Counted from the whole stretch's first letter, positions 1 through 63,962 are shown. The stretch is DNA of 63,962 nt, filler included, from an uncultured bacterium (GCA_964506785.1; 3 parts of 3 records of this genome joined end to end with filler, not necessarily neighbours in it); one strand, 5' to 3'. The notes: generated by a model from the sequence alone, not told the origin. Numbers and translations: made by a program.

Positions 1-45
1 TTCTATCTGATAGGTGTTTAAGGCTCTTTACTGAAGGAAGAAAAA

Positions 46-882
46 ATGCAGAAATACATTGAAAAAGTAGAAATTTTGATTGAAGCCCTGCCTTATATAA
101 AAGAGTTCCATGGGAAAAAGGTTGTGGTTAAATACGGAGGCAGCACCCTGGCTCTTGAAGGGATAAAAAGAAGCATTATGCATGACCTTATTTTTATGCA
201 TACGGTGGGGATACTACCCATTTTGGTTCATGGAGGAGGCCCATTTATTAGCGAAAGGCTTAAAGAGATTGGTAAAAAGGTTGATTTCATCGACGGTATG
301 CGGGTGACTGATAAAGAGTCTCTGGCAGTGGTTGAAGAAGTGCTTTTAAAGAAGGTAAATCAGGGATTAGTTGATTTGATAAAGGACTTAGGCGGTAAAG
401 CCGAAAGGATGAACGGGAAAAATTTTATCCAGGCTTCTATTTACAGTAAGGATTTAGGTTTAGTCGGCAACGTTAAAAAAATTAATTCAGAAGGTGTAAC
501 AAAGAAAAAAAGTTTGATCCCGGTGATCGCTCCTTTAGGCGGTTCTAAAGGTCAAACTTTAAATCTTAATGCTGATATGGTCGCCGGTGAATTGGCCGTG
601 GCGCTCAAGGCGGAAAAATTAGTAATATTAACTGATGTGAAAGGGATTATGCGTAATGCCGAAGATGCCACTTCTCTTATCTCTACCTTGAGGGTTGATG
701 AAGTAGACGATTTAATAAAGGATAATATTATTAATCAAGGAATGATTCCCAAGGTGAAAGCCTGCATGCTGGCCATTAAAGGCGGCGTGAGAAAAGCTCA
801 TATTGTCGATGGACGGCTGCCGCACTCTATACTCTTAGAGATTTTTACTGATAAAGGAGTTGGGACAGAAATTGTTTCCTGA
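46..882 (+). CDS. argB: Acetylglutamate kinase
   Basis: LIEALPYI...VVKYGGS, VHGGGP, GMRVTD, NLNAD, GMIPKV, LLEIFTDKGVGT motifs of N-acetylglutamate kinase. Confidence 0.97.
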   Translation: MQKYIEKVEILIEALPYIKEFHGKKVVVKYGGSTLALEGIKRSIMHDLIFMHTVGILPILVHGGGPFISERLKEIGKKVDFIDGMRVTDKESLAVVEEVLLKKVNQGLVDLIKDLGGKAERMNGKNFIQASIYSKDLGLVGNVKKINSEGVTKKKSLIPVIAPLGGSKGQTLNLNADMVAGELAVALKAEKLVILTDVKGIMRNAEDATSLISTLRVDEVDDLIKDNIINQGMIPKVKACMLAIKGGVRKAHIVDGRLPHSILLEIFTDKGVGTEIVS

Positions 883-889
883 GAAGTTC

Positions 890-1014
890 ACCCGGTTAGA
901 AATTCCATAGATAGGCTATGCTTAATCGTGATGCACACAAAGGCAGAAAAAGACTGTGTTCAGGAGGGGAAAAAACTTTACGGTCGCCTAAGGGCGACCT
1001 ATTTCTAACGGGGT
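890..1014. mobile_element. MITE-like element (125 bp) with ACCCCGTTAGAAAT-type terminal inverted repeats, copy 1
   Basis: Left ACCCGGTTAGAAAT (890-903) and right ATTTCTAACGGGGT (1001-1014) pair at 13/14; subterminal hairpin GGTCGCC-TAAG-GGCGACC; related to 32681-32802. Confidence 0.7.
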
Positions 1015-1889
1015 TAGCCAGCCGGCGCCTGGTCAGGGAGATTTTAGAGAGAAACCACTTAAGTTTAAAAAAACGCCTGGGGCAGAATTTTTTAGTTGAT
1101 AGAAATGTTTTAGATAGAATCCTGGATTCAGCTGAACTTACTCCGGAAGATTTAGTTATTGAAATTGGCGCGGGCCTGGGTACCTTAACCCGAATTATTG
1201 CCCGGCGGGTGAAAAAACTCTGGGCGATTGAAATTGACCGGGGTTTGGTTAAGGTTTTAAAAGAAGCGGTCGATTCTTTCTCCAATGTTAAGATTATTCA
1301 CGCCGATGTCTTAAAAATAAAATTTAGCCGGTTTATCATTCAGGAATTCGGCCGCATCCGGGCGAATTTAACAAAACGAATCAAAATTATTGGTAACATC
1401 CCTTATTCAATAAGCTCTACTTTAGTTAGAAAGATACTGGAGGAAGAGCCGTTATTTCAGGAAGCCTGGCTGCTTTTACCGGAGGATGTGGTCAAGCGAA
1501 TGAAGGCTTTACCCGGGACTAAAGCCTATGGGTCTTTTTCGATTTTAGTTAACTTCTACGCCAAGGTTAAGTCAATCAGGAAAGTTTCGCCTAGAGTTTT
1601 TTTTCCGGTTCCCAAAGTGCCCTCTGTCTTGGTCAAATTAGAGAAAAAAAAGGGAAAAAAGGCCGGGCCAAAGGATAAGGCGCTTTTTTTTAAGCTGATC
1701 CGCGCCTCTTTTGCCAAAAGGCGGAAGAAATTATCCAATGCCCTGAAGCCTTTTTTAAAGGGAGAGTTGGATTCTTCTAAAATTCAAAAGGCTTCTCAGA
1801 TTGATTTAAATCGCCGGGGAGAAACCCTGAGTCTGGATGAATTTGTAAAATTAGCTGATTGTCTGAGGGAATTATCCAAAACTAATTAA
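918..1889 (+). CDS. rsmA: 16S rRNA adenine dimethyltransferase RsmA/KsgA (first ~32 codons lie inside the repeat element)
   Basis: KKRLGQNFL, IEIGAGLGTLT, GNIPYSIS, FFPVPKVPS, RRGETLSLDEF motifs. Confidence 0.95.
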   Translation: MLNRDAHKGRKRLCSGGEKTLRSPKGDLFLTGLASRRLVREILERNHLSLKKRLGQNFLVDRNVLDRILDSAELTPEDLVIEIGAGLGTLTRIIARRVKKLWAIEIDRGLVKVLKEAVDSFSNVKIIHADVLKIKFSRFIIQEFGRIRANLTKRIKIIGNIPYSISSTLVRKILEEEPLFQEAWLLLPEDVVKRMKALPGTKAYGSFSILVNFYAKVKSIRKVSPRVFFPVPKVPSVLVKLEKKKGKKAGPKDKALFFKLIRASFAKRRKKLSNALKPFLKGELDSSKIQKASQIDLNRRGETLSLDEFVKLADCLRELSKTN

Positions 1890-1898
1890 AAGGAACGA

Positions 1899-2198
1899 AT
1901 GATGGCAAAAATTACTAAAAAAGATGTTGAATATGTGGCTAAGCTGGCGAGGCTGGAACTTAAGGAAAAAGAAAAAGAGAAATTTACCAAACAGTTGGAT
2001 AAAATATTGAAATTTATGGATAAGTTAAACGAGCTGGACACTAAAGACATAAAACCGCTGGCGCATATTTTGCCTTTAAAGAATGTCTGGCGGGAAGATA
2101 AGAAGAAAAAATCTTTAACGCGGGGGCAGCTTTTATCGAATGCCCCGGAGGTTGACAAAGAGGGAAAATTTTTCAAAGTTCCCAAAGTGATTGAATAA
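1899..2198 (+). CDS. gatC: Asp/Glu-tRNA amidotransferase subunit C
   Basis: ITKKDVEYVAKLARLEL...LNELDT...NVWRED...LSNAP...FFKVPKVIE. Confidence 0.95.
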   Translation: MMAKITKKDVEYVAKLARLELKEKEKEKFTKQLDKILKFMDKLNELDTKDIKPLAHILPLKNVWREDKKKKSLTRGQLLSNAPEVDKEGKFFKVPKVIE

Positions 2199-2317
2199 AG
2201 TGGGGTTTTGATTCGCAAGAGAAGCTCACTATTTAGGGGTTTAAGCGGGCGCGAGGGAAAACCCGAGCAGGACCCGCCAAAGTCATTGTAAATAGCGTTT
2301 AATATTGGCTAATTCGG

Positions 2318-2668
2318 ATGAAAGAAAATAAAACTGAGATTTCCAAAGAAATCAAAGAATTTAAAAGTTCCTTAGAGAAGATTCGCCGGGAAGAACTTTT
2401 GGCCGAAGAGCAATTAACTAAAGCCATCCTTCAGGCTAAAGAGACTATTCTCCGCGCCAGGGAAAAAAGTGAAGCTTTGATTGAGGAAAAGAAAATCGAA
2501 GGGAAAGAAGAGGCCTCATTACTGCTTAAAAAGGCAGAGGATGAAACTGGAGCCCGTTCAGAAGAATTAAGGCGGGAGGGAGAAAAAAGAAAAAAAGGAC
2601 TGGCCCAAAAAGCCCGTCCGAATATGGATAAAGCGATAGAGTCGGTGATTAAGGAAATTATGGAGTAA
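2318..2668 (+). CDS. V/A-type ATPase peripheral stalk subunit G/H
   Basis: 116-aa E/K-rich coiled coil ending N-M-D-K-A-I-E-S-V-I, immediately upstream of subunit I. Confidence 0.75.
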   Translation: MKENKTEISKEIKEFKSSLEKIRREELLAEEQLTKAILQAKETILRAREKSEALIEEKKIEGKEEASLLLKKAEDETGARSEELRREGEKRKKGLAQKARPNMDKAIESVIKEIME

Positions 2669-2675
2669 AAAGTAG

Positions 2676-4661
2676 ATGGCAATTGCGGAGATGAAAAAAA
2701 TTCATTTGGTTGGGCACCAGCATATTGAAAACCGGGTGACCCAGCTGCTCCATCACTTAGGAGTAACGCAGATTATAGATATCAGGGAAGAAAATGAAGA
2801 ACTTAGGCCGGAATCTTCCGGGGAAGAAAAAAAATTAGAAGAAAGGCTCGCCCAGATAAATAGAATCCTCGCATTTTTAAGCCAATACGAAAAGAGTAGT
2901 TTCGTAAAAGGCCTCTGGGACAGTTTCTTCCCGGCAAAGGCATATTTTGCCAAGGAAGAGGCACGTCATATTTTGCGGAGTTTCTCAGAATTAGAAGCGT
3001 ATCATGACTTTAAAGCTTTAGACGAAAAAATAGAATTAATTAAAATAAAACGGGGGGAGTTGGAAGAAGAGAAAAAAAATCTTCTTGGATATTTTCGATT
3101 TCCTCTGGCAAAAAAGGATTTGGCCCCGACTAAAGAAACCGGGATAATCTGGGGGGTAATTCCCAAAAAAAGTTTTCTTAAAATCGGACCGGTTTTAAAT
3201 AAGAAATTTAAAAAAATATGGGTTAAAACTTTCCAGGCGACAGGGAAAAATTTATTTCTGATAGTCGTTTTCCTAAAGGATAGGCACGAGGATATAAGCG
3301 AATTTTTACGTAGTTCAAATTTCCAATTTGGGAATTTTTCTAGAAGCCAGGTGGGGACTCCTCAGGAACGGCTTGAAGAAATTGCCCGAGAAAAAGAATC
3401 TTTAGGATTAGAGGAAGAAAAGATAAACAAAGATATAGGGCGTCTTCTTTCCCAAAAAGCCAAACTTCTTCTTCTTCACGATACTATCTCCAGCCGCCTT
3501 GAACAAAGGTATATAAGCCGGAGTTTTTCGCAAACCAGGGCAACCTTTATTCTGGAGGGATGGGTAAAGGAAAGTGAGTTAAAAATCCTCAAGGAGAAAT
3601 TAATTAAAATTTTCCCGGAATTAGAAATAGTTGTCAGCTCACCTCTGGCTGATGCCCAGCCGCCGATTGCCTTTCAAAATCGTTCCTGGATTAAACCCTT
3701 TGAATTTATTACCCGCCTCTATGGAGCTCCGGCTTACCGCAGCTTTGACCCTACGCCCTTTTTGATGCCATTTTTTGCTCTTTTCTTCAGTTTGTGTATC
3801 AGCGATGCGGGATACGGGTTGATTTTACTGCTTTTGGGCTGGTGGCTATTAAAGAAAGTAAAGCTGGAAAGAGGGCAGAAAATAATTTTTAGGGTTTTGC
3901 TCCTCTCCGGTTTTCTCGCCATTATAGTCGGAGTAATAACAGGCAGTATTTTTTGTCTTGACTTTGAACAGCTGCCTCTTTGGCTTGGATTCCTTAAAGG
4001 ATTTCGGAACAAACTCATGATTTTCGATCCGTTAGAGAATATTATGCTTTTTTTGGGTATCTGTCTGGGGCTGGGTTTAGTGCAGATTTATTTCGGCATC
4101 TTATTGAAGGTAATCCTCCAGCTAAAAAGGAAAAGGATAATTGAAGCCCTTTTTCAGGAACTTCCCTGGCTCTTTTTAATTTCGGGTTTAATCCTTTGGG
4201 CAGCTGTATCTATGGGCGGATTAAAGGATTCACTATTGCCTCTGGCTAAAATTTCTACTTCCGGCGGAGCGGTTATTTTGTTCCTTTTTGCCGGCCGGGG
4301 GACAAAAAACATATTTTTGCGTCTGGGGAAAGGTCTCTTTACCCTTTATGGAACGGTGGGGATGCTGGGAGATATCCTCTCTTATACCCGGCTTTTAGCC
4401 CTTAGTTTAGCTACGGTGGTTATCGGCCTGGCCGTCAATGTTATTGCTGCTTTATTTTCCAGAGTACCTTTTATCGGCATTCTTTTAGGGTTAGCCGTGG
4501 TTATTTTTGGACACGGTTTTAATCTTTTCATTAACAGCTTGAGCGGATTTGCTCATACTTTACGCCTGCAGTTCGTCGAGTTTTTTACCAAGTTTTACGA
4601 AGGCGGCGGAGAATTCTTCCAGCCTTTCCAGATGGAGAATAAATTTACCAGGGTGGAGTGA
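2676..4661 (+). CDS. ntpI: V/A-type ATPase subunit I (a)
   Basis: MAIAEMKK start, LEGWV, PFEFITRLYGAPAY..DPTP, SDAGYG, GDILSYTRLLAL (essential Arg), HTLRLQFVEFFTKFYEGGG. Confidence 0.96.
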   Translation: MAIAEMKKIHLVGHQHIENRVTQLLHHLGVTQIIDIREENEELRPESSGEEKKLEERLAQINRILAFLSQYEKSSFVKGLWDSFFPAKAYFAKEEARHILRSFSELEAYHDFKALDEKIELIKIKRGELEEEKKNLLGYFRFPLAKKDLAPTKETGIIWGVIPKKSFLKIGPVLNKKFKKIWVKTFQATGKNLFLIVVFLKDRHEDISEFLRSSNFQFGNFSRSQVGTPQERLEEIAREKESLGLEEEKINKDIGRLLSQKAKLLLLHDTISSRLEQRYISRSFSQTRATFILEGWVKESELKILKEKLIKIFPELEIVVSSPLADAQPPIAFQNRSWIKPFEFITRLYGAPAYRSFDPTPFLMPFFALFFSLCISDAGYGLILLLLGWWLLKKVKLERGQKIIFRVLLLSGFLAIIVGVITGSIFCLDFEQLPLWLGFLKGFRNKLMIFDPLENIMLFLGICLGLGLVQIYFGILLKVILQLKRKRIIEALFQELPWLFLISGLILWAAVSMGGLKDSLLPLAKISTSGGAVILFLFAGRGTKNIFLRLGKGLFTLYGTVGMLGDILSYTRLLALSLATVVIGLAVNVIAALFSRVPFIGILLGLAVVIFGHGFNLFINSLSGFAHTLRLQFVEFFTKFYEGGGEFFQPFQMENKFTRVE

Positions 4662-4662
4662 G

Positions 4663-5058
4663 TTGAGAAAGGGAGAAAAAGGGTTTTATCTTTTAGAATT
4701 ATTAGTGGCTATTTTACTTTTTGCCATTGTCATTACAGCCGTTTTACAGAGTATCATAGTCAGTAACAACTGGCTGCATAACCTTTGCAATCGAACCAGC
4801 GCCTTTGCTTTGGCTCAGGAGAAAATGGAAGAGGTTTTGAGTGGTTCCTATATCCAGATTATCCCGGAAAATTATCCGATAGATCATCCGGTTATTACCT
4901 TTGCCAACCCAGAATTTCCTGATAATGATTTAGTCGGAACCAGGGAAGTAACCATTATTCCCTTTGAGTCATATAAGGAAGTGGCGGTAAATATCAGCTG
5001 GCAGGAAAAGGGAAGAGAAGAATCCGAATCTATCTATTCTCTGGTTTCAGTAAGGTGA
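4663..5058 (+). CDS. Type IV pilin-like protein (PilV/GspI-like minor pilin)
   Basis: Probable TTG start at 4663, 1 nt after the ntpI stop; class III signal RKGEKG|FYLLELLVAILL (G-1, F+1, E+5); A-x-x-L-A-Q-E-K-M-E-E helix; V-x-V-x-I-S-W C-terminus. Confidence 0.85.
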   Translation: MRKGEKGFYLLELLVAILLFAIVITAVLQSIIVSNNWLHNLCNRTSAFALAQEKMEEVLSGSYIQIIPENYPIDHPVITFANPEFPDNDLVGTREVTIIPFESYKEVAVNISWQEKGREESESIYSLVSVR

Positions 5059-5064
5059 GAGAAC

Positions 5065-5125
5065 AGGTTACCAGGTGAAAGGTGATAGGTAATAGGGAAA
5101 AACCGATAAACTTTAACTGGTGACC
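5065..5125 (+). repeat. 7-nt-period AGGT repeat forming an imperfect hairpin
   Basis: AGGTTACC-AGGTGAA-AGGTGAT-AGGTAAT-AGGGAAA; GGTTACCAG (5066-5074) pairs with CTGGTGACC (5117-5125). Confidence 0.65.
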
Positions 5126-5138
5126 CGGGACGAAATCT

Positions 5139-5654
5139 ATGCTTAGAAAAAAAGGATTAACCCTGGTTGAACTAATGGTCGTTTTAGTCCTGATCATTTC
5201 TGTTATCGGGGTGTTCCTTGCCAGTTATATATTGGCTGAGACTTCCTGGCAGGCTACTGCCGCCCGGTTGGTAGTTCAGCGTCACGCAGAAATTGCTTTT
5301 GAAAAAACAACCCGGGCTTTACGAAAAAGCCGGAATCCCATAATTGAAGACGCCGGGGATTCTATCAGCTTTCAAAATATTGTTGGCACTGAATCAAAAA
5401 TTTATCTGCAACCCAGCGGAGAAACAATTAACGGGAAGCCGGTATATAACCTTATTTTTGACGACGATACCAGTTCTCCCGGGGATGAAAGAATAATTGC
5501 CCGTTCGCTTCTCAAGCAGGACGGATTTAATTTTTTTACTGCTGACGGAGACGATATTAAAAAAATTTTTATTGCCTATCGGGTCAGCGATACCAACCCT
5601 CGCGATGGATTTCAGATACTTGACCTTTATACGATGGTTAAAACGAGGAATTAA
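5139..5654 (+). CDS. Type IV pilin-like protein (PilW/GspJ-like minor pilin)
   Basis: MLRKKG|LTLVELMVVLVLII prepilin cleavage/N-methylation motif; ends at V-K-T-R-N. Confidence 0.87.
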   Translation: MLRKKGLTLVELMVVLVLIISVIGVFLASYILAETSWQATAARLVVQRHAEIAFEKTTRALRKSRNPIIEDAGDSISFQNIVGTESKIYLQPSGETINGKPVYNLIFDDDTSSPGDERIIARSLLKQDGFNFFTADGDDIKKIFIAYRVSDTNPRDGFQILDLYTMVKTRN

Positions 5655-6935
5655 ATGGGGATAAAAATGAAGGGGGCTGGCAGAAAGGCAATTTCTAAAA
5701 AAGGCAATGTTATGATTATTGGAATTCTCTTTGTAGTTATTGTGATAATCAGCCTCATTGGCCTTTTGACTTTAGTCAGTAACGAGATGGATATGACCCG
5801 AAAAATGAACGATTCCGCCCGGGCCCTTTATATTGCTGAAGGCGGCGTTAATCGGGCGAAAGTTTGGCTGACTTCGCAAGCTTACCCACCCATAGGGATA
5901 GAGCCTTTTGAAATATTTACCGATGAAAATTTAGGCACGGGAAACTATAGCGTCGTTATTGATCCTGAAGATGGCAATCCGGGACGCTGGATTAAGCAAT
6001 ATGGACTTCTTTCTACCGGCAAGATTCTGGCAACTGAGGTTTCACGTTTGGTTAAAGTGATTTTACAGACAGAAACCTTTGCCAGTTTTGCCTATTTCAC
6101 TGATAATGAATATAACCCTAATGTCGGAGCAAAGATTTGGTTTGTTGGCTGGGATGTTTTAGACGGGCCGACACATTCAAACAGTCAAATCAACATTTAT
6201 GGCAGCCCGACGTTTAAAGGACTGGTTAGCTCGACCGCCGATTCCTTTTATTATTATCACGGCGGGCCGCCAGAAGATAACCCTGATTTCCAGCAAGGAT
6301 ATACGCTGGGAATAGAAAATATTGAGATGCCGACGAGCACAGAAAACCTTAAAGAGACTGCTCAATCCGGAGGGGTAGTTGTCAGCGGCGACAGCACCGT
6401 AGTTTTGAATAGTAACGGCACCGTCAGTTATAGTGAAGAAGGCCAGTGGTACGAATTTAATCTCGAAGAGACTAACGGTGTAATGTACGTAAATGGCAGC
6501 GCTTTTGTTCAAGGGACCTTAAAAGGGGCTTTAACTTTGATTAGTTCAGATGATATGTATGTTACCGATGATGTTCGCTATTCGACTGACCCCGGGGATC
6601 CATCTTGTGATGACCGTCTGGGTTTAATCTCTGATAAAAATGTAGTCATTCCCTATACGGCCCCGAATGATTTGGAGATTGATGCGGCCATTATGGCTTT
6701 AGACAGCTCTCTTTATTTTCAGTACTACCCCTATTATATGAAAGGAACCTTAACTGTTTATGGCGGTATTATTCAGGAATATCGGGGCCCGGTGGGGACT
6801 TTTTATGCATCCTCAGGGACCAAAGCCAGCGGCTATAATAAAGATTATAGCTATGATTACCGTTTTTTAGATACCCCGCCGCCCTATTTCCCAGGAACAG
6901 AACGTTATTCGCAGATTAGTTGGTGGGAAGAATAA
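5655..6935 (+). CDS. PilX-like pilus assembly protein with large C-terminal domain (DUF4900-like)
   Basis: SKKG|NVMIIG hydrophobic helix without E5, ARALYIAEGGV (PilX-N signature); C-terminal FAYFTDNE, GPTHSN, GTLTVYGGIIQ, GYNKDYSYDYRF..PPPYFP. Confidence 0.8.
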   Translation: MGIKMKGAGRKAISKKGNVMIIGILFVVIVIISLIGLLTLVSNEMDMTRKMNDSARALYIAEGGVNRAKVWLTSQAYPPIGIEPFEIFTDENLGTGNYSVVIDPEDGNPGRWIKQYGLLSTGKILATEVSRLVKVILQTETFASFAYFTDNEYNPNVGAKIWFVGWDVLDGPTHSNSQINIYGSPTFKGLVSSTADSFYYYHGGPPEDNPDFQQGYTLGIENIEMPTSTENLKETAQSGGVVVSGDSTVVLNSNGTVSYSEEGQWYEFNLEETNGVMYVNGSAFVQGTLKGALTLISSDDMYVTDDVRYSTDPGDPSCDDRLGLISDKNVVIPYTAPNDLEIDAAIMALDSSLYFQYYPYYMKGTLTVYGGIIQEYRGPVGTFYASSGTKASGYNKDYSYDYRFLDTPPPYFPGTERYSQISWWEE

Positions 6936-7007
6936 ATGTTCCCTGTTTTGTGGGGACAGGGTAGAATATTGGAGAAGGAAACGAGAGGAGAGATAGGAAA
7001 AGCTGTC

Positions 7008-7379
7008 ATGAGAAGGAAGGTAACCAGAACCCTTATTACCATTGAATTAATTATCCTCATCTTGGCCATAATCGGGCTGGCTTGGCTATTTATTATTTTC
7101 AGGGTTCCCCAGGAAATTGGAGAGGTTATAGAAGATGAATCCAAAGAAATGGTGGGGATAGAGGAGGTTTTAACCGAACCCCAAAAAGGGGAAAAAGAGA
7201 TAATAAGAGTTTTTCCTGAGGGAGATAAGATTATAGATAAAATAAAGATTCCGCCTCCCAAAGGTTTCCCACAGACACCCGAAGAAGAAAAGAAGTTTAT
7301 GGAAAAACTTAAGAATCCCCCCGAACCAAAAAAAGGGGAAGAAGTAAAGATTAAAGGAGAATCAGCTATCGCATTTTAG
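7008..7379 (+). CDS. Single-TM membrane protein with degenerate pilin-like N-terminus
   Basis: MRRKVTRT|LITIELIILILAII (basic leader, E at +5, hydrophobic helix, but Thr at -1), followed by an E/K/P-rich tail; ATG at 7008. Confidence 0.6.
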   Translation: MRRKVTRTLITIELIILILAIIGLAWLFIIFRVPQEIGEVIEDESKEMVGIEEVLTEPQKGEKEIIRVFPEGDKIIDKIKIPPPKGFPQTPEEEKKFMEKLKNPPEPKKGEEVKIKGESAIAF

Positions 7380-7419
7380 CTGTTTTAAAAAAGGAGAACA
7401 GGCAAGAAGGGAGGAAGAA

Positions 7420-7890
7420 ATGTTTGGAATTGCTTTATCTATTTTTGGGGCCGCTTTGGCCGTAGCTTTATCGGGTATTGGTTCCAGTATCGGTGTCGGG
7501 TTAACCGGACAGGTTTCAAGCGGGGTGATGAGCGAAGACCCCAAATCTTTCGGGAAGCTCCTTCTATTAAACGTTTTACCGGCCACTCAGGGTGTCTATG
7601 GCGCAATTGTGGCCTTTCTAGTCATGTTGAAAATTGGTTTTCTGGGAGGAGAATCAGTAAGCCTGACTAATATTCAGGGGTTACAGATTTTTCTCGCTTG
7701 CCTACCCATAGCTTTAGCCGGATTGTTTTCGGCCGTCCATCAGGGGAAAGTTTGTGCCTCCGGAATAAGAATGGTTTCTAAACAGCCCCAGGAAGTAGGT
7801 AAAGCCCTGGTCATCGGGGTCTTAGTCGAATTTTATGCCATCTTGGGACTATTGGTTTCGATTTTATTCCTTTTTAATATGCAGCTCTGA
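7420..7890 (+). CDS. ntpK: V/A-type ATPase proteolipid subunit K (4-TM, Na+-binding signature)
   Basis: GIGSSIGVG, LPATQGVYG, HQGKVCASG, VEFYAILG; strong RBS GGAGG. Confidence 0.96.
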   Translation: MFGIALSIFGAALAVALSGIGSSIGVGLTGQVSSGVMSEDPKSFGKLLLLNVLPATQGVYGAIVAFLVMLKIGFLGGESVSLTNIQGLQIFLACLPIALAGLFSAVHQGKVCASGIRMVSKQPQEVGKALVIGVLVEFYAILGLLVSILFLFNMQL

Positions 7891-7927
7891 ATCAAAAAGT
7901 AGAAAGTGTCCCCTATTTGGAGAAAAA

Positions 7928-8509
7928 ATGGCTCTGGAAGATATTTTAGAAAAAATTAAATCTGATGCCGAAAGAGAAGCCGCTAAAGTCAAAAAAGAGG
8001 CTTTAAGTTCGGCCAGACAGATAACCGATGAAGCGAGAAAAAAAGGAGAGTTTTTAAAGAAAGAGATTTTGTTTAAGGCTGGCGAAGAGGCTGCCAAAAT
8101 TAAAGAAAGGATTCTTGTTAATACCCAGGTTCAAATAAAAAAGGATATTCTTTCTTTTAAACAAAAGTTTATCCAGGATGTTTTGATAAAAGCGATGGAT
8201 AAAATGAGAAAGTCAAAAGATTTATATCAGGCATTCCTTGAAAAAACCTTGTTAGAAACAGCCCTTGGGAACGAAGAGATTATTTTATCTGCCCAAGACC
8301 GGAGGGAATTTTCTAATAAGTGGTTGGAGGGATTTAATAAAAAGCATCACCTTAAATTAAACTATTCTAAAAAAATCGGAAAAATTTCCGGAGGGATGGT
8401 TATTCGAAGCGGTAAAAAAGAGATTAATGCCGGTCTCGAAATCTTAATCAAAGAAATTCGGGAGAAACGCGGCGCGGAAATAGCCAAAATTCTTTTTGGA
8501 GAATTATAA
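7928..8509 (+). CDS. ntpE: V/A-type ATPase subunit E
   Basis: MALEDILEKIKSDAEREA coiled coil, ISGGMVI, EIAKILF; ATG at 7928 after GGAG. Confidence 0.92.
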   Translation: MALEDILEKIKSDAEREAAKVKKEALSSARQITDEARKKGEFLKKEILFKAGEEAAKIKERILVNTQVQIKKDILSFKQKFIQDVLIKAMDKMRKSKDLYQAFLEKTLLETALGNEEIILSAQDRREFSNKWLEGFNKKHHLKLNYSKKIGKISGGMVIRSGKKEINAGLEILIKEIREKRGAEIAKILFGEL

Positions 8510-9519
8510 TGTTTTATTCGTTTCGGGAAGATTTGCGTTATGCCTATAGTCTGGGTGAGCTCAGGGTAAGGGAGAATAAAATGCTCGGTCAGCGGGATTT
8601 CTCCCGTTTATTATCTACCGCCAATCTTGAAGAGATGACTCTTATTTTAAGTGAAGCTGGATATAAAACACCGGAAAGGGCGGAGGAGATTTTTTCTAAC
8701 CCCGATGATTTCTTATCTTCTAATACAGCCATTTTGTATAAAAGGCTGAAGGAAATAGGGCATCATCCAGAAATTTTCAACCTTTTTATTATTCGCTATG
8801 ATTTTAGAAATTTTGGAGTTCTCCTTAAAAAAGAAATAGCCGAAGGAAGTCTGGATGACCGGGTTTTAAAGGAAAATTTTTTAATTAACCTGGGGCTGCA
8901 GGGGCTGGATAAACTCCAGGAATCATTCAAGAAGAAAAATTATGAGATTTATCCAGAGAACATGGCCGAGATTTTCTCAAGAATTGAAAAGAAAATAAAA
9001 AAAGAAAACCCGGATAAAATCAGCCAGACCTTAGATAGAGAATATTTTAAGTTAGCTTTAGAGGCAAGTTCCTCTAATGATTTCTGCCGGTATATTTTTA
9101 ATATATTTGTCGATTTCGCTAATTTAGAAAGCGCCTTGAGGATTAAAAATATAAAAAGGGAATCTAAGTTCGGCGAGTTTTTTATTGAGGGAGGGAAAAT
9201 CGCAAAGAATGATTTTTTAGAATTTTTAGGCGGCCGTTTGAATCTAATTAATCTTCTTTCTCGTTATTCATATGAAAAGCTATTTTCTCCATCTCCGGGA
9301 GAAAAAGAGGAAGCCCTTTTAGGGGAGAAGAAATTGGACGATTTTTTAATCGAGGTTCTAAAGGAAGCGAGATTTTCTTTTATTGGCTTAGAGGCAGTCG
9401 TTGCCTATTTATTGGTTAAGGAGTTGGAGATGAAAAATATCCGCCTGATTCTTCAGGGGAAGAAAGCCGGCCTGACGGAAGAAGAATTACGGCCTGATTT
9501 GCGGGCGACGTATGAATAA
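8509..9519 (+). CDS. ntpC: V/A-type ATPase subunit C (d)
   Basis: YAYSLGELRVRENKML, YDFRN, LDREYF, VAYLLVKELEMKNIRLILQGK. Confidence 0.93.
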   Translation: MFYSFREDLRYAYSLGELRVRENKMLGQRDFSRLLSTANLEEMTLILSEAGYKTPERAEEIFSNPDDFLSSNTAILYKRLKEIGHHPEIFNLFIIRYDFRNFGVLLKKEIAEGSLDDRVLKENFLINLGLQGLDKLQESFKKKNYEIYPENMAEIFSRIEKKIKKENPDKISQTLDREYFKLALEASSSNDFCRYIFNIFVDFANLESALRIKNIKRESKFGEFFIEGGKIAKNDFLEFLGGRLNLINLLSRYSYEKLFSPSPGEKEEALLGEKKLDDFLIEVLKEARFSFIGLEAVVAYLLVKELEMKNIRLILQGKKAGLTEEELRPDLRATYE

Positions 9520-9814
9520 AATGGCTGTTATTGCCGAACCTTGGACAGCTTGGGGCTTTGCTGGATTGGGCCTATCTGTCTATCCGGCAGAGAATGAAAA
9601 AGAAGCCCAAGATATTTTTAAATCAATGGAAGAGGATTATGCCATTATCTTTGTCAGTGAGACATTTTACCAGGTGGTCAAGAAAAGGTTTGAATCTAGG
9701 CTCAAGGATAAATCACCTCTAATTTGTTTAATTCCTAACAATAAGGAAAGAAAAAATCTGGGCCATCAAATAATCCGGGAAGTGGTCCGCCAAGCCGTCG
9801 GTTTTGAAATTTGA
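9512..9814 (+). CDS. V/A-type ATPase subunit F (NtpG/AtpF)
   Basis: KMAVI..GFAGLG, YAIIFVSE, LIP, VVRQAVGFEI. Confidence 0.93.
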   Translation: MNKMAVIAEPWTAWGFAGLGLSVYPAENEKEAQDIFKSMEEDYAIIFVSETFYQVVKKRFESRLKDKSPLICLIPNNKERKNLGHQIIREVVRQAVGFEI

Positions 9815-9894
9815 CAAAGGAGGCTCAACCAGGGAAGTCGGATTTTCTTTGGTGGTGCGATACAAGGATTATTTATTAGAAGGGAAGGTTCATC

Positions 9895-11664
9895 ATGGGT
9901 ATTAGCGAAAAGAAAAAAGGGAAAATTGCTAAGGTCTCTGGTCCCTTAGTGGTGGCTGAGGGGATGTATCAGTCACGGATGAATAATATGGTTTGGGTAA
10001 GCGAACAGAGCTTGGTTGGAGAAATTGTCGAGTTAAAAGGTGATCTTGCTTCCATCCAGGTTTATGAAGAGACCGCCGGTATCGGACCAGGTGAGCCGGT
10101 AGAAGATTTAGGTGAACCTCTGAGTATTGAATTAGGGCCGGGATTAATCGGACATATTTTTGACGGTATCCAAAGACCCTTGGAGGTTATTCGAGAAAAA
10201 GCCGGTGATAATATTCCCCGGGGACTTTTAGTACCCAGTCTTGATCGGGGAAAGAAATGGGCATTTTCCCCTCAGGTAAAAAAAGGGGATAAAGTCGAGG
10301 CAGGAGATATTATTGGCTTAGTTCAGGAGACCTCACTCGTGGAGCACCGAATTTTAGCGCCGCCTGGAATACAAGGAGAGATAATTGAGATAAAGGAAGG
10401 AAACTTCACTGTTGAAGAGGTAATTGCTGAGGTAAAGGGTCCCAAAAAAACAGTTGGAATAAAAATGATACAGCGCTGGCCGGTAAGGAAAGAAAGGCCC
10501 TATCGGGAAAAATTGATTCCCCGGGGACCTTTAATTACTGGCCAAAGGGTAATTGATACACTGTTCCCTTTAGCTGAAGGCGGGACTGCCTGTGTTCCCG
10601 GGCCGTTCGGTTCGGGCAAAACCGTCATTCAGCACGCCTTGGCTAAATGGGTCAATGCCGAAATCATTGTTTATGTCGGTTGTGGTGAAAGAGGGAATGA
10701 AATGACCGATGTTCTCCTGGAGTTTCCCAAGCTTCTTGATCCTTATTCTGGAGAACCCTTGATGAAGAGGACTATTTTAATTGCTAATACCTCTAATATG
10801 CCGGTAGCCGCTCGCGAAGCGTCTATTTACACCGGGGTAACCATTGGGGAATATTTTCGCGATATGGGATATAATGTTGCCTTAATGGCTGATTCCACCT
10901 CGCGCTGGGCTGAGGCCTTGCGGGAAATTTCGGGAAGATTGGAAGAGATGCCGGGAGATGAAGGCTATCCGGCTTATTTAGGCACGAGAATTGCTGATTT
11001 TTACGAACGAGCCGGCCTTTCAAAATGTCTGGGGAAAGATGAACGTCTCGGGTCACTCAGTATTATCGGCGCCGTCTCTCCCCCGGGGGGAGATTTAACC
11101 GATCCGGTGGTTCAGGGGACTTTGCGGGTGGTTAAGGTTTTCTGGAGTTTAGAGGACAAACTGGCTTATGAGAGGCATTTCCCGGCGATAAATTGGCTAA
11201 ATAGCTATTCCTTGTATCAGTCTATGGCTGATGAATATTTTAAAAAAGAGGTTAATGCCGAATTCGTAAAAATGAGGAAGGATGCCATGTTAGTTCTTCA
11301 AAAGGAATCAGAGCTTCAAGAAATTGTAAAACTTATTGGTGTTGATGCCCTTTCTCCCGAGGACCGTCTGACTTTAGACTTGGCTAAATCAATTAGGGAA
11401 GATTTTCTTCATCAAAATGCTTTCCATGAAATTGATACCTACAGCTCTTTAAAAAAACAGTATTGGATGTTAAAACTAATTCTATTTTTGGGTGAAAAAT
11501 GCCAGACCGCTCTTTCTCGAAAGGTGCCTCTGGAAAAACTCCTAAATTTAAAGGTCAAAGAGGATATTGCTCGACTCAAGCTTATTCCGGAAGAACAGTT
11601 AGATAAGATGGAGTTGGTTTTAAATAAGATAGTTAACGAGATTGAAGCTTTTACTAAAGAATAG
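9895..11664 (+). CDS. ntpA: V/A-type ATPase catalytic subunit A
   Basis: PGPFGSGKT Walker A, GCGERGNE, ANTSNMPVAAREAS, PGDEGYPAYL. Confidence 0.98.
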   Translation: MGISEKKKGKIAKVSGPLVVAEGMYQSRMNNMVWVSEQSLVGEIVELKGDLASIQVYEETAGIGPGEPVEDLGEPLSIELGPGLIGHIFDGIQRPLEVIREKAGDNIPRGLLVPSLDRGKKWAFSPQVKKGDKVEAGDIIGLVQETSLVEHRILAPPGIQGEIIEIKEGNFTVEEVIAEVKGPKKTVGIKMIQRWPVRKERPYREKLIPRGPLITGQRVIDTLFPLAEGGTACVPGPFGSGKTVIQHALAKWVNAEIIVYVGCGERGNEMTDVLLEFPKLLDPYSGEPLMKRTILIANTSNMPVAAREASIYTGVTIGEYFRDMGYNVALMADSTSRWAEALREISGRLEEMPGDEGYPAYLGTRIADFYERAGLSKCLGKDERLGSLSIIGAVSPPGGDLTDPVVQGTLRVVKVFWSLEDKLAYERHFPAINWLNSYSLYQSMADEYFKKEVNAEFVKMRKDAMLVLQKESELQEIVKLIGVDALSPEDRLTLDLAKSIREDFLHQNAFHEIDTYSSLKKQYWMLKLILFLGEKCQTALSRKVPLEKLLNLKVKEDIARLKLIPEEQLDKMELVLNKIVNEIEAFTKE

Positions 11665-11687
11665 ACTGACCGAATATTCTAGAAGAT

Positions 11688-11760
11688 AAATGACCAATAT
11701 GCAATTACTCAATGACGAATGGAATTCATTTCTTCATTCGGCATTTGATAATTTGGCATT
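11688..11760. repeat. 7-nt-period inverted-repeat hairpin between ntpA and ntpB
   Basis: AAT units at 11689, 11696, 11703, 11711, 11718 mirrored by ATT units at 11736, 11743, 11751, 11758; CAATGACGAATGGA pairs with TTCATTCGGCATTT. Confidence 0.65.
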
Positions 11761-11781
11761 AAAAGGAATAAGGAGATAACA

Positions 11782-13167
11782 GTGCTAAAGGAATATTTGA
11801 CAATTCAGGAGATTGTTGGGCCGCTCATTCTTGTCGATGAAGTTGAAGGCGTCAAATATGAGGAGCTGGTTGAAATAGAACTTCCTAACGGAGAAATCCG
11901 GAAAGGAAAGGTGTTAGAGGTTAATCGGGATAAAGCCCTGGTTGAGGTTTTTGGCGGCACTAGCGGTATCGACATCAAAAATACCCGTTTAAAATTTTTG
12001 GGGAAGAGAATGGAACTGACGGCTTCGCTGGATATGTTGGGAAGAATTTTTGATGGATTGGGCAACCCCATTGACGGCGGTCCAGCGATACTTTCTGAAA
12101 CCAAGTTAGATGTTAACGGTATTCCGATTAATCCCTCGGCCCGGGATTATCCTCAGGAATTTATACAAACCGGTATTTCGGCTATTGATGGACTTAATAC
12201 GTTGGTCCGTGGACAGAAATTGCCGATATTTTCTGCCTCAGGACTTCCCCATATTCGTCTTTCCGCCCAGATTGCCCGTCAGGCTAAGGTTTTAGGCAAA
12301 GAGGAAAAATTCGCCGTAGTATTTGCCGCCATGGGGATTACTTTTGAGGAGGCAAATTTTTTTATCGACGATTTTAAGGAAAGCGGGGCTATTGGCAATG
12401 TCGTTCTTTTTATCAATCTGGCTGATGACCCGGCCATTGAAAGGATTGCTACTCCCAGGGTAGCTTTAACCGCGGCAGAATATTTAGCTTTTCGGCAGAG
12501 CATGCACGTTTTGGTTATTTTGATTGATATGACTAATTATTGTGAAGCCCTTCGGCAGATATCGGCGGCTCGACGGGAAGTACCGGGCCGGCGGGGATAT
12601 CCCGGCTATCTCTATACGGATTTGGCTACCATTTACGAACGAGCCGGCAGGATTCGCGGCAATTCCGGTTCCATCACTCAGATTCCGGTATTAACGATGC
12701 CGGAAGATGATAAAACCCATCCAATTCCTGATTTAACCGGATATATTACTGAGGGACAGATAATTTTGAGCCGCGAACTCAATCGAAAGGGAATATATCC
12801 GCCGATTGATATTTTACCTTCTCTTTCTCGTCTGAAGGATAAAGGGATTGGTAAAAATAAGACCCGTGAGGACCACGCCGATCTTTTTAATCAGCTTTTT
12901 GCCGCTTATGCCCGGGGTAAAGAAGCCTATGAGCTGGAGAAAATTTTAGGGAAAGCTGCCTTGACAGAGATGGATTTGAAATATTTAAAATTTTCCAATC
13001 TTTTTGAGGTTGAATATATTCAACAGAGAGAGAATGAAACCCGCCGTATTTCCGAAACCTTAGATTTAGGCTGGAAGTTGCTTTCTCAGTTTCCTAGAGG
13101 GGAACTTAAGCGGATTCGCCCGGAATTCATTGATAAATATCTTGGTCCCCTTCTCTCGAGCCGTTAG
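11782..13167 (+). CDS. ntpB: V/A-type ATPase subunit B
   Basis: GTG start; [44 protein letters not shown]. Confidence 0.98.
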
Positions 13168-13187
13168 AAAAATTTTCTCTAACGGGG
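13161..13187. repeat. Minimal copy of the CCGTTAGA...TCTAACGG element; contains the ntpB stop codon
   Basis: CCGTTAGA-AAAATTTTC-TCTAACGG-GG; TAG at 13165-13167. Confidence 0.7.
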
Positions 13188-13221
13188 CTAACCAAGCACA
13201 AATTAGGAGTTTTCTTCCAGG

Positions 13222-13842
13222 ATGCGATTGAATGTTAATCCGACCAGGATGGAATTGTCAAAGTTAAAAAAAAAGTATTTCTTTGCCAAGCGGGGACATA
13301 AGCTGCTTAAAAACAAAGAAGATGAGTTGATGAGAAGGTTCCTCAATTTTATCGACCAGGATAAGGTTCTAAGGCAGGAGATGGAAGAGAAACTCTTCAA
13401 GGCCTTAAAGATTTTTGCTAAGGGGGCGGCTGCTATCCCTTTAGCCGAGTTAAAGGAAGCTTTATTCTTCAGCGAAAGAAAGAGCCGGGTAGAGGCAACA
13501 CCGGAGCGGATTCTTAATTTAGAAGCAAATAAATTTTCTCTAAAAGTCCAAGGAGACCTCCATCGATATAGATTTCTCTCTACTAATGCCCGGTATGACC
13601 GGGCGTTAATTTTGTTAGACGAGGTTTTGCCTTTGATGATTGAAACAGCTGCTTTAGAGGGTAGCCTTATTCTCGTTGCCCAGGAGATTGAAAGGACACG
13701 CCGTCGGGTTAATGCCTTGGAATATCGCTTGATTCCTGATTTAGAAGATACCATTAAGTATATCAGCATGAAACTGAGTGAGATGGAAAGAGGAAATCTT
13801 TCTCGGTTGATGCGGCTTAAAGAACTAAGCGGAACTATTTAA
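13222..13842 (+). CDS. ntpD: V/A-type ATPase subunit D
   Basis: NPTRMEL, RGHKLLKNK, EIERTRRRVNALE, LSEMER. Confidence 0.96.
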   Translation: MRLNVNPTRMELSKLKKKYFFAKRGHKLLKNKEDELMRRFLNFIDQDKVLRQEMEEKLFKALKIFAKGAAAIPLAELKEALFFSERKSRVEATPERILNLEANKFSLKVQGDLHRYRFLSTNARYDRALILLDEVLPLMIETAALEGSLILVAQEIERTRRRVNALEYRLIPDLEDTIKYISMKLSEMERGNLSRLMRLKELSGTI

Positions 13843-13843
13843 T

Positions 13844-14569
13844 ATGGGTGAGGTTTTTGTTGTTAGCACGCCAATTGGCAATCTGGAGGATATAACTTTA
13901 AGAGCAATCCGGATTCTCAAAGAGGTAGACCTGGTAGCGTGTGAAGATACCAGAAAAACAAAGATTCTCTTCAGCCGATACGGCATTCGTACCCCACTTA
14001 CTAGTTTCCACGAACATAACAAGATTGCGCGCTCTATAAGTTTAGTCAAACTCCTGAAGGAAAATAAAAAGATTGCTTTGGTAAGTGAGGCAGGAACACC
14101 GGGTGTTTCTGATCCGGGGTTTTATCTGGTGAGATTGGCCGTCAAGAATAATATCAAGGTAGTTCCCATACCCGGAGCCAGTGCCGTGCTGGCGGGTCTA
14201 GCTGCCTCAGGGCTGCCAACGGATTGTTTTACTTTTTACGGTTTTCCCCCCCGGAAAGGCAAAAAGAAAAAAGAATGGCTTGAGAAAATCAGGGCAGAGG
14301 CGAAAACGGTGGTTTTTTACGAATCGCCTCATCGCCTGCTTGATACATTAGAAAGATTAATCCCGGCAGTTCAAGGAAGATTGATTGCCGTTGGGCGCGA
14401 ATTGACCAAAAAATATGAAGAAATCCAGCGCGGGACGGCTGAGGAGCTTAAAGAATATTTTACCAGTCATTCTCCCCGGGGAGAGTTTGTCCTGGTTTTA
14501 GCCGGCAGCGCTTATAAAAATACTGAATCGGGAAGGGTGAACAATAAAAAAAGCAATATATGGTATTGA
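13844..14569 (+). CDS. rsmI: 16S rRNA C1402 2'-O-methyltransferase
   Basis: TPIGNLEDITLRA, ACEDTR, SEAGTPGVSDPG, YESPHR, RELTKKYEE. Confidence 0.96.
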   Translation: MGEVFVVSTPIGNLEDITLRAIRILKEVDLVACEDTRKTKILFSRYGIRTPLTSFHEHNKIARSISLVKLLKENKKIALVSEAGTPGVSDPGFYLVRLAVKNNIKVVPIPGASAVLAGLAASGLPTDCFTFYGFPPRKGKKKKEWLEKIRAEAKTVVFYESPHRLLDTLERLIPAVQGRLIAVGRELTKKYEEIQRGTAEELKEYFTSHSPRGEFVLVLAGSAYKNTESGRVNNKKSNIWY

Positions 14570-14600
14570 GACTGAGTAATACGGAGAAGCTTCTTTATCA

Positions 14601-14629
14601 TTGACAGTTAGGGTAGGGTTTGATATAGT
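14601..14629 (+). promoter_or_regulatory. Sigma70 promoter of eno
   Basis: TTGACA (14601-06), 17 nt, TATAGT (14624-29), with TGn extended -10. Confidence 0.8.
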
Positions 14630-14719
14630 TATAGCACTTTAACTATCTAAATTCCGATACCTCGAAAATCACACTTCGTAAGTGTGAAGATTTTCGGGCC
14701 GGACTTCCAAAAATTATGA

Positions 14720-16297
<1,578 letters not shown>

Positions 16298-16320
<23 letters not shown>

Positions 16321-16374
16321 CTCGCAGGGCTCATAACCCTGAGGTCGGTCGTTCAAATCGACCCCCCGCCACCA
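16298..16374 (+). tRNA. tRNA-fMet (CAT, initiator)
   Basis: Cloverleaf; C1xC72 mismatch, three G-C pairs in the anticodon stem (CAGGG/CCCTG), loop CTCATAA, TTCAAAT, encoded CCA. Confidence 0.96.
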
Positions 16375-16393
16375 GAATTTTGCGTTCTATTTC

Positions 16394-16422
16394 AAGGGGG
16401 CAATTGGGAAGCTCCCTTTTTT
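16394..16422 (+). terminator. Intrinsic terminator after tRNA-fMet
   Basis: AAGGGGGC-9 nt-GCTCCCTT followed by a T run. Confidence 0.65.
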
Positions 16423-16502
16423 ACCCATTAGAGAAGTAGTCATTGTTGCATTTTGTACCAAAGAGGTTAGCTATCCGGGGTATCTGAATTTTTCTAACGG
16501 TA
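16423..16502. mobile_element. Degenerate MITE-like copy (80 bp)
   Basis: ACCCATTAGAGA left end and TTTCTAACGGTA right end. Confidence 0.5.
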
Positions 16503-16507
16503 TTGAT

Positions 16508-16584
16508 GGCGGTGTAGCTCAGTTGGTTAGAGCATGCGGCTCATACCCGCAGTGTCGCCCGTTCGAATCGGGCCGCCGCCACCA
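16508..16584 (+). tRNA. tRNA-Met (CAT, probably elongator)
   Basis: GGCGGTG/CGCCGCC acceptor stem with G1-C72 paired, TGCGG-CTCATAC-CCGCA anticodon arm, CCA; lacks the C4/C5 pattern of tRNA-Ile2. Confidence 0.92.
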
Positions 16585-16616
16585 CGTTATTCCCTCAAAA
16601 GTTTATTTCTCCCTTA

Positions 16617-18077
16617 ATGATGATTGATAAAGTTCGTCAAACCATGGCTAATTATAAAATGATTGAAAAGGGCGACAAAATTTTGGTTGCTCTTTCTGGC
16701 GGGCCGGACTCTCTTTGCCTATTTCATATTCTCTTCGAATTAAAAAGGGAATTTGGTTTTAAATTATATCTAGCCCATTTTAATCATGGAATCCGTCGGG
16801 AATCGGCCGGGGATGTAAATTATGTTAGGCGGTTATCAAAGAAGTTTAAGGTTTCCTTAAGGCTGGATAGAAAGGATATTCCGAAAATGGCTAAAGAAGA
16901 AGGCGGCTCAATCGAGATGATAGCCCGAAAGGCCCGCTATCAGTTTCTGATTGATACGGCCAGAGAATTAAGAGCCAATAAAATTGCTTTAGGCCATAAT
17001 CAGGATGATCAGGTGGAGACATTTTTGCTTAATTTTTTACGGGGGTCAGGAACAGCCGGCTTAAGCGGTATGCCGGCTAAAAGGAAACTGGCCCGTTTAA
17101 AAGGAGGGAAAAACATCTACATAATTAGGCCCCTTATCGGAGCGGCCAGAGAGGAAATTATTGCTTACTTAGATAAAAAAAAGCTTCGTGCGCGCCTAGA
17201 TGCTTCTAATTTGAGCTTGGCTTTTAAACGGAATAAAATAAGGTGGCAGCTCCTGCCGCTTCTGCAAAAAGAATATAACCCTAATATTAAAGGGGTAATA
17301 AAGAGAATAACCGAGATTTTTAAGGAAGAGGATATTTTTTGGCAGGAGTATTTGAAGACAATTTTTAAAAATTCAATTTTAAAAAAGAGTAAAAAGGAAA
17401 TTCAACTAAATCTCAAAAAAGTATCTGCTCAAGCCGAAGCAGTTCAAAGCAGAATCCTCCAGCGAGCTTTACGGCAATTGCTCGGTGATTTGAGAGGAAT
17501 TAACTATGCCCATATAACGGCCATTAAGAAATTATGCCGCCGGGCTACCGGGAGAAAATTCTTAACTTTGCCTGGTAATGTTCAAGTGGTTAAAAATTAT
17601 GATAAATTAATTTTAGAAAAAGGGAAAATAACACGGGATTACCCTTTTAAATTTCCGATAAAGGCACCGGGGGGGAATTTTTTTCCAGTTCTTGCCGCCA
17701 AATTAGAGATTGGCTTTAAAAGCTGCAATAAAAATGTTCTCAAGCGGCATATTGAAAAATTGCGGTTTATGCCGTTTGGGAAAAAATTTGAAGCTATCCT
17801 TGATAAAGATAGATTGAAGTTCCCTCTGTTTATTCGGAACAGATTCCCAGGAGATAGATTTCAGCCGCTTGGGCTTACGACTTTCCCCAAATTGAAGAAG
17901 TACTTTATAAACAAGAAAATCAGCCTTTTAGAGAGGGGGAAAAATCCTCTTCTGGTAGATAGCCGGGGAAGAATTGCCTGGGTAATTGGTCTGGAAATTG
18001 CCGATTGGGCTAAAGTGACCGCAAAAACCAGGAAAATTTCAAAGATGAAATATAACCCTTCCCCCCCAGTCAGGTAA
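16617..18077 (+). CDS. tilS: tRNA(Ile)-lysidine synthetase
   Basis: ALSGGPDS, HFNHGIR, ARKARY, GHNQDDQVET, IIRPL, RNKIR. Confidence 0.96.
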   Translation: MMIDKVRQTMANYKMIEKGDKILVALSGGPDSLCLFHILFELKREFGFKLYLAHFNHGIRRESAGDVNYVRRLSKKFKVSLRLDRKDIPKMAKEEGGSIEMIARKARYQFLIDTARELRANKIALGHNQDDQVETFLLNFLRGSGTAGLSGMPAKRKLARLKGGKNIYIIRPLIGAAREEIIAYLDKKKLRARLDASNLSLAFKRNKIRWQLLPLLQKEYNPNIKGVIKRITEIFKEEDIFWQEYLKTIFKNSILKKSKKEIQLNLKKVSAQAEAVQSRILQRALRQLLGDLRGINYAHITAIKKLCRRATGRKFLTLPGNVQVVKNYDKLILEKGKITRDYPFKFPIKAPGGNFFPVLAAKLEIGFKSCNKNVLKRHIEKLRFMPFGKKFEAILDKDRLKFPLFIRNRFPGDRFQPLGLTTFPKLKKYFINKKISLLERGKNPLLVDSRGRIAWVIGLEIADWAKVTAKTRKISKMKYNPSPPVR

Positions 18078-18096
18078 TCTATAACTTACTTACAGC

Positions 18097-18125
18097 TTGA
18101 AAAAAAAGTTACCTTATGCTAAAAT
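18097..18125 (+). promoter_or_regulatory. Sigma70 promoter of ftsH
   Basis: TTGAAA, 17 nt, TAAAAT, with TGn extension. Confidence 0.65.
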
Positions 18126-18173
18126 ATCCATTCAGACTCCGGGATTTTTTACTATATAAGGAAGGAATCTAAG

Positions 18174-20009
18174 GTGAATAAATCTGATAAACCACAAAAA
18201 CCCACTCAATCGTCACGCAATTTAATTTTAGCCGTTGTTGTTTTCCTTGGGCTTTTAATTGTTTTTAATCATCTGCCGCAGGTTTTAAATCCACCCAAAG
18301 AAATAATCTTTAGTGATTTTATAGCGGCGCTGGGAAAAGGAAAGGTTCAAGAAGTCGTAATCGTGGAGAATAATATTAAAGGGAAGTTTAGTGATGGCAC
18401 GGCTTTTAAAACTTACGCACCGGAGGATCCAGATCTGGTTAAAATGCTCCGTTCCAAAGAGGTAAAAATAAAGGCCGAACCAGAAAGTGCCTGGAAAAGC
18501 ATAGTTTTTTCTCTTTTCCCCCTTTTACTTTTTATTTTATTTTTCTGGTTTTTAATCCGCCGGCAGTTCCAGAGCGGTGGAAAGGTTTTTAGCTTTGGCA
18601 AAAGCCAGGCGAAACTGCATTCGGAGACGGCGACAAAGATTACCTTTAGTGATGTCGCCGGGGTGGAAGAAGCTAAGGAAGAACTGCAAGAGGTTATCGC
18701 CTTTCTTAAAAACCCCCAAAAATTCCAGAAGCTGGGTGGCAGAATTCCTAAAGGCATTCTCCTTATGGGGCCGCCGGGTTCAGGAAAGACGCTTCTAGCC
18801 AAGGCAGTCGCCGGAGAGGCCAAAGTGCCCTTTTTTAGTATCAGCGGGTCCGATTTTGTCGAGATGTTTGTCGGCGTGGGTGCTTCTCGGGTGAGGGACT
18901 TATTTGAAATCGGCCGAAAAAACGCTCCGTGCATTATATTTATTGACGAGATTGATGCCGTCGGGCGGCTGCGTTTTGCCGGTTTAGGAGGGGGGCATGA
19001 TGAAAGGGAACAGACGCTCAATCAGCTCTTGGCAGAAATGGATGGGTTTAATACTCAAGAGGGAGTGATCCTTTTAGCTTCTACCAATCGTCCCGATGTA
19101 TTGGATCCGGCTCTATTACGTCCAGGCAGGTTTGACCGTCAGATTGTGGTTAATCAACCTGATTTAAATGGACGGGAAGCCATCTTGAAAGTACACGCTA
19201 AAAAGGTGATCTTAAATAAAGATGTGGATTTGAAAGTAATCGCCCGGCAGACACCGGGATTTTCCGGAGCGGATCTGGCGAATTTAGTAAATGAAGCCGC
19301 TCTCTTAGCGGCCCGAAAGGATAAAAAAGCAGTTGAGATTAAAGAAATGGAGGAGGCTATTGAACGGGTAATGGCCGGCCCGGAAAGAAAAAGCCGGATT
19401 ATTAGCGAACAGGAAAAAAAGATTGTTGCTTATCACGAATCCGGTCACGCCCTTCTATCGCTTTTAATTCCAGAAGCGGATAGCTTGCATAAGGTTTCGA
19501 TTATCCCCAGGGGGGTAGCTGCTTTGGGGTATACTATGCAGCTTGCCTCCGAAGATAGATATCTTTATACCAAAGGCGAACTTTTAGGAAAACTTACCGT
19601 TCTCCTGGGAGGGCGGGCCGCCGAGATGTTAATTTTCAACGAGGCGAGTACGGGAGCCCAGAATGATTTAAGTGTTGTTACCGAAGCGGCCCATCGGATG
19701 ATTTGTGAATTTGGTATGAGTGAGAAATTGGGCCATCTTACCTTAGGGCGTAAAGAAACCCAGGTTTTTCTGGGACGGGATATTGTTAAGGAAAAGAATT
19801 ATAGCGAAGAAACGGCTCAGAAAATTGATATGGAAGTAAGACGTATCGTCGATGAAAGCTATGAACGGGCGCTGGATTTGCTTAAGGAAAATAAAGAAAA
19901 ATTAGAAAGATTAGCTCGGACCCTTTTGGAAAAAGAGGTTTTAGACGCTAAAGAGGTAAAGCAGATTATTGGCTATGAATCAGAAAAGAATAGAAAAGCT
20001 CATTCGTGA
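18174..20009 (+). CDS. ftsH: ATP-dependent zinc metalloprotease FtsH
   Basis: Two TM segments, [32 protein letters not shown]. Confidence 0.98.
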
Positions 20010-20535
20010 ATTTTTAGAAGCTATTGGAGAAAACCCTGGGCGGCCCGGTCTCATTGAGACACCTCGTCGAGTGGCGGAGATGTGTAAAGAAATTTTTGCC
20101 GGTTTAAAGAAGGATCCCCGCCGAGTTTTAAAGATGATTCATGGCGAGAAGCATGATGAGATGGTTTTGCTTAAGGATATCCCCTTTTATTCTGTCTGCG
20201 AACATCATCTTCTTCCTGTTTTGGGCAAGGTTCATATTGCCTATATCCCTGCCGGAGATCGTGTCACCGGATTAAGTAAATTGGCTAGAGTAGTTGATAT
20301 TATTTCTAAAAGACCTCAGCTTCAGGAACGAATGACAAAACAGATTGCTGATAATATTATGGAAGTTTTGAAACCAGCCGGAGTAGGTGTAGTAATAGAA
20401 GCCCGCCATCTCTGTCTCGAAATGAGGGGGATAAAAAAACCAGCGGCGGTAGCGGTGACTTCAGCGGTTAGAGGTATATTCCGTAAGGATGTGCGCACCC
20501 GGGAAGAATTTGTAAATTTAGTTAAAGAAAAATAG
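19975..20535 (+). CDS. folE: GTP cyclohydrolase I
   Basis: [38 protein letters not shown]. Confidence 0.97.
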
Positions 20536-20573
20536 TTTAGCCTTCGCTTAAATCAAACTTTTTTCAAAAATAG

Positions 20574-21761
20574 ATGAACATTCAGATTTTGTCCGCGAGT
20601 CCAGAAGAACTCAGAAAAGAGATGCAAAAAATAGGCGTATCTCCCTATGGAATTAAAGAGATGCTTCCTGAAGCGGTTTCTTTTTTAATTAAGCTTGAAA
20701 ATGTAGACTTCAAGGCAGCTAATATTCTCAAACAGGAGATGCTTTCCTTAGATGGGGAAGCGGCTATCCCCCGGGATGCCCTGGATGGTTCAGAAAAAAA
20801 GACCTCGGCTATACTTATCGGCAATAAAAAGGTTTTTTCAAAACTTCGATATAAACTTTACCCCCAGCCTTTTGGTCTAAGGGAAATAGCCGCTGAAATT
20901 GATTCCACTTTAAAGAAATACGCCCGGGAAGACTTTGTTATTAAAGGCCGGGATTTAAATTTGAAATTGGGCGGAAAAACTTTTCTTATGGGTATTTTAA
21001 ACCTGACACCAGATTCATTTTATGACGGCGGAAGATATAACGCTTTAGACAGGGCTGTTGGCAGAGCGGAAGAGATGGTTTCCCAAGGGGCTGACCTGAT
21101 TGATTTGGGGGGGGAGTCCTCTCGTCCGGGAGCCAAGCCGGTTTCGGTTAAAGAAGAGATAGCCAGAGTCATTCCGGTGCTAAGACGCTTAAGGAAAAAG
21201 ATAAAGAAACCTATTTCGGTAGATACCTATAAAAGTGAAATCGCTAAGGCTTGCCTTGAGGAGGGAGCCAGTTTGGTCAACGATATTACTGCTTTCCGTG
21301 GGGATAGAAAAATGTCTCGGCTTCTAGCTAAAAAAGGGGTGCCGGTAGTTTTAATGCATATGCAGGGCCGTCCGCGAACAATGCAGAAAAAGCCGTTCTA
21401 TAAATCGGTAATTGGCGAAATAATCAGCTTTTTACAAGAGAGAATAGATAAAGCCTGCCAGGCCGGGATTGATTTTGAGAAAATTATAATTGACCCTGGT
21501 ATTGGTTTTGGCAAAACAGTTGAGAATAATTTAGAAATTTTTAGGCGCCTTAAAGAATTTAAAGTTTTAGGCCGGCCTATTCTTGTTGGACCTTCCAGAA
21601 AATCTCTCATCGGCAAGATTCTTAATCTTCCTCTTGAAGAAAGGCTTGAAGGTACGGCTGCTTTGGTGGCCTGTTCAATATTAAACGGTGCTCAAATTAT
21701 CCGGGTGCATGATGTTAAAGAGATGATTCGGGTGGCCCGGATGGTGGAAGCAATTAAATAA
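20574..21761 (+). CDS. folP: Dihydropteroate synthase with ~130-aa N-terminal extension
   Basis: MGILNLTPDSFYDGG, GGESSRPG, SVDT, DPGIGFGK, SRKS, IIRVHDV. Confidence 0.95.
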   Translation: MNIQILSASPEELRKEMQKIGVSPYGIKEMLPEAVSFLIKLENVDFKAANILKQEMLSLDGEAAIPRDALDGSEKKTSAILIGNKKVFSKLRYKLYPQPFGLREIAAEIDSTLKKYAREDFVIKGRDLNLKLGGKTFLMGILNLTPDSFYDGGRYNALDRAVGRAEEMVSQGADLIDLGGESSRPGAKPVSVKEEIARVIPVLRRLRKKIKKPISVDTYKSEIAKACLEEGASLVNDITAFRGDRKMSRLLAKKGVPVVLMHMQGRPRTMQKKPFYKSVIGEIISFLQERIDKACQAGIDFEKIIIDPGIGFGKTVENNLEIFRRLKEFKVLGRPILVGPSRKSLIGKILNLPLEERLEGTAALVACSILNGAQIIRVHDVKEMIRVARMVEAIK

Positions 21762-21776
21762 GGTGAGGAAAAAATA

Positions 21777-22592
21777 ATGCTTCAATTTTTTCACGATTTG
21801 ACTTGGATTTTGGCCAAATTTCGCTGGCAGGACGTTGTTGATATTGTAATTGTCGCTTTTGTTATCTATCAGCTGATTCTTTTTATCCAAGGGACAAAGG
21901 TTGTTCAAGCCCTTAAGGGTTTGCTAATTCTGGTGATTATTTTCTTTATTGCCAGAATTATGGGGTTTGAAACAATTACCTGGGTTTTGAGAGGTCTTGT
22001 TCCCATAGGTGTAATTGCTTTTCTGGTAGTATTCCACCCGGAAGTCCGGCGGGCCTTAGTCCAAATCGGCGGTAAAAGTCTTTTTAATGTGTATCAACAG
22101 GAAGAAAAAGTTATCGAAGAAATTGTTAAAGCTATCTCTGTCTTTTCCGAGAAAAAAATAGGGGCTCTAATTGTCTTGGAACGCGAAGTCGGTCTAAAGA
22201 ATTATATTGAGACCGGTATAGAGGTTGATAGTTTTGTTACTGCGGAACTACTGGGTAATCTTTTTGCTCCTAATACCCCCTTGCATGATGGTGCAGTAAT
22301 TATTCAGCACAGCCGGATAGCCGCTGCCGGTTGTCTTCTTCCTTTAGCGGCGGAAACTTCTCTCCCGAAAAGTTTGGGGACCCGGCATTTAGCGGCAATC
22401 GGCTTAACTCAGGAAACCGATGCGGTGGTGGTTATTGTTTCTGAAGAGACCGGGGCAACCTCTATTGCTTTAGCTGGTAAACTCACCCGTGACTTGGATC
22501 CGACTAATCTCAGAAAGACGCTGCGTAATCTCTACGCCTCTTCAACGCAGCGCCGCATAACACTCCATTTGCGGAAATCAGCCAATAAATAA
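21777..22592 (+). CDS. cdaA: Diadenylate cyclase CdaA/DacA
   Basis: Three TM segments plus DAC domain: PLHDGAV, GCLLPL, GTRHLAAIG, VSEETG. Confidence 0.94.
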   Translation: MLQFFHDLTWILAKFRWQDVVDIVIVAFVIYQLILFIQGTKVVQALKGLLILVIIFFIARIMGFETITWVLRGLVPIGVIAFLVVFHPEVRRALVQIGGKSLFNVYQQEEKVIEEIVKAISVFSEKKIGALIVLEREVGLKNYIETGIEVDSFVTAELLGNLFAPNTPLHDGAVIIQHSRIAAAGCLLPLAAETSLPKSLGTRHLAAIGLTQETDAVVVIVSEETGATSIALAGKLTRDLDPTNLRKTLRNLYASSTQRRITLHLRKSANK

Positions 22593-22604
22593 ATGAGGGA
22601 TTAG

Positions 22605-23288
22605 ATGAAAGAAAAAATAAGAAAATGGATAACGGTAAATTTTGGCTATAAAATTTTGGCCCTTTTCATTGCTTTTTTTCTCTGGACTTATGTTATAGGA
22701 GAGAAGGTGGCCGAAAGGGTTTATCATCTTCCTGTGGTTTTCCAGAATGTTTCCCGTGGTTTAATTGTTGAGCCGCGCACCCCGAAAATCCATATTACCC
22801 TTAAAGGTACTCGGAGTCTGGTGATGAATTATAATCCTGAAAACTTCTTCGTTGTCAAAGATTTAAAAAATTATACCCCCGGGAAATACTCCATTCCGGT
22901 TTCCTTGGAGGATATTCCGCTGGCAGATAAAGAAGTAGAGATCATTAGAATTTCTCCCAAGGAAATGGATATAGAGATTAAAGTCCAGGAAGAAAAAATA
23001 ATCCGTTTTAAAAAACTTCCGATTAAACTTTTGGAATCACCTACTTCCTTTCTTCAGGCTACGTTAGATTTAACCGAGGTTTCTGTAGAATTGATGAAGA
23101 CTGAGGAATATGCCCCCAAATTAGATACAGCAGAAGTCACGGTTTTTTTGGATATTTCTGAATTGAAAGAAGGGACTTACCAGTTGCCCCTTCAGATAAA
23201 AATGCCTCGAGGGGTAAAGTTAGTTACCATTGAACCGAATGTAGTTAAAGTTACTTTAAAGGCGCTCTCGCCTTTAAGCAGAGAATAG
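22605..23288 (+). CDS. cdaR: CdaR/YbbR-like regulator
   Basis: NFGYKILALFIAFFLW TM followed by YbbR-like beta repeats; directly after cdaA. Confidence 0.85.
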   Translation: MKEKIRKWITVNFGYKILALFIAFFLWTYVIGEKVAERVYHLPVVFQNVSRGLIVEPRTPKIHITLKGTRSLVMNYNPENFFVVKDLKNYTPGKYSIPVSLEDIPLADKEVEIIRISPKEMDIEIKVQEEKIIRFKKLPIKLLESPTSFLQATLDLTEVSVELMKTEEYAPKLDTAEVTVFLDISELKEGTYQLPLQIKMPRGVKLVTIEPNVVKVTLKALSPLSRE

Positions 23289-23290
23289 AG

Positions 23291-24001
23291 ATGCCTAAGT
23301 TATGTATAAATATTGACCACATCGCCACTTTGCGAGAAGCCAGAGGCGGCTCGGAGCCTGATCCAGTCCAGGGAGCTTTAATTTGTGAAAAAGCTGGAGT
23401 CCATGGTATTACTTTTCATCTCCGTGAAGACCGCCGCCACATTCAGGATAAAGATGTCAAAAATTTAAGAAGAAAGCTTGGCGGTAAATTAAATATGGAA
23501 ATGGCTGCCATCCCAGAGATGGTTCATATTGCTAAAAGGGTGGGTGTCGACCAGGTTACTTTAGTTCCAGAAAAAAGAAAAGAAATAACCACTGAAGGCG
23601 GTTTGGATGTTTGTAGAACAAAGGCCCGAATAAAAAGAGTGGTAAAAACTCTTAAATCGCGGGGAATTCTGGTAAGCCTTTTTATTGACCCGAAATTTAC
23701 TCAAGTGCGGGCGAGTTTTCAGGTTGGGGCTGATGCGGTCGAGATACATACTGGCAGATATTGTAATGCCAAGGGTAAGAATAAAAAAAGTGAACTGGGA
23801 AAGATTAAAAAGGCCGCTCTTTTGGCTAAATCTTTAGGGCTTAAAGTTTTTGCTGGCCACGGCTTAAATTATAAAAATATTCCAGATATTGCGGGAATTG
23901 CCGAAATCGAAGAGTTGAATATCGGACATAGTATTATCTCTCAATCAGTTTTTAAAGGAATCAAGAGAGCAGTTACAGAAATGTTAAAAATGGTAAAATG
24001 A
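23291..24001 (+). CDS. pdxJ: Pyridoxine 5'-phosphate synthase
   Basis: NIDHIATLREAR, HLREDRRHI, TTEGGLD, AGHGLNY, ELNIGHSII. Confidence 0.97.
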   Translation: MPKLCINIDHIATLREARGGSEPDPVQGALICEKAGVHGITFHLREDRRHIQDKDVKNLRRKLGGKLNMEMAAIPEMVHIAKRVGVDQVTLVPEKRKEITTEGGLDVCRTKARIKRVVKTLKSRGILVSLFIDPKFTQVRASFQVGADAVEIHTGRYCNAKGKNKKSELGKIKKAALLAKSLGLKVFAGHGLNYKNIPDIAGIAEIEELNIGHSIISQSVFKGIKRAVTEMLKMVK

Positions 24002-24372
24002 TTATTGGCTGCGGGATTGATATTGTAGAAATTAAACGGATAAAAAGCCTGCGCGAACGATACCAGGAGCGATTTCTTAATCGCCTTTTTAGCGAAAGTG
24101 AAAGAAATTATTGCCAGAAGAAGAAATGGGTAGATAGGCATTTAGCCGGCCGATTCGCCGCCAAGGAGGCTTTTATAAAAGCCTTGGGCGGTAATACCAG
24201 GCAGTTGCGGTGGCATGATTTAGAAATCCGTAATAATGGAGGAGGGAAACCCGATTTATTGCTTTTAGGAAACAGCCGGGATTTGGTAGAAGATGTGCAT
24301 ATCAAGAATATCTATTTAACTATTTCTCACAGTGATAACTTTGCTGTTGCCCAGGTAATTTTGGAAAAATGA
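23998..24372 (+). CDS. acpS: Holo-ACP synthase
   Basis: GIDIVEIKRI, AGRFAAKEAFIKALG, TISHS. Confidence 0.96.
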   Translation: MIIGCGIDIVEIKRIKSLRERYQERFLNRLFSESERNYCQKKKWVDRHLAGRFAAKEAFIKALGGNTRQLRWHDLEIRNNGGGKPDLLLLGNSRDLVEDVHIKNIYLTISHSDNFAVAQVILEK

Positions 24373-25235
24373 AAATACCCGCAGAAATAAAAAAGATATT
24401 GCCTCCCCGTCCATCAGAAGCGCATAAAGGGATGATGGGGCATGTTTTTATTTTAGCCGGTTCGCTGGGGTTGAGCGGAGCGGCTCTATTGGCGGCTTCA
24501 GGTGCCTTGCGCACCGGAGCCGGGCTGGTAACCTTAGGCATTCCCAAAAGCCTTAATCCAGTTGTTGCCGCGAAGCTTACCGAAGTAATGACCTTACCTT
24601 TACCGGAAACCAGGCAAAAAACCTTATCCCTAAAGGCAGAGAGCTTAATTATTAATTTTTGCCGGAAAGTGAATGTTGTTGCTCTCGGTCCTGGTTTATC
24701 GCAAAATAAAGAAACAAGCAATCTGATTAAACGGTTAATTAAGAAGATTAAACTTCCTTTAGTCCTTGACGCTGATGGAATAAATGCCATAAAAGGAAAG
24801 GGCAGTTTTATTCTCCAAAGAAAGGGCGACACCATTATTACCCCCCATCCCGGCGAGATGGGCCGGTTGATTAATCTTTCTGTAAAAAAAATTCAAAGTG
24901 CCCGCCGGCAAATAGCTCAAAAAATAGCTTTTCAGTTTAAAGCCGTGGTGGTTCTAAAAGGGCATGATACCGTGGTGGCTTCTCCTGATTGGAAAACCTT
25001 TATCAATCCGACCGGCAGTGCGGCCATGGCTACTGGCGGTATGGGAGATGTGCTTACTGGAATAATAGCCAGTTTCATTGCTCAGGGTCTCTCTCCTTTT
25101 TCCGCCAGTAAACTAGCCGTATATACTCACGGATTGGCGGCCGATTGGGTAGTTAAAGAAAAAGGGCAGAGAGGTGTAATCGCCAGTGATATCATTGATA
25201 AACTTCCTTCTGTCCTAAAAAGGATTGAAGATTAA
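24369..25235 (+). CDS. nnrD: ADP-dependent NAD(P)HX dehydratase (stand-alone, no epimerase domain)
   Basis: HKGMMG..AGS..GAA, ALGPGL, VLDADG, TPHPGE, VLKG, MATGGMGDVLTG. Confidence 0.94.
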   Translation: MKIPAEIKKILPPRPSEAHKGMMGHVFILAGSLGLSGAALLAASGALRTGAGLVTLGIPKSLNPVVAAKLTEVMTLPLPETRQKTLSLKAESLIINFCRKVNVVALGPGLSQNKETSNLIKRLIKKIKLPLVLDADGINAIKGKGSFILQRKGDTIITPHPGEMGRLINLSVKKIQSARRQIAQKIAFQFKAVVVLKGHDTVVASPDWKTFINPTGSAAMATGGMGDVLTGIIASFIAQGLSPFSASKLAVYTHGLAADWVVKEKGQRGVIASDIIDKLPSVLKRIED

Positions 25236-25255
25236 TTTTCTCTTTGTTATACTAC

Positions 25256-25331
25256 GCTGGCGTAGCTCAGTTGGTAGAGCACCTCACTTGTAATGAGGAT
25301 GTCGGGGGTTCGACTCCCTCCGTCAGCTCCA
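25256..25331 (+). tRNA. tRNA-Thr (TGT)
   Basis: GCTGGCG...CCTCA-CTTGTAA-TGAGG...CGTCAGC-T-CCA. Confidence 0.96.
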
Positions 25332-25414
25332 TTCTGGTTTCTGGCTAGTGGCCTATGGAAAGTGGGAAAATAATAAAATACTGAACCATAAGCAATTAGC
25401 TATTTGTCATTAGC
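25332..25414. repeat. 7-nt-period inverted repeat in the Thr-Tyr tRNA spacer
   Basis: TTCTGGT TTCTGGC TAGTGGC CTATGGA AAGTGGG ... CCATAAG CAATTAG CTATTTG TCATTAG. Confidence 0.55.
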
Positions 25415-25420
25415 GAAAAG

Positions 25421-25506
25421 GGGCAGGTACCAAAGTGGTCAAATGGATCAGACTGTAAATCTGACGGTGTATACCTTCGGAGGTTCGAATCCTCCCCTGC
25501 CCACCA
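25421..25506 (+). tRNA. tRNA-Tyr (GTA)
   Basis: GGGCAGG...TCAGA-CTGTAAA-TCTGA, long variable arm, CCTGCCC-A-CCA. Confidence 0.96.
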
Positions 25507-25510
25507 TTTT

Positions 25511-25587
25511 TGGCTCATAGTTGACAGTTCATAACTCCAAGGGAAAGGGATAACTATTTTTATACCCTATGGGCTAAGAGCCATGAG
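25511..25587. repeat. 7-nt-period hairpin in the Tyr-Gly tRNA spacer
   Basis: TGGCTCA TAGTTGA CAGTTCA TAACTCC ... CTATGGG CTAAGAG CCATGAG. Confidence 0.55.
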
Positions 25588-25601
25588 ACAAAAACGAAGA
25601 G

Positions 25602-25675
25602 GCGGGCGTAGTTCAGTGGTAGAACGGTAGCCTTCCAAGCTGCTCACGTGAGTTCGATTCTCATCGCCCGCTCCA
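25602..25675 (+). tRNA. tRNA-Gly (TCC)
   Basis: GCGGGCG...GTAGC-CTTCCAA-GCTGC...CGCCCGC-T-CCA. Confidence 0.96.
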
Positions 25676-25739
25676 ATCTGGTAAAAGAAAAAACTAAAAA
25701 GGCATAATGAAGGAAAGGGGGTGAAAGCACAAAATTCTC

Positions 25740-25768
25740 TTGACAATTTTGATATAATCTGGTAGATA
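25740..25768 (+). promoter_or_regulatory. Possible sigma70 promoter for tRNA-Thr-tuf
   Basis: Perfect TTGACA (25740-45), 17 nt, TGG-TAGATA (weak -10). Confidence 0.45.
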
Positions 25769-25791
25769 TATGGTCTCTATATATCAATCCA

Positions 25792-25867
<76 letters not shown>

Positions 25868-25901
25868 GTTAGTTAGACGTTTAATAAAAAGGAGGAAAAG
25901 A

Positions 25902-27101
25902 ATGGCAAAAGAAAAATTTGTGCGTAGCAAGCCACACATAAATATTGGAACAATCGGGCATGTTGACCATGGTAAAACCACCTTAACCGCGGCCATAACC
26001 TCAATTCTTTCTAAAAAGGGACAGGCTCAAGCGAAAAAAGTTGACGAAATTGATAATGCCCCGGAAGAAAAGGCAAGAGGGTTAACCATTGCCATTGCCC
26101 ATGTGGAATATGAAACGGAAAAACGTCATTATGCTCATATTGACTGCCCGGGGCACGCTGATTATGTTAAAAACATGATTACCGGCGCGGCCCAAATGGA
26201 TGGGACAATTCTGGTGGTTAGTGCGGCTGACGGTCCGATGCCGCAGACTCGAGAACACATCCTTCTGGCTCGCCAGGTAGGGGTACCCTATATCACCGTT
26301 TTTATGAATAAGGTCGATATGGTAGATGATAAAGAATTGTTGGATTTAGTAGAATTGGAAGTTCGGGATTTGCTCAATAAATATGAGTTTCCCGGCGATA
26401 AAACCCCGATTGTTAAGGGCTCGGCTACGGAAGCTTTAAGCTGCGGCTGTGGCAAAAAGGAGTGCCCTAAGTGTGGACCGGTTCTTGAACTCCTGGATAC
26501 CATTGACACTTATATTCCTGATCCAAAACGCGATGTGGATAAACCATTCTTAATGAGTGTTGAAGATATTTTTAGCATTACCGGGCGGGGAACCGTAGCC
26601 ACCGGAAGAGTAGAAAGAGGGAAGGTAAAAATTGGAGATGAAGTAGAAATTGTCGGGATTAAGCCAACTAAGAAGACAGTAATTACCGGTATAGAGATGT
26701 TCCGTAAACTTTTGGATGAGGCAGAAGCGGGTGATAACGTTGGTGTGCTTGTTAGAGGCGTTGAGAAGGATCAAATAGAAAGAGGCCAGGTTATTGCCAA
26801 ACCGGGAACAATTACTCCTCATACCCAATTCAAAGGACAGGTCTATGTTTTGGCTAAAGAAGAAGGCGGCCGGCATACACCTTTTTTTAACGGATACCGT
26901 CCGCAATTTTATTTTCGCACCACTGATGTCACCGGAGTAGTTAAATTACCTCAAGGAGTTGAAATGGTTATGCCGGGAGATAATGTTAGCATAGAGGTTG
27001 AGTTAATTACGCCGATTGCCATGGAGAAAGAACTCCGTTTCGCCATTAGAGAAGGTGGACACACTGTGGGTGCGGGAGTAATTAGCGAGATTATAAAATA
27101 G
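25902..27101 (+). CDS. tuf: Elongation factor Tu
   Basis: [36 protein letters not shown]. Confidence 0.99.
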
Positions 27102-27103
27102 AC

Positions 27104-27253
27104 ATGCGCGAAATTATTGTTTTATCCTGTACTCAATGTAAACGGCGGAGTTATACCCAGACAAAGAACAAAAGAGCACATCCGGCAAAATTAGAAATAA
27201 AAAAGTTTTGCAGGTTCTGTCGAAAAAGAACAGTCCACAAAGAAGTTAAATAG
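27104..27253 (+). CDS. rpmG: 50S ribosomal protein L33 (zinc-binding C+ type); not in the ORF track
   Basis: Translated by hand: MREIIVLSCTQCKRRSYTQTKNKRAHPAKLEIKKFCRFCRKRTVHKEVK*. Confidence 0.96.
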   Translation: MREIIVLSCTQCKRRSYTQTKNKRAHPAKLEIKKFCRFCRKRTVHKEVK

Positions 27254-27299
27254 GGAAAAGAATCGAAACTGCACTTTAAAGGTTTGACCCGTCTGTCGT

Positions 27300-27373
27300 A
27301 GGAGCGTTGGTTAATGGTAAACCACCGGTCTCCAAAACCGGGACTGCAGGTTCGATCCCTGCCGCTCCTGCCA
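27300..27373 (+). tRNA. tRNA-Trp (CCA)
   Basis: AGGAGCG...CCGGT-CTCCAAA-ACCGG...CGCTCCT-G-CCA; conserved position between rpmG and secE. Confidence 0.95.
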
Positions 27374-27396
27374 TTTCGACAAGGATAACAATCAGG

Positions 27397-27588
27397 ATGA
27401 ATTTAGGCAAAGTTAAAGAATATTTTAAAGAGGTACGGTTAGAATTAAAAAAAATCACCTGGCCGGCCAAGAAGGAATTGATTGCTTCGACCATAGTGGT
27501 TATTATTGCTATCTTCATAATCGCCTTTATTCTTGGCGTTTTTGATTTTTCTCTTTCTCGACTCATGACTATTTTATTACAGGCGTAG
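27397..27588 (+). CDS. secE: Preprotein translocase SecE
   Basis: YFKEVRLELKKITWP plus one TM; true ATG at 27397 (the ORF-track start lies inside tRNA-Trp). Confidence 0.95.
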   Translation: MNLGKVKEYFKEVRLELKKITWPAKKELIASTIVVIIAIFIIAFILGVFDFSLSRLMTILLQA

Positions 27589-27594
27589 TTTTTT

Positions 27595-28125
27595 ATGGGT
27601 AAAAAATGGTACGTTATTCATACTCACTCCGGATACGAAAACAAGGTTAAAGACGCTTTGCTCAATCGAGCGAGTATCTTGGGGATGAAGGAGGTTATCT
27701 CCCAGATTCTCATTCCGACAGAAAAGGTTTCGGAAATTAAAGATGGAGAAAAGCGGATTACGAATCGTAAATTTTTCCCCGGATATGTTCTTGTTGAGAT
27801 GGAAATGACGGAAAAAAGCTGGTATCTCATCCGCAATACCCCGGGCATAACTGGCTTTGTTGGAGATAGAAAAAAACCTACTCCTTTGGATGAAAATGAA
27901 ATTCAAAGTATTGTTAAACAGGTAAAGGAAGAAAAACAGGTCCCTAAACCTAAAGTGCTTTTTGAGCCGGGAGAAAATGTAAAGATTATTAAAGGGCCCT
28001 TTACAAATTTTAATGGTATGGTCGATGAAGTCTATCCAGAAAAGGGAAAACTTAAACTGACGGTGACAGTATTTGGCCGGGCTACTCCGGTCGAATTAGA
28101 ATACTGGCAGGTAGAACGCATTTAA
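27595..28125 (+). CDS. nusG: Transcription elongation factor NusG
   Basis: [31 protein letters not shown] motif, FGRATPVEL. Confidence 0.98.
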
Positions 28126-28126
28126 A

Positions 28127-28594
28127 ATGGCAAAAAAAATTACCGCTCAAGTAAAACTCCAAATTGCCGCCGGGCAGGCTAATCCTGCTCCTCCGGTTGG
28201 CCCGGCTTTAGGCCAGCACGGAGTAAATATTATGGAATTCTGCAAGCAATTTAACGAAAAAACCAAAGGCCGGGAAGGGTTGATTATTCCCGTAGTTATT
28301 AGTATTTACCATGACCGCTCTTTTACTTTCATTACTAAAACCCCTCCTGCTTCAATACTTTTAAAAAGAGAAGCGGGTTTAGCTAAAGCTTCGTCCGAGC
28401 CAAACAAGATGAAGATTGGTCAGGTTACGCGAGCGAAAGTAGAGGAAATTGCTCGGACAAAAATGCCGGATTTAAATACCACTAAAATTGACCGCGCGGT
28501 TAAAATTATCGAGGGAACAGCCAGAAGCATGGGAATTGAAATCGTGGAGAAAATCGAAGAGAAAAAGGCAGAGGAAGATGGGAAAGAGATTTAA
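28127..28594 (+). CDS. rplK: 50S ribosomal protein L11
   Basis: [31 protein letters not shown]. Confidence 0.98.
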
Positions 28595-29249
28595 GAAAGC
28601 TCAAGAAAAAATTGACCAAAATAAAGCATATAAAATAGAAGAGGCGGTCAAATTACTTAAGGATTTTCCTTCAGCGAAATTTGATGAGACAGTAGAATTA
28701 AATTTTCACCTGGGAGTTAATCCTAAATATTCCGAGCAGCAGGTGAGAGGAACCGTGCTTTTGCCCCATGGGACAGGTAAAACTATCCGGATTTTAGTTA
28801 TTACTCAGGGTGATAATCTTAAAAAAGCAAAGGAAGCCGGCGCAGATTTAATCGGGGGGAAAGAGTATATTGAGAAAATAATGAATGGTTGGCTTGACTT
28901 TGATGTTCTCATGACTACTCCGGAGATGATGAAAGAAGTGGCTAAGTTAGGTAAGATTCTTGGGAGCCGCGGTTTAATGCCGAGCCCTAAAAAAGGTACG
29001 GTTAGTCCCAATTTAGATAAGGCGGTCAAGGATATAAAACGCGGCCGCATTGAATACCGCGTAGATAAAGGCGGTAATTTGCATCTCATTGCTGGGAAAA
29101 AATCTTTTGACTCGGATAAACTTTTAGCTAATCTCAAGGAAATTATTTCTGCTATTTTACAAGCCCGGCCGCCAGCCATAAAAGGGAAATATATCAAGAA
29201 AGCGGTTCTTTCTACGGCTATGGGACCGGGTATCAAATTGTCAATATAA
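28578..29249 (+). CDS. rplA: 50S ribosomal protein L1
   Basis: [41 protein letters not shown] at 28578. Confidence 0.98.
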
Positions 29250-29256
29250 TCCTTAA

Positions 29257-29387
29257 GGTCTGAGACCGTATGGTATCCAGTTTTTTTGATTATAAGGGCT
29301 GGGTTTAAAAAGTTTGCCTGCCGAGATCAAGGGAAATAAGGTTCCCTTTGTCTTTCATCCGGGTGAGGCAGAGGGAATTTTTTATTT
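29257..29387 (+). promoter_or_regulatory. L10 (rplJ) leader with downstream attenuator-like hairpin
   Basis: GAGACCGTA.GGT...TTAA...CCTGCCGAG resembles the L10-leader consensus; long hairpin TTCCCTTTGTCTT/GAGGCAGAGGGAA followed by a T tract (29334-29387). Confidence 0.7.
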
Positions 29388-29461
29388 GACACAAATCGTT
29401 TCCGTTTTAACTCTGGGTGAGTTTTGTCAAAGGCGGGCAATTTGAATTAGAGGAGAGAAAA

Positions 29462-29977
29462 ATGGTCAGTGTTGAAAAACAAGCTGTCGTCAAAAATTTA
29501 GAAAAAAATTTTAAACATCCCAATTTTTTAATTTTCACCGGGTATAAAGGATTAAAAGTCGAAGAATTAACTGAGCTGAGGAAAATTTTAGCCAAGGCAA
29601 ATTCAAGCTTTCAGGTGATAAAAAATACCCTGGCCAGACTTGGCGCAAAAAAGGCTAAACGCGAAGAGATACTGCCTTTCTTAGATGGCCCGGTGGCTAT
29701 TGCCTCTGCTGATAAAGAGAATGTTGGATTGGCTAAAATCCTGGTTAATTTTGCTAAATCGCATCCATTTTTAGCCATTAAAGGCGGATTCTTTCAGGAT
29801 AAACTTCTCGATGTTAAAGAGGTGGGTAATTTAGCCAGGCTCCCTAGCCGAGAAATTCTTCTGGCTCAGGTAAAAAATGGATTTTTAGCCCCGGTGACTG
29901 GTTTAGTTTTTGGTCTCAAAGGGTTGATTCAGGGTTTAATCGGAGTCTTAAAGAATATAGAGAAACAAAAGGCCTAA
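29462..29977 (+). CDS. rplJ: 50S ribosomal protein L10
   Basis: YKGLKVEELTELR, VIKNTLA, GPVAIA, LARLPSREILLA; ATG at 29462 after GAGGAG. Confidence 0.96.
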   Translation: MVSVEKQAVVKNLEKNFKHPNFLIFTGYKGLKVEELTELRKILAKANSSFQVIKNTLARLGAKKAKREEILPFLDGPVAIASADKENVGLAKILVNFAKSHPFLAIKGGFFQDKLLDVKEVGNLARLPSREILLAQVKNGFLAPVTGLVFGLKGLIQGLIGVLKNIEKQKA

Positions 29978-30053
29978 ATGAGAATATGGTGAGTCGCAAA
30001 TGGTGAAAAACAAGATAACGATATAACGAAAAAACGAAAAAAGGAGGAAAAAA

Positions 30054-30539
30054 ATGGCTGAAGAGAAGAAAGTTGAGAGAAAGGCAGAAGAGAATCTAGA
30101 GAAAGAGCCCCAGTCGGAGATAAAAAAAGAGGAGGCTCCGAAGAAAGAAGTGCCGAAAAAGCTTCAGGATATTCTTAACACTATTGAGAAAATGACGGTA
30201 CTTGAACTTTCTGAGTTAGTTAAGGCTTTAGAGGATAAATTTGGAGTGAGTGCTGCCCTGCCTATGGCTGCTGGCATGGCTGCTACCGGAGGGGGAGCTG
30301 CCGGAGGTGAAGGAGCAGGAGAGGAAAAAACTTCCTTTACCGTTCAGCTGATTAGCGCCGGAGAGAAAAAAATACAGGTTATCAAAGAGGTAAGAGAAAT
30401 TACTGGACTAGGTTTAAAAGAGGCCAAGGGTTTGGTCGATGCAGCACCTAAACCAGTTAAGGAAAATATTAGTCAGGAGGAAGCAAATAAAATTAAAGAA
30501 AAGCTAGTGGCAGCTGGAGCACAGGTTGAACTAAAATAG
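30054..30539 (+). CDS. rplL: 50S ribosomal protein L7/L12 with N-terminal charged extension
   Basis: [42 protein letters not shown]. Confidence 0.97.
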
Positions 30540-30569
30540 CTTTTTGCGGGTAATAATGGGGAAAAATAG

Positions 30570-30608
30570 AAAATGGGACAAAACTGTTTGTTTGTCCCAT
30601 TTTTATTT
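30570..30608 (+). terminator. Intrinsic terminator after rplL
   Basis: AAAATGGGACAAA-8 nt-TTTGTCCCATTTT followed by TATTT. Confidence 0.8.
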
Positions 30609-30639
30609 ATACCGAAGAGGAATAAATACTAACTTTTGT

Positions 30640-30668
30640 TTGACTTTAACCTTTAAATTTGATAAAAT
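30640..30668 (+). promoter_or_regulatory. Sigma70 promoter of the BamD-like gene
   Basis: TTGACT, 17 nt, TAAAAT, with TGn extension. Confidence 0.72.
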
Positions 30669-30697
30669 TCCCCTAGGCGATATAAGAGACTAATTGT

Positions 30698-31470
30698 ATG
30701 AATAGACTATCCGGCAAAATCTTCTTTATAAGTGTTATTTTCATCGTTTTAGCCTTTTTATCTCCTTCAAGTTTTGCTTCTTGGATATGGACACCTCAAT
30801 CAGGGAAGTGGGTCAATCCTAAATACGCCACTAAAGAGACAGCCGAAGAACAGTTTCTCTGGGCTGAGGAGTTTTTCGAACGGGGCAATTACAAACGGGC
30901 TATCGATGAATATAGAAAAATCTTAAAGAAATTTTCTGGCAGCCCTTTTGCTTCTCGGGCCCAGCTATCCATTGGGCAAAGCTACTACAAAATGAACAAA
31001 TTTGACCAGGCCCTTGAATCATATCAAAAGGTTATTAATGATTATTCTCTTTCGGAGGTGGTTAAAGAGGCTTTGCAACTAGAGGAAAGATTGGCCGAGG
31101 AGTATCTAGAAAAAAAATCACCCCGCCAATTCCTTATTCCGCAGCATGACCGGTTTAACAAAGCCGCTCAAATCTACCAGCAAATTGTCGATAATTTTCC
31201 TTTCCAATCTCGGGCGGCAGAACTTCAGTATAATGTCGGTTGGGTTTACTATAAAGCTGGAAATTTCAAAGAAGCAATAAAGGCCTTTGAGAAAGTAAAA
31301 AAGAATTATCCGAGAAGCGCCTGGAATGCCAAAAGCAGTTTCATAATTGGGTTAGTTTACTGGACTCAGAGTCCAGAGCGGCTTGAGTATCACCAGGATG
31401 CCGTAAATAAAGCTGTTGACAGCTTCCAAAGCTTTATAAAAGATTATCCGGATCATCCTAAGGTTAAGGA
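30698..31470 (+). CDS. BamD/YfiO-like TPR envelope protein (3' truncated at contig end)
   Basis: Signal peptide (SFA-S), tandem TPRs, YHQDAVNKAVDSFQSFIKDYPDHP resembling BamD. Confidence 0.75.
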
Positions 31471-31570
31471 NNNNNNNNNNNNNNNNNNNNNNNNNNNNNN
31501 NNNNNNNNNNNNNNTTAATTAATTAANNNNNNNNNNNNNNNNNNNNNNNNNNNNNNNNNNNNNNNNNNNN
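31471..31570. other. Artificial contig-joining linker
   Basis: N44-TTAATTAATTAA-N44 (stops in all six frames). Confidence 0.98.
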
Positions 31571-31956
31571 ATTATACCAACAATAAGCCTGCCCCGGTTC
31601 TTTAAGACTCTACTTGCCTCCGCTATTACTTTTCGGGGTTCTCTCACGAAACACAGGGTGGTAATAATCAGTACGTAATCGAATTCGCCGTCATTAAAAG
31701 GAAGGTTTTCTCCTTGCGCTAATTTAACCTTTAGGCCGCGTTTCCGAGCCTTTTCTATCATTTGAGGCGATGAATCTATCCCGATATCTATCCCCAAAGC
31801 CGAAGCAAACCGGCCCGAACCAACACCAATCTCTAATCCCCTGCCTTTGTCCGGCATAACCTTCTTTATAGCTTCGAGTTCGGATAAATAAGCAAATTTA
31901 TTTTTCTCATACCAATCATCGTATTCTTTAGAATACCGGTCAAAAATATTATCCAT
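31571..31956 (-). CDS. Class I SAM-dependent methyltransferase (3' truncated)
   Basis: LEIGVGSGRFA, GIDSSPQM, GENLPF..FDYV, EASRVLK. Confidence 0.88.
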
Positions 31957-32026
31957 TTTATATCGGCCTATTGTTCATTTAACCTTCACTAAAAAATCTA
32001 TCGATGACGGCATTACATTTCCATAA

Positions 32027-32662
32027 TCAAGCGCTTCCTTGCTTTTTGGCGCCGGGCCGGACAAAAAGAAGCGGAAAAATTATATCACTGACACAACAAG
32101 GAAGCCATACAGCTAAAAATAAAAAGATGAAAATGATAAAATAAGAAAACCAATTTATCGCCCCGCCTTTAGCCATCATAATATGGAAAAGCGATGCCCA
32201 GGTGCTTAGGAGTACATGTCCATAGTGAGGAAATTTTGTTGCCGGCCTGAAATAGGCAATGGCGATACCGATTATGGCTAAAGGATTGATTAACCACCAT
32301 TTTTCGATAAACCCAAGGTGAATCCCCCTGTTGGGCAATCCAATTAGAGATTCTCCCAGATATGGAATAACGGAATCACTTAAAGTGGCGATACCCACTG
32401 ACCCCAAATACCCAATAATAAGCAGGATGAAAAGGTTGCATTTGCTTTTAATCCGGCCGCATTTATGAAGCTCATACATAGAGGCAGTAACCAGAGCGCT
32501 TAAAACAACATGAATCGGATGGAGGATGTAAAAAATGTTGTAGGAAATCCCGGCCGGCAATCTCCGGATAAATATTATAATTAAGATACCGGTAAATGCC
32601 CCGAAAGTGGTAAAGGGGGCGTGTTCTTTTAATTCTTTAAAAATCAGTTTATGTTTATGCAT
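32027..32662 (-). CDS. Uncharacterised His/Cys-rich multi-TM membrane protein
   Basis: About six TM helices; HAPFT, LHPIHVVLSA, SDSVIPY, FPHYGHVLLSTWASLFH, PCCVSDIIFP. Confidence 0.7.
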   Translation of the reverse strand: MHKHKLIFKELKEHAPFTTFGAFTGILIIIFIRRLPAGISYNIFYILHPIHVVLSALVTASMYELHKCGRIKSKCNLFILLIIGYLGSVGIATLSDSVIPYLGESLIGLPNRGIHLGFIEKWWLINPLAIIGIAIAYFRPATKFPHYGHVLLSTWASLFHIMMAKGGAINWFSYFIIFIFLFLAVWLPCCVSDIIFPLLFVRPGAKKQGSA

Positions 32663-32680
32663 TTTTGCTCACTGGAATTT

Positions 32681-32802
32681 ACCCCGTTAGAAACAGGTCG
32701 CCTTCAGGCAACCGCCATTCAACCTTTATGGACAGAAAGCAATTCCTTTTCAGCGAATCCTCGCAATTAGATGATGCCTCTACTTTTTATCTATAACGGG
32801 GA
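32681..32802. mobile_element. MITE-like element (122 bp), copy related to 890-1014
   Basis: ACCCCGTTAGAAACAGGTCGCCTTCAGGCAACCG matches the reverse complement of 981-1014; other end CTATAACGGGGA. Confidence 0.7.
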
Positions 32803-33015
32803 TTACCACCATCGGCCGCGTTTTTGATAGGTTTCAATAAACCTTTCTATGCTTCGGTCAAAGGTTTTCTCGACATCATCAGGGAAAAAACAAGCCGGCA
32901 GCTCTCCTAACCGCCAGTGATACTGCAGACACTCACAGCAGATACCTTTTTTACCGCAGGGTTCGTAAGTGCAGTTACACCTACCCCTATTTTCTTTGAC
33001 CTGACACTCAGCCAT
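32803..33015 (-). CDS. Small Cys-rich protein (DUF6485-like)
   Basis: C..N...[20 protein letters not shown]....ELPACFF...EKTFDRS. Confidence 0.75.
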
Positions 33016-33025
33016 GCATGCCTTC

Positions 33026-33733
33026 CTATTTATCCAATTTTATTTTCAAACCCGCACCAACCTTAATAAAATTCTCCTTGAACCCTTCTTGAAAAAGCTT
33101 AATGGCTCTCTCGCCGGTACAATGACAGGGAGCCGCTTTTTTAATTCCCATTTCTTTAAGTTCAGAAATTATCTTACCCAAGCTTAAAACTTTCCCCAAA
33201 TGGAACCCGCCCAAAACCAAATAAATTTCCTTAGCGAAGGCTTCTTTAACTTTTCTGACCATTTTTGCAATTCCGGGATGGGCACAGCCGGTAATTACTA
33301 CCAGGCCCGATTTTGTTTCAACCGTCAAAGGAATCTCCGCCGGGCCAAAACTACCCATCTCTGGGCCCGTATGCACTCCCTGGCTAACATTCGTTATTTC
33401 ACTGACCGGAGAAAATTTTATCCCTCTTTTTTTGAGCCCTGTTTTGAAATCTTCCGGGTAAGAATTACCAAAAAAAAGCTCTACCCTATTATTCCCCCCG
33501 ATAACCGCTTCCAGACCGCCGGTATGGTCCCAATGATTATGAGAAAGGACCAAAGCGTCAATATCTTCGGGATTAATCTTTAAAGCATTCAAATTAAAAG
33601 AAAGTTTGCCGGCGTCATCACCAACATCAAAAAGAATCTTTTTATCAAGATGTTCAATCAGACAGGAAAAACCCCAGCCGGATTTTAATCTTTTATCATA
33701 TAGTTCATTGTCATACACTATGGTTATCATCAT
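33026..33733 (-). CDS. MBL-fold metallo-hydrolase (COG1237-like)
   Basis: [44 protein letters not shown]. Confidence 0.9.
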
Positions 33734-33740
33734 CTTAGCC

Positions 33741-33847
33741 CCTATCACCAACTCCCTACAACCCACCACCTATGGCCTATTACCTTCAACCTACCACCTA
33801 CAACCTATTTTTCCCCCTACCACCTACTACCTATCCTCCTATAACCC
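33741..33847 (-). repeat. Degenerate heptamer tandem array (CCTAYNA on +, TRRTAGG on the sense strand), about 14 units
   Basis: cctatca ccaactc cctacaa cccacca cctatgg cctatta ccttcaa cctacca cctacaa cctattt ... cctacca cctacta cctatcc. Confidence 0.85.
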
Positions 33848-33856
33848 AGCGCTTCA

Positions 33857-34513
33857 TTATTTAGCTCTCTGGCCAAATATCTTCGTTCCTACCCTCACAA
33901 TATTGGCCCCTTCTTCTATGGCCATGCGGTAAGAATTACTCATACCCATAGAAAGGTATTTCATCTCTACCCCGGGCAGATTAAGCGCTTTTATCTCTTT
34001 AAATATTTTCTTTGTCTTCCGAAAATATGGCCGCGAATTTTCGGGGCTGCCAAAACGCGGCCCCATAGTCATAAGCCCCATTACCTTTATATGTTTAAAT
34101 ACGGAAATATTCTCCGCAAATTTTTCTGCCTTTTCGGGCAAAACACCAAATTTCTGCAATTCTTTCCCGCTATTTATCTCGATCAATACCGGCATTATTT
34201 TTTCTATCTGGATAGAAGCTTTATCAATCTCTTCGGCAATCTGCAAAGAATCAACTGTTTCTATCATATCGAAGATTTTCACTGCCTTTTTTACTTTATT
34301 CTTCTGAAGATGGCCGATAAAATGCCATCTTACTCTTCTGCCTATAATCGCAAAGGCATTTTGAGCCTCTTGAAGATAGTTCTCTCCAATAATTTGTAAC
34401 CCCCCGTCTATTGCCTCCAGAATCTCCTCAGCCGTTCTTTCTTTGGCTGCCCCGACTAATTCTACTCCCTTCGGCAATTCATCCAATAATTTCCTGACAT
34501 TTTCTTTAATCAT
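33857..34513 (-). CDS. yggS: PLP homeostasis protein YggS/PLPBP
   Basis: GAAK, IGENYLQEA, WHFIGHLQKNK, GLMTMGP, LSMGMS, VRVGTKIFG. Confidence 0.95.
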   Translation of the reverse strand: MIKENVRKLLDELPKGVELVGAAKERTAEEILEAIDGGLQIIGENYLQEAQNAFAIIGRRVRWHFIGHLQKNKVKKAVKIFDMIETVDSLQIAEEIDKASIQIEKIMPVLIEINSGKELQKFGVLPEKAEKFAENISVFKHIKVMGLMTMGPRFGSPENSRPYFRKTKKIFKEIKALNLPGVEMKYLSMGMSNSYRMAIEEGANIVRVGTKIFGQRAK

Positions 34514-34544
34514 TCCGGCCGGCGCACTCAATCAAAGATACGAT

Positions 34545-34889
34545 TTATCTGTTATTTTTATCAACCATTACAATCTTTGCTTTTATTTTCCCTATCTCAT
34601 CTTCACTGATTGAAACATACGATATAATGCAAATTTTGTCGCCGGCTTTGCCGCACCTGGCTGCCGGCCCATAAAGAACAGTCCTGCCTGAATTTGCTTT
34701 TTCTTCAATAACGTAGGTTTCGAACCTTTGGCCATTGTTAAAATTCAAAACCTGGACTTTTTCCCCCGGTATAATATCGCTTTTCATCAAGAGGGTTTTA
34801 TCGATTCCGATACTTCCCTGATAATTCAAGTTTGTTTCAGTAATGACGGCCTTATGGATTTTTGATTTAATTACTTCTCTCAGTATCAT
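34545..34889 (-). CDS. panD: Aspartate 1-decarboxylase
   Basis: KSKIHKA..T..NLNYQG|SIGID self-cleavage site, NGQRFETYVI, GPAAR. Confidence 0.93.
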   Translation of the reverse strand: MILREVIKSKIHKAVITETNLNYQGSIGIDKTLLMKSDIIPGEKVQVLNFNNGQRFETYVIEEKANSGRTVLYGPAARCGKAGDKICIISYVSISEDEIGKIKAKIVMVDKNNR

Positions 34890-35010
34890 CCTAACCTCCC
34901 CGCTGCCCTATCCCAGATATTAGAGATTGCCTCCTTGGTCTTTCTGCCTAAAAAGCCTCCAACCTCTTTTAGTTTTTTTATCTTCCTTTAACTATAAGCA
35001 CTTCTCTTAT

Positions 35011-35328
35011 CTATATATGAGGAATTATCTTCTCTTGCAGCACCCCCTTGGGTATTACTCCGATAATTTTATCGACTACTTGGCCGCCTTTAAAAATAGC
35101 CAAGGTCGGGATACTCATAATTCCGTAATTTACCGCTGTCTGCTGAGCCTCATCCACATTCACCTTGCACACCTTTAACTTTCCCTGGTGTTCCTGAGCA
35201 ATTTCTTCAACTATCGGCGCTACCATCAAACATGGCCGGCACCAGGCAGCCCAGAAGTCCACTAAGACCGGAATATTGGATTCCAGCACCTCTTCTTTAA
35301 AACTGGCGTCACTCACTTCAATGTGCAT
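35011..35328 (-). CDS. trxA: Thioredoxin
   Basis: VLVDFWAAWCRPC, KVNVDE, IMSIPTL. Confidence 0.95.
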   Translation of the reverse strand: MHIEVSDASFKEEVLESNIPVLVDFWAAWCRPCLMVAPIVEEIAQEHQGKLKVCKVNVDEAQQTAVNYGIMSIPTLAIFKGGQVVDKIIGVIPKGVLQEKIIPHI

Positions 35329-35330
35329 CT

Positions 35331-35717
35331 TTATCGACTCCTTTCCCTTACAATTTTGGTTTTAATACCTCCTCGAACAGCTACGTCTAATTCCACTTTG
35401 AGTCTTTTAGGTTTGACGCTTTTCCAGAAATCTTCAAAGATTTTATTAGCCAAATGTTCATGAAGAACGGGAATATCCCGGAAGGCGAGAAAATAAAATC
35501 TTAAACTTTTCAATTCAGGGATTAATTTAGCCGGCAGATAAGTAATCCTAACCGTGTAGAAATCTGGGATGCCGGTCATCGGGCAAAGGGCAGTTAATTC
35601 CGGGTACTCATAACTCACCTCTCCTCCTTTAGCATAAAGAAAATCCAGCACTTTAATCTCTGGCAATTTAATTTTTTTCGTATATTGCTCTTGCCTCTTT
35701 ATTTCCATATTACCCAT
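35331..35717 (-). CDS. queF: 7-cyano-7-deazaguanine reductase (type I QueF)
   Basis: PELTALCPMTGIPDF, ELKSLRFY, LHEHLANKI, VRGGI; likely ATG at 35717 or 35708. Confidence 0.9.
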   Translation of the reverse strand: MGNMEIKRQEQYTKKIKLPEIKVLDFLYAKGGEVSYEYPELTALCPMTGIPDFYTVRITYLPAKLIPELKSLRFYFLAFRDIPVLHEHLANKIFEDFWKSVKPKRLKVELDVAVRGGIKTKIVRERSR

Positions 35718-35833
35718 TTTTTCGATTTTATCCTTGAATTTTCTTTTCTTTCTACCGTTTTCCCCTCCCTGCCTTATCTTTCTCACTCTAAACTTTCTAA
35801 TCAATAATCCGAATGCAATAAGCGCTGATTTTC

Positions 35834-35881
35834 GGAAATGATTTTCATTATCGATATAAACGAACTTTGAGCTTTTGTCAA
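35834..35881 (-). promoter_or_regulatory. Sigma70 promoter with adjacent Fur-like box upstream of queF-trxA
   Basis: Minus strand: TTGACA (35881-76), 17 nt, TATATC (35858-53), then GATAATGAAAATCATTTCC (35852-34), 16/19 to the Fur consensus GATAATGATAATCATTATC. Confidence 0.7.
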
Positions 35882-35917
35882 GGTAATTCTTAAAAAATGG
35901 ATTTTGACCTGTTTTAT

Positions 35918-36664
35918 TTAAGGCTGCCTCTTCTCCCAATATTTGGCATAACTGAAAAATTGGTAAAGAGAATCGGAAAAAGCGATCACCACCCCCATAA
36001 AACCGTCTCTATAACCTTTCTTCATTAAAAACCTCCGGAGGAACCGGTCGAGCATTTTTCGGCAAAGAGTAAGGAAACTAATTTTCCTTTTTTCCCGGGA
36101 CCACTTTTCCGCTTCTTTCGTTGTCTGGGAATTTAAGGCGGAAATAAAATGGTGGAAGTCACGGTAGCCGTAATGAATAATATCAGCTTTTAGAAGGCGC
36201 GATTTCCCTTCCAGGAATATTCGGGGATGAACCTCAGCCTCTTCGTAACGAAAGGCACCTTTTTTAAAAAGACGCAATTTACCCGCCGGATACCAGCCTC
36301 CATATCTTATCCAGCGTTTTCCGATATAGGTCCGGATAGGAATGGCATATCCGCTGTACCCTTCTTTTTCCCGCAACACCTCTCTTATTTCTTTAGCCAA
36401 TTTCTCACTTACTCTTTCGTCGGCATCCAGGCTTAAAATCCAATCCCCGGTTGCATTCCCATAAGCCCAGTTACGGTGCCTCCCTTCATTTTCCATTTTC
36501 CTGACAAAAATTTTGTCCGTAAACTGCCGGGCTAATCCGGCCGTTTTATCCTGGCTTTCATCATCGACAACAATTATTTCATCGGCCCACTGAGCGCTCT
36601 TTAGACATTCGGAGATATTCGCCTCTTCGTTTTTGGTAATTACGACAACGGAAATTTTAGTCAT
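35918..36664 (-). CDS. GT2 LPS core glycosyltransferase (WaaE/KdtX-like)
   Basis: ISVVVITKNEE, VVDDESQD, WILSLDADERVS, GWYP...RLF, GYRDG. Confidence 0.88.
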   Translation of the reverse strand: MTKISVVVITKNEEANISECLKSAQWADEIIVVDDESQDKTAGLARQFTDKIFVRKMENEGRHRNWAYGNATGDWILSLDADERVSEKLAKEIREVLREKEGYSGYAIPIRTYIGKRWIRYGGWYPAGKLRLFKKGAFRYEEAEVHPRIFLEGKSRLLKADIIHYGYRDFHHFISALNSQTTKEAEKWSREKRKISFLTLCRKMLDRFLRRFLMKKGYRDGFMGVVIAFSDSLYQFFSYAKYWEKRQP

Positions 36665-37709
36665 TAACCCCTCCCAGAATTTTTTGGGCTGCTTGAAAAA
36701 CTTCAAAAACGGTAATTGCCTTGAGGCACTGAAAGCCCTTATCGCAACTATGCGCTAAACAAACCTGACAACCAGGATCTTTATGAAAAATGATATGTTC
36801 CCTGCCCCGGGGACGCCACCTTCGGGGAGATAACCCCGGCTGCTTTCTACCGAAGATTACCAGGCAGGGCGTTTTCATCGCCGCGGCAATATGCACCGGG
36901 CCGGTATCATTAGAAATAAAAAGCTGCGCCTGCTTTAAAATAGCCCCTACATTCCCCAAAGCCAGCCCTTGAACAATAACCGCCTTTTCCCCTAATAAAC
37001 GCCTTAATCTTTCCAGTAACGGGCCTTCTTCGTTGCTGCCAATGATTATAATTTTTACTGGAAAAGATTCCATTAATTTTTTGCCCACCTCAGCAAATCT
37101 TTCAACCGGCCATCTTTTAGAAGGGCAACTGGCTCCGGGTTGTATCGCCACTAAAGGAATCTTTCTATCCAAGCCGTTTCCCTGGAAAAACTTTAGTGCA
37201 AAATTTTCCTCCTCTTGGCTCACAACCATTTCCACCTCTTTATTAGCAGCGGAAATCCCCCGGGCAGCAATCACCTCAAGATTATATTCTATTTCGTGCT
37301 TCTCCCCTTTAAATTTCTCATCGGGTAGTTTCTTTGTAAGCAGAAAGCCGCATTTTCGGTTATAACCGATTCTCTCCGGAATTCCGGCCAGGAAAGTTAT
37401 GATATTCACCCGGTTAGTCGGATGGAAAACAAAGGCTAAATCAAATTCTTTCTTTCTCAAATCTCTGACGAATTTAAAACTATTCCAGAAGGTCTTATGC
37501 TTTCCTCTTTTATCATAAACGATCACTTCATCCAAATGAGGATTGTTTTTTACCACCTCAACACTATACGGCCGAACCATCATTGCCAGAAAACTTTCCG
37601 GCAGGCTCTGACGAACCGCTCGAATAGCCGGCGTAGTCAAAACAACGTCACCAATCCGATCCGTACGCACCAGTAGAATTCTTTTAGGATTTTTTTTGTT
37701 TCGCTTCAT
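36657..37709 (-). CDS. GT9 heptosyltransferase (WaaF-like)
   Basis: RTDRIGDVVLTTP, SKRWP, ISNDTGPVHIAAA. Confidence 0.9.
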   Translation of the reverse strand: MKRNKKNPKRILLVRTDRIGDVVLTTPAIRAVRQSLPESFLAMMVRPYSVEVVKNNPHLDEVIVYDKRGKHKTFWNSFKFVRDLRKKEFDLAFVFHPTNRVNIITFLAGIPERIGYNRKCGFLLTKKLPDEKFKGEKHEIEYNLEVIAARGISAANKEVEMVVSQEEENFALKFFQGNGLDRKIPLVAIQPGASCPSKRWPVERFAEVGKKLMESFPVKIIIIGSNEEGPLLERLRRLLGEKAVIVQGLALGNVGAILKQAQLFISNDTGPVHIAAAMKTPCLVIFGRKQPGLSPRRWRPRGREHIIFHKDPGCQVCLAHSCDKGFQCLKAITVFEVFQAAQKILGGVND

Positions 37710-38658
37710 TCATAATTTCCTCAAACTTCAGAAAAACTTCATCTACGGAAAGAGATTTCAAACATTGATGTTCCCTGGGGCACTGGGCAAGTTCACAGGG
37801 CGAACAGGACAGATTCTTTCTGACCACGCCCTTTATTGGACTCAAGGGGCCATATTTTACCGGATCAGTCGGCCCAAAAATAGCCAGAGTGGGCACCCCC
37901 AAAGCACTGGCTAAATGAAGAGGCCCGCTGTCATTGGTAATAAAAATTTTTGCCTTTTGGAGAAGAGCCGCCAATTCTTGGAAGTTTAATTTCCCTCCTA
38001 GATTGAAGCTGCCTTTAATCTCTCTAGAAATTTTTGCGCACTTTTCTCTATCTTCCCTTCCCGAAATGAAGGCAATAGGCAGATTGTATACATCCTGAAT
38101 TCTTTGCGCCAATAGAATGAACCCGTCATCTGCCCAGCATTTTAAATGGCTGGCCGCCGTCGGATTGATAACGATTAGCTCGCTATTTATTCTTCCGCCA
38201 AATCTCCTTTTAATATTTTCCTTGGCACCTTCCGAAATATAAAAAGGGAATCTAATTTTATCCGGCTTAATCCCGAATTTTCCTAAACTGCGCAGATGCT
38301 TCCGGACCTGGTGTTCGGGAAACTTGGACCTTTTTGCGAAAATGGGGCTATGATACCTTGAACGCAAAAATAAGGGGAACAAACTATGGCGCAAATCGAC
38401 GACCAAATCGTAACGCTCCCTTCTTAATTTTTTTATAAATAAAAACTTTTCTCCTAAGGTTTTGTGCTTATCGTAAACAATCACTCGGGAGAATTCCGGG
38501 TTATCCTTAACTGCCGGGTAAGCCCGCCTCCCGATTAAAATAGAAATATTCGCTTCGGGAAATTCCCCCCGCAGGCCGCCGGCAACGGGAAGGGTTAAGA
38601 TTACATCGCCAATATTACTTAAGCTGATGACTAAAATACTATTTATGTTTTTCATCAT
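37684..38658 (-). CDS. GT9 heptosyltransferase
   Basis: SNIGDVILTLP, KCW, ITNDSGPLHLASA, FGPTDP. Confidence 0.9.
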   Translation of the reverse strand: MMKNINSILVISLSNIGDVILTLPVAGGLRGEFPEANISILIGRRAYPAVKDNPEFSRVIVYDKHKTLGEKFLFIKKLRRERYDLVVDLRHSLFPLFLRSRYHSPIFAKRSKFPEHQVRKHLRSLGKFGIKPDKIRFPFYISEGAKENIKRRFGGRINSELIVINPTAASHLKCWADDGFILLAQRIQDVYNLPIAFISGREDREKCAKISREIKGSFNLGGKLNFQELAALLQKAKIFITNDSGPLHLASALGVPTLAIFGPTDPVKYGPLSPIKGVVRKNLSCSPCELAQCPREHQCLKSLSVDEVFLKFEEIMNEAKQKKS

Positions 38659-38725
38659 TCTGAAGCCTTTAGTTTCAAAATCTACTATTCAAAACCCAAG
38701 TTTACAGAATTTAGGCTATTCTACT

Positions 38726-38769
38726 ATGCACAAAAACTCGATAGGCAAAAATTGCTTTTGAAAGGATTT
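38726..38769. repeat. ~45-bp intergenic repeat, copy 1 (copy 2 at 46455-46499)
   Basis: ATGCACAAAAACTCGATAGGCAAAAATTGCTTTTGAAAGGATTT versus ATGCACAAAACTAAATAGACAGACAATTTGCTTTTGAAGGGATTT. Confidence 0.65.
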
Positions 38770-38798
38770 TTTTACACCGTGTACACATCTGTCATAAA

Positions 38799-39827
38799 TC
38801 ATACAGCTATCATTTTGCCGGCTGCCTTTATTACTTCCTCAACGGTAATCCTTTCCATACAAATATTTCTCCCCCAGCGGCACCTTTGCGGACAAGGGCT
38901 GCAGTCCAGATTTTTATAGATAATCTGATTCCCCCCGCTTTGAGGACCCCAGCGCCGGGGGTCCTGAGGACCAAACATGACTAAAGTTGGAAGACCGACG
39001 GCCGCGGCTACATGCATCGCCCCGGTATCAGTACCAATAAAAAGCTTGGCTTTTTCATATAAACAGGCTAATTCCCTGATGGTAAATTCGCCAGCAGCAA
39101 TTAATGGCTTCTCTTTCATTAAACTGGAAATTTTCTCTATTCCCCCCTTTTCCGCAGGCGTCCCGGTAAAAATAACCTCTATTGGAAAATTTCTTATCAG
39201 GTAATCGGCAAGCTTTGCATAATTCTCTTTTGGCCAGCGCCTTCCCCACCAGCCGCCGGAGGGGTGAATAATGATAAAATTTGTAATATTTCTCTTTCTT
39301 AACCAATTTTCTATTTTTTCCTGTTCATTGGGATTAAGCCAAATTTCCAAATCCGGATTTTTAGCTTGAATCCCCAGTGGTTTAATTACCTCTAAAAGAT
39401 TTTCTGCTTCATACCGAAAAGAATCAGAAAAATAAACATTATTTAGAAAAAACCTCCACCCCTTGGTATTATAGCCTAAACGAACCCTTGCTCCAGCCAG
39501 CCAGGAAAGTGCTGCGTAACGCCGGGAATGATGAAGTACAACTATCAGGTCAAACTTCTCTCTTCGCCATCTTTCAAGAAGTCTCAAGCTTTGGAATAGA
39601 TTGAGTTTCTTCCCCCTTTTATTAAAAACGATTATTTTACTAAAATAAGGGTTGCTTTTTAAAAGAGCAAGTTGTCCCGGCTGATTCCGTAAGCTTAAAG
39701 ATAAATTTGCCTCCGGGAATTTTTTTTTCAGCGCCCGAAAGACCGGAACGGCTACCAGTAAATCGCCGATTCCCGGAAATCCCAGGACAACCAGGATATT
39801 CTTAATTTGTATATTTTTGATGTCCAT
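38799..39827 (-). CDS. GT9 heptosyltransferase
   Basis: GIGDLLVAVP, RRWP, IGTDTGAMHVAAA, FGPQDP. Confidence 0.9.
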   Translation of the reverse strand: MDIKNIQIKNILVVLGFPGIGDLLVAVPVFRALKKKFPEANLSLSLRNQPGQLALLKSNPYFSKIIVFNKRGKKLNLFQSLRLLERWRREKFDLIVVLHHSRRYAALSWLAGARVRLGYNTKGWRFFLNNVYFSDSFRYEAENLLEVIKPLGIQAKNPDLEIWLNPNEQEKIENWLRKRNITNFIIIHPSGGWWGRRWPKENYAKLADYLIRNFPIEVIFTGTPAEKGGIEKISSLMKEKPLIAAGEFTIRELACLYEKAKLFIGTDTGAMHVAAAVGLPTLVMFGPQDPRRWGPQSGGNQIIYKNLDCSPCPQRCRWGRNICMERITVEEVIKAAGKMIAV

Positions 39828-39921
39828 CGTAAATCAAGAGACTATCTAAAAGCGGATAATTAAAAACGCAAAACCACAGCGTAAAATTTGCGGGCAGTGG
39901 CCAAAGCAACTAACTGGATAA

Positions 39922-40998
39922 CTATTTCAATAATTCTTCATAAACCTTTTCTATGTGTTGAGCCATTTTGCGGACATCAAAGTTATCTTCTACTTTTCTG
40001 CGCCCGGCTTTGCCTAAAAATTTTCTTAACTCTTCATTTTCGGCTAACCTGATTATTGCCCTGGCCAAACCCTTGGAATCTCCCGGATTAACTAACAATC
40101 CATCCGCTTCATCATTAATTACTGAAGGAATCCCTCCGACCCGGCTGGCTACTACTGCTTTACCGCAAGCCATCGCTTCCAGAATGGCAATTCCTAAACC
40201 TTCCTGTAAAGAAGGCTGGACAAATATATCGATAAGTTTTAAAGCCCGGGAACTTTCTAAATACTCTATCCGGATAATTCTCCTATCGTCCGGAAGGGAT
40301 AAAACAGAAGGATATCTTTTCCCGCCGCTTCCGACAAGCACAAATTTTATACCTGGCCTTTTTAATGAAGCTATCGCTTCCAAAAAAACCTTATGACCTT
40401 TTTCCGGAGAAAACCGCCCAATCATACCAACAGTAACAGCGCTGTCCAAACCAAACCTCTGGCGCATCTTTTTGTCTTTTTCATCTAACCCGGGAGAAAA
40501 TTTTTCTAAATCCACCCCGGTAAATATTAACTCCACTTTTTCTTTAGGTAATTTGAACTCGTCTAATAAATGTTCCTTAACTGCCGGGCTGATAGCAATA
40601 GTTTTCTCTCCCCAGGCAGGAAATATTTTTCTTCCCCAGCGGACTTTATAGTATCCATGAGCCGTAGTCAGCCAGCTGACGCTGGTTCTCCGGGAAAGCT
40701 GGCATCCGACACAGTGCGTTACCCGGGTATGGGTATGAAGAACTTCGATTTTCTCTTTATTTATAATATTTTTTAAACGGAAAGCGGCCAGCCAGAGCTT
40801 AGGGCTTAATTCTGATTTAGTCTTTATGGGTACAAAAAAATGCCTTATGCCGGCTTTTTCGAATTCAGACACAAAACTGCCGCCGCTGGAAGCAACAAAA
40901 ACAGCCTCGCCTCTCTCCAGGAGTGCTCTGGATAAATTATAAATATAGCTGGCAATCCCGCCGTGATTAAGATGGGTAGTAAAATGGAGTATTTTCAA
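39922..40998 (-). CDS. GT4 glycosyltransferase
   Basis: HTHTR, TTAHG, GRFSPEKG, EGLGIAILEAMACG, VGGIP. Confidence 0.9.
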   Translation of the reverse strand: MKILHFTTHLNHGGIASYIYNLSRALLERGEAVFVASSGGSFVSEFEKAGIRHFFVPIKTKSELSPKLWLAAFRLKNIINKEKIEVLHTHTRVTHCVGCQLSRRTSVSWLTTAHGYYKVRWGRKIFPAWGEKTIAISPAVKEHLLDEFKLPKEKVELIFTGVDLEKFSPGLDEKDKKMRQRFGLDSAVTVGMIGRFSPEKGHKVFLEAIASLKRPGIKFVLVGSGGKRYPSVLSLPDDRRIIRIEYLESSRALKLIDIFVQPSLQEGLGIAILEAMACGKAVVASRVGGIPSVINDEADGLLVNPGDSKGLARAIIRLAENEELRKFLGKAGRRKVEDNFDVRKMAQHIEKVYEELLK

Positions 40999-41128
40999 TG
41001 TTTTGTTCTTTCCTTTTTACCAGACGCGCTTGCCTGGATACGCCATATTTTTTCGGCGGACGGGTTCTGCGTTTTCGTCGTTTATTTTTATGTAACTAAG
41101 GCAAAATTGTATTACTGCGCCCGGCACA

Positions 41129-42130
41129 CTATCCATTAATATGCAAAATCTGCTTAATTTTCCCCAATATTTCTTCAACCTCAATCAGCTGCATACACTG
41201 TTGATGGGAACATTTTTTTCGATAACAGGGCTGGCAGGAGAGTTCTTTTTTAACAATATATAAATTGGCTGCAGGAACAGTATGCCGCCTGGGATCAGTA
41301 GGGCCAAACAAAGCTATTGTTGGTATTTCTAAAGCCTGAGCCAGATGCATTGGCCCGGTATCGTGGCTGATAAAGGCGGAACTCTCTTTTATAACCCCAG
41401 CCAGTTGAATCAAATTTGTCTGTCCCGCCAAATCCTGTCCTTTTTCTTTCATTGCTTTTTTAATTCGTCCGACTTTATCTTTTTCTCTTTTCCCTCCGAG
41501 AAAAACTACTTCATACTTTAGCCTCTTTATCAAGATATCGGCCAGGCGGGCAAAAGAAAGTTCGCTCCAACATTTGCTATCCCAGCCTTTTCCTGCTCCG
41601 GGAAGGATAGCGATATAAGGCCTTCTTAATTGAAAAGAGGGCTTAGGAGGCGGGGCGCATTCTAATTTAAAGTCATCTAAACTCACTCCGATTTTTGAAA
41701 GAAGCCAGGCCTGGTGCTCTACGGGATGGACTTTTTCAGGACCGGATACAGCTATAGTCAATAAAATCCTCCCGCCTTTTCTTCGATAACCCAATCTATT
41801 TTTCGCTCCTGCCCTAAAAGCCAGGAAGTGACTGCGCCATGTATTTTGGAAATCGATACTCAAATCAAAATTTTCTCTTCGTAATTTAGGGATTAAATGT
41901 CTCCAGTTTTGTTCGGGAAACTCTATAAAGTTGTCAATATAACCAAGCGGATGTAAAAATTCTTTATATTCTTTTTTACCCAGAAGATAAATTTCTGCCC
42001 GGGGGAATCCCCTTCGGATGACCCTGAGAGACGGCACGATTAAAATAACATCCCCCAGGGCACTCCATTTAAATATAAGAATTTTTTTTACTCCGCCCTC
42101 CCCGAATTGTCTAATGGGGTTTATTGGCAT
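41129..42130 (-). CDS. GT9 heptosyltransferase (WaaC/WaaF-like)
   Basis: KWSALGDV, SKCW, ISHDTGPMHLA, FGPTDP. Confidence 0.9.
   Translation of the reverse strand: MPINPIRQFGEGGVKKILIFKWSALGDVILIVPSLRVIRRGFPRAEIYLLGKKEYKEFLHPLGYIDNFIEFPEQNWRHLIPKLRRENFDLSIDFQNTWRSHFLAFRAGAKNRLGYRRKGGRILLTIAVSGPEKVHPVEHQAWLLSKIGVSLDDFKLECAPPPKPSFQLRRPYIAILPGAGKGWDSKCWSELSFARLADILIKRLKYEVVFLGGKREKDKVGRIKKAMKEKGQDLAGQTNLIQLAGVIKESSAFISHDTGPMHLAQALEIPTIALFGPTDPRRHTVPAANLYIVKKELSCQPCYRKKCSHQQCMQLIEVEEILGKIKQILHING
42100..42123. repeat. Short or half copy of the TIR element, in frame at the GT9 N-terminus
   Basis: Minus strand TAA-ACCCCATTAGACAATTCGGGG begins at the stop codon of the upstream GT4 gene. Confidence 0.45.
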
Positions 42131-43227
42131 TTTAAGCACTCTCGATAAACCTCAATTGTTTCCCGACACATTTTATCCAAATTAAACTCTTTTAAAACCT
42201 TTTCTTTGCCTCTTTGGGCCATTCCCTCGGCCTCTTTTCTATGCTCAAGCATCCACTCGATGGCTTGCGATAAAGCTAAAGCATCTCCGGCTTTAACCAA
42301 TTTCCCGGCCATATCATTTTCGATGATATCTTTTACCCCGCCTAAATCGGCCGCTACCACTGGCTTTGTTAAAGCCAGCGCTTCGATCACTACCCGGCCG
42401 AAAGATTCCGGTTCGATTGAGGGGAAAACCAGTAAATCAAAAGCGGAAATAATCCTCAAAACATCGTCCCGCCTTCCGGTAAAAATTACCTCATTCTCGA
42501 GTTTTTCTTCCCGAACTTTCGCCTTAAGCTTTTTAAAAAACTTTTCTTTAGCCGCCTCTCCGACAATCAAGGCACGGAAAGAATAGTTTCTTCTTTTTAA
42601 ATGAGTTAAAGCCTCCAGAAAAAGCAAAGGCCCTTTACGCGGAGTTAAACGGCCAACCATACCAAAAAGGTACTTAGCTTCTCCAGCTAATTGCCGGCGC
42701 AGTCTAAGAGAATCCTCCGGGTTATAACTTTTTTTGAGCTTTTCAAAATCAATGCTGCGATGGATAACCCGCAATTTCTCTTCAGGTATCCGGAAAGTTC
42801 TTTTCATATATTCCTTCAAAGGGAAGCTGACCGTAATCACCCGTTTCCCAAAACCCATTACCCGGCTGCCCCAGTGACTCCGATAAAACCCATGAGCAGT
42901 AGTAACAAAGGGAACCTTTTCCTTTTTAGAGGCAAAATAGCCAATCCAGGCCGGAACGCGAGAACGGGCATGAACCAAGTCAATGCTTTCATCCTTTATG
43001 ATTTTTCTAACCGGCCCGATGAGAGAACAAATGGAAAATATAGATTTGCGATGGATAGGCAGTGCATAATGCTTAATATTTGTGCCTCCTAATTCTTGAA
43101 TCAGGCGGCCGCCATTAGATACGATAACGGCTCGATTGCCTCTCTTAACTAAACCCTTGGCTAAATCGATTGTTCCTCTTTCTACCCCGCCTAATTCAAG
43201 ATTAGGCAGCATCTGTAAGATATTCAT
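42121..43227 (-). CDS. GT4 glycosyltransferase
   Basis: GGVERGT, HARSRVPAW, TTAHG, GRLTPRKG, ESFGRVVIEA. Confidence 0.92.
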   Translation of the reverse strand: MNILQMLPNLELGGVERGTIDLAKGLVKRGNRAVIVSNGGRLIQELGGTNIKHYALPIHRKSIFSICSLIGPVRKIIKDESIDLVHARSRVPAWIGYFASKKEKVPFVTTAHGFYRSHWGSRVMGFGKRVITVSFPLKEYMKRTFRIPEEKLRVIHRSIDFEKLKKSYNPEDSLRLRRQLAGEAKYLFGMVGRLTPRKGPLLFLEALTHLKRRNYSFRALIVGEAAKEKFFKKLKAKVREEKLENEVIFTGRRDDVLRIISAFDLLVFPSIEPESFGRVVIEALALTKPVVAADLGGVKDIIENDMAGKLVKAGDALALSQAIEWMLEHRKEAEGMAQRGKEKVLKEFNLDKMCRETIEVYRECLKCQ

Positions 43228-43268
43228 AACTCTTCACCGTTTTATAGACCGTAGGATATAACTTTTTC

Positions 43269-43310
43269 CCTACCACCTATTACCTAAAACCTATTACCTG
43301 TCACCTATTA
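43269..43310 (-). repeat. Heptamer tandem array (6 units), same family as 33741-33847
   Basis: cctacca cctatta cctaaaa cctatta cctgtca cctatta; contains the stop codon of the upstream gene. Confidence 0.8.
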
Positions 43311-45259
43311 TTAGCTGAAAGCAGTGTTTCTTTTACTCTTTCAATCGCCTTTTCAGTATCATTGAGGACTTTAGGCGCAGATCCTTCTAAAAGCAGACGG
43401 TTGATTACCTGGCTGAGATTATCGGCTCTGGCCAAATATAAATAACCTTTTTGAACCAAATTGTTGATTGTCTCCAAATGTTTAGGAAGCTTGCCTTTGG
43501 TTTTTCTATCGACTTGCAGAACAATAATTTTTTTCGCCGAGCTGGCTGCTTCGGCAATCATAGAAATACTGTCTTCGGTTACAACTACTGCTTCGCTCAG
43601 GCCTAAAATCCCACCCACGGGATTATATGAATCCTGCCGGGGAGAAATAAATAGCTCTAAATCAGGAAAATTCCTCAATTCCTCTTTAAATTGCCTTTCA
43701 ACCTGAATAGGGGTGCGGCGGGAAGTGGTAAATAAAAGCTTGAATTTATGAGTCTCACAGATTTTCTTTATCTCTTCAACCACCTTTCTTAAAGTACCCC
43801 TGGACAGCGAAAAGTGACGAGTTTCTCCTCCAATAAGCAGACCCAGGAATTTATCGCCCTTTAAAGAAAATTTATCTTTTAAGGTTTTCCCAAGGGGAAC
43901 AAAATCTTCCTTCCTCAAAGGGTGAAGAGAAGCAAATACGGTCAAAACATTTTTTACTATGGGCAAGTGGTCATGCTTGGGAGCAATCACCAGATCAAAA
44001 GATTTGATATCCATTATTCCTGGTTTCATACAGACAATTTTTTTGGCACCGGTAAATCTGCCGTATAAAAGGTTAAAAGCGGCCAGGGAACTGCCAGCAG
44101 AAATAATCGCCTGAGGGAAAAAAGAGTTTAATTTCTGGAAGGAATTTTCGGTCAAAGACTTTTTCAGGAAGAACTTAATTAAACAATGGTTCTTCGCGAT
44201 GGGGGCTAATAAAGGAAGGAAAATTTTCCAAATTTTACTTTGAAAATCTATTTTTACCTCTAGGACTTTTGCCGCCGGAAATCCCCGGGCGATTCCCCAC
44301 GATTGCCTTAAATGCCCGGCTTTGCCGTCGCTTAAAATCATTATATTAACCTTTTTTACATTAAAGTTCCCCTCTGCTATCGGCCGGGTTTTCCACCGCC
44401 GATGAACCCAAAGCCACTGGCCCGGATAAAGCCAAATATAGGATTCAAGTATCCGGCTAAACTCCTGAAGGCTGTTTTTCACTATTGCCTCTTTATAATC
44501 GCCGGTTTTCTTGGGCTCCAAATGAAGGGGCGGATGAACATAAATTTTATGTTTAAACCCGGAACGTATAATAAAACAGGGAAGAATTGGCACTCCGGTT
44601 CTTAAAGCAAGCAGAATTGGCCCGGGGTGAGTTGACGCTGGATGGCGGAAAAAATTTACGAATACCCCCCGGCGGCCCGCGTCCTGATCCCCTAAAACAC
44701 CGACAAATTCATTTTTACGCAAAGCCGTTATTAAATCGCGGACGGCCATTCCTTTAGTGTAAACTTTGATTCCAGAATTCGCTCGATATTGATTGAGAAG
44801 AAAATTCAGCCGGCTTTTTTTTTGCTCTCGAGCCAGGGCATTCAAGGAATAACCTTTGAGACTTGCCCAAACAGCCGAAAGCTCCCAGTTGCCCAAATGG
44901 GCGGTGAGTAAAATCCCGCCTCTGCCTTGCGAATGAACCATATCCAAATATTCCCTTCCTTCAATAGAAATAAAACTGTCTACTGATTTACTGTTCAATT
45001 TGGGGAAACGAAGGATTTCAAAGAAACTCTGGCTTAAATTCATGAAAGACCGGCGGGCAATTTTTTTAAATTCCGAATCGGTCTTTGTCACTCCAAAAGC
45101 CCTTCTAAGATTAAGAAGGCTGATCTGGCTGTGTTTCCGGTCAAGAAAATAAATTAAACTACCGATTAATCCCCCCAAAAAAATTACCAGTTTTTGTGGC
45201 AGGATTCTAACTATTAAACCCAGAAATTTAACCGTTAAATATTCAAGATAGCCAAGCAT
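43301..45259 (-). CDS. Fusion: LpxL/HtrB lipid A acyltransferase plus ELM1/GtrOC1-family domain
   Basis: N-half: TAHLGNWE, LGDQD, FFRHPAST, PGQWLWVHRRWKT. C-half: LSDGKAGHLRQS, FDLVIAPKHD, LLIGG, TTSRRTP, VTEDSISMIAEA. Confidence 0.88.
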   Translation of the reverse strand: MLGYLEYLTVKFLGLIVRILPQKLVIFLGGLIGSLIYFLDRKHSQISLLNLRRAFGVTKTDSEFKKIARRSFMNLSQSFFEILRFPKLNSKSVDSFISIEGREYLDMVHSQGRGGILLTAHLGNWELSAVWASLKGYSLNALAREQKKSRLNFLLNQYRANSGIKVYTKGMAVRDLITALRKNEFVGVLGDQDAGRRGVFVNFFRHPASTHPGPILLALRTGVPILPCFIIRSGFKHKIYVHPPLHLEPKKTGDYKEAIVKNSLQEFSRILESYIWLYPGQWLWVHRRWKTRPIAEGNFNVKKVNIMILSDGKAGHLRQSWGIARGFPAAKVLEVKIDFQSKIWKIFLPLLAPIAKNHCLIKFFLKKSLTENSFQKLNSFFPQAIISAGSSLAAFNLLYGRFTGAKKIVCMKPGIMDIKSFDLVIAPKHDHLPIVKNVLTVFASLHPLRKEDFVPLGKTLKDKFSLKGDKFLGLLIGGETRHFSLSRGTLRKVVEEIKKICETHKFKLLFTTSRRTPIQVERQFKEELRNFPDLELFISPRQDSYNPVGGILGLSEAVVVTEDSISMIAEAASSAKKIIVLQVDRKTKGKLPKHLETINNLVQKGYLYLARADNLSQVINRLLLEGSAPKVLNDTEKAIERVKETLLSANNR

Positions 45260-46310
45260 CTAATATTTCTCCACCGACAACAACCTTTAATTCAACTTTG
45301 AGAATTAATATAGGGAAATCCACCGAGACCTCGGGCAACCTTACCTCATCTTTTTCCGTAGTCACAATAAACTCAGCTTTTTTAAATCGGGCTAAATTCA
45401 TAACGTCCGCTAAATCTTTCGCTTGGTAATAGTAATGGTCGGGATAAATCGCCTCCCCGACTAATTTCCCTCCAAGCTGAAGAAGCGAATAGCGAAAGGA
45501 ACTGGGTGCTCCAAGGCTGGCCAGCATAAAAATCGGTTTTTTATAAATACAATCCTTTGTCCTTATCTCTTTCTTCGGCCAAAGGCTGAATTCGACTGGC
45601 TCATAAATAGTTTCCACTACAGGGGCCAGGGAGTTAAATTTTCTTATCTTTTTCTTCAAAACATCGACTTGAACATTCCCTTCGTTAACTTTAGAAAGGA
45701 AAATTAGATTAGCTCTTTTTAACTCACCCAGTGGTTCTCTTAAAATGCCTGCCGGAATCAGCCATCGATTACCAAAAGGATTAGTACTATCAATCACCAC
45801 CAAATCCACGTTTCTCTTTAATGACCAATGCTGAAATCCATCGTCAAGAATAATAACTTCCGGCTGAAACCTCTGAATCGCCCATTTTCCGTTAAAATAG
45901 CGCCTGCCGCCAACAATTACCGGTACCCCTGGCAGTTTCCTGGCTAATAGATATGACTCATCGCCGGCTTCTTTAACCCCGGCTAAAACTCTAGCCTTAT
46001 CTGAAACCAGAAGAATCTTTTTTCTCGCCCCTTTACGGCCATAGCCCCGGCTTAAAATAACTATTCTTTTAAACTTGAGCTTCCGGGCAATGAACTCTAC
46101 CAATGGTGTCTTGCCTGTTCCTCCCAAAGTTATGTTTCCCACACTAATGATTTGACAGGGCAGTGACTGGCTTTTTCTCAGACCTGCTTTATACAAGGAC
46201 TTGCGCAGAATGAAGAAAAAATAATAAAAAACCGCCAAAGGCCAAAATAGAATAATCGAAAATTCGGTCTTAAGCAGCCACTTATAAATCTTATCTAAGA
46301 TTTTTTTCAT
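45243..46310 (-). CDS. lpxK: Tetraacyldisaccharide 4'-kinase
   Basis: SVGNITLGGTGKTP, LSRGYG, GDE, LDDGFQH, PDHY, TTEKD. Confidence 0.96.
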   Translation of the reverse strand: MKKILDKIYKWLLKTEFSIILFWPLAVFYYFFFILRKSLYKAGLRKSQSLPCQIISVGNITLGGTGKTPLVEFIARKLKFKRIVILSRGYGRKGARKKILLVSDKARVLAGVKEAGDESYLLARKLPGVPVIVGGRRYFNGKWAIQRFQPEVIILDDGFQHWSLKRNVDLVVIDSTNPFGNRWLIPAGILREPLGELKRANLIFLSKVNEGNVQVDVLKKKIRKFNSLAPVVETIYEPVEFSLWPKKEIRTKDCIYKKPIFMLASLGAPSSFRYSLLQLGGKLVGEAIYPDHYYYQAKDLADVMNLARFKKAEFIVTTEKDEVRLPEVSVDFPILILKVELKVVVGGEILDAWLS

Positions 46311-46454
46311 TATCTAATTATCTAAATCAGCCAAAATTTAAAATTCCCCGGAACATCGGCGAAAAAGCCAAAACGGAAAACTACAGCGGAAAATTCAAAA
46401 TTTTAAAACCGCCCTGTTCGAATGTCAAACTTAAGAGCATTTAGATATTTTAAG

Positions 46455-46499
46455 ATGCACAAAACTAAATAGACAGACAATTTGCTTTTGAAGGGATTT
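46455..46499. repeat. ~45-bp intergenic repeat, copy 2
   Basis: Aligns with 38726-38769. Confidence 0.65.
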
Positions 46500-46569
46500 G
46501 CCTGAATTCTTCGCTATTAGATTTAATGAAGTATTTCCGCATTATAAATTTAAATTTTGAATATGGTTT

Positions 46570-47877
46570 TTAGCCTTGCGCTTTAACTTTCCCTTCCTTC
46601 CCCAGGTATTCTTTAATAAATTCAAAATTTCTTGCGCTTGCTCCTTTATAACTATTTATAATCTGCTCGGCTTTATCTTTTATGCCGCCCCTTAAGTCTT
46701 TATCCTTTAAAAGAGAGGATATCTTCTGGCAAAGTTCACCTTCATTTTGAACCCGAAAAGCAATCTTTGAATTCTCAAAAAGCTCAGCAATTTCCTGAAA
46801 ATTAGCCATATAAGGGCCAAAGACGGTGGGCTTGCCAAAATTAATTGGTTCAAGGATATTTTGACCCCCTTTCGGGACTAAGCTGCCGCCGACAAAAACG
46901 ACACTGGCGATGCTGTAAAATCCGGCTAATTCACCGAGAGTATCTAAAACAAAAACTGAAACCGCTTTCTGTCCTTCCCCTTTTAGATGTGTCCGGCGGG
47001 CAAAAGGGACTCCCGACTGATTAATCATCTTTTCAACTTCGGCTAATCGCTCTAAATGCCGTGGACAAAGGATAAGACGCAAATTACTAAATTCTTTCCT
47101 TAATTTAAGGAAGCAATTTAAAACAATTTTCTCCTCGCCCGGGTGAGTGCTGCCAGCGAGAAAAATCAAATCCTGGCTGGATAGTTTTAATTCCTCTATC
47201 AACCTCTCAATACTTTTTGATTCTGTTTTTTTCAAAGAATCGAATTTGGTATTTCCGGTAATCTCGACCCGGCGAGAATCTGCTCCTAAAGAAATAATTC
47301 TCTGGGCATCCCTTTCAGTCTGCATGCCAAAGAAGGAAACATAACTTAAAACTTTGCGAAAAAACCTACCGGCTTTTTTATACCGCCTATAAGAAGATGC
47401 CGATATCCGGCCGTTAAAAACAATTATAGGGACACGAAGGCTGTATGCTTTCCTTAAAAAATTAGGCCAGAACTCGCTTTCCGCGATGATAAAAACAGCC
47501 GGTTTTATTATATGCAAAAATCTGGCCGCCAAGAAAAAAATATCCAGGGGAAAGTAAACAAATCTTGCCTGGAATATCTCTTTTTTGGCAATTTCCTGTC
47601 CGGTCTCCGTAGTGGTAGAGATAACCAATTGATAATCCGGGAAATTTTTTTTAATTAACTCTATTAAAGGGAGACTGGCTAGAATTTCACCAACGGAAAC
47701 AGCATGCAGCCAAATATTATTTTGACTCCTTAAAACCTCTCTTTTGGCTTTAGAAATAAAACCTAATTTCTGTTTGAGCCCAGAACGATAACAGGGCTTT
47801 AAAATAGCCCTAAATAAAAAATATGGGAAAGCCAAGAGAAAAAGTACGGAAATGGTTAAATTATAAAGGGAATACAT
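46570..47877 (-). CDS. waaA: Kdo transferase
   Basis: IWLHAVSVGE, STTTETG, ESEFWPN, GSTHPGEE, PRHLER, GGQNILEP. Confidence 0.96.
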   Translation of the reverse strand: MYSLYNLTISVLFLLAFPYFLFRAILKPCYRSGLKQKLGFISKAKREVLRSQNNIWLHAVSVGEILASLPLIELIKKNFPDYQLVISTTTETGQEIAKKEIFQARFVYFPLDIFFLAARFLHIIKPAVFIIAESEFWPNFLRKAYSLRVPIIVFNGRISASSYRRYKKAGRFFRKVLSYVSFFGMQTERDAQRIISLGADSRRVEITGNTKFDSLKKTESKSIERLIEELKLSSQDLIFLAGSTHPGEEKIVLNCFLKLRKEFSNLRLILCPRHLERLAEVEKMINQSGVPFARRTHLKGEGQKAVSVFVLDTLGELAGFYSIASVVFVGGSLVPKGGQNILEPINFGKPTVFGPYMANFQEIAELFENSKIAFRVQNEGELCQKISSLLKDKDLRGGIKDKAEQIINSYKGASARNFEFIKEYLGKEGKVKAQG

Positions 47878-47880
47878 CTT

Positions 47881-49707
47881 TTATTCTTTAAATTGCATAT
47901 CGTATAGACGGCGGTACAAAGGATTAGTCTCTATCAACTTTTCGTGCCTTCCTATCCCAACGATTCGGCCTTTAAACATAACGACAATTTTATCGGCCCG
48001 TCTAACGGTAGCCAGACGGTGAGCGATTAAAAAGGTAGTTTTTCCCCCCATGAGGTTGTTCAAGGCATCTTGCACCAAGCGTTCCGATTCTGAATCCAGG
48101 GCACTGGTAGCTTCATCCAAAATTAAAATAGGAGGGTTTTTAAGAATAGCCCGGGCAATAGCTATGCGCTGCTGTTCCCCTCCGGAAAGTTTCATACCCC
48201 TGTCCCCAATCATGGTATTGTACTGTTGGGGAAACTTCATAATAAATTCATGGGCATGTGCTGCTTTTGCCGCATTTATGATTTCGTCAAAATTTGCATC
48301 GAGTTTTCCGTAAGCGATATTATTTCTGATTGTATCGTTAAATAAAATCATTTCCTGGCTGACAATCCCCATAAGATGCCGTAAAGATTTAATTTTTACA
48401 TCTTTAATATTTAAACCGTCAATTTCCACCTTGCCTTCTTGAGGGTCATAAAATCGAGGCAGTAAATTGAGTAAAGTGGTTTTGCCTACACCGCTAGGTC
48501 CTATCAGAGCAACAATTTCACCAATCTTGACATCCAAGGTGATATCCTGGAGGATTACTTCCTCCGGGTGATAATAAAAGGAAATGTTTTTAAAAGCTAT
48601 TGTTTGCCTCGGCTCATAAATTTCTCTTGAGCCCATTTTTTCTTCAATGGTAGATTTAACATCAAGCATTTCAAAAATCCTTGCCCCGGCAGCAATCCCT
48701 TGTTGAACGGTATTATTTGTCTGGCTTAATTTTTTGAACGGTTTTATTAAAGAAAGAAGTGCCGCCAGGAAGAGGATAAAGGTTCCTGGAGATAAAATCC
48801 CTTTTATGACTTCATTTACCCCATACCATAAAACAAAAATTGCCCCAATCGAACCGACAAATTCTGTCAGGGGGGACAACCCTACCACCCGCTTTAAAGT
48901 TTTTATCCTTAATTTGAATAACCTTTCGCTTTCCTGATTAAATTTCCGCGTTTCATAATCTTCCATAGAAAAAGAACGGACAATACGGATCCCAGAAATT
49001 GTTTCTTGAAGAAAAGAAGTGACGTCGGCAATCTTTTCTTGAAACCGCGAAGTAATCTTGCGAAGCCGCTGGCCGATATGAACAATGGGATAAACCACTA
49101 AAGGCAGAATGATTAAAGAAGCCAAGGCTAATTCCCAATGGATAAAAAAGATGATACTGGCATACACGGCTACTTGAGATACTCCAAAGAGAAAGTCACA
49201 TAGCTGTTCGCCTAAAGCTGTTTTTACTGGCTGGACATCATTAGTAACCCGCGAAATAATCTGGCCGGTTCGTCTTTTGCTAAAAAACTCTAACGATAAA
49301 GTTTGAATATGGGCATAAAGTTGATTGCGCAAGTCAGCAATCACCCGCTCTCCAATATAGCCGGAAAGATAAGCCTTGCCAAAATCAAATATGGCTTTAA
49401 GGGCGAAAACTATCAGCGCAAAAATTAAGATTATCTTTAAAAGCTCGTTTGGTGGCGTAGATTGGAAAAAATCCATAATTTTCAACCGAGCATTTTCCAA
49501 AGCCACCAAGGGTAATTGGCATTTCTCTGCTTGAGAAAAAGCTAAAATTTTACTTTCCCTCTGGCTCAGAATATTATCCACCAGAGGAACAAGAAAACCA
49601 AGTTGCGCTCCGCTTAAAAGGGTGCTGCTTAAAATGCAAACAACGGCTAAAGCCAGCCTGCCTTTATATGGCTTGAGGTATTTTAGAAGGCGAAAATAGG
49701 TAGACAT
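47881..49707 (-). CDS. msbA: Lipid A flippase MsbA-like ABC transporter
   Basis: TM domain plus GPSGVGKTT, LSGGEQQR, ILDEATSALD; located in the lpx cluster. Confidence 0.9.
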   Translation of the reverse strand: MSTYFRLLKYLKPYKGRLALAVVCILSSTLLSGAQLGFLVPLVDNILSQRESKILAFSQAEKCQLPLVALENARLKIMDFFQSTPPNELLKIILIFALIVFALKAIFDFGKAYLSGYIGERVIADLRNQLYAHIQTLSLEFFSKRRTGQIISRVTNDVQPVKTALGEQLCDFLFGVSQVAVYASIIFFIHWELALASLIILPLVVYPIVHIGQRLRKITSRFQEKIADVTSFLQETISGIRIVRSFSMEDYETRKFNQESERLFKLRIKTLKRVVGLSPLTEFVGSIGAIFVLWYGVNEVIKGILSPGTFILFLAALLSLIKPFKKLSQTNNTVQQGIAAGARIFEMLDVKSTIEEKMGSREIYEPRQTIAFKNISFYYHPEEVILQDITLDVKIGEIVALIGPSGVGKTTLLNLLPRFYDPQEGKVEIDGLNIKDVKIKSLRHLMGIVSQEMILFNDTIRNNIAYGKLDANFDEIINAAKAAHAHEFIMKFPQQYNTMIGDRGMKLSGGEQQRIAIARAILKNPPILILDEATSALDSESERLVQDALNNLMGGKTTFLIAHRLATVRRADKIVVMFKGRIVGIGRHEKLIETNPLYRRLYDMQFKE

Positions 49708-49800
49708 AATTCATTCCGTAAGTATTTTTACGCATAAACATCTGAGATTACACAACTGATATTCAAACCCGGCCGCTTCAGCAATCCACGTCTTTTGTTC

Positions 49801-49890
49801 TATGTGTTATGTGTAGAGTGTCATGCAGGACTATAAATTTAATTTTCCGGTTTTTCACTACACATCACACACTTACCATTACACAATTAC
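49801..49890. repeat. 7-nt-period inverted repeat between lpxB and msbA
   Basis: TATGTGT TATGTGT AGAGTGT ... CTACACA TCACACA CTTACCA TTACACA. Confidence 0.6.
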
Positions 49891-51050
49891 GGCGAAGGAT
49901 GATTTCCCTTTTCTATCGTTTTCAAAACAGCTCTGGCCGCCTGCCGAGAAGCGCCGGGCTCTCCTAAGCTCTGACGGACTAAATGTAAATTATTAATCAT
50001 ATCGCTGCGTTTTTCTTCATCCCTCAATAAACTTAAACACTCTCGAGCTATCTTGCCCGGATTAGCCTGGAATTGTAGATATTCAGGAACAATTTTTTCT
50101 TTAGCAATTAAATTAACTAAACCCACAAAAGGCACTTTAATTAAAGGGCGGACCAAAAGCCAGGTTAAAAAGGAAATTTTATAAATAATAACCATCGGAC
50201 AGGAATATCTGGCCGCTTCTAATGTTGCCGTTCCCGAGGCTACCAGGATAAGATCAGCCGCCTGCATAATCTCTGTGGCTTCGCCAGAAAATATTCTCAC
50301 TATAACCTTTTTTTGGGAAATTATCCTATCGGCAAAAATATTGCCTGCAAGGGAAGGATGCATTGGAAAAACAAATTCCGCTTCGGAAATTTCCTTGCCA
50401 ACAATTTTGGCTACTTCAAGCATAATAGGCAGATGTTTTTTTATTTCACTTTCGCGGCTCCCGGGAAGAAGACCAATAAGAACCTTATCTTTGGAAATCC
50501 CTAAGTTATCCTTCAGCACCTCCTTATCCCCATGGGGAATGGCTATATCCAAAAGAGGATTCCCGACAAACTCGACCGGGATTTCCAACTTTTGATAAAA
50601 TTCTTCCTCAAAAGGGAAAATAACCAGCATCTTTTCAATATAGCGGCTGATGGTTTTAACCCGGCCCCGCCGCCAGGCCCAAACCTGAGGGCTGATGTAA
50701 TAAATTACCGGAATATTCAAGCGCTTCATTTCTTTTGCCAGGCGTAAATTAAATTCAGGAAAATCAATAAGAACAATTGCCTTTGGCCTTATCTTCTTTA
50801 TAATGTCGATTAACTTTTTAAAAACTTTTCGCAGCCGCACTATATTTTTAAAAACTTCGCTTATTCCAATCCCGGCTAACTCAATTATATTAAAATAGAG
50901 TTCTACACCGGCTTCGGCCATTTTATCTCCACCCACCCCGCAAATAACCAAATCTAAATTCAACTGATACAACTCCTTGGCCAAATTTGCTCCGTGTAAA
51001 TCTCCGGACGGCTCTCCGGCAACAATTAGTATATCTTTTTTACTCTCCAT
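49887..51050 (-). CDS. lpxB: Lipid A disaccharide synthase
   Basis: AGEPSGDLHG, IDFPEFN, YISPQVWAWR, LLPGSRESE, SGTATLE. Confidence 0.97.
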   Translation of the reverse strand: MESKKDILIVAGEPSGDLHGANLAKELYQLNLDLVICGVGGDKMAEAGVELYFNIIELAGIGISEVFKNIVRLRKVFKKLIDIIKKIRPKAIVLIDFPEFNLRLAKEMKRLNIPVIYYISPQVWAWRRGRVKTISRYIEKMLVIFPFEEEFYQKLEIPVEFVGNPLLDIAIPHGDKEVLKDNLGISKDKVLIGLLPGSRESEIKKHLPIMLEVAKIVGKEISEAEFVFPMHPSLAGNIFADRIISQKKVIVRIFSGEATEIMQAADLILVASGTATLEAARYSCPMVIIYKISFLTWLLVRPLIKVPFVGLVNLIAKEKIVPEYLQFQANPGKIARECLSLLRDEEKRSDMINNLHLVRQSLGEPGASRQAARAVLKTIEKGNHPSP

Positions 51051-51055
51051 AACTT

Positions 51056-51979
51056 TTAAATAGACCTTTTCATAATCCGGTTAATCTTTAAAGCCACCTC
51101 TAAGGAACGTTTAGCATCCTCTCCGGAAACAAGGGGTATTTTTCCCCTTCTTACACAATAGAGAAAATGTTCTAATTCCAACCTTAATGATTCTTTCTGT
51201 TCTGGTTCAATTCTCTCCCGGACAATTCTTCCCCTTTTTTTCCGATAGGCAAAAATCTCCTTAGCCCAAAAATCCAAAGAAAAATAGGCATCTTCCTGAA
51301 AAATTCTAATTTTCCTTATGCGTTCAGGACTTACCCGGCTAACAGTAAGATTAGCTACACAGCCATCTTTAAAGGTAATTCGGGCATTAGCAATATCTTC
51401 ATAGGCAGAAAGGATAGGTACCCCGACAGCCTGAACTTTCTTGATTTGCGAAGGGACCAGATTTAAAACTATATCCAAATCATGAATCATCAAATCCAAA
51501 ATGACATTTATGTCAGTGCTGCGCTTTGGGAAAGGGCCGAGACGATGACCTTCGATAAAGCGGGGATGCTTTACCAATTTATTCAAGGCTTTAACCGCCA
51601 CATTAAAACGCTCAATATGGCCAATTTGAAAAACCAATTTTTTCTCCTTTACAATCGCCAAAAGTCTTTCCGCTTCGTTTATCTTCCTGGTAATTGGCTT
51701 TTCTAAAAGAACATGGACTCCTTTTATGAGAAAATCCCGGGCGACAGAAAAATGCTCTTCGGTGGGAACGGCAATAATGACTGCCTCCACGGCGGAAGTA
51801 ATTAAATCTTTATACTTTCTAAAAACGCGGACTTGATATTTTTTTTCCATTTTTTTGAGCCGGGCTTTATCTGTATCGACAATACCAACTAAGTAAACAC
51901 CGGACAGCTCACTTAAAATCCGCAGGTGATGCTCACCTAAATGGCCGACGCCAACTACGCCAATTCTTATTTTTTTCAT
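51056..51979 (-). CDS. gnnA: Gfo/Idh/MocA oxidoreductase, probable UDP-GlcNAc 3-dehydrogenase (GnnA-like)
   Basis: GVGHLG..H, EKP, GHIERFN, DLMIHDLD, DIANARI; between lpxA/lpxI and lpxB. Confidence 0.75.
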   Translation of the reverse strand: MKKIRIGVVGVGHLGEHHLRILSELSGVYLVGIVDTDKARLKKMEKKYQVRVFRKYKDLITSAVEAVIIAVPTEEHFSVARDFLIKGVHVLLEKPITRKINEAERLLAIVKEKKLVFQIGHIERFNVAVKALNKLVKHPRFIEGHRLGPFPKRSTDINVILDLMIHDLDIVLNLVPSQIKKVQAVGVPILSAYEDIANARITFKDGCVANLTVSRVSPERIRKIRIFQEDAYFSLDFWAKEIFAYRKKRGRIVRERIEPEQKESLRLELEHFLYCVRRGKIPLVSGEDAKRSLEVALKINRIMKRSI

Positions 51980-51993
51980 ATTACTTTCCTTAT

Positions 51994-53097
51994 CTAAGCC
52001 CGAAAATTAAGCACTGCTTCAATAATTGTCTTCAAATCCCCTTGGTTCAAACCCGGATGAACCGGCAAAGAAACAACCTCGCGGCTAATTCTTTCAACAT
52101 TAGGTAAAAATAATTCCCCATACCCTTCCCTTCTATATAACGGCTGTTGGTAGATGGGGTAAGGATAAAAAACCCCCGCTTCTATCTTTCGTCCTTTTAA
52201 GTGCTTTATAAAATAGTCCCTTCTTACCCCTTTTTTTAAACGAATGGTATATTGGTGGAAAACATGTTTATGCCCTTCGGGCACCCGGGGGGGGATAAGC
52301 CAATCGATTTTTTGGAAGGCCCGGCTAAGCACCCCGGCATTCCTGATTCTTTTTTTATTAAACTCCTTTATTTTTTTTAATTGGCAAAGCCCTAAAGCAG
52401 CGGCAAGATTGGTCAGCCGATAGTTATAACCGAGCTGGGGATGAACATTCTTCTGCATAGAACCGTGGTTAATAAAGAGAGAAAACCTGTCTTTCAAATG
52501 CTTATTGTTACAGACAACCATTCCCCCTTCGCCAGAAGTAATATTTTTCGTCGCATAAAAGCTAAAGGTGCTTGCTTTCCCGAACGTCCCAACCTTTCTT
52601 CCAGAAAACTCTGCTCCAACAGCCTGGGCACAATCCTCAATTAAAGTTAGATTAAAACGATTGACAATTTTTTTGATCCCAGCCATATCGCAGGGCAGGC
52701 CGAAAAGATGGACTAATAATAAAGTCTTAATTTTCCTGTTTTTCTTTATTTTCTCCTCTATACCTTCCGGAGATAAATTAAAAGTCAAAGGGTCTATGTC
52801 GGCAAAAACGGGAATTGCCCCCTGATAAAGAATCGCATTAGAAGTAGCAATGAAACTAAAAGGAGTGGTTAAAACATAACTCCCTTTATTTACCCCGGCT
52901 GCCTTTAAAGCCACATCTAAAGCAGTTGTCCCTGAAGAGGTAGCAACGCTAAATTTTACGCCAAGGTAGCTGGAAAACTTCTCTTCAAATCTTTTTACAT
53001 AACTGCCTGATGATAAATATCCCGACTTAAGCACTTTAAGCATCTCTTTTTCTTCAGCTTTACCAATTATTGGTTTTGAAAGTCGAATCATCCTCAA
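51994..53097 (-). CDS. gnnB: DegT/DnrJ PLP aminotransferase, probable GnnB-like
   Basis: SSGTTAL, EDCAQA, SFYATKNITSGEGG, GYNYR, SLPVHP; adjacent to the gnnA-like gene. Confidence 0.68.
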   Translation of the reverse strand: MRMIRLSKPIIGKAEEKEMLKVLKSGYLSSGSYVKRFEEKFSSYLGVKFSVATSSGTTALDVALKAAGVNKGSYVLTTPFSFIATSNAILYQGAIPVFADIDPLTFNLSPEGIEEKIKKNRKIKTLLLVHLFGLPCDMAGIKKIVNRFNLTLIEDCAQAVGAEFSGRKVGTFGKASTFSFYATKNITSGEGGMVVCNNKHLKDRFSLFINHGSMQKNVHPQLGYNYRLTNLAAALGLCQLKKIKEFNKKRIRNAGVLSRAFQKIDWLIPPRVPEGHKHVFHQYTIRLKKGVRRDYFIKHLKGRKIEAGVFYPYPIYQQPLYRREGYGELFLPNVERISREVVSLPVHPGLNQGDLKTIIEAVLNFRA

Positions 53098-53166
53098 ACC
53101 TCAGAAATCAAAGGCCGGACGGGAAAAGACAGATAAGGCAGTTTTATCTGCTTTCTGTTTTCTTTA

Positions 53167-53973
53167 TTAAAAAACAACAATACAAATCCCCCAGTTATCG
53201 GCTAATTTAACAATTTTTTCTTTTTCTAAAACCAGGGTCTTTTTTTCTTCTATGGCTAAGATTTTAACCTTGAGCTGATGAAGTAACTCTATTGTTCTGA
53301 TTCCGATTACCGGAAGATCGAAACGCATATCCTGATTGGGCTTGCTCACTTTTACCACCACAACCCCCTCTTTGCCAAAGCGAACGGCCCGCTTAACAGC
53401 CTCATCGGTCCCTTCAATCGCTTCTATCGCCAGGACTGTTTTGTCCTTTACTATCACCGTCTGGCCAATATCTAATCCAGCTATCTCTTTAGCAATCTTT
53501 TTGCCAAATTCAATATCCTCCCATTCCTTAGAGGTCGGCTCCCTTCGAGTTAAAATCCCCCTCTCAGTAAGAAAGTCATTCAAATATGTGGCTGAACTAA
53601 TCAGGGTAATGTTTCTCTGCGCCAGTTTTTCTGCTACCTTACCCAATAAAGTATCCGTGGTTTTATTTTCTACTTCCTTTAAAAGTTTCTGGGCTTCCTT
53701 ATCCATTTTAATTTTAGAAAAAAGCAGGGATAAATTAACCTGTCCGGCCATAACTACCCGCTTCAATCCTGCCTTTACCAGGATATCGATTAGTTTCTGT
53801 AATTCACCGACGCTAATCCAATGGATTTCATCGACATACCGGGAAAGTTCCTTTGAAGTTTCCTCTTTAAAAGCGATGGCGATAACTCCTTTTTTCTTTC
53901 TTTTCGCCTCTTGAGCGAAAAAAAGAGGAAATTTCCCATTCCCGGCAATTAAGCCGATTTTTTCCATCTTCAT
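53167..53973 (-). CDS. lpxI: UDP-2,3-diacylglucosamine pyrophosphatase
   Basis: GLIAGNGKFP, DIGQTV, AIEAIEGTD, KPNQDMRFDLPVIG. Confidence 0.95.
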   Translation of the reverse strand: MKMEKIGLIAGNGKFPLFFAQEAKRKKKGVIAIAFKEETSKELSRYVDEIHWISVGELQKLIDILVKAGLKRVVMAGQVNLSLLFSKIKMDKEAQKLLKEVENKTTDTLLGKVAEKLAQRNITLISSATYLNDFLTERGILTRREPTSKEWEDIEFGKKIAKEIAGLDIGQTVIVKDKTVLAIEAIEGTDEAVKRAVRFGKEGVVVVKVSKPNQDMRFDLPVIGIRTIELLHQLKVKILAIEEKKTLVLEKEKIVKLADNWGICIVVF

Positions 53974-54092
53974 ATTTCCTTATAAACAAAACAAGAGCTG
54001 CATCAGGCAGTCTCTCAAAATAACGAATACAAATCCAAAATTATAGGCAATAAACCTTAAATAAATCCCAAGCTAAATTATCGTTAGTATTT

Positions 54093-54866
54093 CTACTTAC
54101 AAATACCCCTTTCGGAATTCTTAATAAAATTGACCAAATGCAGGCACTCTTCTGAATTATTAAACTCTTGGTCAATCCTGGCCAAGGCTTGAGAGGTATT
54201 AAAATTAGAACGGAAAAGAACCTTAAATATTCTTTTTAAAGTATCGATTTTCTCTTGAGAAAAACCATTACGGATTAATCCGACATAATTAACCCCATAA
54301 ATCTGTGTCGGGTGGCCGTCGGCTCTGGCAAAAGGGACAATATCTTTAACTACCTTGGAACAGCCGCCGGTAATAGAAAGTTTCCCGATATTTACAAATT
54401 GATGGACGGCGCTTACCCCTCCGATAATCGCTTTATCGGCCACCTTAACGTGCCCGGCTAAAGTCACCTCATTAGCTAAAATCGCCCCGTTGTTTACCCG
54501 GCAGTTATGAGCCACGTGGGCGTAAGCCATAATCAAATTATTATTCCCGATAAAGGTAGTATTCCCTTCGCCAGTAGCACTATTTACGGTAACATATTCC
54601 CGGATCATATTATTGTTGCCTATCTCGACAAAACTCTTTTCGCCTTTATATTTTAAATCTTGCGATTGAGAACCAATAACTGCTCCAGTAAAAATTCGAC
54701 ACTTCTCTCCGATGCTGGTAAAACCTTCGATAACCACGTGTGAACCGATTTTGGTCCCCCGCCCGATTTTAACCTGGCCATCAATCACCGCATAGGGCCC
54801 TATTTCTATACCATCGGCTAATTCTACCTTTGGGCCGACAATTGCCGTAGGATGAATTTTCATCAT
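54093..54866 (-). CDS. lpxA: UDP-GlcNAc(3N) acyltransferase
   Basis: IHPTAIV hexapeptide repeats, QDLKYKGE, HVAHNC, LAGHV, HQF. Confidence 0.97.
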   Translation of the reverse strand: MMKIHPTAIVGPKVELADGIEIGPYAVIDGQVKIGRGTKIGSHVVIEGFTSIGEKCRIFTGAVIGSQSQDLKYKGEKSFVEIGNNNMIREYVTVNSATGEGNTTFIGNNNLIMAYAHVAHNCRVNNGAILANEVTLAGHVKVADKAIIGGVSAVHQFVNIGKLSITGGCSKVVKDIVPFARADGHPTQIYGVNYVGLIRNGFSQEKIDTLKRIFKVLFRSNFNTSQALARIDQEFNNSEECLHLVNFIKNSERGICK

Positions 54867-54884
54867 AAATTAACCCGCTTATAA

Positions 54885-55012
54885 TCCGTTAGAAATAACC
54901 CGGTTTTGCTACCAAAGCGCTGACCGTCTATTTCACTTATCATCCCCTTTGGCAAACTAAGGAATAAATCGGCAAAAATACGGGATGAAACCAGTGAGGA
55001 TTTCTGCCAGGA
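54885..55012. mobile_element. Degenerate MITE-like copy (~128 bp)
   Basis: TCCGTTAGAAAT at one end and degenerate ATTTCTGCCAGGA at the other, abutting the lpxC-fabZ stop. Confidence 0.4.
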
Positions 55013-55013
55013 C

Positions 55014-56324
55014 TTATTCCTCAACTAATGAAAACATTAACTCGGCTTCGGCAACAACTTTGCCATCAACAGAAGCCTTGGCCCCGACTTTCCCCGTTTT
55101 GGCTTTAAGTTTTATAACCTTAACTTCGACTAAAAGTTGATCGCCTGGTTTTACTGGCTTTCTAAATTTAACATTGTCAATACCCATGAAATAAGCCAGT
55201 TTCTTCCTATTTTCAGGTTTGCTCAACATCAAAGTTCCCGCTACCTGAGCCATAGACTCTATCACCAGAACCCCAGGCATAACTGGATGTTCGGGGAAAT
55301 GCCCGGCAAAGAAATATTCGTTCCCGGTAACATTCTTTAAACCGACGGCCCTTTTATCCTCCACTAATTCTAAAATTTTATCAACTAAAAGAAAAGGATA
55401 GCGATGAGGAAGAATTTTCTGAATATCCCCGATATCTAAAGGAGGAGAAGTAGAAATATCGGATGTTGCCCGGCTAATTGAACCTTCTTTAGTTCTATCA
55501 ACCAGCTTTTTCATCTTTTTGACCAGTTTTACATTCAGAGCATGTCCGGATTTAAGCGCCATAACCGAACCTTTAAGGGGTGCCCCAAGCAAGAAGAGAT
55601 CACCCATTAAATCCAGAATTTTATGACGAACAAATTCGTCTTTAAAACGCAGATCTTCTTTTAAAATATTCTTTTCGCCAATAACCACCGCATTATCTAA
55701 ACTCCCCCCTTTAATAAGGCCCTGTCGCTGGAGAGATTCTACCTCGTGAAGAAAACAAAATGTCCGCGCCGAGGCAATCTGACGCAAAAAAGTATCTTCG
55801 TTAATATTGAAAGAAGCAAATTGTGCCCCTAAAGCCGGATGGTTATAATCAATGGTAAAGTAAATCTTAAATTCGGAAGCAGGCATAACCACCAAAAGCG
55901 CCCCATTCTCCTCCGCCCAACAGGGTTCTTTAAAGGTATAATAACGCTTGGGTTCATTCTGTAATTCAAGGCCGGAATCACTCAAGGTTCTGACAAAGGG
56001 GAGAGCACTGCCGTCTCCTACCGGAGGTTCATTAGCATTAACCTCGATAATCAAATTATCAATACCTAAACCTCCTAAAGAAGCTAAGATATGCTCAACA
56101 GTATGAATCTTTACCTGGCCGCGGCCGATGGTTGTCCCTCGAGCAATATCAACCACCTGGGTAATATCAGCAATTATCTCCGGTTTATTAGTTAAATCCG
56201 TTCGGACAAACTTTACTCCCGTATTGACTGGCGCGGGAATAAAAGTAATCGTAGTTTCATTCCCGGTATGTAAACCTATTCCTGAATAGGCGATTTCCCT
56301 TTTGATTGTTCTTTGTGGTTCCAT
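55014..56324 (-). CDS. lpxC: Bifunctional LpxC/FabZ
   Basis: GIGLHTG, TVEHILA, HKILD zinc motifs fused to [22 protein letters not shown]. Confidence 0.96.
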
Positions 56325-57349
56325 TTCTTCTCCCAATCCTCCATCTTATTATCAAGCGTTTTTACCAACTTATATAATTTGGGTAAACGTTGAACCAAAG
56401 CTTTAATTTTCTTTTCCTGCTGATGTTCTTGAGCCGGGAAACCCGAGACACAGAGATTAGCCGGGATATCCTTGGTGGCCGCAGATTTAGCGGCAATCAC
56501 CGCATTATCGCCGATATGGATATGTCCGACCATTCCCGATTGTCCGGCTACAGTTACATTTTTGCCCAGGGTGGTGCTTCCGGAAATACCCGCTTGGGCA
56601 ACAATTATCGAATTCTCGCCAATTTCAACATTATGGGCAATTTGAACCAGGTTATCGATTTTCGTTCCTTTTTTAATATGAGTTTTTCCGATGGTCGCCC
56701 GGTCAACACAAACATTAGCTCCGATTTCCACATCATCTCCAATAATTACCGTTCCCAGTTGAGGTATTTTATGATGCACCCCTTTCATCGGAGCAAAACC
56801 AAATCCATCGCTTCCAATTACCGTTCCACTATGAATAATCACCCGGCTGCCAATGGTATTCTTCTCTTTGATAACCACATTCGGATAGATAATGGAATCT
56901 CGTCCAATCCTGGTATAAGTACCCACGTAAACATTAGAATAAAGGACGGTTTTATCGCCAATCTGGGCATAATCTTCCACTACGGTAAAAGCCTGGATAG
57001 ATACGTCTTTCCCCAATTTGACGTTTTTACCAATAGAAGCCTGGGGATGAATTCCGCGCGGCAAGGGAATATCACTAGAAACCAGCAGCTCCATCACTTT
57101 GGTAAAAGCAATATATGGATTTTCGGTAACAATAAGCGGTTTATCAGTAGACTTTTTTACCTGAGAGGAAACAATAATAGCCGAAGCCTGGGTAGTCTTC
57201 AAAAGGGAAAGATAACGGGAATTGGCTACAAAAGTAATTTCCCCTTTTTGAGCTTCCTTTATACCGGCAACACCTTTAATGGTAATTTTCTCATCGCCGA
57301 CTACTTCCCCTCCGACCAGGTCAGCAATTTCCTTTAATGTCTTTTTCAC
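56276..57349 (-). CDS. lpxD: UDP-3-O-acylglucosamine N-acyltransferase
   Basis: [30 protein letters not shown]. Confidence 0.97.
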
Positions 57350-57876
57350 TCCTTTACCTTTTTGTTAAGCTGATTTATTGCCTTATCAGTAATGTCATCG
57401 TGCCCCTGATTATAAAGGATAACCCCTTGGCTTTGAATGACCAGGCTGTAGCCTTCTTTCCGGGCAATATCCTGAACCACCTTATGGATTTCCTTAAAAA
57501 TCTCCTCTTGCATGCCTTGGTCCATATCTTTCAATTCCTGATTAGATTCTTTAACCATCTCCTGCAAGCCGGTTAATTTAGCGGCTAATTTCTTTTGTTC
57601 CTTTTCTTTTTCTTTTTCATCAAGCGTATCCTTTTTTTTATCCAGTTCCTCTCTCAGCTTCAGCGCTTCTTGCTTTGATTTATTTATCTCTTTTTGTTTC
57701 TGCTGGATTTTCGCTTGCATCTGATTAGAAAATCTTTCCCCTTTCTTATAAGAACGAAGGACCTTGGCTAAATCAAGCACGGCTATTTTATGATTGCTTT
57801 GGGCAAAACCATCAGCTAAAAAATAAAATAGACAACCGGCTATAAGCAACAGAATAAAAATTCTACCGTTTTTCAT
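57346..57876 (-). CDS. skp: OmpH/Skp periplasmic chaperone
   Basis: Signal peptide, KIAVLDL, long coiled coil, DITD; between bamA and lpxD. Confidence 0.9.
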   Translation of the reverse strand: MKNGRIFILLLIAGCLFYFLADGFAQSNHKIAVLDLAKVLRSYKKGERFSNQMQAKIQQKQKEINKSKQEALKLREELDKKKDTLDEKEKEKEQKKLAAKLTGLQEMVKESNQELKDMDQGMQEEIFKEIHKVVQDIARKEGYSLVIQSQGVILYNQGHDDITDKAINQLNKKVKE

Positions 57877-57949
57877 GTTTACTCCTTTACATTTGAATTT
57901 TTAATACAACCTTTGTCTGATTTATCCTGCCGCCCGGCAGGCGGGTATT

Positions 57950-60248
57950 TTAAAAGGTGTGTCCCATTCTAAAATGAACCCGGCCCTCTTCTGGCTCACC
58001 CGGGTCAACATCAAGAGGATATCCATAATCGAGGTTCACCGGGCCCATGGGCGTAGCAATTCTCACCCCTAAGCCAACACCGGTATGGAAATCAGCGCCA
58101 TCAAAATCATCCGGATTAGCCCAGACATAACCTGAATCACAAAATACCGCCCCCTTGATTATCGACCGCCTCTTTTCCTCGTCTTGAATCAAAGGAAAAG
58201 TAAGTTCGATGTTGCCTATGGTCAGGAAACGGCCGCCAATCGGATCTCCGTTGGCATCTTTGGGGCCAACCTTTCTTTCTTTATAACCCCGGATTGTTTG
58301 TCCTCCGCCGGCATAAAATCTTTCATAAATTGGGACTCTAACCGTATCGTCAAATTTATCTACAAAACCGGCGCGAAAATGCAAATCTAAAACAATTTTA
58401 TCTATTGGCGTAAAAAACCAACGGCTGTCTAAATTATATTTAACGAAATCTTTATCCCCTTCAAGAATCCCCCCGGCATATTCCGCAGAGAGAAGATTAC
58501 GAGAACCTCGAGAAGGCTCAAAAACATTATTTCGGGTATCACGCACTAAAGCTAAACGCAGAGAACTAATGATGTTTTTACCTTCCTCGACCCAGATGTC
58601 ATTCGAGGCTGCAGGCTCAATGTCTCCTATTTTGACCATCTCATTTTTATAGGTAAGATAAACGCTTAAATCCTCACCCAAACTCTTACCTAAGCGGATT
58701 GCTCCACCAGTCCTCTCTTCTTCATATTCTTCCCGGACCCAACTTCTTCTGTAGACGTCAAAACCGAAAGAAAGCGGCCAGTCGAAAATCCAGGGCTCGG
58801 TGAAACTCAATCGGTAATCCTTTCTTCTGGTCCCAAATTCCGCTCGAAGGTTTATACTCTGGCCGTCCCCGGTAAACCGCGGGAAATTCAACAAATCGAA
58901 ATTCCTCTGTTCGAGCTCCACAAAACCTATCGCCCGATCTACCGAACTGTATCCTGCCCCCAGACCAAACGAACCAGTTTTATCTTCTCCCACCCTGAAA
59001 ATTAAATTGCGCTGATTAGGCGCTGTTCCCGGCAGCGTATCAATCTCCACACTTTTAAAAAAGCCTAAATTATAAAGTTTCTCACGGCTTTCCTCAATTT
59101 TTTTCCCATCGAAAATTTCTCCAGATTTCACTTTAACTTCTCTACGGATAACGATATCTTTAGTTTTTGTATTGCCTTCAATCAAAATTTCCTCAATGTA
59201 AGCGACTTCTCCTTCTTTGACATTATAATGCAGCCTGATAGTCGCTTCCTTGGTTCTTTGAATATCCGGCCAGACCCGGACAAAAATATAGCCATCTTGG
59301 GCATAAAGCCTGAATATCGCGCTGATATCCTCGCGAAGTTTTCCCTCGCTGTAAACCATTCCCGGCCGCATCTGAAGGTGTTTAACGATATAGTCTTTGG
59401 TGAAAAGTTTATTTCCGCTGATTTCCAAATCCTGGAGATGATAGAGAGCGCCTTCATCAAAGGTAATCGTGATATAAAGAAATTTTTTCCTTTCGTCCAA
59501 ATTTACTTCGTAGCTGTCTATTTTCGCGTCAAGAAAACCGCGGTCTTTATAGAAAGAAACGAGCTTGGCTAAATCCCCCTCAAAATCCTTCTCTTTAAAA
59601 AAACCCTTATTAAAAAATTTCTTTTCTCTGGTTTTCATCAGTTTTTTAAGCCGCCGGGAGGTAAAGCTTTTTATTCCAATAAATTCGATTTTTTTAATCC
59701 GGGCGCGCCGCCCTTCTTTAATCTGAAAAGTAACAATCCTTTCCCCATCCCTTCGGGAGATGTGCGATTTTACCTCGGCATAGTGATATCCTAATTCTTG
59801 ATATCGGCTTTTTATTTTCCTGACGTCCTCATGAATAATTTGTTCATTCAACATTTCTCCCTGGCGGGAGCTGATTAGCTCTAAAATCTTCTTGGAACGC
59901 AATCCCTGATTACCCTCAATAATAAGCTCGGTAATGATTGGCTTTTCGACAACTACAAAAATAACCTTGGTTTGATTACTGCCTGAATCAACAGTTTCCA
60001 CTTGGACATCAGAAAACATCCCTAAAGCGTAGATTCTCTTTAAATCCTCTCTAGCCTTGAGCGGGGAAAAAGGAGCCCCTTGTTTTGTCTCTATCTGGGA
60101 AAGAATCAAAAAAGAACTAACCGCCTCATTTCCAGAAACCTCGATAGTTCCTACTACTTTTTCCTCGGCGGCTAAAGCCCCCGCATTTACCAGGCAGCTA
60201 ATGAAGACAAGTACTAAGGAAATAAGAAAAATTGTTTCAGCTCTTTTC
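57950..60248 (-). CDS. bamA: Outer membrane protein assembly factor BamA (start codon cut off by the contig edge)
   Basis: Frame extends upstream to KRAETIFLISLV...ALA|AEE signal peptide; POTRA repeats, IRGY motif, TPMGP, C-terminal F. Confidence 0.96.
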
Positions 60249-60348
60249 NNNNNNNNNNNNNNNNNNNNNNNNNNNNNNNNNNNNNNNNNNNNTTAATTAA
60301 TTAANNNNNNNNNNNNNNNNNNNNNNNNNNNNNNNNNNNNNNNNNNNN
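60249..60348. other. Artificial contig-joining linker
   Basis: N44-TTAATTAATTAA-N44. Confidence 0.98.
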
Positions 60349-60670
60349 TAACTTTAAAATTGATGTATGGGCTGTAACCCTTTTCGCCTAATTGTTCAAT
60401 ATGTTTTCGCAAATCTGGCACATTTATATCAATCCTCCCACCAAGTTTAAGAACACACAGCCAATGTTTTAGAGTACGGATAGCTTCTTTATGGGTGAGA
60501 TGTTCTAACACATGTCTAGCGTAGATTTCGTGAACGCTGTTAGGCTTAAAAGGAATAGCCCAAGCCCTACAGACGTATTTGACAGATTCTCCTGGGTATA
60601 TATCGCAATGAATCCACCCAGGCCGGGGAGACTTTCCAGAACCAACCTCGACAAAAATTCTACTGTCCAT
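60349..60670 (-). CDS. SAM-dependent methyltransferase of a polysaccharide locus (3' truncated)
   Basis: VEVGSG, IYARHVLEHL, VLKLGG..INVPD. Confidence 0.8.
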
Positions 60671-60705
60671 GTTGTTTTTGCCATTTATTGCTTAGAAAAA
60701 TATAA

Positions 60706-61890
60706 TTAGGAAATAGAGCCGCTTATTTCATACGGGGCATTACCATATCTCTCCCCTTTGATATGAAGAGTCCAGCCACGATGAATCCAAAGGAGGTGTT
60801 CTATCCGATTCTTTGAGGTGACAATGAGCGACACATGATATGTCCCGGGATTAAACCAAAGTGAATCTAAAGAAATGCGAAACATTTTTTGGCCCTTAGG
60901 AAGCTTAAGATAATCTCCGTTAAACCAACTGTTCCATTCAGCAACTGACTCTCCAGAAGGAGAAATGAAACTTAGTTTTAAGGTTACGGAATCAAAAATC
61001 TCTTTTGACTCCAACTCAAGATTTATCTCTAGCGGTTGACCAGAGGTTAAGAAAAAATTTCTATCTTCCTTTTTTGCTTTGATTTCATAATTCAATAAAT
61101 GTACCCCCTTAGAATAAACATTTTTTCCCTGGTCAACAAAGAAAGAAAGGTAATCTTGAATTGCTTTTTCTGGAGAACCCTGGAAAATAACCTTGCCGTA
61201 ATTCAAAACCATACACCGGGAAGATATCCGGGCAATAGCAGACATATCGTGTGACACAACCACCACGGCGCAATTTTTCATTAGTTCGGCTATTCGATTG
61301 TAACATTTGGCCCGAAAATTTACATCACCTACGGCAAGCACCTCATCCACCAAGAGAACATCTGGCTGGGAGTGTACGGCAATAGCGAAAGATAAGCGCA
61401 CAAACATGCCGCTTGAATAAAATTTAACCGGTGTGTCTAAAAAATCACCAATATCAGCGAACTTTACAATATCGTCAAATTTTTTATCAGCTTCCTGTTT
61501 ACTCATCCCCAACATTGCCGCATTAATATAAATATTTTCTCTACCGGTAAGCAAAGAATGGAATCCCGCCCCTACGTGAATAAGAGCGCCGACCCTTCCT
61601 CTAAGGGTAATTTTGCCCTTATCCGGCCAGAAAATACCATTCAGCATTTTAAGGATTGTAGTTTTGCCGGCACCGTTTGGGCCAATAATACCTAACACCT
61701 CTCCTTTTTTCAATTCAAATGAAATATCACTGACTGCCCAGAATTCACCTTTCCTTAATTTGTCCGAACGAGAACTTAATCCCAGCATGTTCCTTCCAAT
61801 ATCCTTAAGGCCATAAAGCATAGACCGTTTTAGTAATTTACAATATTTTTTTGAGACATGCTCAACCTTTATATTAAGTTTATCATTCAT
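60706..61890 (-). CDS. wzt: Polysaccharide ABC exporter ATPase with C-terminal Wzt_C-like domain
   Basis: GPNGAGKTT, YSSGM, LVDEVLAVGD, VSHD plus a ~140-aa beta-rich extension. Confidence 0.9.
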   Translation of the reverse strand: MNDKLNIKVEHVSKKYCKLLKRSMLYGLKDIGRNMLGLSSRSDKLRKGEFWAVSDISFELKKGEVLGIIGPNGAGKTTILKMLNGIFWPDKGKITLRGRVGALIHVGAGFHSLLTGRENIYINAAMLGMSKQEADKKFDDIVKFADIGDFLDTPVKFYSSGMFVRLSFAIAVHSQPDVLLVDEVLAVGDVNFRAKCYNRIAELMKNCAVVVVSHDMSAIARISSRCMVLNYGKVIFQGSPEKAIQDYLSFFVDQGKNVYSKGVHLLNYEIKAKKEDRNFFLTSGQPLEINLELESKEIFDSVTLKLSFISPSGESVAEWNSWFNGDYLKLPKGQKMFRISLDSLWFNPGTYHVSLIVTSKNRIEHLLWIHRGWTLHIKGERYGNAPYEISGSIS

Positions 61891-61891
61891 T

Positions 61892-62737
61892 TCAGACTCT
61901 TTCTGCCACTCTGGTTTCGGTTAGATGGAAAATAACAAGACAAATTATAAAAACGATAATCGAAAAGATAGAAGCCACTAAAAAACCCTTCCATTCAGAG
62001 ATAGCTCCTTTCAAAACTAAATCTCTAGGTGCGGAAACCAAATAATATAGTGGATTATACTTAGTAAGCGAAACAAGCGCGCCTAGTTTTGGCTTTGTAT
62101 AAAAGACGGGGGTTAAAAACATTAAAAAGGTTATAACTATGGAAAGGCTGTTTCCAACATCTCGAAAGACGCCGTTAAAAACTGACAAAATAAAAGCAAG
62201 CCCCAGAGAAAATAAAACCAGCGGCATTATTACCAGAGGAATTAATAAAGCCCCTATGTTTGGTGTAACGTGGTAGTAAATAAACAGCATCGCCAAGAGT
62301 ATCCATTGTATTAAAAACGAAACTAACGATTGACTGAAAGAGGCAATCACTAATGATTTTTTAGAAAAATTAATTCTTACTATCACCGAACCTGCTTTAA
62401 CCAACGAATTTGAACCGGCTATTAAACCTGTCGAGAAAAGCTGCCAAAAAGCCAGTCCAAGCAGGGCATAAATGGGGTAGGGAACATCAATGGAACCAAT
62501 AGAGAAAATACCGGAGCGGTTCAAAACAATAAAGGTTACGACGCTGACAACAGGAATGATAAGAGACCAGAAAACACCGATAAACGACTGCTTGTATATA
62601 CTGAAGAAATCTCTTTTAAAGAGTTGAAAAGTGAGCCAGCTATTGTCTTTGAATTCGCAAAATATTTCTTTAAAAATAAACAGATATCCCCTTTTAAGCG
62701 AATTATCTGGCTGGTAGGTTTTTATTTTCTCACTCAT
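61892..62737 (-). CDS. wzm: Polysaccharide ABC exporter permease
   Basis: YKQSFIGVFW, PYPIY, FRDV, FLTPVFY, NPL; six TM segments. Confidence 0.9.
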   Translation of the reverse strand: MSEKIKTYQPDNSLKRGYLFIFKEIFCEFKDNSWLTFQLFKRDFFSIYKQSFIGVFWSLIIPVVSVVTFIVLNRSGIFSIGSIDVPYPIYALLGLAFWQLFSTGLIAGSNSLVKAGSVIVRINFSKKSLVIASFSQSLVSFLIQWILLAMLFIYYHVTPNIGALLIPLVIMPLVLFSLGLAFILSVFNGVFRDVGNSLSIVITFLMFLTPVFYTKPKLGALVSLTKYNPLYYLVSAPRDLVLKGAISEWKGFLVASIFSIIVFIICLVIFHLTETRVAERV

Positions 62738-62755
62738 TCCTTTACCAATTTATTA

Positions 62756-63913
62756 TTACGAATGAGATTTAACTATTCCGATTACCGCTTCAATTACATC
62801 TTGAACATCTTTATCGGTTAACTTGGCTGAAAGCGGCAAAGATATGGTTCTGTCGGAAACCCATTCTGCATTAGGAAAATCGCCCCTTTTATATCCAAAA
62901 GTCTTTTGATAATAAGGATGGAGGTGTAAAGCGATGTAATGAACTCCTACCCCTATGTTTCGCTTAGTCATTTCATTCAAAAAATCGTCTCTGGTTATCT
63001 TTAAATTATCAATATCAATGAGGATAGGATAAAGATGATAGGCATGACGTGTTTTTCCCTCGGGAGGAAGGGGTGTAAAGAGCGGCAGGTCTTTTAAAAC
63101 CTTATTATACCTTTCCCAGATTTCTCTTCGCCTTTTCCAGTATTTATCAATTCTGGGTAACTGATAAATTCCAATAGCTGCCTGCATATCCATCATATTG
63201 TATTTAAAGCCAGAACCAAGGATTTGATAATGTTTATATCCTGTATCATTAAATCTTCTCCAGGCATCTTTATCCATCCCTTGCAATCCCAGAATCTTAA
63301 TCTTATCGGCATAGTCTTCATTATTGGTAATAACCATTCCGCCTTCGCCGGTAATAATATTTTTGGTTACATAAAAACTAAAACAGCCTAAATCTCCAAA
63401 GGTGCCAGTTTTCCTGCCATAATATTCCGCCTCTGTAGCATGAGCAGAATCCTCTATTATTTTGAGATTGCCTCTCTGGGCAATATCAATTATGGAATCC
63501 ATCTTACAGGGGCGCCCGGCAAAGTGTACCGGGATTATAGCTTTTGTTTTTGGGGTGATTTTTTTTGCGATTTCCTCGGGTTGAATATTCATTGTTTCTT
63601 TTTCACAATCACAAAGAATCGGCTTGGCTCCTGCTTGTATTACCGCGTTAGCCGTAGCGGCAAAAGTCATAGTAGGAAGAATCACTTCATCGCCTGGTTT
63701 TAAATCTAAAGACAAGATAGAAAGATGTAAGGCAGCGGTACAAGAACTCAAAGCCAGGGCAAATTTCACCCCTTTATATTCCCTAAACATCTCTTCAAAT
63801 TTTTGAACCTTGGGACCAGTACCTATCCAGCCAGCTTTCAATAAAGAGGTTACTTCATCAATTTCCGGCTGTTCAATGAGGGGGTTGCCAAAAACTAAGA
63901 AATGCTTTCTCAT
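62756..63913 (-). CDS. DegT/DnrJ/EryC1/StrS sugar aminotransferase
   Basis: SSCTAALH, EDSAHA, SFYVTKNIITGEGG, GFKYNM, SLPL. Confidence 0.93.
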   Translation of the reverse strand: MRKHFLVFGNPLIEQPEIDEVTSLLKAGWIGTGPKVQKFEEMFREYKGVKFALALSSCTAALHLSILSLDLKPGDEVILPTMTFAATANAVIQAGAKPILCDCEKETMNIQPEEIAKKITPKTKAIIPVHFAGRPCKMDSIIDIAQRGNLKIIEDSAHATEAEYYGRKTGTFGDLGCFSFYVTKNIITGEGGMVITNNEDYADKIKILGLQGMDKDAWRRFNDTGYKHYQILGSGFKYNMMDMQAAIGIYQLPRIDKYWKRRREIWERYNKVLKDLPLFTPLPPEGKTRHAYHLYPILIDIDNLKITRDDFLNEMTKRNIGVGVHYIALHLHPYYQKTFGYKRGDFPNAEWVSDRTISLPLSAKLTDKDVQDVIEAVIGIVKSHS

Positions 63914-63962
63914 GAGGTTTGAATTGGAGCTTCCTTTATTTCCAGTTGGGGAATTATTATTA

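Follow-up and report, generated by a model that had tools for sequence, protein, structure and literature searches.

How do type IV pilin-like genes come to lie inside the operon of a V/A-type ATPase, and do they work together with it? The question is raised by a stretch of 63,962 nucleotides, filler included, from an uncultured bacterium (the window, three concatenated contigs, C11, C12 and C86), in which a 2.7-kb cassette of four genes, here called P1 to P4, separates the genes for the membrane subunits I and K. The arrangement looks like a lineage-specific insertion, and the idea of a new pilus-ATPase machine is not supported. We consider it probable that a minor-pilin tip module inserted in the ATPase operon, is expressed by read-through and translational coupling, and serves machinery encoded elsewhere in the genome.

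The ATPase operon resembles other bacterial operons of this kind (ntpG/H-I-K-E-C-F-A-B-D) in having every subunit gene, each of them intact and the order being the usual one, but differs from them at the I-K junction, broken here by 2.7 kb of unrelated genes. It starts with a gene for a small coiled-coil, AhaH/G-like peripheral-stalk subunit (2318..2668, + strand); its product scores 26.9 bits with the NCBIfam AhaH model, under the cut-off of 48.5, and the same position is kept in both sister genomes, G001 (47% identity) and G002 (46%). The second gene, ntpI (2676..4661, +), reaches 88.1 bits with Pfam V_ATPase_I and E values down to 7e-103 with NCBIfam subunit I models, under their equivalog cut-offs, and its product aligns with the G001 and G002 homologues over the full length (660 aa). 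Past the cassette comes the proteolipid gene ntpK (7420..7890, +; ATP-synt_C 112.9 bits, NCBIfam subunit K 173.3 bits against a cut-off of 127), in which inspection of the sequence revealed a strong ribosome-binding site of its own, GGGAGG. The remaining genes form one block (7925..13842, +) in the order E (7925-8509, +), C (8509-9519, +), F (9512-9814, +), A (9895-11664, +), B (11782-13167, +) and D (13222-13842, +). In the Pfam scan I, K, E, C, F, A, B and D all exceeded their cut-offs.

P1 to P4 lie on the same + strand as the ATPase genes and are tightly packed. The only candidate start codon of P1 is a TTG located 1 nt past the ntpI TGA, P2 abuts P3 and P3 abuts P4, so that gaps of 0-1 nt are found at three of the five cassette junctions; the other two spacers measure 80 nt and 40 nt. 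The first-pass annotation had placed a pilin-like cassette between ntpI and ntpK, and its gene order and coordinates are as it described. It had also reported no pilus or type II secretion genes elsewhere in the window, in agreement with our scans of the rest of the window for T2SSE, prepilin peptidase and pilin motifs, which gave no match.

The genome is metagenome-assembled, in 112 contigs, and an artefact of assembly or binning might have fused a pilin contig to an ATPase contig. We regard this as having next to no chance of being right. In run X4 a single contig spans 4000-7715 with zero differences, in run X5 contigs bridge both cassette junctions, and in run X1 the region 4000-8200 is covered in one piece. 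The arrangement is not a mis-assembly, because X4 and X5, whose contigs bridge the ntpI/cassette and cassette/ntpK junctions, are not flagged as possible sources. Among the contigs of four runs no joint skipping the cassette was listed. Moreover, a 107-kb metagenome contig (L041) has the identical order with proteins 99.7-100% identical, and GC content and codon use are continuous through the region.

The phylum is represented by three species genomes from three genera, that is, the cassette genome (G000), G001 (88% complete) and G002 (89% complete). Both sister genera share the gene order of the operon, as do three more distant metagenome loci (L070-L072), in which I and K are 75 nt apart. 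The gap between ntpI and ntpK is 18-27 nt in G002 and 273 nt in G001, where it holds a dispersed 95-nt hairpin repeat in two copies, and no pilin; a search of the G001 operon locus against Rfam gave 0 matches. The first-pass reading was to be refuted by relatives with contiguous ntpI and ntpK and the cassette elsewhere. The genes are indeed contiguous in both, which largely tells against it, but the cassette is absent from them altogether, and only one of the three genomes has a DUF4900 gene, the family to which P3 belongs. Outside the phylum, none of 32 NtpI loci has an ORF with a pilin motif, and no report of pilins inside ATPase operons was found among the papers listed by a literature search, as judged from titles and the openings of abstracts.

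On these comparisons the cassette, with its putative tip or priming function, probably entered a short spacer between ntpI and ntpK in the line leading to this species; the less parsimonious alternative, as judged from three genomes, would be its loss from the two sister genera. Over the first 35 nt or so past the stop of ntpI, G000 and G001 agree at about 65%, which could reflect either a spacer common to both or a remnant of P1. The idea that the G001 spacer keeps remains of the cassette was rejected, since it holds hairpin repeats; the resemblance to the start of P1 extends over these approximately 35 nt only, a match too short to be telling. The G001 operon has an unrelated second pilin gene of its own, between ntpF and ntpA.

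P1 (4663..5058, +) and P2 (5139..5654, +) are minor pilins with class III signal peptides, which are recognized by a short, basic leader up to Gly(-1), by Glu at +5 and by a run of about 20 hydrophobic residues after it. P1 begins with MRKGEKG followed by FYLLELLVAILLFAIVITAV (MRKGEKG/FYLLE) and P2 with MLRKKG followed by LTLVELMVVLVLIISVIGVF (MLRKKG/LTLVE); both have Gly(-1), Glu +5 and the subsequent hydrophobic stretch. The N_methyl assignment proposed at first pass is borne out by P1, which exceeds the cut-offs of PF07963 (22.8 against 21.2 bits) and TIGR02532 (17.0 against 16.3). P2 is borderline or under in both (21.1 against 21.2 and 13.7 against 16.3), but its signal motif is intact. 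P1 is GspI/PilV-like, with scores under the equivalog cut-offs (GspI 29.0 against 44.35, PilV 18.6 against 52.2, GspJ 16.4 against 64.85), and P2 reaches 21.7 bits with GspH, under the cut-off of 80. Identity is 18-30% between P1 and the first gene of eight related cassettes, and 14-24% between P2 and the second gene of seven. The P2 model, of low confidence (pLDDT 57), shows a long N-terminal helix and then a beta-sheet.

P3 (5655..6935, +) encodes a protein of 426 aa with a DUF4900 domain (PF16241, 38.5 bits, cut-off 29.4). The earlier description of a PilX-like protein with a Tyr/Asp/Gly-rich domain stands as regards the composition (9.4% Tyr, 7.7% Asp and 9.8% Gly in a C-terminal domain of 287 residues) and the DUF4900 match, but not as regards PilX_N (PF14341), which scored 16.2 bits, under its cut-off of 25.5; some P3 homologues carry that domain. 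The NCBIfam equivalog models for GspI/J/K and PilV/W/X gave no match to P3. Its N terminus, KKG/NVMII..., leads into a hydrophobic helix without Glu5, and the tip subunit GspK likewise has no Glu5. The homologues at E <= 1e-10 number 130, the closest apart from P3 itself being 45% identical, and nearly all of the 120 that were listed carry a precomputed PF16241 match. P3 keeps every invariant residue of a 22-sequence family alignment. It is a member of the DUF4900 'PilX-like' proteins of Omnitrophota, Gemmatimonadota, Ratteibacteria, Margulisiibacteriota and other uncultured phyla; in the part of the literature that was available, we found no experimental study of a member, and a mention on an unrelated topic only.

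In the structure model of P3 (pLDDT 89.4), residues 16-74 form a helix and 85-141 a sheet, the solenoid extends over about 147-400, and 419-425 make up the last strand, a predicted fold in which a large beta-solenoid is inserted into a pilin-like domain before the last strand. The best Foldseek match of this model was ComZ (6qvi, E 1.8e-8), and VIA-align superposed the two over 300 residues with Z 16.2. Against ice-binding beta-solenoids of the FfIBP type the solenoid gave Z of about 14.9, and the pilin part gave Z 7.4-10.9 against minor pilins and GspI-type pseudopilins (7.4-7.7 for the GspI/XcpV type). The likeness of the modelled P3 to ComZ is structural only: the P3 family profile has no detectable sequence similarity to ComZ, and matched no PDB chain sequence at E <= 1.

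In its published description, ComZ of Thermus thermophilus (PDB 6QVI) is argued to be a tip-located DNA receptor, and it was likened to solenoid (FfIBP-type) and to pilin or pseudopilin folds, the same two similarities found for P3 (PMC6561018). The solenoids of both proteins resemble the ice-binding protein FfIBP. The arrangement is also alike in the Thermus pilA1-pilA2-pilA3-comZ-pilA4 locus, with small prepilin genes flanking a large beta-solenoid pilin whose solenoid comes late in the fold. On the other hand, the solved ComZ chains have about 500-520 residues against 426 aa in P3, the Thermus locus lies outside any ATPase operon, and DNA binding by P3 is putative.

A second likeness is to GspI-GspJ-GspK of type II secretion systems and PilV-PilW-PilX/FimU of type IVa pili. 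Here too three consecutive genes are small, medium and large, the large subunit has no Glu5, and P1 shows sub-threshold similarity to GspI and PilV. The cassette differs in reaching no equivalog cut-off and in having no GspH/FimU-like or PilY1-like gene, and the insertion in GspK is alpha-helical, whereas that in P3 is a beta-solenoid. P3 is probably a tip subunit of ComZ/GspK type; it would lie at the distal end of the fibre and bind a ligand, which may be DNA, as argued for ComZ of Thermus, or else a surface.

The fourth gene, P4 (6936..7379, +, with an alternative and maybe real ATG start at 7009), had also been described as pilin-like, and this we do not maintain. P4 is an orphan; its product, a single-pass membrane protein, has a single hydrophobic segment and a tail rich in Lys, Glu and Pro. 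It cannot be called a pilin because its residue -1 is Thr instead of Gly, it belongs to no Pfam or NCBIfam family, and a search among 5.8 billion clusters returned nothing but itself (Atlas scores < 0.8); for the same reasons we rejected it as a degenerate pilin. It may be an accessory protein.

The surroundings of P3 relatives in other genomes tell where such a module is usually found. A genome scan for such relatives used a three-sequence alignment (A3). Within 8 kb, pilus machinery was present at 14 of 80 P3-relative loci and V-ATPase subunit genes at none; among all these copies P3 is the only one located in a V/A-ATPase operon. DUF4900 relatives 35-47% identical to P3 are preceded by two pilin genes and often lie 3' of pilQ. 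One of them (L074, 47%) comes after pilQ of a pilBC-pilA-pilMNO-pilQ cluster, another (L075, 45%, labelled Omnitrophota) occupies the same post-pilQ position, and those of G037, G017 and G004 adjoin pilM/N/O/Q. Yet another (L077, 35%) belongs to a stand-alone cassette of four genes (136/147/429/146 aa), the last of which has no similarity to P4 (E 0.16). The usual home of the P3-type module is the end of an ordinary pilBC-pilA-pilMNOQ cluster, or a stand-alone cassette.

These data bear directly on the first-pass proposal of a co-expressed, undescribed system coupling a pilus tip to the ATPase, in favour of which nothing speaks but adjacency. In its strongest form the pilin-like proteins would sit on or beside the Vo sector (I and K), linking ion pumping to a filament or adhesin. 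Only the position of the cassette between two membrane subunits and its tight spacing speak for such a coupling, besides P4 being an orphan membrane protein. We nevertheless hold it to be highly improbable: ATPase genes are missing from all 80 P3-relative loci and pilin-motif ORFs from all 32 NtpI loci outside the phylum, both sister genera have the same ATPase without the cassette, and the G001 pilin is placed between the soluble subunits F and A rather than between membrane subunits. Additionally, P1 to P3 have ordinary pilus-subunit features, which need PilD and a PilB/PilC platform, encoded elsewhere. The evidence agrees with the other option offered at first pass, namely that the cassette was translocated or inserted here and is not functionally coupled to the ATPase.

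The insert bears no mark of a mobile element. A sequence of IS, transposon or integrative-island type was rejected: no terminal repeats or target-site duplication were found flanking it, the longest inverted or direct repeats at its borders being 11-13 nt and chance-like; the four ORFs matched no transposase or integrase family in Pfam or NCBIfam; and there is no compositional anomaly, GC content and codon use lying between the 21st and 87th percentiles of the genome's genes. An internal promoter or terminator was likewise rejected. Promoter-like sites, scanned with a sigma-70-type consensus only, numbered 24 against 21.4 +/- 4.4 in shuffles, that is, background, and none fell in the 80-nt or 40-nt spacer; terminator-like sites, 27 in number, were above the mean of the shuffles (16.4 +/- 4.3), and the two spacers held none of them. 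The first-pass statement that the cassette has no integrase, transposase or evident internal promoter agrees with these scans of borders, ORFs and spacers.

As it has no detectable promoter, terminator or mobility gene, and gaps of 0-1 nt at three of its junctions, the cassette most likely shares the mRNA of the ATPase operon, and P1 would be translated by coupling to ntpI termination. The operon itself is presumably expressed, because ntpI and ntpK are intact, ntpK has its strong ribosome-binding site, and no F-type ATPase was found in the genome, where PF00006 matched A, B and Rho only.

The cassette might instead be non-functional cargo, decaying or never used, and tolerated since translation of ntpK is not blocked. 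The TTG start and weak Shine-Dalgarno sequence of P1, the P2 score just under the N_methyl cut-off, the lack of any homologue of P4 and the absence of the cassette from the sister genera would all suit such a fate. We judge it improbable, as four uninterrupted ORFs amounting to 2.6 kb are maintained in a genome of 1.38 Mb, P1 and P2 have kept their Gly-1/Glu5 signals, and P3 retains the family-invariant residues and a confidently predicted fold. Codon use is typical of the genome, and the sequence is identical in contigs of several runs.

If the products are used, a machinery is at hand. The first-pass annotation had suggested looking for pilD, pilB, pilC and pilQ elsewhere in the genome, and all are there, together with pilT and pilMNOP. 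PilD is encoded on contig C4 (Peptidase_A24, 66.6 bits), five T2SSE ATPases on C1, C9 and C23, and T2SSF, PilM and Secretin on C9. The C9 cluster comprises pilT, pilB, pilC, five pilins and pilM, N, O, P and Q, is followed by an unrelated gene, and has no tip module of its own. As prepilins, P1 and P2 would be processed by PilD, and the cassette's products would be assembled by pilus machinery encoded elsewhere, for which the C9 cluster is the best candidate among the several pilus or secretion systems of the genome, rather than by or onto the ATPase.

The placement probably reflects a habit of this small, co-directional genome of carrying pilin genes inside housekeeping strings. About 22 of roughly 1340 ORFs are pilin-like; they are scattered, and several are found within strings of housekeeping genes, such as one that separates the gene of a HAMP protein from an NTPase-rsmE-...-secA string, and a three-gene cassette 3' of purA. 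Since nearly all genes are co-directional in long strings, an insertion anywhere lands "in an operon".

It is against this background that a selected regulatory coupling has to be weighed, in which the insertion was kept for tying tip or priming subunits to the sole rotary ATPase, and pilins were repeatedly recruited to constitutive operons as a promoter-sparing way to always-on pili, with no contact between the machines needed. Two different pilin insertions at two junctions of the same operon, in two of three genera, speak for it. The G001 ntpF-ntpA pilin is a 64%-identical duplicate of a pilin in the main pilin cluster of that genome; under random placement a pilin would fall in this operon in one of two relatives with a chance of only about 8-9% by a rough calculation, which leaves room for a selected link with the operon. 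A pilin gene also lies between hom and thrC (homoserine dehydrogenase and threonine synthase) in all three genera, so embedded pilins can be stable in the long term; in G002 it starts directly past the hom stop, which, with the start of P1 1 nt past that of ntpI, suggests translational coupling. The lack of a detected F-type ATPase makes the operon probably constitutive. Nevertheless, each insertion in the ATPase operon is confined to one genus and the two are non-homologous events, the long co-directional strings would put any insertion in an operon, and the figure of 8-9% is post hoc and comes from three related genomes. We hold such a coupling to be rather unlikely, and continue to favour the insertion of a tip module that serves machinery elsewhere.

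A broader idea, more doubtful still, is that the phylum wires its pilin genes into constitutive housekeeping operons, subunits of the pilus tip and fibre being made in lock-step with core energy metabolism. Its instances, at the same tentative level, would be the hom-thrC pair, in all of the genera, and two different junctions within the operon of the sole rotary ATPase, in two of them.

A striking adjacency in a textbook operon need not indicate a new machine. Insertions are tolerated between ntpI and ntpK, where one genus has a cassette and another a small repeat, which is relevant to annotation based on V-ATPase synteny. In Omnitrophota, Gemmatimonadota and other uncultured phyla DUF4900 proteins are common, and they become readable as ComZ-like tip pilins, a role that can be tested. 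In this three-species phylum pilus and secretion systems take up an unusual part of a genome of about 1.4 Mb, and pilin genes are spread over strings of housekeeping genes, which bears on how reduced genomes express surface structures. If "operon-hitchhiking" of pilin genes were true, it would represent a promoterless mode of pilus expression suited to an always-attached or DNA-scavenging lifestyle, with the ComZ-like cassette of the ATPase operon as the most elaborate case.

The claim of the first-pass annotation that pilin-type genes lie between ntpI and ntpK is confirmed, since both cassette junctions are bridged by independently assembled contigs and the gene order is repeated on a metagenome contig. 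The locus belongs to contig C11 (window positions 1-31,470) of a MAG of 1.38 Mb in 112 contigs, 91% complete. It is joined to C12 and C86 by N runs around a TTAATTAATTAA linker at 31471-31570 and 60249-60348, and no feature can be read across these joins, as they separate distinct contigs. All genes between 2318 and 13842 are on the plus strand. An AhaH-like small subunit (2318-2668; sub-threshold NCBIfam AhaH match) and ntpI (2676-4661; above the Pfam cut-off) are followed by the four inserted genes, P1 (4663-5058), P2 (5139-5654), P3 (5655-6935) and P4 (6936-7379), and then by ntpK (7420-7890; above the cut-off in Pfam, with NCBIfam in agreement) and the E, C, F, A, B and D genes, each above its Pfam cut-off, up to 13842. 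P1 starts with a TTG one base past the ntpI stop codon, there is no gap between P2 and P3 or between P3 and P4, and ntpK, 40 nt downstream of P4, retains its own GGGAGG ribosome-binding site. Among promoter-like sites of the region, the strongest stands farther on, just upstream of enolase at 14601-14629 (TTGACA and TATAGT with a 17-nt spacer and an extended TG; 11 of 12 matches), and suggests that the long co-directional string is split into transcription units at that point.

In sequencing run X4 a single 4,296-nt contig covers positions 4000-7715 with zero differences, and three contigs of run X5 reach across the two junctions; X4 and X5 both lack a flag as possible sources of the genome. 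A further run that may be a source, X1, spans the entire stretch. No joint bypassing the cassette was found among the contigs of the four runs compared. The gene order recurs unchanged on L041, a metagenome contig of 107 kb whose proteins are 99.7-100% identical. GC content and codon use are unbroken across the cassette, which ranks between the 21st and 87th percentiles among genes of this genome. The arrangement from ntpI through P1-P4 to ntpK is real DNA.

P1 (N-terminus MRKGEKG|FYLLE) passes both PF07963 (22.8 bits; cut-off 21.2) and TIGR02532 (17.0 bits; cut-off 16.3), and its matches to GspI, ComGE and PilV are all sub-threshold. P2 falls 0.1 bit short of the PF07963 cut-off and carries a canonical Gly(-1)/Glu(+5) signal (MLRKKG|LTLVE). 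P4 consists of a single hydrophobic segment and a Lys/Glu/Pro-rich tail; having no family match in Pfam or NCBIfam and no homologue in our search besides itself, it is no longer labelled a pilin.

P3 belongs to the DUF4900 family (38.5 bits; cut-off 29.4), and its PilX_N match is weak. Its model, built from a 22-sequence alignment (pLDDT 89.4, pTM 0.81), shows an N-terminal helix of 59 residues, then a pilin-type sheet and a long beta-solenoid; the last strand of the model rejoins the pilin domain. Among PDB structures, ComZ, a competence pilin of Thermus thermophilus, ranks first (Foldseek E 1.8e-8; VIA-align Z 16.2 across 300 residues). By itself the solenoid resembles FfIBP-type ice-binding proteins (Z about 14.9, rmsd 3.2, 192 residues), and the pilin part resembles minor pilins and GspI/XcpV pseudopilins (Z 7.4-10.9). 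The likeness to ComZ is structural only, as a profile of the P3 family retrieves no PDB sequence. PMC6561018 describes ComZ as a pilin domain resembling GspK joined to a solenoid resembling FfIBP, and argues that such a protein could have no place but the pilus tip, binding DNA there together with PilA2; the pairing described there is exactly matched by the predicted fold of P3.

At E <= 1e-10, P3 has 130 homologues (best non-self identity 45%), assigned, where named, to Omnitrophota, Ratteibacteria, Margulisiibacteriota, Krumholzibacteriota, Eisenbacteria and others. Species-representative genomes yielded 173 relatives when scanned, and the best 80 loci were analysed together with flanks of up to 8 kb. 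At the closest locus (L074; P3 homologue 47%), a pilB-like gene, pilC, two pilins, pilM, pilN, pilO and pilQ precede a small pilin, a medium pilin and the P3 homologue. The same trio stands downstream of a secretin in L075 (45%, labelled Omnitrophota), and L077 (35%, labelled Omnitrophota) holds a stand-alone four-gene cassette of 136, 147, 429 and 146 aa, equal in architecture to P1-P4. The P3 relatives of three further genomes (G037, G017, G004) adjoin pilM/N/O/Q. Queries with the pilus proteins of the window's own genome (G000) detect pilus or secretion machinery within the flanks of 14 of these best 80 loci; queries with nine V/A-ATPase subunits detect none at any of the 80. With this result, and with sister genera that lack the cassette, the undescribed pilus-ATPase coupled system proposed earlier is not supported.

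In the collection searched, the phylum comprises three species genomes, from three genera of one family. The ntpI-ntpK gap is 18-27 nt in G002 (89% complete) and 273 nt in G001 (88% complete), and the G001 spacer holds no pilin. DUF4900 was detected in one of the three genomes, and in G001 and G002 a P3 query recovers only other PilX-like genes, weakly and through the N-terminal part. Three distant metagenome operons with an identical gene order have an I-K gap of 75 nt, and outside the phylum an ORF with a pilin motif is absent from all of 32 NtpI loci. As far as these data go, the cassette at ntpI-ntpK is confined to the window's species. Gain in the lineage of this species is probably its history, being the most parsimonious reading of the three genomes compared; ancestral presence followed by loss in the sister genera would be less parsimonious. 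No mobility gene or terminal repeat was found at the cassette.

In the G001 spacer, a 95-nt element with two hairpins occurs twice in tandem (L036:6622-6716 and 6726-6810). The element is dispersed, with 10 matches in G001 and three in G000 (C1:50816-50900, C10:15618-15683, C2:51719-51797), and was not found in G002 or matched in Rfam. With a folding energy of -40.7 kcal/mol (z -4.69 vs shuffles), it resembles either a small REP/MITE-like repeat or a structured RNA.

G000 encodes PilD on C4 and no fewer than three clusters of pilus or secretion type. Its 1.38 Mb include five T2SSE-family ATPases, with C1, C5, C9 and C23 among the pilus- or secretion-bearing contigs (L154-L157). A motif scan gave 27 pilin candidates, 22 of them convincing by eye, among ~1,340 ORFs; TIGR02532 matches number 17 in G000, 10 in G001 and 17 in G002. 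C9 carries a complete T4aP-type cluster (pilT, pilB, pilC, five pilins, pilM, N, O, P and Q), C23 a T2SS-like cluster with its own GspK-like gene, C5 a further cluster, and C13, C55 and C62 smaller pilin cassettes. Wedged among the pseudopilin genes of the C23 cluster is a 217-aa ORF without pilin signal (L156:7146-7799, minus strand). On C5, downstream of four pilin genes, lies a 930-aa GspK-like minor pilin (L157:5177-7969, minus strand; T2SSK sub-threshold) with an HHH_3 helix-hairpin-helix motif (E 1.4e-10) like that of DNA-binding proteins of the ComEA type, and may itself bind DNA at a pilus tip. The next gene after the C9 cluster is unrelated, whereas in L074 and L075 a module of the P1-P2-P3 type comes after pilQ/secretin. 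On this comparison, the cassette in the ATPase operon could plausibly serve the C9 system as its tip module.

Embedding of pilins in strings of housekeeping genes is common in G000. On C8 homoserine dehydrogenase and threonine synthase flank a pilin (26725-27159, minus strand; L161:6726-7160), and a phosphoglycerate-mutase-like gene and aspartate kinase come next. The hom-pilin-thrC order is common to all three genera (L167:938-1300 and L168:1084-1458 in the others), and in G002 the hom stop directly abuts the pilin ATG; this is a long-conserved pilin within an amino-acid biosynthesis string. On C21 a pilin is flanked by a HAMP protein on one side and an NTPase-rsmE-...-secA string on the other, and on C13 purA is followed by a three-gene pilin cassette. 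G001 has a 173-aa GspG/PilA-like pilin between ntpF and ntpA (L036:9308-9829), which we regard as a lineage-specific duplicate because it is 64% identical to a pilin of the main G001 pilin cluster (G001:C4:1980-2474). This is a second, independent pilin insertion in the V-ATPase operon.

Two unrelated pilin insertions in one operon, in two of three genera, hint that pilins might be kept in the V/A-ATPase operon by selection for regulatory coupling. Random placement would put a pilin inside this operon in at least one of two relatives with a chance of about 8-9%, a rough estimate (eight internal junctions; ~6 pilin loci among ~1,000 genes in G001, ~8 among ~1,600 in G002) that is post hoc, comes from related genomes and is a hint rather than a result. 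Nothing indicates contact of P1-P4 with the ATPase itself.

No sigma-70-like promoter or intrinsic terminator was found in the two spacers of the cassette, and the count of promoter-like sites in the region equals the shuffled expectation. The V/A-ATPase is the sole rotary ATPase detected in G000; no F-type enzyme was found there (PF00006 matches are A, B and Rho only), so the operon is presumably always expressed. The cassette would be transcribed together with it, P1 being translated by termination-reinitiation after ntpI and P2-P4 from their own or coupled starts. P1 and P2 would be processed by PilD, and P3 would cap a pilus made by machinery encoded elsewhere, binding DNA or a surface there. 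The cassette is a ComZ-like/DUF4900 minor-pilin module, of a known kind, at an unusual but lineage-specific site.
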